Below are positions 1 to 64,000 of a stretch of DNA of 64,000 bases, in pieces. This stretch comes from Octopus vulgaris. Taxonomy: Eukaryota. A program made the translations under genes and the position numbers. How positions within the stretch are numbered: the first letter of the stretch is position 1; every line of letters starts with the position of its first letter. The DNA lies in assembly GCA_951406725.2 (NCBI GenBank), contig OX597824.1, forward strand, positions 3,410,001-3,474,000, given 5' to 3'. The notes beneath the pieces were generated by a model that saw nothing but the letters and a program-made list of their open reading frames with translations, was not told the origin of the DNA and did no database searches.

Positions 1-935
1 ATCAGGAATCTACGCTGAGATGCTTAAAATATCTGGTGGTGTAGGCTCTGGCCTAGTCATCTGTATTGTAAACCAGGTAGTTCATAATGGAGTCATACCC
101 AACGACTGGCATAGCAGCACCATAGTCAACTGCCACAAAGGTAAAGGTGATGCTTTAGATAGAAATAACTACAGGGGTATCAAACTACTGGATCAGGTGA
201 TGGAGGTCAAAGAGAGGGTCATAGCCCATCTCATTAGGGAGAGAGTCTGCTTAGATGAGATGCAGTTCGGTTTAGTGTCAGGTAGAAGCACCACTGATGC
301 TATATTTCTGGTACGGTAACAGCAGGAGAAATACCTAGCCAAAGATAAACCCTTATATTTGGCTTTTGTGGACTTGGTGAAAGCCTCTGACAGGGTTCCC
401 CGATCCCTTATTTGGTGGGCGATGTAGAAATTGGGGTTTGATGAATGGTTAATACGGACTGTACAGGCCCTATACAGAGATGCTGTCAGTAGGGTTAGGA
501 TTGGAAATGAGTATAGTGAAGAATTCCGGGTAGAAGTAGGGGTCCACCAAGGATCAGCCTTCAGCCCCCTCTTATTCATCATAGTTCTCTAGGCAATAAC
601 AGAGGAATTCAAGACAGGTTGCCTCTGGGAACTCCTCTATGCTGATGACCTGGTCCTCATAGCAGAATCACTGCCAGAACTAGAGAAGAAACTTCAAATT
701 TGGAAGCAAGGTTTAGAATTGAAGGGCCTTAGAGTCAATGTTACAAAGACCAAAGTTCTAGTAAGTAGGACGGCAAACACATCATATCTCCCTTTAGGTA
801 GGTGGCCCTGCTCAATCTGTAGAAAAGTGTAGGTAGAAATTCCATAAGATGTACCCAGTGTAAGGTATGGGCACATAAGAGGTGCAGCAACATCAAAGGA
901 AGATTAGCCGGGAAGATAGCTTTCATGTGCAGCAT
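1..935 (+). mobile_element. RTE-clade LINE reverse transcriptase fragment, inactivated, truncated by the window edge
   Basis: Translates as KGKGDALDRNNYRGIKLL...QFG...GRSTTDAIF...AFVDL.KA.DRVPR...GVHQGS...LLYADD (YADD at 638-649). In-frame stops at 317, 425 and 589. Confidence 0.95.
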
Positions 936-1120
936 GTTGTAATAGTTTTGTGGTATGTCCTTTTAATGTTTTATCAACTCAAATCTTTATTACACCAATG
1001 TATTATAACTTTTAAATCTAAAATTCACTGTGCTTTATGTATCATATCGATATTTATATGTATTTTTAAATTTATATATTTGGAATTTTTATATGAACTT
1101 TATAAATGTAGAAGAATATA

Positions 1121-1170
<50 letters not shown>

Positions 1171-1383
1171 ATTTTGAGTGTGGTTATTAATTATGTTCTT
1201 CTAATTTTCCACTTGTATTGCCTCCATTCAGATTATTAAACGGAATATAGCTCACTTGGAGCACTGCAACTCCAGTCTGTATTTTATTTGCGATTATTGT
1301 TAATATTAGCAATCTCAAAATAAAGCTGTGTATTTCATATATATATGTATATATATATACACACAAACACATATATATATACA

Positions 1384-1433
<50 letters not shown>

Positions 1434-1659
1434 CACATATACATACATACAAATGTTTATACACACACACACACACACATGTCAGTATGCTGAAGGCAAT
1501 TGAAGAATTGATTAATTGCAACACAGTTATTAATAAGAGATGAGATTAGTTGTTGGAGCAAACAATATTTATTTCTTATTGCTCGCAAACAGCACTTATA
1601 AATACAGCATAATGGAGTTTATTACTGTAATAAAATATGACAAAACAGACAACGTATTT

Positions 1660-2572
1660 ATATTTTTATGGCTTCGTCAGAAGGAAGAACAGCAATGTCA
1701 GTGACTTTTTCCATGGCCTCAGAGACTAGTTGTAAGCAGGGTCAAAAATTATTCTTAGCCAATCAATCCACGCTGAATGCTTGCAATGCAATGAATTCTG
1801 CAGAAAGCATTCATAAGCCTGTCTGTAGAGTTAAACCAAGTAGAATATAATACCCAAGATCAGAGTCTTTAGTACAATCCTTTCTACACAGTTTCACTCT
1901 GGAGTTAACCTGATGCTATACCACACAATAAGACTGAATCCAAAACCATATATTTGTAAAATGAACCGCATGGCCATGCCTGGATAATTAATATAATTGG
2001 CAGTGTATCTCAATTTGTCTCTTTGTTTGTCCATCTACCTACAAAAGGTAATAATTCTGAGTTTATTGGATTTGTCTCCCTTAATTACTATAGACTAATG
2101 TCTGGAGAATACTTATACCACTGTTGATGGTATCAGGTAATGTTAGATTAATTGATAGCTAAACAGTATTATTGCTATTAATAACATATTCATTACAAAA
2201 ATACAAATGACAAATTTTCTTTTAAGTTTAATTTTTTAAAACTTTATTTTGATTTAATAAATATTTTTATTTTGAAAATTAACCATCATTCCATTATTTT
2301 TGATGAGCAATGTGAAATTTAAAACAATTAAAATCATAATTATTGCACTTACATAACATTTGTGCATATTAGTCAGAGTAGCAAAGGTATTTTTAAGGCT
2401 CTGTCACAGGAACGATAGCAATGTCAGTAACATTTTCCATGGCTTTAAAGACTGTTTGTAGGTTGAAAAGAAATTGTTCTTGTCCTTCCAATAAGAATCT
2501 ACCACAGGATGAGTAATGCTCAAGTGCTATAAAAACAATATGGGAACATTTACCACTTTTTGGCTGAGCCAC
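1660..2572 (-). pseudogene. Two diverged copies of a protein-like segment (about 1660-1790 and 2393-2572), unknown family
   Basis: 2572-2393 is a 60-codon open frame ending GQEQFLFNLQTVFKAMENVTDIAIVPVTEP*. The other copy reads G*E*FL..LQLVSEAMEKVTDIAVLPSDEA, with TAA where the open copy has CAA. Confidence 0.45.
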
Positions 2573-3019
2573 CTTTGAAATGTAAATTTTTTAATTCATC
2601 AATTCCTTTAGGCAATAGACATGAAATTTCGTCACTTTTTATTGCTTATTATTTATTTGATTAGTTAATTTTTTATTACTTATTATTTATTTAGTTATCA
2701 ACTTATTTTTTCACTTATTTTTGTCTTTACGTTATCACCAGGGAATATTTCTGTACTCATTTTATTTAACCAACACCTCAATGTTTCAAATTCTTGTGAT
2801 GCAATGGATGTAGCTGGCATCTAGAAAACCAAATCCACTTATGATGTCATACACTCCCCTCAGATAAATAATTATATGTTAATTACAAACAGATAATTAC
2901 TTTATGGACAAGTTTATGATGCAACTCTATCAACCTGCTATCATTTAGTAGCACAGCCAATGGCCATCATTGTATATAATATCTATAAAGGCAAATTTAA
3001 ATTGATTTCTCATTTTATT

Positions 3020-3340
3020 AAGAGAGCACTTTTCGAGTGTGATCATTACCAGCGTTGCCTACTGGCACTTGTGCCGGTGTGCAGGTGACACATAAAGAAA
3101 ACACGATTTTCCGTGACCATTGCCAGTACTGTCTGACTGGCCCTCGTGCCAGTGTAAAAGCACCCACTACACTCACGGAGTGGTTGGCGTTAGGAAGGGC
3201 ATCCAGCTGTAGAAACTCTGCCAGATCAAGATTGGAGCCTGGTGCAGCCTTCTGGTTCGCCAGTCCTCAGTCAAAGTGTCCAACCCATGCTAGCATGGAA
3301 AGCGGATGTTAAACGATGATGATGATGATGATGATGATGA
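3020..3340 (+). mobile_element. RTE LINE 3'-end repeat with (GAT)n tail
   Basis: Contains ggaagggcatccagctgtagaaac...ccaacccatgctagcatggaaagcggatgttaaacgatgatgat. This family is joined to RTE coding sequence at 13.2-13.7 kb. Confidence 0.85.
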
Positions 3341-3414
3341 ATGTTGCTTCATATTTATTGTTCGGAAGATCATATTTTGTGGCATGAAAGTCAATCTCTA
3401 TATAAATGGCAAAA

Positions 3415-3449
<35 letters not shown>

Positions 3450-3451
<2 letters not shown>

Positions 3452-3783
3452 ATGTCCTTTATACAAATCCACAAATTTTCAGTTAGAGGGCTTGCACTTT
3501 CTATGGTCATTCAAAGCCGTCCAAGGATGGTCGTGCACATCTTTACATTTCCCCAGTCACCCCGCAAAGCCATTAAAAAAATCAATAGAAGTGACTTTTT
3601 TTGTGAATTTTCTATCCAAAACCCAAACAAAATGCCCGAAACTTGATACGCCAATTGAATGCCAGCTATCTGTATGTGATTGGTCGGAGATTTGGACAGT
3701 ACTTGCGTGTATGTGTGCACACACGCAGCTGTATATGCATGCACTAGCACTATGACCCGGCATTGCTGGGTCACAGTGCTAGT
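3450..3783 (+). mobile_element. Non-autonomous Helitron-like element ending in a hairpin and CTAG|T
   Basis: Follows a (TG)n tract and ends gacccggcattgctgggtcacagtgCTAGt, a GC-rich subterminal hairpin plus CTAG as in Helitron 3' ends. Confidence 0.5.
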
Positions 3784-4154
3784 GTGGTATAAAATGTAAA
3801 CATTCAAACACTGTTACTGTCTTTTCATACCCTGCTGCATTTCACATAATATTTTTGGTCCTCCAAAGTCGTCTTGGTGTATTCACCAAGCTTCCTTTTA
3901 TGTAATGTTTGGTCTGAAAAATTCAGCTTGTATGCTGGAAGATACTGCACCTTGAAAAACTCTCAGAGACTTTATTTTCTCATAAGGAAGGTGATGATGA
4001 AAAATGATACAAAGAAGAAACAATCTTTGTAAAACAAACAGAAGAAAAAATAGCAAATTTAGAAAAAGAATTGTCAAAATATCAGAGATTGGATTGGATT
4101 GGACTGGATACCTACTTTTTATTCAGGACCACATAGAGTCCATGGCACCAAAGA

Positions 4155-4320
4155 CACTAGTGTAGCTAGAGTGTGTGCCGCCCAGAGCGGCCCTTCCGTT
4201 TGCCGCCCCTGGACCCAACAAAAAACTCATATTGCCTACTGCCAACCCAAAAGTGGTACCCCTTTAAAAGTGCTGCCCTGAGTGGACCATCCCTACTGCC
4301 CCACCCCAGCTACACTAGTG
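4155..4320. mobile_element. GC-rich MITE, possibly Harbinger/hAT-like
   Basis: Terminal inverted repeats cactagtgtagct...agctacactagtg. A homologous inverted copy lies at 42680-42821. Confidence 0.7.
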
Positions 4321-4428
4321 ACCAGAGGATGAACATTCTGGAGACTTGTTATATATATTCAGCCTCATTGTAGATGTGATTCCCTACTTGGAAAATTGGT
4401 ATTCAGCCGCCATTGCATCATGGTATAA

Positions 4429-4645
4429 GGCGGTGAGCTGGCAGAAGCGTTAGCATGCTGGGTGAATTGCTTAGCGGTATTTCGTCTGCCACTACGTTCT
4501 GAGTTCGACTTTGCCTTTCATCCTTTTGGGGTCAATAAATTAAGTACCAGTTATGCACTGGGGTCGATATAATCGACTTAATCCGTCTATCTGTCCTTGT
4601 TTGTCGTGTCTGTGTTTAGCCTCTTGTGGGCAATAAAGAAATAGG
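4429..4645 (+). mobile_element. tRNA-derived SINE, family A
   Basis: Head ggcggtgagctggcagaa, B-box-like ctgagttcga, core gcctttcatcctttt..ggtc, tail aaagaaatag. Target site duplication (TSD) ggtataaggc at 4422 and 4644. Confidence 0.9.
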
Positions 4646-4983
4646 TATAAGGCTTCCCAAAAACAAAGCAAGGCAAATCCATTTGAATTTGGTGTTTGCC
4701 GAAAATCCTTTTGAAATATAATATTTTATAACTGAATGATCCAAATGACACTTACCTTAACCCTGACATACATAACGATCTGATAACAGTTCTTATCTGG
4801 TCAGGTTTTATCAAAGGTGAAAGTTGAAATTAAGGTGTCAAAGTACTTTGCTGTAATTAATGATCTTATCTACTGATAATCGTTACAGTATTCCACGGTA
4901 AACAATGTTGCAATAGAACAACTATTACAATCCTGTGAATCGTGTGGAACAAGAGTTGAAGTTCCTCCACCACCACTAGGTGG

Positions 4984-5072
4984 GCTAAAAGACTGCACCC
5001 CTAATTCTGAAAGGTGAGCTAAAAGACTGCACCCTTAATTCTGAAAGGTGAGCTAAAAGACTGCACCCCTAA
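4984..5072. repeat. 34-bp tandem repeat, about 2.6 copies
   Basis: gctaaaagactgcacccctaattctgaaaggtga starts at 4984, 5018 and 5052. Confidence 0.9.
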
Positions 5073-6012
5073 ATAGTTTGCTGAGGTAGAGGATTTATTA
5101 CTCATGAATTCTTAGTCGTTCCCATATTCTGGAGTCTGATGCTAGACAAGGCTTTCAATTCATCTGTAAATCTACAAAAAGAATTCAAGATCTACCAAGA
5201 TCTTCTCCTTTGATTCAGATTTCTGAAAAAGATATGAAAAACAGGCAAAATGAGTTCGAAGCTTAGTTTAAAGAGGTTAAGAATGAAAATAGGAAATTTA
5301 TATGAAATACAGAACAACATAGAGAATGTAAAAGGCAAAGATTCCACAAGGAACTTGCAGAGGATGAAGGAATAAATGATATCCAAAAGAAGTTCGTAGT
5401 TGAGTTGTACTCAATTTTCTTTGGTTCTATTATAAATATTTCAGATATGTTTGGCTTTTTTTTTTTTAAATGTAGTGTTTTAGTTCCAAAGTATTTTGAT
5501 AATGCTGATAACATACATTAGAATTTTTAGTAAGCACACAGCCAGACGTCATCCACAGTCAAGCTGAAATCATACAAGAGTTGCTTTCATTCAATGACAC
5601 ACACAAAGAGATAAAGAACACTAAGGATATAATGAAGTGTCAAGCAATTAACCCTCTCAGCAACTGTAGCTCGTTTGTTTTTCTAATCTTACCACTAACG
5701 AACACAGTTACAAAACAATCCATTCACTAAACTCAAACATGTAGCTTTCATACCTTCGTCCTACAATGGGCAATGACAGATTAATTGGGTTGGCTTTTCT
5801 CCTTATTAAAAGACATTTGGCTTTAGAAATAGGTCATAAGAAAGAGATAGATAACATTTCAAGAAAGAATTTGAAATGATAGAGCTTGTTGTATTAACTG
5901 CAAACATATTAAATTAACACACATAATTAGGAGGCATGAAGCAGTGAAATTGTCTGAGATAAAAATCGCTTCAAAGACTTGTGTTAAAAAAAAAACTGTT
6001 TATATATATAAT

Positions 6013-6420
6013 AGGTGCAGGAGTGGCTATGTGGTAAGTAGCTTGCTTACAAACCACATGGTTCCGGGTTCAGTCCCACGGCGTGGCACCTAGGGCAAGT
6101 GTCTTCTACTATAGCCTCGGGTCGACCAAAGCCTTGTGAGTGGATTTGGCAGGCGGAAACTGAAAGAAGACCGTCGTATATATGTATATATATATATATA
6201 TATATGTGTGTGTTTGTGTGTCTGTGTGTGTCTCCCCCAACATCACTTGACAACCGATGCTGGTGTGTTTATGTCCCTGTAACTTAGCAGTTCGGTGAAA
6301 GAGACCGATAGAATAAGTACTGGGCTTACAAAGAATAAGTCTTGGGGTCGATTTGCTCAACTAAAGGCAGTGCTCCAGCATGGCCACAGTCAAATAACTG
6401 AAACAGGTAAAAGAGTTGAA
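6013..6420 (+). mobile_element. tRNA-derived SINE, family B, with a CORE-like motif and internal microsatellite
   Basis: A-box-like gtggctatgtggt, B-box-like ggttcagtccc, then gcacctagggcaagtgtcttct and (TA)/(TG)n. Further copies at about 7180-7560(-), 9835-10095(+), 18235-18390(-), 23560-23780(+), 25540-25660(+), 28960-29090(+), 30220-30350(-) and 60230-60380(-). Confidence 0.88.
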
Positions 6421-6753
6421 AAGAGTTTTGGTGCAGGACAAACCTCACCACTGTAATGACTCACAAGAACACCACAAGGCATGTCTTGCTTTCGGTGAAG
6501 CCTGCCAATGCTGTGTCACTTGCTTGAATAAAATTCATGCTTTGACATATAAGAAACGGTGAATAAAACATTTACTGATACAGCAGAAGCTTTCGAGGCT
6601 TTAGAAAACCTTAGAATACACAATTGAAACAGCATTGGATTAAAATTAGATTTTGTTTTAAGCAGATGACAATCGAAAGCAGAGCATTGAATTGACAAAC
6701 CTCAACAAAGGTGGGTCACAGTGGCAATGAGGTTCATCTCGTTCCAATATGTG

Positions 6754-6984
6754 AGTGGTGAGCTGGCAGGAACGTTAGCGCGCCGGGCGAAATGCTTAGC
6801 GGTATTTCGTCTGTCGTTACATTCTGAGTTCAAATTCCACCAAGGTCGACTTTGCCCTTCATCCTTTAGGGGTCGATAAATAAAGTACCAGTTACATACT
6901 GGGGTCAATGTAATCGACTTAATCCCTTTGTCTGTCTTTGTTTGTCCCCTCTATGTTTAGCCCCTTGGGGATAATAAAGAAATA
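6754..6984 (+). mobile_element. SINE family A, full length
   Basis: Same head, core and tail as the 4429 copy. Flanking direct repeat aatatgt. Confidence 0.9.
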
Positions 6985-7354
6985 AATATGTATTATGCTT
7001 TTAAAAAAGTCTGTGAAGAATCTCTGACAATTCAGCAGTATCATGCCTGCTAATGGTGTGTATACATTTTGTATGATACACAGATGACAATTTTAATGTG
7101 ATACTATTTCAATTGTGTAAACCAAGATTTTTTTTTTTTTTGTTAAAAGTATTTTGCTTCAAATCTTCCATCTTATATCTTTTTGTCTTTTACTTGCTTC
7201 AGTCATTGGACTGCAGCCATGCTGGAGCACCACTTCGACAAGTTTAGTCAAATAAATTGACCTCCAGTACTTATTCTATTGGTCACTTTTACCAAACCAC
7301 TAAGTTACAGGGATGTAAACAAACCAACACTAGCTGTCAAGTGATGGTGAGAAT

Positions 7355-7406
<52 letters not shown>

Positions 7407-7583
7407 CAAACTTCATAAAGTTTCTATCTATCAAATCCATTCAAAGGCTTTGGTTGTTCCAGGGCAATGGTAGAAGATGCTTGCTCAAAGTATTGTGCAG
7501 TGGGATTGAACCTGAAGCCATGTGTTTGGGAAGCAAATTTCTCAAGTATACAGCCATGCCTGTGTGAGTGTATGTGCTGTATG

Positions 7584-7650
<67 letters not shown>

Positions 7651-8487
7651 ATGTGTGTGTGTGTATGAATGTATGTATGAGTATCTGTTTTTATTTTTTT
7701 TGTTTTGACCTTTAATCAGGAGGGAAAGTAGTGTCCATCACTGTTTACAAGGTCTCCAAGATGGTGGAATGGTTGGAGGAAGATATCCTTAAACTGGAAA
7801 TCTGGTTCGGAATGCTTGCTACGGAACAGATTCTGATGAAAGCACCCAAGATATACCAGGTGGTGTTATACAGGACAATGGATTAAATCAACCACCCAAG
7901 GAGCAGAATAGATACCACAAGGCATTGTACCCTATAGATTCTTACAGTTCCACTAATCCACTACCCTGAATTGGTTTTGTTTTAATACTGACCCCCAACA
8001 AAAGAAAGAAAGGTATAGCTAACTTCGGCAGAATTTGAACTCAAAACTAAGAGAGTCAGAAGAGATGACACAGGAGATTTTGTCATCAAATTCTTAAAGC
8101 TCCATCAATCTATTTTCCTGGATTCATTCTGTTTTTATAGACTCTGAAAAAAAGAAAAGTTGACTTTGGATTCAGCAACTCAGAACAAATACCACAAAGC
8201 ATTCTGTCTGACTTGGCCAATTCACTGACCTGGCCTAAATGTATCTAAGTGTATCATCTAAATGTATGCACCAAGTTGTGTGTTACCGTTTCATATTTAA
8301 TAGTGATTGAAATAAGGAAAAGAGTAGCCCCTGAGGCCTTTTGGGTTCTGTAACTTTTTCAGTTTCTTTCTGACGCATGTATCTGACTCATACACTGTTC
8401 ACTTCCCAGACATTCGTACATTATTGCACATGCTTTATACGCACTTTTGACAAGTTGTGCTGCACCTGAGCACTGTATACAATAATT

Positions 8488-8489
<2 letters not shown>

Positions 8490-8552
<63 letters not shown>

Positions 8553-8568
8553 GTTGTTGTTGTTGTTG

Positions 8569-8602
<34 letters not shown>

Positions 8603-8633
8603 CATTATTACTTATTATTATTATTACTATTAC

Positions 8634-8666
<33 letters not shown>

Positions 8667-8682
8667 CATTATTATTATTATA
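8490..8682. repeat. (ATT)n/(GTT)n microsatellite
   Basis: Directly visible. It explains the poly-N, poly-I and poly-Y ORFs. Confidence 0.97.
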
Positions 8683-9299
8683 AATGGCGGTGCCCCAGCA
8701 TTATGAGCTGAAACTAGAATCAATCAATCAATCAATTATTATTATATAAAACGGACGATAAACGATGATGATGATGATTTGTAATTAAATCTGCTGGAAC
8801 TTGTCAAGAATGTACATCGTTGTTTTGGATTACACTGTCCTCTCTATATGGTAATTTTAGAAAAAAACCTGTTTTTCTTTTGGTCAATAGTAAGTTGGTT
8901 TTCCTAGTGTTAAAGCTACTTACAGAAAAACCAAGAATATTTCATACCCTGAGGCATTAGTAAAATTTACTGTTTAGAAAAATAATCTATTTAAATTGAT
9001 TATATAAATTAGTGTAGCACTTTAAAAAACAAGCATTATTTCCCAGAAAACAAAAATGAATGAAAGAGTAAAATTTTTCTTCAGATTCCATACTTGTCTT
9101 TTTTTTTTGTTTTCCTTTATTATTTTGTGCACTTGTATGAGACTCAACTTTATAGAATTTTTCTGAATTTTTCTATAAAGCAATTTGGAGCAAATAAACT
9201 GTTTCGGAACAGCTAAAGATTGTTAGCATCTTTTTAAGACAATCTGTCCAAAATGTGATGAGTTTATGTGATCGTAGATATTTATACTGCTTCTAATAT

Positions 9300-9832
9300 G
9301 TTAAGTTAAGTTAAGTTAAGTTAAGTTCATTTTTTGGCCCAAAAAGCAAAAAGCAAGGCCATGTAGGGGGACATGGAGTTATGTACAGGGACGATGTTCA
9401 TGCAAAAAGTTCAGGCCATTTCTGGTCAAGAGAGACTTTGAACCGAGCGGTCGTCGGCATCTTCACTATCTCGTCCGGCAGCTTATTCCATGGATCTGCA
9501 ACCCGGACGGAGAAAGCCCCTCTCCTTCGATTGAGATGAAATCGTTACAGATAGAGCTTTTCGGAGTGACCCCGCAGCCTACGCTCTGGAGCAGGAGTGA
9601 AGAACAGCTCTTTCGAGAGGTTACACTTTCCGCTTATGATGTTGTGAGCGAGAATGAGCTCACTACGGCGGCGGCGTTTTTCTAGAGAATAAAGGTCGAG
9701 CGTCTTCAGCCTTTCTTCATAAGACAAATGCTTGAGACCAAGAACCATGCGGGTAGCCAGCTTCTGGACTCTTTTGAGATGATGTATGTCTTTGAGGAGA
9801 TAAGTAGAAGAGGCTTGAATCCCGTACTCCAA
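9300..9832 (-). mobile_element. CR1-clade LINE 3' end, 5'-truncated, with (AACTT)n tail
   Basis: Reads LEYG...KRVQKLATRMV.GLKHLSYEERLKTLDLYSLEKRR...RLRGHS.KL..., then FSVRVADPWNKLP. Pentanucleotide tail at 9300-9327 and flanking aatatgt direct repeat. Confidence 0.92.
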
Positions 9833-10394
9833 TATGTATGTATGTATGTGTGTGTTTGTGTGTGTGTGTGTGTGTATTTGTGTGTGTGTATATGTGTGTG
9901 TGTTTGTGTTTATCCCCCACCATCACTTGGCAGCCGACGTTGGTGTGTTTATATCCCTGTAGCTTAGCAGTTTGGCAAAAGATACCAACAGAATAAGAAC
10001 TAGGCTTACAAAGAATAAGTTCCCAGGTCAATTTTATTCGACAAAAGGTGGTGCTCCAGCATGGCTGCAGTCAAATGACCGACACAAGGAAAAGAATCTT
10101 CTTATTGCTACACAACACAAATACAAACGTTGAATTTCAAACCCATAATCACCACACGTAGCTACGGTCAAGAAGTGTGGACCTTTGGAGCATCATCATC
10201 GAAATGGAGATTGCCACATCAAGAACTATAGAACCTTAAAACCATAAAACATTATATAATACACTTTTCTAAACAGTGTGTGTATGTGTGTATGTGTGTA
10301 TGTGTGTGTGTGCTCCAGTATGGGCACAGTCAAAAGATCGAAACAAGTAGAAGGATAAAAGAATAAAAGAATACACTTAGATAAATCATAAATA

Positions 10395-10975
10395 TTAGGA
10401 AGGGAATCCAGCTGTAGAAACTCTGCCAGATCAAGACTGAAGCCTGGTGCAGCCATCTGGTTCACCAGCCCTCAGTCATTTGTCCAACCCATGCTAGCAT
10501 TGAAAGCAGACGTTAAATGATGATGATGATGATGATGAAATTAAATATATATATTTATATATATATATGCGTGTGTATCCATATCATCATCATCATCATC
10601 ATCGTTTAACGTCCGTTTTCCATGCTAGCATGGGTTGGACAGTTCGACCGGGGATCTGGGAAGCCAGAAGGCTGCACCAGGCTCCGGTCTTATCTGGCAG
10701 TGTTTCTACAGCTGGATGCCCTTCCTAACGCCAACCACTCCGTGAGTGTAGTGGGTGCTTTTTACGTGCCACCTGCACTGGTGCCAGGCGAGGCTGGCAT
10801 CGGCCACGGTTGGATTGGTGCATTTTACGTGCCACCTGCACGGAAGCCAGTCGAGGCGGCACTGGCTTCGGCCACGATTCGGATGGTGCTTTTTACGTGC
10901 CACCGACACGGAAGCCAGTCGAGGCGGCGCTGGCATCGGCCACGATTTGGATAGTGCTTTTTACGTATCTCCAGT
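10395..10975. mobile_element. Two RTE 3'-end repeats in tail-to-tail inverted orientation (10395-10537 +, 10584-10975 -)
   Basis: (GAT)n and (CAT)n tails face each other across a short spacer. The minus copy has internal tandem units of about 59 bp (ggtgcttttacgtgccacc...). Confidence 0.88.
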
Positions 10976-11634
10976 CCAGGGGTCAAATAAATAAAGACAT
11001 GTATATATGTCTGTGTGCGTCTGTGTGTCCGTCCATATATATGGATGGGGACACAGACACACACATACACTATACATGTGTATGCTATAAATAAATGATC
11101 TTTCATGGCTGGAAGACATTTAACAATGTGTTGTTATCAGTTTTATCTCCTTAAGACACTTGTTTAGAAGTGTGTGTGTGTGTGTGCATGTGGGTGTGTG
11201 CATGTGGGTGTGTGTGTGTATGCGTGTGTATGCATGTTCGTGTGTGTGTTCGTGTGTGCATTACATAAAAGCAAGGACATGCTTATCAGCTCCTTATCAA
11301 GAAAGCCATTAATTAGCCCCATTAATTAGCTCCATTAATTAGCTCCATTAACACTAAGAATTGAAACAGAAAGTCAAGACACCAACACACTACCTCCAAG
11401 AATTCTTAGTTTAGCCTCCGATTAAGAAAACCTATTCTTCGTAGGTGTTCCAGCCATGACCGTCCTTTCAGTTTCTAAGTTTTGTTTTGTTTTCGGTTCT
11501 TTAGCATAAGTACATCTAAGACTATATTATTGAATACGTTTTTGTTTTTGTTTTTTTGAAGATGTTTGGTTGCTTGACTTGAGAAAGATTTAACTGCTAT
11601 TTCTTGCAATTACCATTGTCACCATCAGTAAAAC

Positions 11635-11960
11635 ACCACCACCACCGTCATAAACACTACCATTGCTACAACCATCATCCTAACCCCACCAACCTCCACC
11701 ACCAGAACCTCCATCACCACCACCACCGCCACTTTCATTACAACCACCACCACCACCACCACCACCGCCACCACCCCCACCACCACCACCACCACCACCA
11801 CCACCACCGGCACCACCACCACCACCATCACCACCATTACAACCACCACCACCACCACCACCACCACCACCACCACCACCACCACCACCACCACCACCAC
11901 CACCACCACCACCACCACCACCACCACCCCCACACCCACCACCACCACCACCACCACCAT
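11635..11960. repeat. (CAC)n microsatellite
   Basis: Directly visible. It gives the poly-His, poly-Val, poly-Gly and poly-Trp ORFs. Confidence 0.97.
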
Positions 11961-12483
11961 TCATTAAAATAGTAAACATAAAAAATGTATATATTTTGTA
12001 AACAAGAAGAAGTTTCTATTTCTGAAGAATAACATTTGAAACTGGGAAATACATAAATGTATGTAGACATTAATTAGCAACTCAGTAGTTCCTGCTTCAT
12101 GAAGGAAGAAGAAGAACAACAAGAAGAAGAAGAACGGAAACTGCATTCTTTATTGCTTAGCAACAAAAGGGGAAAAGTTGTTTTTTCTTCTTCTTTTTAA
12201 CTTGTTTTTTTTTTATTTGGTTTTTGGTTTTACATTACAGACTGATAATCTTTCGGCTTTGGTTCACTGTTCTGATGAATTTACATCATGCTTTTTTTTA
12301 TTTATGTTGTTGTTGTTGTTAGATTGTTTTATTTTGTTTTGCCTTTTCTTTTGCTTTCCTTTTTTTTTTTAAATATAAGTAAAAAAAAAATCATTGTTAA
12401 ACAAGAACACAGTTGCTGCTGTATTTTGATGTCTACACAGGTTATGAGTTTGTTATCATAAGTTAAATATGCATGTGCATATT

Positions 12484-12514
<31 letters not shown>

Positions 12515-13196
12515 ATAAGTAGATAGATAGGCACATGCTTACACACACACACACACACACACACATTTAGGCATATAGCAAATTATACCTCCACACATCC
12601 AATCTCTACTTGTTGACCCTTCTCAACACATATCCCACACCCCCAAACCTCTTTATTTCTACTGAATGTCCCTTTCCCTTGAACACACACTCATATGTAC
12701 ATCGACACTCCCCACCCCCCACCCCCACCACTACCACCACCATTTTTCTGTCATTCATTATAACCATCCCTACGTGCCTCTGACTTCCATCTCTGTCACT
12801 GTACATTTTCTCTCTCCCCCCACACTCCACATCTTCTCCCTGTCTCTAAATCTCTTTATGGGGTGGGGGTGGGGGTTGTAACACTGTTGCTCTCTACCCC
12901 CCCCCATTGTTACCTATCACCTCATCCCCACTGACCCTCTCTTATTTTCCCTCCCTTCCACTAAACAGAGATTCCCTAATGACCACGCCTTCAACCATGT
13001 TCACCACTTCTATCCTCCTCTCCATCATTTTCACCCACCTTTCATATTCTCATGAACCTATCCCCAAACAACCATCCTCAATTCTCTTCTCTCTCTCTAT
13101 CCATCTTACTGTAACTTAAGAATACACTCTGACACTTCTTCTCCACCACAATTACTCCAATTCCTGCTGGAGTAGCCAGTTATTTGCTCTTCATAT

Positions 13197-13668
13197 TCAT
13201 CATCATCATCGTTTAATGTCCGCTTTCCATGCTGGCATGGGTTGCATGGTTTGACCGGGGTCTGGGAGGCCAGGAGGCTGCACCAGGCTCCAGTCTGATC
13301 TGGCAGTGTTTCTACAGCTGGATGCCCTTCCCAACGCCAACCACTACGAGAGTGTAGTGGGTGCTTTTACATGCTACCTGCATGGGAGCCGTCCGGTGGC
13401 ACTGGCAACGGCCATGCTTGAATGTTGTTTTTCATGTACCACCTGCACATGTGCCATTAAGACAACGCTGGCAATGATCACATTCGAATGATGCTTTTTA
13501 CGTGCACCAGTCATTGCCTTGGTGAGGCCCAATGTTCGAAGGTCATGCTTTACCACCTCATCCCAGGTTTTCCTGGGTCTACCTCTTCCACAGGTTCGAT
13601 CAACTGCTAGGGTGTGACACTTTTTCACACTGCTGTCCTCATCCATTCGCAACACACGACCATACCAG
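13197..13668 (-). mobile_element. RTE LINE 3' end: ORF C-terminus plus 3' UTR
   Basis: WYGRVLRMDEDSSVKKCHTLAVDRTCGRGRPRKTWDEVVKHDLRTLGL is a typical RTE C-terminus. It is contiguous with the abundant (GAT)n-tailed repeat. Confidence 0.9.
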
Positions 13669-14520
13669 GAGAAAATGTTGCAAAGACTTGCAACAACATT
13701 TGTGAAGTTTATGGTGATGATGATGCTGTAGGTGAATGAACTGTTTGAATGTGGTTTGCAAACTTTAAAGCTGGAGAGTTTAGCTTGGAAGATGACAGTG
13801 GCAGATAGGGAAGACCTTCAAAATTGGATGAAGATGTTTTGAAGGCTAAAATTGAAGAAAACTCAAAAATCACAAAGAGAGAACTTGCAGAGGAATTGGA
13901 AGTTTCTAAAAATATGGCTCATGAACACCTAGTGAAGCAAGGATACATTTTTTGCTATAATGTATGAGTCCCTCACAAACTCTCAGAAAAGAATTGCTTG
14001 GACCGGTATTCCATTTGTGATATGCTTTTGAAATGGAATGAAGGCATACCTTTTTTGAAACAACTTGTGGCTGGAGATGAAAAATGGATTGTGTTTGAAA
14101 ATGTAGCGTGAAAAAGATCCAAAGATCCTGGAGTTTGTGTAATAATCCCCCAAAACAGCGACCAAAGACGAATATCCATGCCAAAAAAGTTATGCTTTGT
14201 GTTTGGTGGGAATGTAAAGGCATTATTTATAATGAGATTCTCCCACAAAACCAGACCATTAAGTCTGATGTATGCTGCCATCAGCTGGCTAATTTGAAAC
14301 AAAAAAATCAAAGAACTGAGGCTAGAGATTGCCAAAAAGAAAGGGGTAGAGTTCCAACAAGACAATGCCCAACCACAAGGGTCTTTGATTAACCAAACAA
14401 AGTTACATGAACTTGGCTGGGATCGCCTACGCCATCCACCACATTCCCCTGATATTGTACCACCTGACTCCCACTTGCTTTGTCTTGACAGAACTCATTG
14501 CAAGGAAAAACATTTAATGA
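13669..14520 (+). mobile_element. Mariner (DD34D-type) transposase fossil
   Basis: Motifs V*VPHKL (WVPHEL), VAGDEKWI, KKVMLCVWWECKGII, FQQDNA and HPPHSPDIVPPD, with stops and frameshifts. Confidence 0.93.
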
Positions 14521-14659
14521 TTTAAGTCCTGTAAAATAATTGAGAGGGTTGGGCCTCCAACCATGCCTTTTGCAAGACCCTGGGGGCTTTTCAGCATCCC
14601 CTTATACAAATATACATACATACATATATATGTGTGTGTGTGTATATATATATATATAC

Positions 14660-14950
14660 ACCGATGCCAACACCACCTTGACTGGCTTCCGTGTCGGTGG
14701 CACGTAAAAAGCACCAACAGATCGTGGTCATTGCTAGCCTCCCTTGGCCCCCGTGCCGGTGGCATGTAAAAAGCACTCTCTACACTCACGGAGTGGTTGG
14801 CATTAGGAAGGTCATCCAGCTGTAGAAACTCTGCCAAATCAGACTGGAGCCTGGTGCAGCCTCCTGGCTTCCCAGACCCCGGTCAAACCGTCCAACCCAT
14901 GCTAGCATGGAAAGCAGATGTTAAACGATGATGATGATGATGATGATGAT
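14660..14950 (+). mobile_element. RTE 3'-end repeat
   Basis: Same family with (GAT)n tail. Other copies at about 16203-16535(-), 21683-21925(-), 26424-26790(-), 28232-28757(-), 31582-32040(-), 52332-52640(-), 52995-53320(-), 56376-56606(-) and 60500-60800(+). Confidence 0.85.
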
Positions 14951-15137
14951 GATATATATATATATATATATGCACGCACACACATACACACACACGCACA
15001 AGCATTTGCGACGTTGTAAATACTACCTGATTTGCGTTAATCTCTAATCCTTCTATAAACAAGTTCATCTCAAACCGAACGGATTTGCTCCACCCTTCAT
15101 ATTGTAAGTGAAATCAAATTTGCTTTCGTTAATACAG

Positions 15138-15214
15138 ATTTATTCATGCACGCAGTCAGTGAAGGTGGCAATTTCGGGAATAGATTTCGTTTAAATATCT
15201 TCTTCAAAATGGAG
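15138..15214 (+). other. Candidate exon ending ATG GAG|GTAAGT
   Basis: Acceptor-like tttgctttcgttaatacAG at 15136-15137, consensus donor gtaagt at 15215, and locally CpG-rich unique sequence. Confidence 0.4.
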
Positions 15215-15273
15215 GTAAGTTCATTAATTTTAATTAATGTTATTTGCCATTGTCACTTGTTGTTGTTGTTGTT

Positions 15274-15304
<31 letters not shown>

Positions 15305-15319
15305 CTGCTTGTTTGTTTG

Positions 15320-15495
15320 TTGAGTGAAGTGGTCTTCGTCCCAGAGTTCGCAAGATGGGAGAAGTCCAAAACGTGGTCCTTTGCTATTCGTAAGACCCGC
15401 AGAAGAGAAAGCAGGTCAACCCCCGACACCGAGAGCATCGACGGATGAATGAATGCGCATCCAGGCTCAGCAGTTGCGTAGGAAGTTGGGGATGC
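15320..15495 (-). mobile_element. Isolated 3' tail module of SINE family C between (TTG)n tracts
   Basis: Near-identical to 36960-37125 (gggagaagtcc.aaacgtggtcctttgctattcgtaagacccgcag...). Confidence 0.8.
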
Positions 15496-16103
15496 TGTTG
15501 TTGTTGCTGTTGTTGTTGCTGTTGCTGTTGTTGTATAGCCTTGGTTCTATCTATTTGAACAGAATAAAAACTGAAATATTCCATTCCAGTAAAGAGAGTC
15601 CCCCCATCTTTCTCATGCTATGTAGAATATACGTTATCCAAAACTCTCAAACACTCCATCTGCTTTTTCCCAAAATAACAGTGTGTAATTTAAGGAGTAT
15701 TTAGTTGGTATTTCTAGCAGATCAAGTATCCTGATAGAAGCAACCTTATTTGCTTAAACAGGTTTGTTGTTGTTTCACTTCAGGTCAACCTTGATCAAAT
15801 CAGTCTAAGTTTTCGGCATAGTATATCTAAGGCTATATTAACCAATGTATACTTACTTGTTTTTAAACGAGGGAGTGAGGTGAGGAAGATTTGGCTGCTA
15901 TTTCAAGAAGACTGAATAATGAAGTAGAAAGTCCGTCATTGGTCTGTATTAATCATTTCTTGATTAAGACACATCTTGTTAGCAGAGGCTGCTTCATATT
16001 CTGCCATATTTTCTTGTAATTCTTATTTCTTTTTAATTAATGGAATTAATGGAATTAATAACAATCAATATTTCTCTCGCTCTACAGATATATACATACA
16101 TAC

Positions 16104-16172
<69 letters not shown>

Positions 16173-16728
16173 ATGTATATATATATATGTACATATATAT
16201 GTCATCATCATCGTCACTTTCCATGCTGGCATGGGTTGGATGGTTTGACTGAGGACTGGTGAGGCACAGGCTGCACCAGGCCCTAATCTGATCTAGCAAA
16301 GTTTCTACAGCTGGAAGCCCTTCCTAATGTCAACCACTCCGTGAGTGTAGTGGGTGCCTTTTACATGCCACCGGCATAAGGGCCAGTCAGACAGTTCTGG
16401 CAACGATCACGCTCAAAAGGCGTTTTTTACATGCTACCTGCATGGGAGCCAGTCCAGTGACACTGGTAACGACCACGCTCGAAATTTTGTTTTTTATGTG
16501 CCACCGGCGCATGTACCTGTAAGGCAATGCTGGCAAGATATGTGTGTATATATATATATGTATACTAAAGCTCAAAGTTAGTTTGTCTGTTTTCCTGCTA
16601 TTTGATAAAGGTGATAAAGATCCTTTAAAACAAAAAAAATCAAGTTGAAAATGTTGACCCCTCAAAGATTCGTGTCAGCTCCCGCTATCCGACCATTTTT
16701 CTTCCATTCTTTCTTCTTCCCTTAATAG

Positions 16729-16784
16729 AACTTTTGGAGTGTTGTGGACTTGAAAGACAGAAATTCTCCCACTGATTTTATGAG
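16729..16784 (+). other. Candidate 56-nt internal exon
   Basis: Long polypyrimidine tract, then taatAG acceptor, and GAG|gtattt donor. Open in frame with the 15209 ATG (ME|NFWSVVDLKDRNSPTDFM). Confidence 0.35.
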
Positions 16785-17214
16785 GTATTTTTGAATCATG
16801 GCTACTTGAACTTCCATTGACAGGATTCTTTTGGAAGGGCATCCAACTGTAAAATTCCTGCCAAAACAGTTACAAAAGTCTGGTGCAGGCTTCTGCCTGG
16901 CTGGCTCTTGACAAACCACCCCACCCATGGCAGCATGGAGGGTGGACATATATATATATATATACATGCAGATCATCATGAGTTTAAGGTCCATTTTTCC
17001 AAGTTCACTGGATAGATCTTACTCTGGCAGATTTTCTTACGAGTGGATGCCCTACCTGTCACCAAGCCACACTTGTTTCCTAGCAACGTGATATTTTCCA
17101 TGGGCAGACGTGTTCACACAGAATTACGGAAATGAATGACACTGGTTCTATAATTGTGACAATGACAATCATTTGAAACTATTATTGTACAATGTCAAGA
17201 CATTGAGACACTAA

Positions 17215-17219
<5 letters not shown>

Positions 17220-17282
<63 letters not shown>

Positions 17283-17321
17283 TATGCATATATATATATA
17301 TATAATATATACATATATATG

Positions 17322-17410
<89 letters not shown>

Positions 17411-17426
17411 GCATATACATACACAC

Positions 17427-17484
<58 letters not shown>

Positions 17485-17537
17485 GTATATATATATATAT
17501 ACATATATATGCATATACATACACACACACACACACC

Positions 17538-17594
<57 letters not shown>

Positions 17595-17642
17595 GTATAT
17601 ATATATATATACATATATATGCATATACATACACACACACAC

Positions 17643-17700
<58 letters not shown>

Positions 17701-17748
17701 GTATATATATATACATATATATGCATATACATACACACACACACACAC

Positions 17749-17813
<65 letters not shown>

Positions 17814-17830
17814 CATATATATATGACAGT
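17220..17830. repeat. Compound (CA)n/(TA)n microsatellite with recurring higher-order blocks
   Basis: The marker acatatatatgcatatac recurs between alternating CA and TA runs. Confidence 0.95.
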
Positions 17831-17924
17831 ATATATTTATGCACACATAAATATATACAGCATATATACATACGTATGTATATGTATATATGTGTATGTA
17901 TGCATGTATCTGTGTGTGTATTTG

Positions 17925-18220
17925 TGAGGGCACATGGCTTAGTGATTGGGGAGTTGCACTTATGATTGTGAGATCAGGGTTTCATTTCCTAGACCGGGTG
18001 GTGCCCTGTCTCCTTGAGCAAAGCACTTCACCTCACATTGTCCTGCAATCACTTTGACACCTGACACGTGGCACACTGCGCACCTGTTCAGACAATGTCA
18101 ATTTGATGGTGAGAGTGAGCAATGTGTGGCATGAGCATTTGATCACAATAAGCGAATCATTTGTCGTTCAGCAAAAGCTGAAAGCTCATACATCATCTTT
18201 GATGGGAAAGTCCATCATAT
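17925..18220 (+). mobile_element. Older tRNA-headed SINE
   Basis: Reads catggcttagtg..., gtttcatttcctagaccgggtggtg...cttgagcaaagcacttca. A related minus copy is at about 27220-27365, and a related head is at 45688. Confidence 0.7.
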
Positions 18221-18629
18221 CTTTATATATTTATGACAGGCTTCTTTCAGTTTCCATCCACCAAATCCACTTACAAAGCTTTGCTCACCCTGGGGCTATA
18301 ATAGAATGCATTTGCTAAAGATGCAATGCAGTGGGACTGAACCCAGAACCATGCGGTCGGGAAGCAAACTTCTTACCAAACAGCCATGGCTGTACTTGTA
18401 CACGTGTGCATGGACACACAGACACATGCACATACGCACACGCACACATATATGCTGTGTGCATCTATGTGTGCATATGAAGCTACTCTTAACTATTTAC
18501 TGTGTCAATAAAATATTTTAACTTTCCAACATATTTAAAATGAGTCAAAATGCAAACATCTTTGCTGAACTAACGAGAAATCTATAATTACTCGATACAA
18601 ACTATAACTTTAGATTTATAATTATTATC

Positions 18630-19100
18630 ATTGGAGTACTCGGTTTCTTAACGATCTGCTTCAGCAGCAATTTTGAGAAGCTCGGCTTCAGAAGACCAGG
18701 AAGAAAACAGCTAATTAGGAAATTGCAGCTACAAACCATTAAGTGACATTATGAAAATGCATAAATTATTAGCATGTAATTAGTGTTCCTGGCACCCCCC
18801 ACCCCAAGAGACAACGAACAAGCAGAAGGCAAGCACAGAAAATGCACTTCAAGGGTTCACCCAAAGCTTTACTGAAGAGATTTAAGAGTAACCCTGAAAC
18901 CTGGCAAATGCAAGCATAAAACCTTCCTACCTGGTGAAGCTACACCAACAGAGATACCATTTCTTATGAAGAGAACTGCAGGACTTGCAGGAACACAAGA
19001 GAAAATGTGAACTGCATAATTCCAGAGTCAACTCCTTATTTTCAGTCCTGGCAGGCCACCACTGCCTGATCTTCAGCAGAACCTTCTGAGCACACATCGG
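18630..19100 (+). mobile_element. Possible heavily decayed Gypsy-type integrase remnant
   Basis: HP..RDNEQAEGKHRK resembles the HPQxNGxAERxxR integrase motif, and PFLM follows downstream. Multiple frameshifts. Confidence 0.35.
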
Positions 19101-19172
19101 TCTGAATGGCCTCAGCTGGACACTCTATCCCTTGTCCTTTTTTCTCATTGTTGTGAGGATCCCTCACTTTAA

Positions 19173-19370
19173 CCCTTTAGTGTTCACATTATTCTGCCAA
19201 AATTAATCCTTTTTTATCCACATTGTTTTGAACTAATCATGCATTATCTTGTGGCTATGAGATTTTGATGAAGTAGCTACGATATTGTAGGGTTGGTGTG
19301 AGAGACCAGATCTGGCCATTTTGAACATAAAAGAAGGCAGAATACTTTGGCCAGTTTAAATGCTAAAGGG
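19173..19370. mobile_element. piggyBac-like MITE
   Basis: TTAA|ccctttag ... ctaaaggg|ATAA termini. Confidence 0.7.
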
Positions 19371-20199
19371 ATAAATGTTTTTAATGATCGTAGCTCAACC
19401 AATCAGCACTGGGTATCTTATTATGATGCATATGCCAAACTTTGATGGAAGTGCATGTATGTTTTTGCCAAATAATTTTAATGAAGGTTCTAGAATTGTT
19501 GCTTATAGTTATAAAAGCTGGTAAATTCAACCTCAAGTCTGAAAGCCACTAAGTCGTCACTGAGTCGAATCTATGTCACTTGTCTTAGTGAGTTGCTCTC
19601 TCTCTCCTCTTCTTTCACTTTTCTTTTATTACATGTTTATGGCACACTTGGCAAAAAGCACTGACCTTAACTTGTAGTGCTGTGTAATGCACATTAATTA
19701 TATGCAGAGATTGAAATTCCTTGCACGACTTTCCTAACTCTTATGGTCCCTGAATGTTGTTTCATTATATCATTGGATGTACACTTGTAAATATAGATGA
19801 ATAAAATACTTGAAAACTCAATGAAATCTTATTGTAATCATTGTCCTTGAATGCAACCAACTTAATATTGGGAACAACTAAAAAATTTGTGACTAGAAAC
19901 CACACTAAACATTGCTGTGCATCCATTTTATATTGGATCTGCACAAAGAATTAACAGGTGATTTATAAATGTTTAAACCCCTTTGATACTAACAGGCCTG
20001 AAACAACCTTTTGGTCTAAAAACTTCTTGTATTAAATCGATCTAAATTAAAACCTTCCTCCTAAATTTTATGCTCATTTATGTTCCAAACACCAGCTTAA
20101 AAATGGTAAAGTAATTTTACTAAATTCTTCCTTATTTACAAAATGAATTGAAACAAAGCCAGGATTTTTCAACAGAAATTTTGATGAAAGGTTTTAGTT

Positions 20200-20760
20200 T
20201 CAAATCAGGAATTACAACCATGTTTCGATGTCTGATACCACAATAGCTCCTTTATAGGATCCAGTTAGCTCAAGACATCATCAGGAGGAACCACGTCCGG
20301 TTTCAGCACCTACTCCTCTACCGTTTTGACATGGTGGGGCCCCCCCTTTCGGAGGTGTCTTCAGCTCTGGTGTTGGGTGCATGTCTTCTTTCTTCTGTTC
20401 CATGGCCTCTTTGATGTATCGTCAGCGAGTGTCAGCCAGTGACTGACTGACTTGTCAAATTTTTCCCTTTAAATACCTGCCGCTAGGCTCCAGCAGGCAG
20501 CCCTAGCAAGTTGTCATGTGACACTGTCTCACCTTAACTGACTAGTGAGGGCGCGTAGTCTTAGCCCACGCATTCTCTAAACGACCGTCACCTGTCAGTC
20601 AGCGAAGCTAATTTAGTGTCAGCTTGTCTCACCTAATGATGTTATTTCCTGCCGGCATGTTATGACTTTCAAGCCATTTTTGGTCTTCTCACTTCAGCCA
20701 TATATAGAAGCTGGCTTTTCCAACCGCCTCCTGTACTCTCCTTATTAGTTTTCTCAGCTC
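20200..20760 (-). mobile_element. Possible Penelope-like remnant between two decayed piggyBac-like MITE pieces
   Basis: Minus strand has ctgatgatgtct...agacatcgaaac (hammerhead-like core) and an upstream IKEAME peptide resembling the KEAIEI end of Penelope endonucleases. Confidence 0.35.
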
Positions 20761-20949
20761 GGAGCTAGAAAACACCAGCTTAATAATAGTAAAATTGTTT
20801 TACTAGATTCTTCGTTATTTTTAAAACTAATTAAAGCAAAGGCAGTGTATTTCAATGGAAACATGGTAATGAAAAGATTGGAAATATCTTATGAATTCTG
20901 CTAACACAGCAACATGACATGAAGAAACCTAAAAGTGCTTTATCATGTC

Positions 20950-21620
20950 TAAAAATAATCACGTTACTTTATTCCATAAACAAATATTATTTTCACAAAG
21001 TGATAATATCATTTCTCCATCTCAACAGCTATATATTGTTTATATTGAGATTGGCTGGGAGACGGGTGAATATCAAAAAGCAAAAAGTTGGACTATTTAT
21101 GATCTCTGCTTATCTGACATATTGTCCAAACCATGAAGTCTGCATACAAAGGAATGGAATGCACAAGAATATCAAGTAATTGTAGAACAAATAGATGTCT
21201 GGAGTGGAATCGTTGGAGCAGAACCTAAGGTATTTTATTTGAAAAACTTTCAAATTGCCTGGAAAACCAGGAGATTATAGAACAAGTTGATTACACTAAT
21301 TAATGATGGGGCCATGCTAAAATTGTATTGCCTACAAAATAAAAATGATATTGGTAAAATTTTTGATTACAGCTCTGGTAATGGATGTCATTAGAATGTC
21401 ATTGGAAAGAATTGTAAGATGGATTCTTCAAGCCAAGAGACCTAGCAGTAAACCAAGAATCAGATAATTGGATTCTATCCATAGTCTTCAATTGGTTACA
21501 TTTTGGAATCCAGCAGGAAAGCATAATGAGGATTGCTTCTGATAGGATCCCATGAAGGATGTTTCAGAGGATTCTACCTACCCTGGATCTTCCCATGAAT
21601 AACGGACAGTAAAGATGGCT
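20950..21620 (+). mobile_element. Old RTE-like LINE 3' remnant
   Basis: KRPSSKPRIR*LDSI resembles the RTE C-terminal KRPRGRPRxRWxD motif. Highly degraded. Confidence 0.4.
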
Positions 21621-22219
21621 GGTTGATGGATGGAAATGATAATATTTTATGACACTGGTGATACTTGCATATCATTGCCATATCATCATCATCATCATCA
21701 TCATCGTTTAACGTCCGTTTTCCATGCTAGCATGGGTTGGACAGTTCGACTGGGGTCTGGGAGGCCAGGAGGCTGCACCAGGCTCCAGTCTGATCTGGCA
21801 GTGTTTCTACAGCTGGATGCCCTTCCTAACGCCAACCACGCCGTGAGTGTAGTGGGTGCTTTTTACATGCCACCGGCACGGGGGCCAGTCAGGCGGTACT
21901 GGCAATGACCTCGCTCGAATCTTTTTGTTAATACATCAAAGTGAAATAAAAACAAAAATAAAGGACAATGCAGATTAGAATGAAGAAAATAAAGTCTAAG
22001 AACAAGGAAGACGGAGAATGTTTGCAGTGAACAAAAGAAATGCAGACTTTCTTTGTTAAGAAAAGGAGAGAGGGGAAGAAGAGACGAAGCCACCACTGAG
22101 CAGTAATTACTGTAATCAAATGTAGAATTAGCAGGTGAGATAACGAATTGCATAGATAACAACTGTTTCTAATATAAGCACAAGGCCAGAAATGTTTGAG
22201 GGGAGGGGATTAGTTGATA

Positions 22220-22445
22220 CCTATTTCTTTACTACCCACAAGGGGCTAAACACAGAGAAGACAAACAAGGACAGACAAGCAGATTGCATCAACCCCAGTG
22301 CGTAACTGGTACTTAATTTATCGACCCCGAAAGGATGAAAAGCAAAGTCGACCTCGGCGGAATTTGAACTCAGAACATAACGGCAGATGAAATACAGCTA
22401 CACATTTCGCCCGGCGTGCTAACGTGTCTGCCAGCTCGCAGCCTT
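22220..22445 (-). mobile_element. SINE family A
   Basis: Reverse complement of the family A consensus, followed by older decayed copies to about 22840. Confidence 0.88.
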
Positions 22446-22840
22446 AGTATTAAGTCAGAACTGTATTTCAGCAAATCTGGAAGGATGAAAGACACAAATT
22501 GACCTTAGCAGGACTTGAACCCACAACATTAAGGAACCAGAAAACAAATACTTGCAAGGCACATTTTCCAATGTTCTAACAGTTTTGTCAACTCACCATC
22601 TGAGTATTCACAGACAATGATAATCGTCTCCAATGTAAGTGAGAAGAGAGGAATTTGGAAGAGGGAATTAGTTGATGCCATTGACCTGACCGTTTGATTA
22701 GTGCAAACTTTTATTGGTTCTGAAAAGACAACAGGTCGAGTTGACTTTGGCAGAAATTGAACACAGAAAGTAGAGAACTAAAAGAAATGCCATCAAGTAT
22801 TTTGTCCAATGTATTAAGAAGTTCTGCCAGTTTATCACCC

Positions 22841-22842
<2 letters not shown>

Positions 22843-22877
<35 letters not shown>

Positions 22878-22952
22878 TAATAATAATAATAATTGATAAT
22901 AATAATTAATGATAATAATTAATAATAATAATAATTATAATAATAATAATTG

Positions 22953-22984
<32 letters not shown>

Positions 22985-23068
22985 TATAATAATAATAATT
23001 GATAATAATAATAATAATAATAATAATTATATAATAATAATTAATGATAATAATTAATAATAATAATA
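22843..23068. repeat. (AAT)n microsatellite
   Basis: Directly visible. Confidence 0.97.
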
Positions 23069-23069
23069 G

Positions 23070-23520
23070 AAAGCCAGTGGCTGCACCAGGCTCCAGTCTG
23101 ATCTGGCAATGTTTCTACAGCTGGATGCTCTTCCTAATGCCAACCACTCCAAGAGTTAGTGGGTGCTTTTTACGTGCCACTGGCACAGGAGCCAGTCAGG
23201 GGGAACAGGCCCCAGCTACAATATTGACTTTACTTGACTCAACAGGTCTTCTCAAGCATATCATATCGCATGATGCACCAGGGGTATTCTTAACAGGGCT
23301 GGACATGCGTGGCTGAGATCTCACTTTAGTAGCCAGGTTTTCTCAATCACAGCATATCTCCAAAGGTCCAGGTCTCCTCTCATTGCCTCTGAGAGGTCAC
23401 CACCTCTTCCCATGTCTTCCTGGGTGTACCTCTTTCACAGGTTCCTTCTACAGTTAGGGAGTGGCACTTCCTCACACACCTGTCTTCATCCATACATAAC
23501 ACATGACCATACCAGTGCAA
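23070..23520 (-). mobile_element. RTE LINE 3' end: ORF C-terminus plus UTR
   Basis: Minus strand encodes a WYGHVM.MDED...RG.PRKTWEEV-like segment followed by the same 3' UTR repeat. Confidence 0.8.
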
Positions 23521-24664
23521 CATACATTCTTATATACACACATATATGAATATATGTATGTGTGTGTATCTTTGTATTTGAGCTTGTACTCCACCACCAT
23601 GTAACAGCCTGTGTTAGTTTGTTTACATCCCTATAGCTTAGCAACTCAGCATGCCACACCAACAGCATAAATACCAGGTTTAGAAGATAAGTACGGGGCT
23701 TGTTTCATTTAACCCTTTTGAGGTGAGGCCCCAGCATGCCACAGCTCAGTGTCTGAGAGAAGTGAGGGAATAAAAGGAAAACGGTTGATGCCAGAACAAA
23801 CATGATTGTGAGAAATTGGTAAGGTCTGTCATGGAAATACTTCAAGAAGAAGAAGAAGAAGACATCTGGAAAAGAAAGGTCCTGGATATGGAATAAATAA
23901 GGTGTGTTACGGGTTCACATGAACATTAGAATTGGTGGAATGGAGCAATGGCCAGATTTACTCTGGTTTTTTGTCAACAACGTATACAGGCCAGATGATG
24001 TTGTTAATCTGGAAATAATGAAAGATCTCTGTCAGTTAATCCACTTTTATGGCTCAAGGTTAATCAGGATATACACCCATTCACATGTACACAAACACAC
24101 ACACTTGCACACACATGCACACACATACACACACATGCACACAAATGCACACACATACACACACATACACACACATCTGCATACAGGTATACGCATGGAA
24201 ACACATATATACACACGCAAATGCATCACACACAAATACACATTGACACACATACATGTAGAGGCATGCATACACCTATGCACACATGTATGCATATATA
24301 TATATGCGCATGTACACACAAAGGCATACATATACATACACAAGAATAAACACAAACACACACATATACACATAAAGACATGCAAACACACACACATACA
24401 CACATACACACATACAAAGCCACCAAGATACCACTCACTCATCCAGACCAACATTGCAGCCATCCAACTTATCATGAAGACCCCCGGATAATATATAGTG
24501 TTGGACCCATTATGCTTGAAAATGAAGATGGGATGGTCATAGATGGAGTGGTTTTATCAAAGTGTAATCTTGAACTAAACACCAATAACAATGACACTCA
24601 CACATACTTACATACATACATACATACATATATATGTATACACACACACATACAAATATATATA

Positions 24665-24967
24665 TCACGTGATCACGTGACCGACCAGACCATCAGATGT
24701 TGCTACATATCGCTGGTCACAATGCGTCGCATTGTTTTAGCCTTCGAATGACGCCACCCCGCTGGCTAAGCGAGCAGGCCAACAGAAGAAAGAGTGAGAG
24801 AAAGAGTGGTGAAAGAGTACAGCAGGGATCACCACCCCCTGCCGGAGCCTCGTGGAGCTTTAGGTGTTTTCGCTCAATAAACACACACAACGCCCGGTCT
24901 GGGAATCAAAACCACGATCCTACGACCGCGAGGCCGCTGCCCTAACCACTGGGCCATTGCGCTTCCG
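24665..24967 (-). mobile_element. tRNA-headed SINE family C, tail type 1
   Basis: Head gcgcaatggcccagtggttagggcagcgg...gattcccagaccgggcg, shared with the 36960-37311 copy. Confidence 0.85.
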
Positions 24968-24972
24968 CACAA

Positions 24973-25034
<62 letters not shown>

Positions 25035-25036
<2 letters not shown>

Positions 25037-25340
25037 AATACAAAATGAGACAAGAACGCAAAGCATCCAGACAACTAGGTGACACAAAAGGGGACAACAA
25101 AACATCCAGATAGACAATACAAAAAAAGCAAGGATGGATCATTCGAAGCTTTTTATCTTCAGTCAATAACCGGATCATCCTTGCATTTCGGCTGATTAAT
25201 CTTGAGATTGCTCCAATCTGGCCAGCCCCAAGGAAAAACTAAGCTAAGAGCATTAGATTCCTCGGGAAACAAGGACAGAAAAACAGACGATGTTACACGA
25301 ATATAAATACAAAAATACATAAAAATCAATAATAATAATA
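25035..25340 (-). mobile_element. Repeat next to (TA)n, possibly a Penelope-like terminus; partial copy at 31480-31560(+)
   Basis: Both share cagccgaaa...ggatgatccggtt.ttgactgaagat.aaa.gcttcgaatga. A ggctg...cagcc stem precedes GAAA. Confidence 0.5.
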
Positions 25341-25438
25341 ATAATAATAATAACAGGACATCAGACTAATGAGTATATATCAATTAGTGTGCTGATGTGT
25401 TGTGTAAAGCACCAGCAAAGTTTAATTAATCGGTTATT

Positions 25439-25477
<39 letters not shown>

Positions 25478-25724
25478 CACACATGCACACATATATATAT
25501 CTATGCATGTATGTATGTATGTATGTATGTATGTAAGCAGGTGTGTCTGTGTGGTAAGAAATTTTCGACTGCGTGACACTTTGTTTAAGTGTTGTCTGCT
25601 ATAGTCTTAAGCCAACCAAAGCCTTATGAGAGGATTTGGTAGATGGCAACTAAGACAGCTGTCAGATATATACATACATATATATATACACAGATCTGTC
25701 TATATATGTACATACATATATATG

Positions 25725-25771
<47 letters not shown>

Positions 25772-26240
25772 ACATTGGGCCTCACAGAGGCAATGGCAGG
25801 GGACTGAGACCTTTGGAGATATGCTGGGATTGAGAAGACCCGGCAACTAAAGTGAGATCGCAGCCATGGCCGATGCTAGTGTTGCATGTCCGGGCCATTT
25901 AAGACTACCCTTGATCTGTCGGGCAATGTGATGTGCTTGAGATGACCTGTTGAGTCAAGTAAAACCAAAATTGAAGTTAGCGGGTAGTGGTGGAACATAA
26001 ATGAGATCTTTTATTTATCCGTGGATTGTGATATGCTGATACACGTCTGAGAGGAATTCTCTTATCGCATTGATGTTGCCTGTTCTGCAGGTGGTGGCCA
26101 CATTGAACACTTGTAAGACAGGAAATAAAAGTTGATTGTGAGTAAATACTTGTGATTCAGCTGGAGTTTTTTACTGCCTTTCCTTATTAAAATATTGTGT
26201 AATGAAATCAGTTCATTCTTTATATATATATATATATATA

Positions 26241-27010
26241 TAGATTCAGATGAATATGGTACTTAAGTTGATGCACCAGAATTTAGTATGGTATTATCCA
26301 TACAATTTAAAATAAGGTGATTATAATCAAAATAAGTAACAAGGATATCCTCTGGATATCCTTGTTGCTTATTTTGATTATATATATATATATTCACTCA
26401 AACACACACACAGTCATATATACATCATCATCATCATCATCATCATCGTTTAACGTCCGTTTTCCATACTAGCATGGGTTGGACGGTTCATCTGGGGTCT
26501 GGGAAGCCAGAAGGTTGCGCCAGGCCCAGTCTGATCTGGCAGTGTTTCTACAGCTGGATGCCCTTCCTAACGCCAAACACTCAGAGAGTGTAGTGGGTGC
26601 TTTTTATGTGCCACCTGCACAGGTGCCAGATGAGGCTGGCAAACGGCCACAATCAGATGGTGCTTTTTACGTGCCACTGGCACAGGAGCCAGACAAGGCT
26701 GGCAACGGCCACAATCGGATGGTGCTTTTTACGTGCCACCGGCACGGAGGCCAGTCGGGACGGCGCTGGCAACGGCCACGTTTGGATGGTTATACATACA
26801 TATATATTCACACAAACACACACAGAGTTATATATATATATAAATTTAGATTCAGATGAATATGGTACTTAAGTTGATGCACCAGAATTTAGTATGGTAT
26901 TATCCATTATGTGTTTCAAAGTAAGGTAATTAAAATCAAAAATGATTGCATTGTTCAATTAAATGGAGTTGCATGAAACGATCGTACTGCATTACCTCTG
27001 GATTATTTTG

Positions 27011-27015
<5 letters not shown>
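26241..27015. mobile_element. Penelope-like terminal fragments in (TA)n, interrupted by an RTE 3' end
   Basis: A direct repeat of about 61 bp at 26241 and 26847, a 29-bp-arm foldback at 26322-26382, and a GAAACGATCGTA palindromic hammerhead-type stem III at about 26975. Confidence 0.5.
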
Positions 27016-27060
<45 letters not shown>

Positions 27061-29622
27061 ATATAAATATATATATGATGGTAGTCTCTCATAGTCCAAG
27101 AAAGACAGCCCTGCACTTTCTTGTTGAATCACCTTCACAAATGATTTGTTTATTGTAATCAAATGAGGTATTTTTGTTTGCTCCTTTCATCAAACTGATG
27201 TCACCTGAGCTGGGGCCATGGTGTACCACACGTCAGGTGTCAATGTGATCGCAGAGCAAAGTGAGATGGTGTGTTTTGCTCAAGAATACAATGCAACAGC
27301 TGGTCCAGGAATTGAAACTGCTATCTTGTGATCATGAGAGCAACACCCTTACCACTAGGCCATGCATATACATACATACGTACATACACACTCACACACA
27401 CACACACACATACATACATACATACCTGCATATAAAACGAACTTATTCTTTGTAGTGACCAGGTATGCCTATGATCTGCTAAAATTAGCAGACAAATCTG
27501 CCTCAAATCATTCGCCCATCTAATTATTCCCTTTCATTAATTAGGGGCACATTGAGTACACTACATCTGATAAACGAAAGATAAGAAGGGATTGGATGGT
27601 CATAGCTAGAAATGTTTTGATCATTAAATGCTTGGCTGATCATGGAGCCTACCCGGGGCTAAACGCTAACACAGACCAACATGTCATCACCAGACAAAAT
27701 ATCAAACAGATTCTAAGAAGGAAAACAACCAAAAGCCACGGGTTTCTTAACTCTTCATTGGACTCAGGTAACAAATCCCAGATGTTTCTTATGGTTTACT
27801 TCTCCTATAAACCTCCATCTCCCTCCAACTTGTCAGCATCTCTTGCCTAAAGTAAACTCTATGATGGAGCCTGGCATCTAAAATGCTTTACTATGAATCA
27901 AAGATGCAGCTTCATTTAATTATTTATACTTTTATTTTATCATTTTTTTGGGGCTGTTTTATGTTGAAATTGTTTTTTGCTATGGACTAAGTACGTGAGT
28001 ACGTGTGTGTGTGTGTGTAAATACATATATACATCTATGCATACACAAATATTTCATTATTACTATGACCACCACCACCACAACACCATCACCCTCAATA
28101 CCATGATCCCGTCATCAGCAACAACAACATTATCATCACCATTACAATCGTCATCATTGTCATCACCATCATCATCATCAAAATCATCTTCATTATCATA
28201 TTCATAGCTTTTTCAAAGTTGAATACCGTAATCATCATCATCATCATCGTTTAACGTCCGCCCTCCATGCTAGCATGTGTTGGACGATTTTGACTGAGGA
28301 CTGGCGAACCAGATGGCTGCACCTGGCTCCAATCTTGATCTGGCAGAGTTTCTACAGCTGGATGCCCTTCCTAGCACCAACCATTCCGAGAGTGTAGTGG
28401 GTGCTTTTTATGTGCCCCTAGCACAGGGCCAGTCAGGCGGTACTGGCAATGGCCTCGCTCGAATCTTTTTACATATGCCACCAGCACAGGTGCCAGTAAG
28501 GCGACGTTGGTAATGATCAAGCTCGAATGGGGCCCTTTTACGTGTCACCGGCACAGAGCCAGTCAGCTGCTCTGACAATGATCACGCTAGGATGGTGCTC
28601 TTGGCACCCTACTAGCACAGGCACAAGTACCAGTAAGGTGATGCTGGTAACAATCACAGTTAGCCGCTCTGTCAATGATCACACTCGTATGGTGCTCTTT
28701 GCACCCTGCTAGCACGGACGCCAGTCATTGAATTTGATTTTGATTTTGATTTCACTTAAAATCATCTTCATTATCATATTCATAGCTTTTTCAGAGTTGA
28801 ATACCATAGAATCTTGATGCCAATCCTTATTTTTCAGTAGGCTTCCTTTATTCCACATCTTCTCCAGCACTTTTGGTGTTTCTGCAGGATGTCAACAAAT
28901 CTTGCTTTTGCACAACTGACTTTATTGTGAAAACACACACACACACACACTTCTTTCTCAACCATGTGGTCTTGGGTTCAGTCCCATTGCACAGCAGCCT
29001 GGGTAAGTATCTTCTGACGTGGGCCCTGGACTCACCAAAACCCAGTGAGTAGATTTGGCAGACAGAAACACAAAGAAGCTTACTTTGTAAATACACGTGT
29101 GTATGTGTGTGTGCGTGTGTGTGTGCGCGTGCGTGCGTGTGTGTGTGTGTGTGTGCGTGCGTGTGTGTGTGTGTGCGTGCGTGTGTGTGTGTGTGTGCTC
29201 TGTATGCGTGTGCATCCTTGTCTTCACATCACACGATGGTTGTAAAGGAACATGTCCAGCCATGGAAATATTTCTTTACTTGGGAACAGGTTAGGGCTGG
29301 TGACAGGAAGAATATCTATCCTTAGAAAATCTGCCTCAGTGAGTTCCATCTGACCCATGCAAGCATAGAAAGTGTGTGTTAAAATGATAATGATGATGAT
29401 ATACCGTCCTCCTTCTCCTCCTCATCATCGTTATCATTGTCATTTAAACATCCTCTCTTTTGTGCTTGGCTGGATACTCTTCCTGTTGCCAACCCTCGCT
29501 TGTTCGAAGCAAAGTAATAATCTCCCCTGACCAGACATGCTTTCATGGCAAAATTGGAAATGAAGGATTCCACTTGTATGACAGTAATAATCATACAACA
29601 TGTAGATAAATACACACATATA

Positions 29623-30149
29623 TACAGGGTGCGATGGGTAAATTGTTACCATTTTATATTTATAATTTTGCGCATGCTCATTGTTTGCTTTTGATTTTGT
29701 CAACTAAACAGTATAGTAGGGTCGGTTGGGCACTGTCTATGAGAAAAACAGCACCAAGACACAGTTCTTGGCAACAGGACTCTGTGCCATGCCACACAAG
29801 CAGGAGAACCCAGTCATGGCTGTCAGACAATTTCTGCATCTAGCTACCTAACTTCCCAGACTGCAACCCCCTTGATTATTATGTGTGGGGTGCAGTTGAT
29901 TGAGAGACCAACAAAAATCCTTGTAACACCAAAGATGAACTGAAGGCAAGGATTATGGCAGCATTCACCAACTTAAACAAGGAGACCATCCAGAAGATTT
30001 GCAGGAGATTCCAAAGTTGTCGGAGGCCATGGTTGAAGTCGATGGTGATTTTATTGAATAAATTTACTGTTTAGTGTTTCAAGATATTTTTATGTAATTT
30101 TGGTAAATATATCTGTTAAAATGAGATGTCAGTGTTTATTCCTCACATC

Positions 30150-30155
<6 letters not shown>
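29623..30155 (+). mobile_element. Internally deleted Tc1/mariner-superfamily element (maT/DD37D-like)
   Basis: TA|cagggtg ... catcctg|TA ends. Peptides WQQDSVPCHTSRRTQSWL and LPNFPDCNPLDYYVWGAV. Confidence 0.85.
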
Positions 30156-30189
<34 letters not shown>

Positions 30190-30469
30190 ACACGCATACA
30201 CATACACACACATACACATACAATGAACTTCTTTCAGTTTCCATTTATGGCCAGCCCAGAACTATTTGGCCAGGATGCCTGCCGAGTGGGATTGAACCCA
30301 AAATCACAGTTGTGATGCAAGCTTCTTAACCACACACTCATACCTGCACATCTGTCTGTCTGTCTGTCAGTCTCTTTACACGCACTGCATACATACATAC
30401 ATACCTACATGCAGAGAGACAGACAGATTCTTATACAACCATATGAATGAAAGATTATTTGATTTGCAA

Positions 30470-30517
<48 letters not shown>

Positions 30518-32040
30518 AGGAAGGAAGGAAGGAAGTTTTAGACTTCTGGTTTCTGCTACCGTCTTGTAATCTTACAAAACTTCCTCCTCAAAAGTGTTTA
30601 TAAATTCTGAACCGTTTTCTTTGGTGAAAGATTGGGCTTTTAGTAAACGAATTCCGGTTATCTTTTTACTCCTGTAATATTTTTTTTTTATAAATAGATA
30701 TCTTTTCGCAGATCAAAAAGGCTAAGAAATGGTAAACTTTGGATAGCAAAATGCAGTTCCTTAATGTAACTAGTTTAGTTGGGTTTTTTTTCAAAGCAAT
30801 CAAAATAAGGTGACCTCTTAGAACTGGTTGACACCAGATAAGGATTACGATTGGTTCTTAACCAGCAGCCAATTCTGTTTTCTTTTATTTAACACTTTTT
30901 GATGCCAGCCTGCCAGAAGCTGCACCTGCCTCTATAAAATAAACTTTTTTTCTGTGTGTGTGGGGGGTGGGGGTATCATCATCATCATCATCATCATCTA
31001 ATGTCCACCTCTTGTACACATGCAAACATTTTAAAATTACAGCCTCGCATCAAAATTCGGTGTCCATCTTTGTTCCAAACAACATCTGAATAGAGACAAC
31101 ATTCGTTTGCTGAATTCTTCGTTATTTTCAAAATTAAAGTCAATTTATTTTTCCATTTTCTTTTTTTAATTGGAACTTACTTTAAAGAATACTTATTCTA
31201 TAAATGAAAGTCTATAAATGATAGAGAATGTGTAGAATCTGTGTACACACACACACACAAGGCAAGATGGCAGAATTGTTAGCACACCGGACAAAGTGCT
31301 TAGTGGTATTTCATCCATCTTTCCATTCTGAGTTCAAATGTGGTCAAGGATGACTTTACTTCTCATCCTTTGTGGATCCATAAAATAAGTCACAGTTAAG
31401 CACTGGGGACTTATGCAATCAATTCTTCCATCTCGTGAAATTTCAGGCCTTGTACCTATAGAAGAAAGTGTGTGTGTGTCAGCCGAAATTGTGAGGATGA
31501 TCCGGTTCTTGACTGAAGATTAAAGGCTTCGAATGACCCGTCCGTGTCTTTTGTATTGCCATTAATATATATATATATATATCATCATCGTTTAACGTCC
31601 GCTTTCCATGCTGGCATGGGTTGGACGATTTGACTGAGGTCTGGTGGACCAGACTCCAATTTGATCTGGCAGAGTTTCTACAACTGGATGCCCTTCCTAA
31701 CGCCAACGACTCTGAGAGTGTAGTGGGTGCTTTTACCTGCCACCGGCACGAGAGCCAGTTTGGTGGTACTGACAACGGCCACGCCCAAATGGTGTTTATT
31801 ACATGCCACCTGCACAGGAGCCAGTCGAGCGGCACTGGCAACGACCTCACTTGAATGTTTCACGTGCCACCAGCACAAGTGCTAGTAAGGCGACGCGGTA
31901 ACGATCACACTCGAATGGTGTACTTAACGTGCCATTGGCACGAAGGCCAGCTTGTTGCTCTGGCAACAATCTCACTCGTATGGTACTCTTAGGGCTCCAC
32001 TAGCAATGGATGCCAGTCACCGAGTTTGATTTCGACTTCA

Positions 32041-32075
<35 letters not shown>

Positions 32076-32507
32076 AATGGAGTGAGAGAGGGGGGAAGAA
32101 GAGAGTATATATGTGTGTACAGTAAAGAGTAGGTATATTGGGGACAAGGAAAGGTCACCTGGAGCTTTTATTTTTTTTTTAAATGTCTTTCAATCAATCA
32201 CCCACTTTCTTCTTCTTCTTCTTTTTCTTCTTCTTCGTCTTCGTCTTCTTCTCGTCTTTAGCCCATACCCTAACCTCGAAGTCACTCAAGGAATTCACCA
32301 TCAAACATCTTGTGTTCATACATCTGAAGGTGCATCTGTGTGTGTTTGTGTGAGGGGTCGGGGCATGTTACCACTCACAGAGATCCTGATGAAGACTTAT
32401 ACACGAATATATCTATATATTTATGTATGTATTTATATGTTCACAGGTGTAAGCATTTACATACGCATCATTGTAAGTATCAGTGTGCATACTGTAACAA
32501 ATGTGAA

Positions 32508-33072
32508 TACATACAACACATACATAGACACTCACACACACACACATACATACATACATACATAAATACATACATACATACATACACACACACTCACACA
32601 CACACACATACATGCATACATACATACATACATACACACACACTCACACACACACACATACATGCATACATACATACATACATACATACACACTCACACA
32701 CACATACATACATACATACATACATACATACATACATACATACATACATACAACACATACATACATACATACATACATACATACAACACATACATACATA
32801 CATACATACATACACACACACATACATACATACATACATACATACATGCATACAACACATACATACATACATACATACATACATACAACACATACATACA
32901 TACATACATACATACACACACACATACATACATACATACAACACATACATACATACATACATACATACATACAACACATACATACACACACACTCACACA
33001 CACACACACACATACATACATACATACATACATACATACATACATACATACATACATACATACATACATACA
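32508..33072. repeat. (TACA)n/(CA)n compound microsatellite
   Basis: Directly visible. Confidence 0.97.
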
Positions 33073-33865
33073 TCAGTACATCTGTGTACATACTGCAAGC
33101 TTAATTGTTGGAATGTTTAACAGATTTTTACGTATTTTTATAGTTTCATTAACAGTTTGTAATTAGTAATTTTTTAATTAGCCATGTTGTGTATGTAAGA
33201 ATGCATGTATTTATTCATGCATGTGTGTGCATGCTTGTTCATGTGCAAAGTTCAAATTCTATTCGCTGGTTCTTTGCAGAGGCAGAGCAGCACCAAATTT
33301 TTGTTAGGTTCTAGTTGTATTTTTCATGTTGTATAAATGTAGGTTTTCATGTAACGTGAATGGATGAACATGTATAAAGTCTATAATAAATTTAAGAGTA
33401 GGTCGTGTAGCTTGCAGCAACACTGACTAAAATAGTTATTTTCATGTTCGATTGATTTCTAGAGACACAATGGAATACTTCTTCACAGAAACGGTCCTTC
33501 ACACTTCTTCAGAATACATGTCAAAATAAATTTAGTGGAGCTGCTTGTCAGTTTGAGGGCTCAGACCACAAGACATACCACAGTGCTCAGGAATTCTCAG
33601 TGCTCAGGACCTCTCTGGTCAACCATCTCAGAGCACAAGAAGAATCTGAAAGTCCTTAGGGTTTCAAAAAGATACCCTGGGCCAAATTTGTCACCAATGA
33701 TAGATTGCAGATGGCACCAACTGAAGAAAGTCATATACCAGTATTTGGCTAAGGAAGTTCTTGTCAAAGTATGGCATGAATTCCTCACTGAAGATAAATG
33801 TTGCAGTTCCACAGAAAGACCAGTGTGATATTTCATGTAGAAGACAGGTTTGAATGCAAACAACT

Positions 33866-34079
33866 GAAGGAACCAATCAAGAAGCTAAGACCAGTTGAAG
33901 AAACCGATCAAGAAGCTAAGACCAGTTGAAGGAACCAATCAAGAAGCTAAGACCAGTTGAAGAAACCAATCAAGAAGCTAAGACCAGTTGAAGAAACCAA
34001 TTAAGAAGCTAAGACCAGTTGAAGAAACCAATTAAGAAGCTAAGACCAGTTGAAGGAACCAATCAAGAAGCTAAGACCA
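33866..34079. repeat. 31-bp minisatellite, about 7 copies
   Basis: gaa(g/a)aaccaatcaagaagctaagaccagtt-type units with period 31. Confidence 0.95.
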
Positions 34080-35175
34080 ATGTGATTAAGAGGAGGATGT
34101 AGATGGGATCTTTCTGTAGGTGACGGCTGATTCAGTGTTTATTGTTTCAAGCTTGTAAAGTGTGCAAGCTGAGAGCAGGATGCTTCTGACCATGACATCC
34201 TTGCTGAAGATTCAGAAGCTTTGAAACAATGACAGAACTTTCATCACCATCAGAAGATGAGTTTGCAACATCTTCGTGTAATTTCTCCAGTTTCTGTTTA
34301 GAGTTAAACACCATTGATGTTTATTTGACCCTCAGGAGGGGGAAGGATGCACATTTGTAAATAGAAGGATGCTGTTAAATTGATTCTGGCTGATGCTTGG
34401 CTTTCATCAATTCTAGAGGGATGAAAGGCAAAATCAGTCCCAATGGAATTTGAACTCATGCTAGGATGATGGTGATGATGATGATATTAACACAAGTATG
34501 AACACATCAATTGACTAAAAGTCTGTGGAAAAAAGATTGTAAATAAAAATATACATTTTTAGATTAATAAGTTTTGGTTTTGGTCCAAATCTGTGGTACC
34601 TTCAGTGTCTTTTACTATAGCTCCAGGCTGACCGATGCCTTAATAGTGAATCTGAAAAAGAGAAACTGTAGAATGCCTACAATCATATTTATATATCAAT
34701 TATCATCATCATCATCATCATCATTATGTCATCTGGTCAGATGGATTTTGTGGAGGCGAATTTTCTATGGCAAGATGCCCTTCCTGTAGATAATACTCAT
34801 CTGTTTCCAAGCAAGGTGAATAGAACCCACGAAAGACAGGAAACAAACAAGATTGAATAATGTCTCTAGAAATCAGTAAAAACATTGAAAATAACTATAT
34901 TAGTCAGTGTTGCTGCAAGCTACATGGCCTGCTCCTACATGTATTATATACTTTATACATGTTCATCCACTCATGTTACATGTGAAGCTACATGAAAGCA
35001 TGCAAAATCAGACTAGAACCTGTGAAAACCAAGAACCTGCAGCTCTGCTTCCAGCAATCAGGAACAGTCAAAGAAAATTGGATTTTACAAATGCTCATTC
35101 ATAATTATCACATAATCTCAAGACATATGGACACACACATACACACGTATGTGTGTGTGTGTGTGTGTGAGTATA

Positions 35176-35517
35176 GAAAGACAGACTGACAGGCAAGCAG
35201 ACAGACAGAAAGACAGACAGGCAAGCAGACAGAAAGACAGACAGACAGGCAAGCAGAAAGAAAGACAGACAGACAGGCAAGCAGACAGAATAACAGACTG
35301 ACAGGCAAGCAGACAGAAAGACAGACAGACAGACAGATAATGATGCAAATAAACAAATGAAGATGCTTGGGCTTGATATACTTATGTCTCCTTGAAGATA
35401 TGGAGAGAGAGAGAGAGAGAGGGAGAGAGAGAGAGAGGGAGAGAGAGAGGGAGAGAGAGAGAGGGAGAGAGAGAGAGAGGGAGAGAGAGAGAGAGAGAGG
35501 GAGAGAGAGACAGAGAC

Positions 35518-35554
<37 letters not shown>

Positions 35555-35570
35555 AGGAGAGAGAGAGAAA
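35176..35570. repeat. (AGAC)n-based and (GA)n tracts
   Basis: Directly visible. Confidence 0.95.
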
Positions 35571-35916
35571 CAAAAACTGAAGCTATTCAGAAGCTGGCCA
35601 TTCATGGATTGGCGATCTCTCCAGCCTGAGGACAGAGCCTAGATTTACAGTAATGTTTATATGCACTCATTACCAATAGGCATCCATCGGTCCCCTGAAA
35701 GGCCATGAATCAGCCCCAGGAGAATTTGGGGTCAGCTGTTGATGGAGGTGCAGCATCTGCTGTGGCTGTGCAGACCAGAAGCGCAAGTGTTGGATGCATT
35801 TAAAGAAGCCCTCCATTGATTCTGCAGGGTTTCCCTTTCTTCAGGGGCAAATCTCAGTTGCTCCTCCCCTCACTCCAACCCCTTTCTTGTCTCCAGTAAG
35901 GGTGACCAGCCATCCA

Positions 35917-36452
35917 TCCATCTATACACACATATACACATCTATATACACACATATACATATCTATATATACACACATACAGGAGTGTCCATCTATATA
36001 TACACACATATACACAACTATATATACATACATACAGGAGCGTCCATCTATATATACACCCATATACACATCTATATATACCCACATACAGGTCTGTCCA
36101 TCTATATATACACCCATATATACATCAATATATACACACATACAGATGTGTCCATCTATATAAACACACATATACACATATACACATCTATATATACACA
36201 TATACACATCTATATATACACACATACAGGTGTGTCCATCTATATATACACACATATACACATCTATATATACACATATACACATCTATATAGACACATA
36301 TACACATCTATATATACACACATATACACATCTATATATACACACATACAGGTGTGTCCATCTATATATACACACATATACACATCTATATATACACATA
36401 TACACATCTATATATATACACATATACACATCTATATATACACATATACAGG
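35917..36452. repeat. Microsatellite-derived minisatellite (gtccatctatatatacacacatatacacatc...)
   Basis: The marker gtccatctatat recurs in a TA/CA background. Confidence 0.9.
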
Positions 36453-36959
36453 TGTGTGTGTGTGTGTCTCCTGGTCATGTGATTGATATAAATGAGTGTC
36501 ACTGTCGTACAAACGGTGTCGGTCACTTCCTGTCTTTCATGAAAAGATCATTCCTGGTGATGGGCAAGCATTGCCTTTCCTGGAATCAGGTCAGGGTAGG
36601 CAACAGGAAGAGCATCCAGTTGTAGAAAAAACTGCCTCAACAGATTCCATCTGACAAGCATTGAAAAGTGGACTTGATGATGATGATGATGATGATCTTG
36701 GTGATGGGATTGGAAGAACAAATACAGTAAAGATTCTGCCAAAGCAGCCAGTTGAATCCATTCATGGCCTTCAAGCCTGTGCTAACAACATTCTATGTAA
36801 AATGAAATGCACCAGCAAACCAATGATTCACAGAAACCGATCAGACAATGCTTGGAGTCGTTTCTGGTAAATTCTGGTAAGACTGCTGGGTTGACAAAGG
36901 AACCCATTGGCCCACCTGCAATCCTTCCGTCTGGGGAAAAGGATCGACTGCTGCTGCTG

Positions 36960-37311
36960 TTGAGCGAAGCGGTCTTTGTCCCGTGAGTGGGAGAAGTCCG
37001 AAACGTGGTCCTTTGCTATTCGTAAGACCCGCAGAAGAGAAAGCAGGTCAACCTTCGACACCGAGAGCATCGACGGATGGATGAATGCGCATCCAGGCTC
37101 AGCGGTTGCGTAGGAAGTCGGGGACGAGAAACAGGAAGAGAAAGTTGGAGCGAAAGAGTACAACAGGGGTCGCCACCAACCCCTGCTGGAGCCTCGTGGA
37201 GCTTTAGTTGTCTTCACTCAATAAACACACACAACGCCTGGTCTGGGAATTGAAACCGCGATCCTCCGACCGCGAGTCCGCTGCCCTAACCACTGGACTA
37301 TTGCACCTCCA
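36960..37311 (-). mobile_element. tRNA-headed SINE family C, tail type 2, CpG-rich
   Basis: Head with gtggttagggcagcggactcgcggtcg and B-box-like gtttcaattccc. The tail matches 15320-15495. Confidence 0.85.
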
Positions 37312-37323
37312 CTGCTGCTGCTG

Positions 37324-37356
<33 letters not shown>

Positions 37357-37685
37357 TCACTACTACCACCACCACTACCATAACCATCACCACCACCGCT
37401 TCTGCTGCTGTTACTACTATTACTAGTTACCGAGAAAGCTTTTTAGTAGCCACTCGACTTGCAAGAAATAGCAGTCAAGTATCTTTCGAACTACAACAAA
37501 TGAAAATGTCATTAGATGCCAGACTGATGTGTGAGTGTGTGTGCGTATATGCATGCATGCATGTATGTATGTATGTATGTATATATATATATATACACAC
37601 ATACAAAGTATGGGGTTTAGTCCACAGGTGATCTAAACAATTAGGTACGCTAAGTGATATAACGTTTGTTGTCCTCTAACAACTA

Positions 37686-37720
<35 letters not shown>

Positions 37721-38023
37721 ATATATATATATATATATATGCATGTATGTATGTATGTATATGTATATGTAGTTGAAATTTACACACACATACAAAATTG
37801 CACATGCATACTAGTACATTATGCGTGCGTGTATGTGTGTGTATACAGACGGGATAGTCATGGCTCGAAAGGATTTGATCTTAAATCCGCTTGATTAGAA
37901 ACTTAGGTGTGACAGCAGCAACCACGAAATTTACTAACGTCGTCGTTGTTACTCACCTACTTCTGAAGTTGCAGTTTTAATACTTAATCAGTGCTACATA
38001 CCAGTAGTAGTAGTAGTAGCAGT

Positions 38024-38126
<103 letters not shown>

Positions 38127-38210
38127 CAGCAGCAGCAGCGATTGTGTACCAGCTGAAAACCGAGAAAATAAAGCATACACACAATCCAGACATTTTACTA
38201 GTCACATGCT

Positions 38211-39075
38211 AGGTCAGCTAGGTCATGTATGTCAAAGGTTAGGTACTATGTGAGTCACCTGGGTCATGTTGCTGTTTAACCCTTGGACAATCCGATGCGA
38301 ATAGATCTATCACAAAAAAGCATTCCACGTGAGACCATCCTCGTCGTTGTTTAAAATTTTAATTTTCGTTGTTGATGTTTTTTGCGGAAGCCGGGTATCC
38401 GGGTATCCGGGTTTGTATTTTGTCATGCTTTCTTTCTCTTTCGAAGAATGTACGTATATGATCCGACACAGATTTGGCTGCTATTTCTAGCAGCTCAAGC
38501 AACCACACAAAAATCTCCTTTTATTGGATTCGTCGGAGCTGGAATAGATTTTGGTACCGAAAAGAAAACCTAGTTTTTGGTTTGTTGATCAAAAATCTTA
38601 TAGCACCGTCTGAGTCACCAAGTTAAGGTAAAGGTCAAAAGTTACACTCAAACCAGAGTTAGTTAGGTCATACTTAGGTCAAAGGTTGTACTCCTTCTTT
38701 ACAACTTAGGTCAAGTGCAGGTCAAAGGTTATATCTCCATCTTATTTAACATGTGAGTTTAGCATTGCACTGGAATTCACGCAGACATCCGCTTCCTGAA
38801 TTCTGTCGGCTTCATACCTTCGCTTTAGGTCGAGAGAACCTTTACGTGGTCGTAAAAGTCAGCTAAAAATAGCAGTCAAGTTTCACTCGAATCATATCCT
38901 GGACGATGTCATCTTAGATTCGCTTCGTCGGAAAAATGAAAAAAATATAACATAGAAGCAATAAAAAAAAGGTGGGGTGGGTTTTGATTACAGGTCAGCC
39001 TGTTACAGGATCACCTGGGGTTAAAAAGCAAAAGAAAAATAAACTACAAAAAAAAACCCCGACGAAGTCAGGTCA
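38211..39075 (+). promoter_or_regulatory. Cluster of nuclear-receptor response elements (DR3, two DR5, several DR1) with AP-1 sites
   Basis: AGGTCA at 38211, 38220, 38632, 38665, 38676, 38708, 38719, 38992 and 39070. TGAGTCA at 38251 and 38611. Confidence 0.65.
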
Positions 39076-39517
39076 CCGTCACGACTGCTACTACTATCAC
39101 CACTAATACTACCACTACAAGTAGAGAATACTAGAGACTTCCACATGTCCCCCCCGCCCGCTTCTCCCTCCATTTCTACCATCATTACATTCAACACATC
39201 ACCATCAGTGCCACTCTTATTGCTAACAGAACTAACAAGATTTACATCATCTTTAACCCACCACCACCACCACCATCCTTATCATCCTTATCATTACCGA
39301 CGGCAATATCGCCACCACTACCACCACCCTTGTTAACATTACCAACGGCAATACCATCAACAACGCCACCCTCCTTACGCCGTCGCCACTAGTAGAACTA
39401 TCACCATCACCACCACCACCACCACCGCCATAATCGTCATCACTATCGCCAACATTAACTCCAAGAACACAGCAGACAAGTGCAATGATGACTGGATGAG
39501 TCTACTACTGTAATTCT

Positions 39518-39555
<38 letters not shown>

Positions 39556-39820
39556 CCGTACGTAGACGCACGTATACACATAGATACACATTAGCGTACA
39601 TACACAGATATACAGGCGCGACTACACACACACACACAACGCGCGCGCGCTCTCACAGTAGTAGCACACTTACACACACGCGTGCGCACACATAGTAGCA
39701 GACACGCACACTCACACACACAAACACGCACAGAGCTGGCACACGCAGCAGCTTGGATGAAGAGAGAGAGAGAGAGAGAGAGTGATCGGACTACTGGCCT
39801 CACCAACCATTCATGCATAC

Positions 39821-39946
39821 CTGCTCGGCTATCTTCGATGATGTGATTTCCCGGGTTCGATTGAATCACCATCGACAGCTCCATGACTGATTGGATTCTA
39901 CAAACATCAGCGATTCTCTTCAGAAGCTTTGAAAACCGTTTTGGAA
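39821..39946 (-). CDS. Candidate 126-nt symmetric (phase 1-1) coding exon, product unidentified
   Basis: Polypyrimidine tract plus AG at 39948-39947, donor CAG|GTATGC at 39820, and an open frame PKRFSKLLKRIADVCRIQSVMELSMVIQSNPGNHIIEDSRA. Confidence 0.35.
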
Positions 39947-41052
39947 CTCGAATTACAAGAGAGACGGAAGGATAGGTAAAAAGAGAGGTAAAACAGCCAG
40001 ATTAATTAGCAGCTAATTGGATTGACAGACGAATGGATGAATAGATTATATTATGAATCTATAAGGTACGTGTACGCAGATGGAGATATATAAGGTTCAT
40101 GTATATATACACAGATATACAGTCAACAAGATAAACAGACACGTAAATAGATAAATTACGAGAGAGAGAAATGGTAGAACCAGTGCGCGAACACGCAGCT
40201 ACAGACATACCTCAACTGATATAAGGAATATACATACGTAGAGCTGTACATATATATACTCGTACTTAATCATACATACACACGCGGACAGCACGGATTT
40301 ACAAAACTATTTCACAAGAGAATGTTTCCTTCTAAGAAACGGTAAGAACAATTCCAGCCTTTTTCCTTTCCTTTTTAATTTGGTTTTGTTGATATTTTCT
40401 CTCCCCGAACCACCCCGAATTCCATCCAACGAGCATTGCAAGAAAAAGATGAGTTGTTTATGAGATTTTCTCGCGCATGTGACATATGCGAGTGTATATA
40501 TGTATGTGTGAACGGAACTCAGGTGTGTATATAGAAAATGGTTTGCGTTGCTGTGGCAGATATTACGTCTGTGTAAATTCTATGAAATTAACTCGATTAC
40601 GTAGATGTGTATTGAATACAAATGTAAAGAAAGGGGAACCACCTTTTCGATCTTGTTTTTTTTTATTATGTTTCTTTTTTTCTGTATATCTGTGGATTAT
40701 TTATAAACAGAATCTGTGTGTATAAGATGTTATTAACAGAGTCGACGAAGACCATCACTATTTAACTCAGATTCCCCCGTTTCACAGTGTGTCTCTGTTC
40801 CCCTACTGGACAAAACAGGTGTGTATTTGATCGGAAGCTATGTAGACTTATATGCACCACGTACGATATATATATATATATAACTCTATAAACATATATA
40901 TGCGTATATACACAACTCTATAAAAATATGTGTATACATATACACGCACATACATACATATACATGTATGCGTCACGTACATACGTGTGTGTAATACAAA
41001 ACGGCAGACACAGGTGTGAACAAGAATGAAGTACTCAATATAAAAAATGTTG

Positions 41053-41093
<41 letters not shown>

Positions 41094-41243
41094 TATATAT
41101 GTGTGTGTGTGTATACAGAATGAAATGAAACCAAGTCTTGTAGAAGCTCGCTAGTCCTAAACCCATCCACACAAACAATATTACAAGCATTTGGAGTGGT
41201 TTGGCTGTTCGACCCGAGTCGTAGGTAATGGTAACATGCATCG

Positions 41244-41294
<51 letters not shown>

Positions 41295-41296
<2 letters not shown>

Positions 41297-41490
41297 AGAG
41301 TTTACGAAAAAAACAAAAGACGAAGACAGGTGGTGTACAAAACAAACAGATGTATTAGTTTAACGCTCAGGAATAGAAAAAGTCTTTTACGTTTCGAGCC
41401 TACGCTCTTCTACAGAAAGGGACACAGAAAAAAAAAAAAAAAAAAAACAAGGAGAGAGAAAATTGTGTGTAGTAGCTAACAATCTATCAT
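41295..41490 (-). mobile_element. Penelope-like terminal fragment in (TA)n with a hammerhead-like motif (41382-41423)
   Basis: Inverted homolog of 60820-61000, flanked by (TA)n on both sides. Confidence 0.65.
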
Positions 41491-42679
41491 ATATATATAT
41501 ATATATATGAAAACTTCACGTATCGTTACTCCAAGTTTTCTCGACCTAAGATCGAAAATGATAAACTCCGAGTAAACGAATTGTGAAGTTTTCAGCTTCT
41601 AATAAAACCCGATATATGTAATGAGCCAACATTTTTTGAGGGGGCGGGGTACGTACATTATCATTGCATACATTTGTTGGTACGGTGAAGTAAATAGCGA
41701 CTGTGTTGTGTTGGTTTGGTTGACTAATCACACACCGCCGCCCTCACCCGGTCACCTTCGCTAGGCCAGGCTAATCCTTTCAAGTTAAAAACTGTCTTAG
41801 AAAATGAGGACACATCCATTTCTCAATGGACTCAACCTGGGAATCGACGGGATGGTCACGGTTGGAATATCTGTTCGACCAAAACTGAGCTGGGGGAGGG
41901 GGCCAAACAACAAACTGAGAATATCTATGTGGTTAATCGGTTTGCTAGAAACGGCAAACAAATTCTGCCGAGTCACACCTTAGAAAAGAAGGGCGTGTTA
42001 ATGCGCTTGTCAATATGTTTGTCAATGGACACTGTACATACGAATAGACGGGATGGTCACAGATGGACTATCTGCTCGAACAAGACTGAGCTGGGGCCAA
42101 ACAACAAAGGAACTGTTCGAGCGGGAGCTAAAGAATGAAGCAGGAACCTTCATGAGCATCGCTACGAAGTATCGGTCTGAGAGTGACCGTGTGTGTGTGT
42201 CGTTTGTAAAAAAAACATAAATCCGAAAGAAGAGGTACACTCCAAGATGTAGAGCAGTTTAATATTAATATATTTATTTATGATATCAGCCAAATCACAA
42301 CTCTGCAATCTTAGAAAAGGTAACCAATTAAAGAATAATTTATTTTACTGCTTCTTCTGGCTGAGACCCTTTTTTTAGTGAAATGTGTTGTCTGATGATT
42401 TAATAATATTTTATGAAAAACATGTTCCTTAATTTCGAGTTGTTGATTAGGTAGCGTACGCTTTGTAGCTTTTGGTGGTCACGCTGGTTTGACTAAGCGG
42501 TTTACATCACTATTGCTTCGATTAGGGCCTAAGGGAGGATAAGTAATATATATATATCGCTTGGGGCTCGGAAAATTCGTGGTAACTCATGAAATGTAAA
42601 ACTGTTCGCATTTATTGAAGACATACTTTGTCGTGCTTTGGGTCATCGTGTCCTGGTGGAGTGATAGGGGTACTAGCAT

Positions 42680-42821
42680 AACTAGCGGGGAGCAGTAGGG
42701 GCAGTTCTCCACGGGCGGCACCACTTTGGGTCTACTGTACACAATATGTGTTTTTTGTGGGATCCGAGGGTGACAAATGGAAGGGCCGCCCCGGGCGGCA
42801 CACACTCTAGCTTCGTTAGTG
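42680..42821. mobile_element. GC-rich MITE of the 4155 family; related decayed elements at about 43165-43315 and 44225-44390
   Basis: gaagggccgccccgggcggcacacactctagct is the near reverse complement of 4164-4197. Confidence 0.7.
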
Positions 42822-42921
42822 GATAGGGGTACGTTGAGACATGCGACTTGTCTCGGTCATCGAAGAACTGGTGGACTCCAGGCCTGACCACAACTAACTT
42901 CTTTCGGAAGGAATCAATCAC

Positions 42922-42967
<46 letters not shown>

Positions 42968-43923
42968 CGACCCCACTCTGGGATTGATATTTTAGTTATC
43001 GCCCGCAAAAGATGAAAGTTACCATTGCAAGCTACTGCAAACGGTGATCGGCGGTCTTTGAGAACACCTGTCACTTTCTCATGGAGAAGGAAGAAAGCAA
43101 AGAAATGAGTTTTGCCTCAATCCATTGCTTACTCTTTTCCATCCCCATAGAATAAGGACAGTAAATTGCTGAGGAGGGCGAGGGGGCAGTCTGCTTCGGT
43201 CGATGCTTTTATGGATGGGGCACTTTTGGGTCTACGGTATAAGCTTGCATAGGCTTGGGAGTGGGGGGGGGGAGGTAGAGGACTGCTTCGGGTGGTACCC
43301 AGACTGACTACACTGACCAGAGATCGGAGACGAATGTAAAAATTTCCCAAGTTGACTTGGGTGGGATTTGAAACCCTGAGCGTCCTCCGCTTTACCGAAA
43401 ACCAGCATTCATACTTTGTTACACTGAATAGGCTGCACAATCAGGTCCGGTCTGCTCCGTGTTAGGCCCCGATCGTCTACCGTGTTGTAGCTTCTATAAA
43501 ATGCACCATGAAGTTCCTGGTATTGGTCATATGTCTGTGAATTCTTACGTCAGACATTTTATCGGAATACAACATAGAAATCATACAAACGAAAGAACTT
43601 CTACACTGCCAGGTAGTTTGCTAGAAACAGCAGCCAGATACTGCCAAGTCATATCCTACTGTTTTGTTTGTTTCTTTTTAAAGGTAAGGGCGCTTTGGTT
43701 AATGTGATCCGAAATATGTGATGGCCATGATTGGAATCGTCGTCGTCATCGTCGTGTCCGCTTTTGCAGTGTCTCGATGACACTAGAGAAAGTCTTCTAG
43801 ATTAAATTCGTTCTGATTTTCTCTGTGTTTTCTTGGCAGAGAAAAAATCTGGGTGGTTTGCCATTGCCTTCACGGACAGAATTGCCATTAGCCCACAAGG
43901 AGCTCATCCGCCCTTCTGGAATA

Positions 43924-44157
43924 CCTATTTCTTTACTACCCACAAGGGGCTAAACATAGAGGGGACACACAAAGACAGACAAACGGATTATGTCGATTAC
44001 ATCGACCCCAGTGCGTAACTGGTACTTAATTTATCGATCCCGAAAGGATGAAAGGCAAAGTCGACCTCGGCGGAATTTGAATTCAGAACGTAACGGCAGA
44101 CGAAATACTGCTAAGCATTTCGCCCGGCGTGCTAACGATTCTGCCAGGTCGCCGCCC
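43924..44157 (-). mobile_element. SINE family A with a 19-bp flanking direct repeat
   Basis: ccgcccttctggaatacct at 43908 and 44152. Confidence 0.92.
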
Positions 44158-45687
44158 TTCTGGAATACCTTTGATTATCAGCGCTCTGCTGCTTGATCAG
44201 GGCTGACCTGGGATAAACAACACGCCTAGGCGCGGTCCCAGGAATTTTTCGAAGGGAGAGCACAAGATCAGAAAAGAATACTATTCCAGGAGAAAAGAGG
44301 ATAACAAACATTATCTAGAAGAGCGCACTTCCTTTCTTGAGGAGGGCACGCGTCCCTCAGCGCCCGTCGCCCCTTGGGTTCGCCATGATGCTAGACTAGT
44401 AGTTTCCACCGGCCTCTTGTAAAATGTTGAAGTTTCTTCTTGGGGTTATTATAGAAGTACGAACAAAAAAGGGCGATAGAATGACGGACTCAGTGGGTGG
44501 GATGGAATCCACTACGGACGTAGTAACCCTTGCCGGATAGGGGTGAGGGTTACAGAAATATCAAAATCTGTCGGGGAATTACATATTTTTGTCGGAGTTT
44601 TAGAATACCAATCATGGGGAAGGAATGTGCCCTTTTCCTTCCTTCACGGGAAAAGAAAAGGGCACTAATCGGGAGGGGGTGGGGAATGTTAAAATATGAC
44701 ATTTTCGAAATAAATAATAATAAATTCTTCGGAATAAATTTCTCGTTATATAAAACAGAAGAATACAAAACAAAAAAAAAAAACCAAACAAATGCTGTTG
44801 GTTGCGTTTTTGCTCCGCTCTGAGGTTGTAACAGCTGGCTTTTCCCGGACTTCTCTCCATTGTTCAACACGTGGCATTTGAAATACATTCAAGAGGTGGG
44901 AATTGAGTCGCTAACGAAGGTTTTTATTTTTTTTTATTTTCTTTTGTTGGATATCCCATCGGACAGAGGTCACCAAAATGTTGCAAGAGGTCCCCAGCAC
45001 TTCCAATGCTTCGGTTTCGTGGTCGCCGGCAGCAACACCGACAGTTTTTTTTTTTCCGGTTTCCTCGAAATTTCTTAGAGGAAGACACCGATCTCTGGCA
45101 GTGCTAGAAATAACCGAACGAACGTGTATGTCCCTTTATTTTATTTACATTTTTCCCTTTTTTCACTTTTATGTTTTTTAAAATCATTTTTAGTGTTTAC
45201 CGTTATTAATTGTAATTACTAAAATTGTTTAATTAATCTAACGAACAATTTCAAACTCATTTCCTGAATTGCAGTCAAATGTCTCCACAGCTGGTTGCAA
45301 ACCAACGAACCGCGGAATTTACTGAATGGTTCGCTGAACGAAAATTTACCTTGAATTTTTTTAGTAGTGGGGCTTGCCTGTTAACGAGTGATGTCTTATG
45401 CGGCCCTCTCCTCGAAAAGGGTTGTCCATACCTGCGTTAGAGCATCGGGTAAAATGTCTTTGCGTTCCGAGTTCAAACTCCGCCGAGGTCAATTTCATTT
45501 TTCCTTAACTCGGGATAAAATCAATCACCAGTCAAGTGCTGGGATCGATCGGATCGGTTATTCCCTCGTGCCTAAACCAGAAGCGGATGTGCTGCCAAGT
45601 CATACATTACTGCTAATAGACACGAGGATCTTCATTGTGTTTGCTCGACCTGCTAGAAATAGCAACCAACTCTACTTTCAACTGGTA

Positions 45688-45948
45688 CCCAGGCGCGTAG
45701 CTTGGTGGTTAGGTTATTGGACTCACAATCGTAGTAATGTGGTTTCAATTCCCATACCGGGCGGTGCGCTGTGTTCTTGAGTAGAACGTTTCATTTTATG
45801 ATGCTCCAGTCCACAGCTGAGGGACTTTAACCACGCAAAAGACTGGCGTCCTATTCAGGGCCAAAGCTGTACTCTAAACGGATGCGTACACCCTTTGAAA
45901 GACTGGAAAAGGTCCGACCTGATGAGTCTCAAAAGGCTCGTGACAAAC
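45688..45948 (+). mobile_element. tRNA-headed SINE with a V-domain-like body
   Basis: Head ggcgcgtagcttggtggttagg...gtttcaattccc, then gactggcgtcctattcaggg...cctgatgagtc...ggctcgt. Confidence 0.6.
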
Positions 45949-47007
45949 CTAAGATGTAAGAACACATTGGATAATATATCGCTAAATACCTGGTTAAAAA
46001 AGAAAAGAAAAAACCCCGGAAATATTGGGTTCTCGTGACTGGAATCCTTTTGATCATATCAAGATTCACAACTAATACCTTTCCAAAGATCGCCGATACT
46101 TCTTCTGGCTTTTTACGTTCTGAGTTCAAATCCCGCCGTGGTTAACTTTATCTCCCCCACCACCACCATTCCCCGTCTCCGGGTCGATAAATTAGAGTAC
46201 CAGTGGAGCTTCGATTAAATTCCTCCCTAACAACACTTTGGATCTAATTAAGAAACCATCATCAAGACGGAGAGCTGGCAGAATGGTTAGCACACCGGAT
46301 AAAACAGCGGCAATTTGTCCGTCCTCACGTTATGAGTTCAAATTCTGTCCAGATCGACTTTACTTTTCATCCTTCTGGGATCGATGTACCAGTTGAACAC
46401 TGGGGTCGATGTTTCCTTAAGTTTCACCACCGTCATCCAAATGAAGTAAGAATGGCACTTCCATTACTACAGATTCTTTTGCTTTCTGCTTTTTTCTCGT
46501 TTATTTTAGTTTTCTTTGTTGTCAAGAAATTGGTTTCTGGTGAAATCTACTGGAATTTTACGAAATGAAGCGTCTTCTCTTTCATAGACTGCAACACTCC
46601 TGCGTCTCTTATAATACTATTTCCTTTGCGATGTCGTTCTTCTATTTAACCTGCTCCCACTATCCCAGTCTATTCATTGCGCTTCGCACAAGAACAACAA
46701 CAACAACACGTGTGTTTAACTGTAAATATCGATTTCGTCATACTCTAAGCACAAGGCCTCGAATTTGGCAGAGAAAAAGAGAAGGAACCATAAGTCTTCA
46801 ATTATAATTTCCATTCGCATTTCAAATGCTTTCTGGGAATATTAAACTAACACTAGCTCCGTCGTGGATAGCCAAGTCAAATTCCTTGGTAATTTATATA
46901 TTTTAACATTTTACGGTATCAAGTACCACGAAACTCACAGAATGCAAATAACTGTTCCCATTGATATATTCTATTAGACAGCTCACTGTTACACACACAC
47001 ACACCAT

Positions 47008-47731
47008 GGTATAACTACATTTCGTCTGCCGCTACGTTCTGAGTTCAAATTCCGCCGAGGTCGACTTTGCCTTTCATATTTTCGGGGTCGATTAAATAAG
47101 TACCAGTTGCGCACTGGAGTCGATATAATCAACTTAATCCGTTTGTCTGTCCTTGTTTGTCCCCTCTGTGTGTAGCCCCTTGTAGATAGTAAAGAAATAG
47201 GTATAACTACAGATTAGGGCCCCGATTCCCTCTCCATCAACTTTGTTTTTCCATAATTTACCTTTTAAAAATGCGTGTTTTTAAGTAAAATCTCGAAGAG
47301 ATATATTTTTGAGGCTGTGAATTATAATTATGTTAATAAAATTCAGTAAAAGAAACCGAGAGGAGTAGTTTCGGTTCACTTTTCGTCGCCTCCGCCTAGA
47401 CTTTGTTATAACTAATATCTGAGACTGTTTTAGTATTTTCCACATTTTGTCTCTGATTTATAGATTTGAAACTGTGACATCACGTAACCTACAGTCTCGA
47501 GAAGGTATTTCCTCAAAGTGGCATTAAAAAAAATATGCATTTTAAAGAGACCTATGAGAAAACAATGTCAGGCGCGAAGGAGAATCGTCCGAAACTCAAT
47601 TTTTTGTTCAAGCCAATCGTAATGTAGAGCCTCAAAAAAGTATCTGCGAAATTTCGTTAAAATAACTGTAAGAAAATACTTAGAAATTTGGAGAAACAAA
47701 GTCGGGTGAGGCGCCAAACTATAGTTATACC
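47008..47731. mobile_element. TIR DNA element (MITE) with a 5'-truncated family A SINE inserted in its left TIR
   Basis: TIRs ggtataactacagattagggcc and ggcgccaaactatagttatacc. The SINE at 47020-47199 has TSD ggtataactaca (47008, 47200). Confidence 0.8.
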
Positions 47732-48084
47732 GCTACTACTTTTGTCTGGTGTACGATATAATTTTAAACAGTAACGGACCCCGAATAAGTATAATGAATG
47801 TGACCCCGCTATCTCCTCAATCAATACTGGACCCAGTACTTGATTGTGGCTTTATCTCCAGTTCAGTAGATTCTTTTAAATCCTAACGAAATGAGTTATT
47901 ATTGATTTTGGTAAAAGAATTGTCACTTAGAGACGCGGAATTTCGTTGTGGCTCTTTACGTTCTGAGTTCAAATACCGCCGAAGTCAGCATTGCTTTTTG
48001 TGCTTTTGTGGTCGATAAAATAAAGTACCGGTCAAGTAACGATATCCCAAATTTCTGCTCTTGTACGTGATTTAGAAACTGTTA

Positions 48085-49487
48085 AAGGGCGGTGGAATGA
48101 CAGAATCGATTGGGCGGTGGAATGACAGAATCGATAGGGCGGTGGAATGACAGAATCGATAGGGCTGTGGAATAACAGAATCGATAGGGCGGTGGAATGA
48201 CAGAATCGATAGGGCTGTGGAATGACAGAATCGAAAGGGCAGTGGAATGACAGAATCGATAGGGCAGTGGAATGACAGAATGGATAGGGCTGTGGAATGA
48301 CAGAATCGATAAGTTGGTGAATGACAGAATCGATAGGGTGGTGGAATGACAGAATCGAAAGGGCTGTGGAATGACAGAATCGATAGGGCAGTGGAATGAC
48401 AGAATCGATAGGGCGGTGGAATGACAGAATCGATAGGGCAGTGGAATGACAGAATCGATAGGGCAGTGGAATGACAGAATCGATAGGGCGGTGGAATGAC
48501 AGAATCGATAAGTTGGTGAATGACAGAATCGATAGGGTGGTGGAATGACAGAATCGAAAGGGCTGTGGAATGACAGAATCGATAGGGCAGTGGAATGACA
48601 GAATCGATAGGGCGGTGGAATGACAGAATCGATAGGGCAGGGGAATGACAGAATCGAAAGGGCTGTGGAATGACAGAATCAATAGGGCGGTGGAATGATA
48701 GAATCGATAGGGCAGTGGAATTACAGAATCGAAAGGGCTGTGGAATGACAGAATGGATAGGGTGGTGGAATGACAGAATCGATTGGGCAGTGGAATGACA
48801 GAATCGAAAGGGCTGTGGAATGACAGAATGGATAGGGCGGTGGAATGACAGAATGGATAGGGCAGTGGAATGACAGAATCGAAAGGGCGGTGGAATGACA
48901 GAATGGATAGGGCGGTGGAATGACAGAATCGATAGGGCGGTGGAATGACAGAATCGATAGGGCAGTGGAATAACAGAATCGATAGGGCAGGGGAATGACA
49001 GAATCGAAAGGGCTGTGGAATGACAGAATCAATAGGGCGGTGGAATGATAGAATCGATAGGGCAGTGGAATTACAGAATCGAAAGGGCTGTGGAATGACA
49101 GAATGGATAGGGTGGTGGAATGATAGAATCGATAGGGCAGTGGAATTACAGAATCGATAGGGCAGGGGAATGACAGAATCGATAGGGCGGTGGAATGACA
49201 GAATCGATAGGGCGGTGGAATGACAGAATCGATAGGGCTGTGGAATGACAGAATGGATAGGGCTGTGGAATGATAGAATCGATAGGGCAGTGGAATTACA
49301 GAATCGAAAGGGCTGTGGAATGACAGAATGGATAGGGTGGTGGAATGATAGAATCGATAGGGCAGTGGAATGACAGAATCGATAGGGCTGTGGAATGACA
49401 GAATGGATAGGGCGGTGGAATGACAGAATGGATAGGGCAGTGGAATGACAGAATCGATAAGGTGGTGGAATGACAGAATCGATAGAG
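48085..49487. repeat. 25-bp minisatellite, about 56 copies, with higher-order duplications
   Basis: Unit gatagggc(g/a/t)gtggaatgacagaatc, head-to-tail with no spacers. Confidence 0.97.
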
Positions 49488-50101
49488 CGTGGAAAAATAC
49501 TTTTGTGGTATTTCTTTCAGTTCTTTACGTTCTGAGTTCGAATCCCTTTCGAGATCGATCAACTAAAGTATTAGTCAATTACTGAGGTGGAGGGTATCGA
49601 CTAACGTTAACATCCACCCCTCAAAACTGCGAGCGTTGAGTCTAAATTAGAAACAATTATTTGGAGCAGAGGTGGCGGGAAAATATATTTTGTGGTGTTT
49701 AGTTAAGGCTTTCTCCGTTCTGAGTTCAAATTCGGCCGAGATCAACCTCCCCTTTTAATCCACGGGGTTGAGTTTGTGGTCTCGTTAGAAACGTTAGAGG
49801 CGGTAATAATCATCACCAAGGATCATTAGAGCGTCTGGCAAAATGCCTTGCGCGATTCTTTCCGACTCTTTACATTCTGAGTTCAAATCCCGCAGCGGTC
49901 AACTTAGCCTTTCATCCTTTTGGGGTCGATAAAAGAAAGTACAAGAAAGTTGATGGTATCTTCTAACACCTAACCCGATCAACTACTGATTCGCCTTGTA
50001 TCTTAGCGGAAGTTATTGTATGGCTGTTTCCTGTATTCTTCTGATAATAAATGTCAAGGGAAGAAGAAAAGAAAAACAAGAAAAACGAACATTGAGGGAC
50101 A

Positions 50102-50173
<72 letters not shown>

Positions 50174-50291
50174 ACGTGTGAGATTGAAAGAGAGGTCGTG
50201 TACTACAAAAACGAAATAGAACTCATCTACTTAATTCAATAAGCTTCTAACCAACCATTATTTTGTTGTTGGTACCTGTTTCTGTTATTTG

Positions 50292-50365
<74 letters not shown>

Positions 50366-50670
50366 GTCTGTCTGTCTGTCTTCACTTTTTTTATAACCTC
50401 CTTGAAGAATTTATTGTTTCTTGGCAAAACTTTTGTATCTTGTCTGATCTTGTTTCTTTGCTTATGTCAAGGAGACAATTGTCACACAAAAGCACAGGTT
50501 AATGACGTCTTTAAACGTGCACAAATTGTGTATGTGTGTATAGATAGACAGATAGATAGGTAGACGGATAGATAGGTAGACAGATAGATAGGTAGACAGA
50601 TAGATAGATAGACAGATAGGTAGATAGATAGATAGATAGAGAGATAGTTTGAAAGATAGATAGATAGATA
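50292..50670. repeat. (CTAT)n and (GATA/GACA)n tracts
   Basis: Directly visible at 50292-50380 and 50540-50670. Confidence 0.95.
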
Positions 50671-51029
50671 TTAATGTTAGTTTTATGTCAAATTATATGT
50701 GGAAGCGTTTTTACATTAAACTAAACCTTTTGGTAAAGTACATATTTATGGATCTAAAAGTTTGTGTACGAGTGTGTGTGTGTTAATGTTTTTTTTTTAT
50801 GTTGAATTATCTATAAAAACAATTCGACATTCAACTATTTAGTAGAGAACATGTTCATTGACCTTTAGAAAGAAAAGGTTGATAGGGACTTCGAAGTTTC
50901 ATCATACTTGTCAAGCTATCTGTCACCTTATTTTTTCCTTATATAAGTTAATGTGTATGCAAGTATACAAACACACACACACATGTATGCTCTGCCTGCT
51001 GGAAATAGCAACCAAATCTCCAAGTCCCC

Positions 51030-51455
51030 GAAATGCTTAGCAGTGTTTCGTCTATCTTAATGTTCTGAGTTCAAATTCGGCCAAAGTCGACTTTGCCTTT
51101 CATCTTTTCGGTTTCATTAAATTTGGTACCTATTTCTTTACTACCCACAAGGGGCTAAACACAGAGGGGACAATCAAGGACAGACAAACGGATTAAGTCA
51201 ATTACATCGACCCCAGTGCGTAACTGGTACTTAATTTATCAACCCCGAAAGGATGAAAGGCAAAGTTGACCTCGGCGGAATTTGAACTCAGAACGTAACC
51301 GCAGACGAAATACCACAAAGCATTTCGCACGGCGTGCTAACGTTTCTACCAGCTCACTGCCTTCAATTAAATTAAGTACTAGTTGCATACTGGGGTCGAT
51401 CTAATCGACTAGGGCCCCTCCTCCAAAATTTTGGCCTTGTACTAGAGTAGAAAAG
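51030..51455. mobile_element. Family A SINE (-, 51129-51362) nested in an older related SINE (+)
   Basis: The host is split at attaaatt(t/a)(g/a)gtac, which appears on both sides of the insert. Confidence 0.85.
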
Positions 51456-53358
51456 AATAATAGTCCCAGAATAACATTATAATTGAAAATTAAAAAAGAA
51501 AATCCATATGTGTTGGTCATGGCTTGATTGTCTGTGGTAGGAGTAGTCTGTCAGTAAACTGATTACTTTGTATTGAATAGCAGTTTGTTGGTGGTGAGAG
51601 TTTTAAGAGGGTGGTGGGTGTATTGGCTGAAGGGGAGGAGTAGAGAAATATAGGTATTCCTTTCAGCTGGTGATTCAAAATAATGAATCCTAATTTTGCC
51701 TCCTGAAAGAATTCCGAGTCAGGGAAGCCATGGGGTGAAACACCATTTTGGAAACAAACCCTACTATATTGTGTGTGTGCGTGTGTGAGTATATTCTTGT
51801 TTTTGACAATAAGGATTCAGTTATTTGATCAACTGAATTACCTGCTCCTGAATAAACCTGTAAGTGGCTGAGTATTCCACAGACATGTGTGCCCAGTTCT
51901 GCCAATCTCTTCTATTCACCTTGTGTCTTCAGGTTCCACCCAGTCACCTCATCATCGCTATTTCCAGCTCGTTCCAGCTTAACCCCAGCCACTCCCTCCC
52001 TTTCTTCTAGAATGTTATCTACCCATTTAGCCCCTCTACTGCAAGAAACCTAATCTGTTCCAGTCCCTCTTCTACTTTAATCCCTTATCTCTAGCATAAA
52101 ACCACCTCCCTCTCCACTGTCGCCCCCACTCAGTCAAAAACGATCTTGGTCTTGCAGGCTGCATGGTAACCTCACTCATGCTGGTGCTACAAAAAAGCAC
52201 CCATGCCATAAAGTGGCTGGCATTGGAATGAGCACTCAGTTGGCCTTTAGAGATTGAAATATTATCTTGGCACTTTATTCTGTCGGCCCTCAAAGATGAC
52301 ATGTTGATTTAACCTGTGTACATTTGGATATGTCATCATCATTGTTTAACGTCCGTTTTCCGTGCTAGCATGGGTTGGACGGTTCATCCGGGGTCTGGGA
52401 AGCCAGGAGGCTGCACCAGGCTCCAGTCTGATCTGGCAGTGTTTCTACAGCTGGATGCCCTTCCTAACACCAACCACTCCGTGAGTGTAGTGGGTGCGTT
52501 TTACGTGCCACCGGCACAGGTGCCAGCAGCCATGATCAGTTGGTGCTTTTTATGTGCCACCAGCACAGGTATCACAGCTACAATTTCCATTTAATATTTA
52601 TTTTGGTGTTGATCTACTTGACTCAATAGGTCTCCTCAAGCATGTGTGTATAACATTGTCGTCTTCAGTAATGCTTCTGTCTCCTGTTTCTGACCCTGTC
52701 AAGATAAGGTGAATAGAGATTGTATCAAGATGATGATGATGAATAAATGACTGCCATATAATTAGACCCAAGTGCCATTATTTTAACCAGCTCTACTGAC
52801 TTATCTCCATTTTACATTGGCTTGTTAGACACAGTAAATTAATTAAATGGTGGCAATTTCCTTTATATCTGATATTGATTGGACTATTAAATGGCTGCCA
52901 GGTTTGTTAGCGCCATGTTACCAATTGTAGGCTTTGATTCTAGGATTCTTGTAGTACAGGCCTCAGTAGCCATATCCCACGTGTGTATAGCCACATCATC
53001 ATCATCATCATCATTTAACGTCCGTTTTCCATGCTAGCATGGGTTGGACGGTTTGACTGAGGTCTGGCGAACCAGACTCCAATCTGATCTGGCAGAGTTT
53101 CTACAGCTGGATGCCATTCCTAATGCCAACCACTCTGAGAGTGTAGTGAGTGCTTTTATTTGCTACCGGCATGAGGGCCAGTTTGGTGGTACTGGCAACA
53201 GCCACGCCCAAATGGTGCTTTTTATGTGCCACCTGCACAGGAGCCAGTCCAGCGGCACTGGTGACGACCTCGCTCGAATGTTTCACGGGCCACCAGCACA
53301 AGTGCTAGTAAGGTGACGCGTTCGCATATGCATAGACACACACAAATATATATGTATA

Positions 53359-53391
<33 letters not shown>

Positions 53392-53959
53392 GATTCTTAC
53401 TATGCAGCATCTTGGGCTGACCAATGACAGAGATTTGACTGTTATTTCTAGCAGACTGAACAACTGCAAAGATGCTGACTTGTGATGATGATGATGATGT
53501 TGTGGGTGATGCTAGTAGTAGTGATAACAGTTGTGGAAGTAATGATGATGATGATGATGATGACAATTGTAATGAAGATGACGGGGTAGTGATGTCACAA
53601 GTATTTGCGCCCTGCCAAAACGGTCCTCGTGCTTGCTATACACCTTAGCCCCACCCCACAAAGTATAATGTAACACATTAAATGCCACCCCACCACTACC
53701 ACCACCACTAGAACGCCATCTGGTGTGGAACACAGCCCTCCTCCCCACTACTGCAACAGAGACGTTGATGAAACAGTTTCTAATTAGAATCACTTAGTTA
53801 AACAGATGGAATCGTAAATGACTGCCTTCTCTGATTCTGAAATAGACATCCAACAGGTACTGCATGTTTAACCCTGAGTCGATCTTGATCAAGTAGATCT
53901 AGGCTCAAAGACAATCTATTCGTGACCACTCTATCTAATTTTAAAGATTTTTCGACCCT

Positions 53960-54368
53960 TTACTCTTTTACTTGTTTCACTCATTTGACAGTGGCCATGC
54001 TGGAGCACCACCTTTAGTTGAAGAAATCGACCCCTGGACTTATTCTTTGTAAGCCTAGTACTTATTCTATCAGTCTCTTTTGCTGAACTGCTAAGTTACG
54101 AGTATGTAAAACACACCAGCATCGGTTGTCAAGCGAAGTTGGGGGGGACAAACACAGACACACAAACATATACACACACACACACATATATATAAATACG
54201 TATACATATATATACGACGGGCTTCTTTAAGTTTCCGTGTACCAAATCCACTCACAAGGCTTTGGTCGGCCCGAGGCTATATTAGAAGACACTTGCCCAA
54301 GGTGCCACGCAGTGGGACTGAACCTGGAACCATGTGGTTAGTAAGCAAGCTACTTACCACACAGCCAC
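53960..54368 (-). mobile_element. SINE family B, full length
   Basis: Reverse complement of 6013-6420. Confidence 0.9.
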
Positions 54369-54468
54369 AGATTTTTTTATAGATGGCAGCATGAAGGTAA
54401 TGGGAGGTTTGATTGCTATTTCTAGCACGTTGAATAACCATATAGAGGCTTTTTTGTTGGGTAAACTC

Positions 54469-54521
<53 letters not shown>

Positions 54522-55807
54522 AATAAATTTAATGTGACACAGAGAATGGATTTATGCCCCAAACTATACTTTCCTTTGATTCTCACAAAGTAGCTGATCC
54601 TAAGAGATCTCTCTTCTCAGTTAAGTACCAAACTCATTCTTCTTTTCTCCTCTCATCCTTCATATTACGTCCACCATCTTTCAGGCCTCATATAAACCAT
54701 TTTAGCCAGTTCTTCTCCTCTCCAATTTTCCTGAAGTCTTCAACTTAATGGATTCCTTTCTGTTGTAGGCATTTAGGCTTAGCTTTTGATTTCAGGGTGC
54801 TTGCTCTCATCTCTTCCCTTTCTCCTTCCCATCCACCAGTTTTGGAGACCTTGTAAAGGACTGAAGGCACAACCCTTCTCTTCTGAATAAGCAACAACAG
54901 AAAAGTTAAAAGAAATCTTACTGCTGCGACAGATTTTCTGCATGTGTGATAGCCTTGCTGTTGCCAACTGTCTCCAAGCTCCTTCCAATATCACCACAGC
55001 TGGCGCCAATGTGAGCAAGGATAAACCCATCCTATCTGCTGCACACAGAATCTTTTTGTTTTTTAAAAAACTAATTGTAAAGTATTTCTTCCTCCAGTTG
55101 TAGAGAGGCCATGTGCCTTCGGCTATTTGTGTCTGATGAGTGACTTCCAAGTGTTTTATGAGTATGAAACCAATGATCACTCCGTGACCAACCATAACAT
55201 CTAACTTCCTAAAAAAATATGTTACTGCTTTAATACTTTAGTGTGTGCTTCTTTTTCACATATATAAACTACTTTCTCTTCTTCTTATTCTCTCTCTCTC
55301 TCTTTCTCTAACCATGTACCTCTTCTATAGCAGGATACCCGTTTCTGCTTCTCTGCCTCTCTATCACACTCTAACCCTTCTTCATCTGACACAAGATCCA
55401 CCCCTCCTCCAATGCCTCTTCCTCTCTCAAAAATTCCTGGTCTTGCAAGTTACTCGGTGACCCTGCCAGTGCTGGTGCCACATAGAAAGCATCCAGTCCA
55501 CATTATGAAGTGGTTGGCATTTGGAAGGGCATCCAGCTGTAAAAACCATACCAAAACTGACCTCGCCTGTGCTGCTGGTGCCACATAAACACCACTCAAT
55601 CCACTCTGCAGGGTGATTGCTGTCAGGAAGGGCATCCAACCATAAAAACCCTGCCAAAACAGACACAGTAGCCTGGGGTAGTCTTTTTCTACCTGGCCAG
55701 CTCCTGTTAAACTGTCCAACCCATGCCAGCATTGGAAGGAGGACTGATGGTCATCATCATCATCGTCATCATCATGTATGTATGTATGTAAGTATATCTA
55801 TTCATGC

Positions 55808-55855
<48 letters not shown>

Positions 55856-55862
55856 GTATGTA

Positions 55863-55893
<31 letters not shown>

Positions 55894-57108
55894 ATGAGTA
55901 TGTTTACGTGTGTGTGTGTGTATCAGTCACTAATATAGAACATAAATGCAAATATGAATAAATCTGTCAACAACAAATACATTAAAAATACATGATGCTC
56001 TGTGAAAGAAAACATATCACATAGATACAGGCAGCAACACACACACACACATACACACATGCACATACATATAGACATAAGCATTTACACAAAAGCAGGT
56101 ACTCACAAATAGCAAATTCACGCCTACGCAGACAACACATATTCACACTTCTGCAGCAAACATAAAATGTCTTCAACGATGCAAGCAGACGTTTGCTACT
56201 TTTGATAATTGTCTCTGTTGACGATTATTATTATTATTGCTACGACAAACAGCTGCACATGTCACGTGGCCAGAATAAGAAATAATGAGCAATTATATAA
56301 TCTCTGTTTGCTGCAGGTGAGATGTGGTGAAGTCAGAGTGTAATCCTTAAAAGACCACCCTGATTGAGTTAGAACATCATCATCATCATCATCATCATCG
56401 TTTAACGTTCGCTTTCCATGCTAGCATGGGTTGGACGATTTTGACTGGCGAACCAGACAGCTGCACCAGGCTCCAATCTTGATCTGGCAGAGTTTCTACA
56501 GCTGGATGCTCTTCCTAATGCCAACCACACCGAGAGTGTAGTGGGTGCTTTTTACGTGCCACTGGCACAGGGGCCAGTCAGGCGTTACTGGCAATGACCT
56601 CGCTCATATAAGAAGATCTACTTCCTTTGTGTGGGTTCTGACCCAAAATGGGGTCTGGTCAATTGAGAAAGGGTCACAAGAACATGATCTTTTGCATTTG
56701 AAATGTCTCATAAAATATAAAATTTCCATGGTTTTGTTATACAATACATCATTAGGGCCTCATCAGGAAATACATCATTAGGGCCTCATTGCAACATTTC
56801 TTGCAAAACCTATTCTGAGAAATATTCCATATTTTTGTTTTGTCTTCGTATTTTTTTAGGGTCATTTTATTAAAATATTCAAAAAAGGTTCATAGTTCAC
56901 AGGCTGTGGTAAGAATTTTAGTTTGCAATACATGGCTTGGGTCCAGTTAGCATGACTCCACATAGCACTGTCCCTTCTAGGGCTCACATCTCCTGATTCG
57001 CTGCCACCTCATGACAACCCCTGCTGTCTCTACCGCCAGCTTAGTTTCAGGTTCAATTTTAAAATGTAACACCTTAGGGGCCTGTTACTATAACCATGAG
57101 TTGCTTAA

Positions 57109-57330
57109 CCCTTTCGTTACCAACCCAACTGAAACCGCCTCTGGCTCTGTAGTACAAATGTCTTGTTTTCATAAGTTTTGAATTAAAATCTTCCACCAAA
57201 CCTTAGTCACAATTCATGTTCCTAACATTAGGTTAATGATAACTAAGTCATTTTATTAAATTCTTTGTTATTTTTAACATTAACTGAAGGAAACACAGAG
57301 CATCTCAACAGAAATACAGTAACGAAAGGG
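57109..57330. mobile_element. piggyBac-like MITE, 222 bp
   Basis: TTAA|ccctttcgttac ... gtaacgaaaggg|TTAA, a perfect 12-bp TIR. Decayed relatives at about 19975-20195, 20765-20880 and 30885-31140. Confidence 0.9.
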
Positions 57331-58658
57331 TTAATATACTGCAAGTAAAATTTCAATAAGGAAACTGTACTGTAGTCTATTGTGTGTGTGTGTGTGTAAG
57401 CAGGTATTTTTAAATTCATGCTTCTCCAAGAGTAGTGATACATAGCCATGTGTCACATGGCAACATCACAGTTAAGCATGCAAAGTAGTGGAATGAGGGG
57501 GGGGGCATTTAAGGATTGGAATCAGAAAGGCCATTAGGCCATACACAGCATCAATAAGGATTGATTTTTGCCCAGAACAACATCTTGACGTTATCATCGT
57601 CATCATCATCATCATCATCATCATCATTTAATGTCCATCTTCCATCCTGGCATAAGTTGGTTAGTTGACAAGATCTGATGAATCAGAGGGTTGCATGAAG
57701 CATCAGCGTCTGCTTTGGCATGGTTTCTGCGGCCGGATGCTTCTCCTAACACTAATTGGCAGAGTGTCCCCGGGTATGTTTTTTTTGTGTGTGTGTGTGG
57801 AACTAGTGAAGTACCAATGAAGATTGCCTTGCAACTTGCAAGGCTAAGGACCAGAGGGGTCACTACGATTGAGGGAGAATGGAAGAAAGAAGGGTGTGGT
57901 GGTTTTAGATGAGAAGATGGAGACTGGAGTAAGATGGAAACAGATTTATAGCTGTGATAGGATGATAGTAAAGAGAGCAGACACTAACTGATGCGGGGGA
58001 TACGGAAAGGAATAAGGCAAATGGAAAAGATGGAGAGGGGGATTCTAAATGTTTAATTTTAAACTATATATTTGGTGCATTTTCTTTTCTTTACTGTTCA
58101 TATGATGTACACTAGTAATTTGTAGTCCATCTTTTTATGAGTCATTTGTATGAGTCATTTTAAGAGTCATTCACCATCATCATCATTTGATGTTCACTTT
58201 TCCATGCTTACATCGGGTGCACAGAATTTATTGAGACTAAGCTTCTACAGCTGGATGCCCTTCCTATCACCAACCTTCACCCATTTCTAAACAAGGGAAT
58301 ATACTTCCCTGCTTAGACATGTCTCCACCGAAGACAGGAAATGAATGACACAACCTGTATGTCAGTGACACTCATTTACAGCCGTCATGACAAGACAAGA
58401 AGGCACAAAGATACACACACACACACTCATATGGTATGGATGGATGTATGGTAACCTCACTTGTGCCAGTGCCACATAAACAAGCAGTCAATATACTGTG
58501 CAATGGCTGGCATTTCGAAGGGTATCCAGCTGTAAAAAAGTCATGCCAAGGCAGACATTGGAGTCTGGGGCAGTCCTCCACCTCCATGTTGGTTCCTGTC
58601 AAACTGTCCAACCCATGTCAGCCTGGAAAACCTTCTTAACTACACAGCCCTATTTTCA

Positions 58659-59075
58659 CCTATTTCTTTACTATCCACAAGGGGCTAAACACAGAGGGGA
58701 CAAACAAGGACAGACAAATGGTTTAAGTCGATTACATCGACCCCAGTATGTAACTGGTACTTAATTTATCAACCCCGAAAGGATGAAAGGCAAAGTCGAC
58801 CTTGGCGGAATTTTAACTCAGAATGTAAAGGCAGACGAAATACCTATTTCTTTACTACCCACAAAGAGCTAAACATAGAGGAGACAAAAACAGACACACG
58901 GATTAAGTCAATTACATCAACCCCAGTGCGTAACTGGTACTTATTTAATCGACCCCGAAAGGATGAAAGGCAAAGTCGACCTCAGCGGAATTTTGAACTA
59001 AGAATGTAACGGCAGACGAAATATGGCTACGCATTTCGCCCAGCATGCTAACGGTTCTGCCAGCTCGCTGCCTTC
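58659..59075 (-). mobile_element. Head-to-tail dimer of SINE family A
   Basis: Junction gcagacgaaatacctatttc at about 58831-58850. Confidence 0.9.
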
Positions 59076-59554
59076 ACCTTTTTCACTAAATCTGTAAATT
59101 CATATCATGTTTTTATACATGTGTGTATGTGCGTGTTTGCCCTTGTGATTCTGTTATAAAGTTCCAGCATCTTCATATACATAAACATATCTAGATCAGG
59201 TTTTTCTTTACTACTCTCTCAACTCTTTTGCTTCTCTATTTCTTTTAACTTTCTATTGTTTGCTTCTACATTTTCAAAGCATCCTGTTTTACCAAAGTCA
59301 GATACAATAAGGATTCTTACAAAACTGCTGTTTTGCAGCTTCTGTTTAGATTTATGATTGAAAGCTGAACATAGCTTGCATTATGCATTTCAAAAGCTTC
59401 GTTTATGATTGATCGAAGAATGCTTCTACAGATTTGCTTAATGGCATCGGTAAAGTTATCAGTGATTGGACTTAATGATGTGTGTGTGTGTATTTGTGTA
59501 TAAATGAATCTGTACTTTTCTAACATATGTAGTATGTCTTTGTTTGTATACTCT

Positions 59555-59718
59555 TTTTACCCTTATACTTGTTTCAGTCATTTGACTGTGGCCATGCTAG
59601 AGCACCGCATCCAGTATTCTTTGTAAGCCCAGTACTTATTCTAGCGGTCTCTTTTGCCGAACCACTAAGTTACAGGGACATAAACACACCAGCATCGGGG
59701 ACAAACACAGACACACAA

Positions 59719-59771
<53 letters not shown>

Positions 59772-59930
59772 CAACGGGCTTTTTCAGTTTCCATCTACTA
59801 AATCCACTCACAAGGCTTTGGTTGGCCCGAGGCTATAGTAGAAGACACTTGCCCAAGGTGCCACACAGTGGGACTGAACCCGGAACCATGTGGCTGGTAA
59901 GCAAGCCACTTACCACACAGCCACTCCTAC
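59555..59930 (-). mobile_element. SINE family B with internal deletions
   Basis: Matches the 53960-54368 copy. Confidence 0.88.
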
Positions 59931-60416
59931 TCCTACACCTATATATATATACATCATATATATAATCTGATATATATATATATGTATGTGTGCCTGTGAC
60001 ATCATCATTTACTGTTCCCTTTTTACACTTGCAAGGGTCAGAATATGTTGAGGCAAATTTTCTACAGCCAGATGCCTATCCTGTCACTAATCCTCACCTG
60101 TTTCCTGGAAAGATAACATTTCCCATGTCAATCCAAGACTTTCACGGAAGACTAGAAATAAACAACATTGCTTTATGATGATGTAATGTCATGTAACATT
60201 AAGAGTAAACACACACACACATACACAACAGGCGTCTGTCTTTCAAATCTACTTACAAGGTTTTGGTTGGCCCAGAGCTATAATAGAGGATACTTGCCCA
60301 AGGCACCACTCAGTAGAATTGAACCCTAAACCACATGGCTGGGAAGCAAGCTTCTTAACCACACTGTCACACCTGTGCCTATATGTATGTGGGTGTGTTT
60401 ACAGATATACAAATGC

Positions 60417-60491
<75 letters not shown>

Positions 60492-60869
60492 GTAAAAAAA
60501 CATTTGAGCGAGGTCATTGCCAGTGCTGCTGGACTGGCTACTGTGCAGGTGGCACGTAAAAAGTGCCATTTGAACGTGGCCGTTGCCAGTACTGCCTGAC
60601 TGGCAATCGTGCCAGTGGTACTTAAAAGCACCCACTACACTCTCAGAGTGGTTGCCGTTAGGAAGAGCATCCAGCTGTAGAAACTCTGCCAGATCATATT
60701 GGAGTCTGGTGCAGCCATCTGGTTCACCAGATCTCAATCAAATCGTCCAACCCATGCCAGCATGGAAAGCAAACATTAAATGATGATGATGATGATGATG
60801 ATATATACACACACATGATAGATCATTAGCCACTACACATATTTTTGTTCTCTCCTTGTTTTTTTCTGT

Positions 60870-60911
60870 GTCCCTTTCTGTAGAAGAGCGTAGGCTCGAA
60901 ACGTAAAAGAC
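60870..60911 (+). ncRNA. Minimal type I hammerhead-ribozyme-like motif (variant core) in a Penelope-like fragment at 60820-61000
   Basis: Reads cttt-CUGUAGA-A-gagc(guag)gcuc-GAAA-CG-UA-aaag, with stems I and II pairing. Confidence 0.55.
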
Positions 60912-61059
60912 TTTTTCTATTCCTGAACGTTATACTAATACATCTGTTTGTTTTATACACCACCTGTCTCACCACATTTGCTGTTTTCATAAACTCTCCA
61001 TATATATATATATATATTTATATATACACATATATATATAAACATACATATATATATAG

Positions 61060-61091
<32 letters not shown>

Positions 61092-61239
61092 GTTTCTTAT
61101 ACATGGATTGATTGATAGGTTGATGTGTAGGTAGGTTGACGTTTAGTTATATGGATGGGTGTGTGTGTATATATATATAGGGACAGACAGATAGAGAAAT
61201 AGATAGACAGACAAACATTTGCTGAGTCACAAGGAAGAG

Positions 61240-61690
61240 AGAATAGCTATGACCTTTGCTGGTCAAAGGAGACCAGTTAGCTGGGCATTGTGGGATATGG
61301 CAACAAGTAGATTATTGTTCATTAATGTATAGAAGGAAGAGGGTTTGACACAAAACTGGACCCTAGGGAATGCCAGAGTTGACTGAGAACAGGGCAGAAG
61401 CAGCTGTGTCAACACATGCTGGGATGGCAATCTGATTGGATGCTACCAATCCAATGGATTTTTATAGTGATTGATGGATTATTCTTGCTGAACCAGAACA
61501 AACAGCAAAAGAGTGTTCGGTTTCTCAGGGAGGAATCATTGGCAGGGGTATTAGGGACATTGTCTGCTTCCAAAACGATTCCCTTTGCGAGAGTCTTGAC
61601 CAACATGAAAGATATTGATGTTGCTATGGTTAATGACATTCAGACACTGACGGAGGCGGGGGGAATGGAGAGTGTGTATGTGTGTGAGTG
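61240..61690 (-). mobile_element. Old CR1/L2-like reverse transcriptase remnant
   Basis: HWIGS... and GIP*G.V..P.LFLLYIN-like segments, with frameshifts. Confidence 0.55.
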
Positions 61691-62299
61691 ATCGTATCCG
61701 ATACCAGAGCTAATTGTAGTAACAGACAGAAGAAGGAAGAAGAGAGAGAGAAGAAGAAAGGGTGGTAGTAATGGTGGTGATGATGATGATGATGATGATG
61801 ATGTTGGCAGTGGTGGTGGTGGTGACGATGATGATGATGACAATAACAAGGCAGTAGCGCTGGTAGTGGCAGTAATAGTGATGTAATGATGACGATGATG
61901 ATGATGATGAACTGATCTTAGTATGATGACATAAAATGCAAGATTGCAACAACAACAACAACAACAACAAAAGTATGAAGGAAAATATAATTTTAGTAAA
62001 GATTATGGAAAGCTGAGATAAGTGTAATATCATTTCGCCACTTAATCCTTCCCCGCCCACCACCAATCATATTAGCTTCATTATCGTTAGGTTCTTATTG
62101 ACCAGTCTTAACTTTGTCCTGGTGATTAGCAAATATATCTTTCTATCCACTTATTACACGATTAACTAGCTGTATGCTCCACATATAAACACACTCACAC
62201 ACGTATATACACACACACACATGTATAATTATTTGATGTATGTATGTATGTGTGTGTGTAGATTTATATATACTGGCTGCAACTTGATTTTGAATAATA

Positions 62300-62531
62300 C
62301 CTATTTCTTTACTACCCACACGGGGCTAAACATAGAGGGGACAAACAAGGACAGACATAGCTATTAAGTCGATTACATTGACCCAGTGCGTAACTGGTAC
62401 TTAATTTATCGACCCCGAAAGGATGAAAGACAAAGTTGGCCTCAGCGGAATTTGAACTCAGAACATAACGGCAGACGAAATACGGCTACGCATTCGCCTG
62501 GCATGCTAATACTTCTACCAGCTCGCCGCCT
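62300..62531 (-). mobile_element. SINE family A with a 14-bp TSD
   Basis: ttttgaataatacc at 62288 and 62531. Confidence 0.92.
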
Positions 62532-62779
62532 TTTGAATAATACCATTATTTGATTGTTCTCTTCCCACATGAGCAGCAAGGAAGTGGTTTTCCAGTTCTG
62601 CTTAGGACTTACACCCTATTCCACACAGGTGGTAATGATGGACACCTCTTGCAGCATGTGTTCAGAAAGCTCACCACGCATGTTCCCATCTGCCTTTATT
62701 CCATTACGGACATTTTCATGGAGTGCTTTGTTTTTTGGGCTGGGTTTCATCAAAATTCTCATGGATGACTTTCACCCTA

Positions 62780-62920
62780 CTGACGGCACATCTATACATG
62801 GTTTGTACAGCTTTTACAAGCCGCCACTCATCTATTCTTAACTTCCTCAAAGATCACCAGGTAAAAGAAGAAGAAGAGACTCTGCCAAATTTTTCTCCAG
62901 GTCAACAAAATGTGTGAGTG
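62780..62920 (-). mobile_element. RTE reverse transcriptase remnant
   Basis: FVDLEK...LVKAVQTMYRCAVSRVKV is homologous to the RT segment at 360-500. Confidence 0.75.
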
Positions 62921-63699
62921 AACAAGAAAGAGGCTCTCAACACATTTTGTAAATTTTCACACAAGGCCAGCTGTTTCGCTAAGTCAATTACACTGACCCC
63001 AGTATTCAACTGGTACTTAATTTATTGACCCCCAAAAGGATAAAAGGCAATGTCACCCTCGATAGCATTTGAACTCAGTACCTAAAGACAAATGATAATC
63101 ATAATGATTCTGCCAACTTGCCACTTTAGGTGTTACATATATTATTGTTTAAAGCACTTTGATTTGGATCCATACACCTTAGAATTTTGCCATATTCTTT
63201 AAAGAATATTTCACCTTTAAACTGTTTTCAGTTTTCCCTCTCACTTCTACAAAATGTTGCTGAAGTTTCCATTGCACGATTTCAATTTTGATTCCAAAGA
63301 GTTGATTCTTTGAAGGACAGGAAGTAGCTAGAATCTAGAACAATTAAAATCCCTCTCCACCTGCTCCTTCTTCCTTGCTGTTCACCTGGCACAGCCTGTC
63401 AGGTGTTCACATCATAAACATTTCAACACTGGTCACTGTTAACCCTCTGTTTCAGTTTGGTGCCAAAAATTTCCAGACAGAATTAAAAACCATTTTTCAC
63501 AAAATATCACATTAACCACAAAACAAAACAAAAAAAAATTAAATAAATAATAAACATAGCAATAACTGATTCTCTGAAGTTTCTAGAATTAAGACACGTG
63601 ATAGCATTTATTAAAAATAACCTGACCTTCATTTAGTGCCAAACTCCTTCAAGTTGGTATTAATTACTTAAGATCTTTCGTCAAATATTTCCTGATAAT

Positions 63700-63758
<59 letters not shown>

Positions 63759-64000
63759 GGGTGACTGAAAAGTCTCTGTAACATTAATATAAACTTATGA
63801 CTGAAGTCTGTTGAGCTTTTCAGTGTACATCTCGTCTTCCTCCCTCTCTCTCTCCATCCCTACCTCACACCTCCCACCTCCTCATCACAACCTCCACCCA
63901 CCCCTACTGCATTAATTATTCCCCACCCCATTCCAATCCCTCACCCACTGTTTATAACTACAGCTCAGGGATTCACATGGCCTTCCAATCATTCTACCAA

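Follow-up and report, generated by a model that had tools for sequence, protein, structure and literature searches.

The GRAMD4 locus and its surroundings

The DNA analysed here, called the window, is a 64-kb stretch of the Octopus vulgaris genome (C11:3410001-3474000) which is abundant in simple and interspersed repeats. A 25-bp minisatellite of 56 copies occupies 48086-49494. Fragments at 2-832, 9545-9922 and 13809-14525 of the window and at L017:9569-10000 resemble LINE reverse transcriptase and mariner-type transposase, and a GIY-YIG fragment was found among these pieces. The genic features are the following:

15146-15214, plus strand: GRAMD4 upstream coding exon, 23 codons, GTAAGT donor after 15214
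39152-39210, plus strand: possible core promoter, GC box at 39152-39159 and TCAGT at 39205, consensus match only
39650-40341, plus strand: single-copy exon ending at a GTAAGA donor (40342), about 0.9-1 kb downstream of the AGGTCA cluster described below

The upstream exon lies in an open frame at 15059-15448 and encodes the N-terminus of two annotated isoforms, P0019 and P0022. The next GRAMD4 exon was found at C11:3523033, with the remaining exons rightward, and the exons here match Octopus vulgaris-labelled proteins at 100%. Since exon 15146-15214 precedes the cluster and the C11:3523033 exon follows it, the cluster is placed within the 98-kb intron 1 of GRAMD4, where the upstream exon is 23 kb away and the following one 74 kb. 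Under three octopus labels, some annotated GRAMD4 isoforms include the upstream coding exon and others lack it. The gene is described as an apoptosis gene (PMC11582632), and no link of GRAMD4 to nuclear receptors, retinoic acid or PPAR was found in the literature searched.

Two tandem pancreatic-lipase-like genes lie head-to-head with GRAMD4 on the minus strand (C11:3323223-3381254; L005-L011), and an Argonauta-labelled model merges both. At 12 kb upstream of the lipase start, a CpG-rich region at C11:about 3393500-3393750 (L012) carries clustered TAGTCG/CTAGTC, the rank-2 hexamer cluster in 264 kb. A single-exon frame of 428 residues at L004:2071-3354 belongs to the rhodopsin family of GPCRs.

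Twenty-four sequencing runs were listed for the cluster, none of them on record as RNA. Eight were examined, four being DNA or unclassified and four likely RNA (X4, X9, X16 and X17; their RNA nature is a guess, and their uncovered parts were excluded from use). Over the compared region 38140-48000, exon 39650-40341 was covered in three of the four likely-RNA runs, which come from three studies. Contigs from X9, X16 and X17 (depth 26-45) start at 39793, 39736 or 39650, all end at 40341 and continue beyond it for 343-2485 letters elsewhere; X4 gave flat, low cover instead. In the reading frame used by GRAMD4 exon 2, a stop stands just ahead of the 40341 donor, which would give the isoform starting with MSLRNA, present in the annotation for each of the three octopus labels. 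Exon 39650-40341 is likely an alternative non-coding first exon of GRAMD4, its join to GRAMD4 being inferred, and the gene adjacent to the cluster is most likely GRAMD4. A CpG-rich stretch spans 39251-40000, and the GC box and TCAGT at 39152 and 39205 are consensus matches to core-promoter motifs.

A cluster of nuclear receptor half-sites

Nine copies of AGGTCA are found at 38211, 38220, 38632, 38665, 38676, 38708, 38719, 38992 and 39070, all on the plus strand. The local excess claimed in an earlier note on this DNA is borne out, with 0.32 copies expected per 865 bp against the nine present (Poisson 8e-11 for the density over 865 bp, before look-elsewhere). The strand bias reported there is real in that all nine share the plus strand, but it is not independent evidence because direct repeats have a common strand. 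The runner-up among 865-bp stretches holds three same-strand copies (264 kb scanned), and AGGTCA is the rank 1 clustered hexamer of those 264 kb once tandem repeats are masked (3120 rows, every word counted twice; words containing all four bases). Direct repeats of this kind are concentrated as well, since six of the nine in 264 kb fall in the cluster (spacer 0-6, at most one mismatch overall). Over the entire 64-kb window no AGGTCA excess was found, with 41 matches against 35 expected and 41 reached in 16 of 100 shuffles.

At the scale of the 2.80-Gb genome, AGGTCA-N5-AGGTCA-A-AGGTT occurs twice, both times in the cluster (control 0), and this three-half-site fusion of DR5 and DR1 was found nowhere else. 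Pairs of AGGTCA-A-ARGTTR set 28-34 bp apart also occur twice genome-wide, both in the cluster. Since these search patterns were derived from the cluster itself, they speak for its rarity and not for its function. The perfect DR5 alone is frequent genome-wide (646 against 473 in the control), and the 13-mer AGGTCAAAGGTTA is barely enriched (190 against 161). A second RGKTCA-dense spot, at C11:3511140, was discarded as it is composed of repeat copies.

Anatomy of the two blocks

The DR3, the DR1 and the two DR5+DR1 modules described previously all read back in the sequence as claimed, and each subcluster has a TGAGTCA AP-1 site (38251-38257 and 38611-38617). The surrounding DNA had been called non-repeat, which does not hold: pieces of high-copy repeats lie at about 38456-38520, 38835-38900, 38930-38985 and 39052-39127. 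The actual element consists of two blocks, 38179-38266 and 38611-38761, which contain seven of the nine AGGTCA. In the list below, X5, X11 and X18 are sequencing runs that are compared in the next section.

38179-38266, plus strand: block A, half-sites at 38211, 38220 and 38229 (9-bp period, DR3-DR3) and GGGTCA at 38261-38266
38251-38257: AP-1 site TGAGTCA of block A, motif match
38456-38520, unstranded: high-copy decayed repeat piece between the blocks, inverted relative to the piece at 38862-38897
38611-38617: AP-1 site TGAGTCA of block B, motif match, no listed change in X18
38626-38644, plus strand: unit 0, DR1 AGGTCA-a-AAGTTA (38632-38644) with AAAGGTCA
38665-38688, plus strand: unit 1, AGGTCA-tactt-AGGTCA-a-AGGTTG (DR5+DR1), no listed change in X5, X11 or X18
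38708-38731, plus strand: unit 2, AGGTCA-agtgc-AGGTCA-a-AGGTTA (DR5+DR1), no listed change in X5, X11 or X18
38835-38900, unstranded: high-copy decayed repeat piece, from depth tables
38992-38997, plus strand: isolated AGGTCA, retained despite a 16-letter gap of X5/X11
39070-39075, plus strand: isolated AGGTCA in a high-copy-depth bin, past the end of the X18 contig

The summed depth of 38456-38520 exceeds 100,000 in X5 and X18, against 20-50 for single-copy DNA, and the AGGTCA at 39070 is probably outside the element. DR1s start at 38229, 38632, 38676 and 38719, the three of block B being spaced 44 and 43 bp apart; the first of them, ATGTCA-a-AGGTTA at 38229-38241 in block A, had been overlooked. 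A perfect half-site stands 5 bp upstream of each of the DR1s at 38676 and 38719, so that DR5s of the form RGKTCA-N5-RGKTCA begin at 38665 and 38708. In unit 0 an AGGTAA lies upstream of the DR1 and is altered in X18, a run from a related species. The recurring unit is the DR1, with four copies, and not the DR5, with two. Between units 1 and 2 the half-sites match at 17 of 18 positions and the spacers at none of five, in agreement with the claim of unlike DR5 spacers with kept half-sites, a pattern that is partly a consequence of how the units were found.

The AAAGGTCA of unit 0 is taken here to be an NR4A-type site by consensus. In the ROR/Rev-erb monomer consensus, RGGTCA is preceded by an A/T-rich 5' extension whose last base is T; such an extension had been proposed for several half-sites, and none of the nine AGGTCA fits this consensus. 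E-boxes (CACATG/CATGTG) at 38202-38211 and 38747-38756 flank the blocks in inverted orientation and fall within invariant runs.

Constraint in a related species

The X18 contig spans 38179-39055, with 65 differing letters and 46 gap letters. The changes listed (40 of 68 rows over all runs) cover 37 of 64 changed places in X18. Of these, 35 were used; they lie in three zones that avoid the bins covered by repeats and end at 38783, since equally supported rows are listed in order as far as that position and the list is cut beyond it. The other changes were assumed to fall after 38783 or under repeats. Among the changes listed for this one contig, none of the 74 motif bases differed, while 35 of 422 others did (p=0.003); with the fourth DR1 included, the counts are 0 of 86 and 35 of 410 (p=0.001). 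The blocks, which had already been recognised before testing, were changed at 4 of 172 positions and their flanks at 31 of 324 (p=0.001; one species, among the changes listed). Within the blocks, half-sites had been expected to be more conserved than spacers, and the counts lie in that direction without reaching significance (no change at 74 motif bases, four at 98 non-motif bases, p=0.10). Two invariant runs were found, the longer of which is:

38660-38761, plus strand: invariant 102-bp stretch in X18, among the changes listed, including spacers and tail

Its flanks were changed at 14 of 90 and 13 of 150 positions (X18, among the changes listed). The other run, 38179-38260, has 0 listed changes over 82 bp in X18. 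Taken together the two runs have a permutation p of 0.0005, and the longer alone has p=0.015 (65 random changes). They predict 113 of 871 shared 31-mers (0.130), which agrees with the measured share of 0.13 (86 sampled words) and thereby checks the picture drawn from the listed changes. A G>A change at 38261 in X18 converts GGGTCA to AGGTCA, toward consensus. X5 and X11 yield one near-identical contig with the same changes, C>G at 38705 inside 38660-38761 among them, and X15 is a 172-bp piece without changes; as X11 duplicates X5 and X15 is short and unchanged, neither is an independent comparison, and X18 is the one informative run of the four. By this comparison the blocks are changed less than their flanks, and the constraint is block-wide in one related species and one contig.

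Repeat and duplication origin

The earlier note had named a multi-copy repeat or decayed satellite as an origin that would undo a regulatory reading. Both blocks match only themselves genome-wide (DNA search with very common words skipped) and Tandem Repeats Finder called no tandem array at the cluster, so that this origin falls away in its multi-copy form. A local form of it fits in part, as the 44/43-bp, 9-bp and 41-bp periods are those of an old local duplication, and the two blocks resemble one another (repeat families D6-D8). The likeness of the non-motif tails between units is not significant (p=0.11-0.32) and the duplication itself is therefore only suggested. Origin from a repeat elsewhere was also rejected: 20 other DR5 or DR1 loci, chosen from the first 100 of 646 (DR5) and the first 100 of 190 (DR1 13-mer), have nothing in common with the cluster beyond matches of motif length and a single repeat piece of 34 bp. 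A perfect DR5 is carried by at least four repeat families of this genome (L024-L033, L041, L042), one of which resembles a LINE-type element.

Candidate receptors

Sixty-four zf-C4 matches were found in the genome, five of which were compared with solved structures. Clear DNA-binding domains are encoded for HNF4 (140 bits against 97 for the next), COUP-TF (150 against 118) and RXR/USP (98 against 77). Two further domains lean toward RAR, one being a half domain with 70 bits for RAR against 62 for ROR over 48 residues, and the other, L047, being ambiguous. Separately, C6:40512781-40529348 (L075:781-9753, L076) holds 13 PF00105 nuclear-receptor-type zinc fingers within 17 kb on one strand, and a single open frame of 2990 residues contains nine of these. 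Nine distinct domains of this array were caught by a P-box pattern, with CEGCKG in the last only and different P-boxes in the others. The locus reads as a receptor-like gene with many DNA-binding domains; the literature searched mentions two-domain receptors only.

PPAR/RXR elements consist of a DR1 plus an AT-rich 5' extension, and no match to this consensus was found at the cluster DR1s. For the other classes, binding data exist for the human proteins. There, AGGTCAAAGGTTA has HNF4a/RXRa/COUP-TFII scores of 4.5/40.3/10.9 and AGGTCAAAGGTTG of 3.8/15.3/6.9, compared with 12.0/62.6/19.0 for a perfect DR1, which amounts to 24-64% of the perfect element (PMC3384313). Both are on the 'common' binder sheet of that supplement, so that the DR1 13-mers of units 1 and 2 are in vitro common binders of human HNF4a, RXRa and COUP-TFII. 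On the array of human receptors the unit 0 13-mer, AGGTCAAAAGTTA, is bound weakly and by COUP-TFII alone, and ATGTCAAAGGTTA from the block A DR1 was not found in the supplement files searched (PMC3384313). The human receptors bind better when the perfect half-site is the 3' one (PMC3384313). In three of the cluster DR1s it is on the 5' side; without the preferred 3' perfect half-site, these DR1s would be of medium affinity. The HNF4-specific motif CAAAGTCCA (PMC3384313) has 0 matches in 38140-39700.

For molluscs, published studies report that gastropod RXR homodimers bind DR1 (PMC5398557) and that gastropod RXR/RAR binds DR1, DR2 and DR5 (PMC5398557; PMC9656583). The same three elements are bound by gastropod and annelid RAR/RXR (PMC5821490; PMC5398557; bioRxiv 10.1101/2025.03.09.642214). 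Two gastropod RARs are described there as lacking retinoic acid binding, and retinoic-acid-dependent activation in molluscs is argued against (PMC5821490; bioRxiv 10.1101/2025.03.09.642214).

An enhancer reading and its alternatives

The cluster is best explained, with a probability of about 0.6 and on the basis of its sequence, as a DR1-centred enhancer of the RXR, COUP-TF or HNF4 class, aided by AP-1, that would drive an internal GRAMD4 promoter. An old local duplication with a unit of about 44 bp may have multiplied one DR1, and selection would then have preserved the multiplied copies. The repeated DR1 is the predicted site for dimers of the RXR, COUP-TF or HNF4 class. Several such sites of medium affinity, set roughly four helical turns from one another and aided by AP-1, could make the output cooperative and dependent on signals. 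An additional upstream half-site, at a distance of 5 (or 3) bp, may offer a second register (DR5 or DR3) or a place for a third receptor. The putative first exon at 39650-40341 would splice to GRAMD4 exon 2 and so yield the MSLRNA-start isoform. The hormone-type enhancer proposed earlier is supported to the extent that a constrained, single-copy cluster of receptor type adjoins a transcribed exon; its retinoid version is not favoured because the recurring unit is the DR1 and not the DR5.

The closest rival keeps the perfect DR5s as the main sites, with a RAR/RXR-led element acting without or against retinoic acid, and is judged unlikely. The two perfect DR5s fall within 43 bp and have unlike spacers, gastropod and annelid RAR/RXR bind DR5, and the genome encodes the RAR-like half domain; many of the 646 perfect DR5s in 2.8 Gb lie in repeat families unrelated to the cluster. 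Against it, the DR1 is present in four copies and the DR5 in two, the place of the DR5 being taken by a DR3 in block A and by a degraded half-site in unit 0. RAR orthology is also unsettled by the scores given above for the half domain and L047, and two gastropod RARs are reported not to bind retinoic acid (PMC5821490).

A different target is slightly less probable still, namely the pancreatic-lipase-like pair or an unannotated transcript that owns exon 39650-40341. The DR1 receptors HNF4 and PPAR regulate lipid genes, a role that suits a lipase target, and the start codon of the nearer lipase is 67 kb left of the cluster on the minus strand; the partner exon of 39650-40341, for its part, is absent from the rows listed. 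These points are countered by the position of the GRAMD4 upstream exon, which sits between the cluster and the lipases, by the distance of only 0.9 kb from the cluster to exon 39650-40341, and by the result that no recognisable coding exon was found in the stretch separating the cluster from GRAMD4 exon 2 (28 of 386 filtered frames checked against Pfam).

It is improbable that the blocks are a neutral, decayed tandem duplication of a chance AGGTCA whose low divergence reflects a fluctuation or the nearness of a promoter. The periods (44/43 bp for block B, 9/41 bp for block A), the resemblance between the blocks and the non-significant contrast of motif and spacer within them would all suit such a relic. 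Cross-species constraint argues against it: the units diverge strongly among themselves, yet the orthologous units are without listed change over 102 bp. The half-sites also agree between units where the spacers do not, the tails leave duplication only suggested, and the cluster is single copy with no tandem array called. Least probable is constraint at the RNA level on the sense strand, through an intronic small RNA, a splicing element or a recursive splice site, for although the strand that carries every site is the one transcribed through the 98-kb intron, several read AG-GT and low-depth, likely-RNA contigs touch the blocks, RNA folding is ordinary on either strand (z 0.16, -0.50, 0.97, 0.24), no Rfam match in the window reaches the gathering score (two chance-level matches lie near the cluster), and no GT..AG joint occurs at cluster sites among the rows listed.

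Comparison with known elements and significance

The favoured DR1-centred enhancer has its nearest counterpart in the DR1 elements of RXR, COUP-TFII and HNF4a homodimers. Two of the four cluster 13-mers are letter-identical to measured common binders and share the A spacer, and the host encodes the cognate receptors HNF4, RXR and COUP-TF (PMC3384313). The cluster differs in its degenerate 3' half-site, its 44-bp period and its extra upstream half-site; it is also without the HNF4-specific motif, and the binding is known from human proteins only (PMC3384313). A second counterpart is the DR5 retinoic acid response element of RAR/RXR, for example those of chordate CYP26 genes (PMC5247814); the cluster resembles it in that its own two perfect AGGTCA-N5-AGGTCA stand close to a likely promoter and are without change in one related species. 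In the cluster, by contrast, the second half-site of either DR5 also serves a DR1, and GRAMD4, the probable target, is not among the known retinoid genes. Mollusc RARs, moreover, respond poorly to retinoic acid. No conserved CYP26-type DR5 was found in a limpet or an annelid (PMC5247814).

More generally, the array can be compared with two broader groups. Proximal enhancers can hold homotypic clusters in which transcription-factor sites are accompanied by AP-1, and the present cluster similarly combines AP-1 with multiple sites of a single class and medium affinity, in conserved blocks close to an exon that is transcribed; it was likely built by short local duplications and is known here from sequence. 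Repeat-borne DR elements exist, such as the DR2 of Alu. Many other perfect DR5s in this genome are also repeat-borne, whereas the cluster is single-copy.

The element class is already textbook, and the cephalopod example is a new instance of it. No characterised cephalopod nuclear-receptor element was found in the literature searched, and a recent review covers RXR/RAR studies in bivalves, gastropods and chitons and none in cephalopods (PMC12965858). A bolder version, in which mollusc RAR/RXR and a DR1 receptor compete or stack on the three-half-site element and so switch GRAMD4 between two N-terminal isoforms, is as unlikely as the DR5-led reading; if true, it would provide the first native cephalopod target for testing the role of a retinoic-acid-blind RAR. 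The value of the array lies in its testability. A compact, genome-unique and conserved array, with 13-mers bound by human receptors and an exon nearby, makes a ready test of octopus DR1 and DR5 receptors, and it permits asking whether RXR ligands alter a defined transcript.
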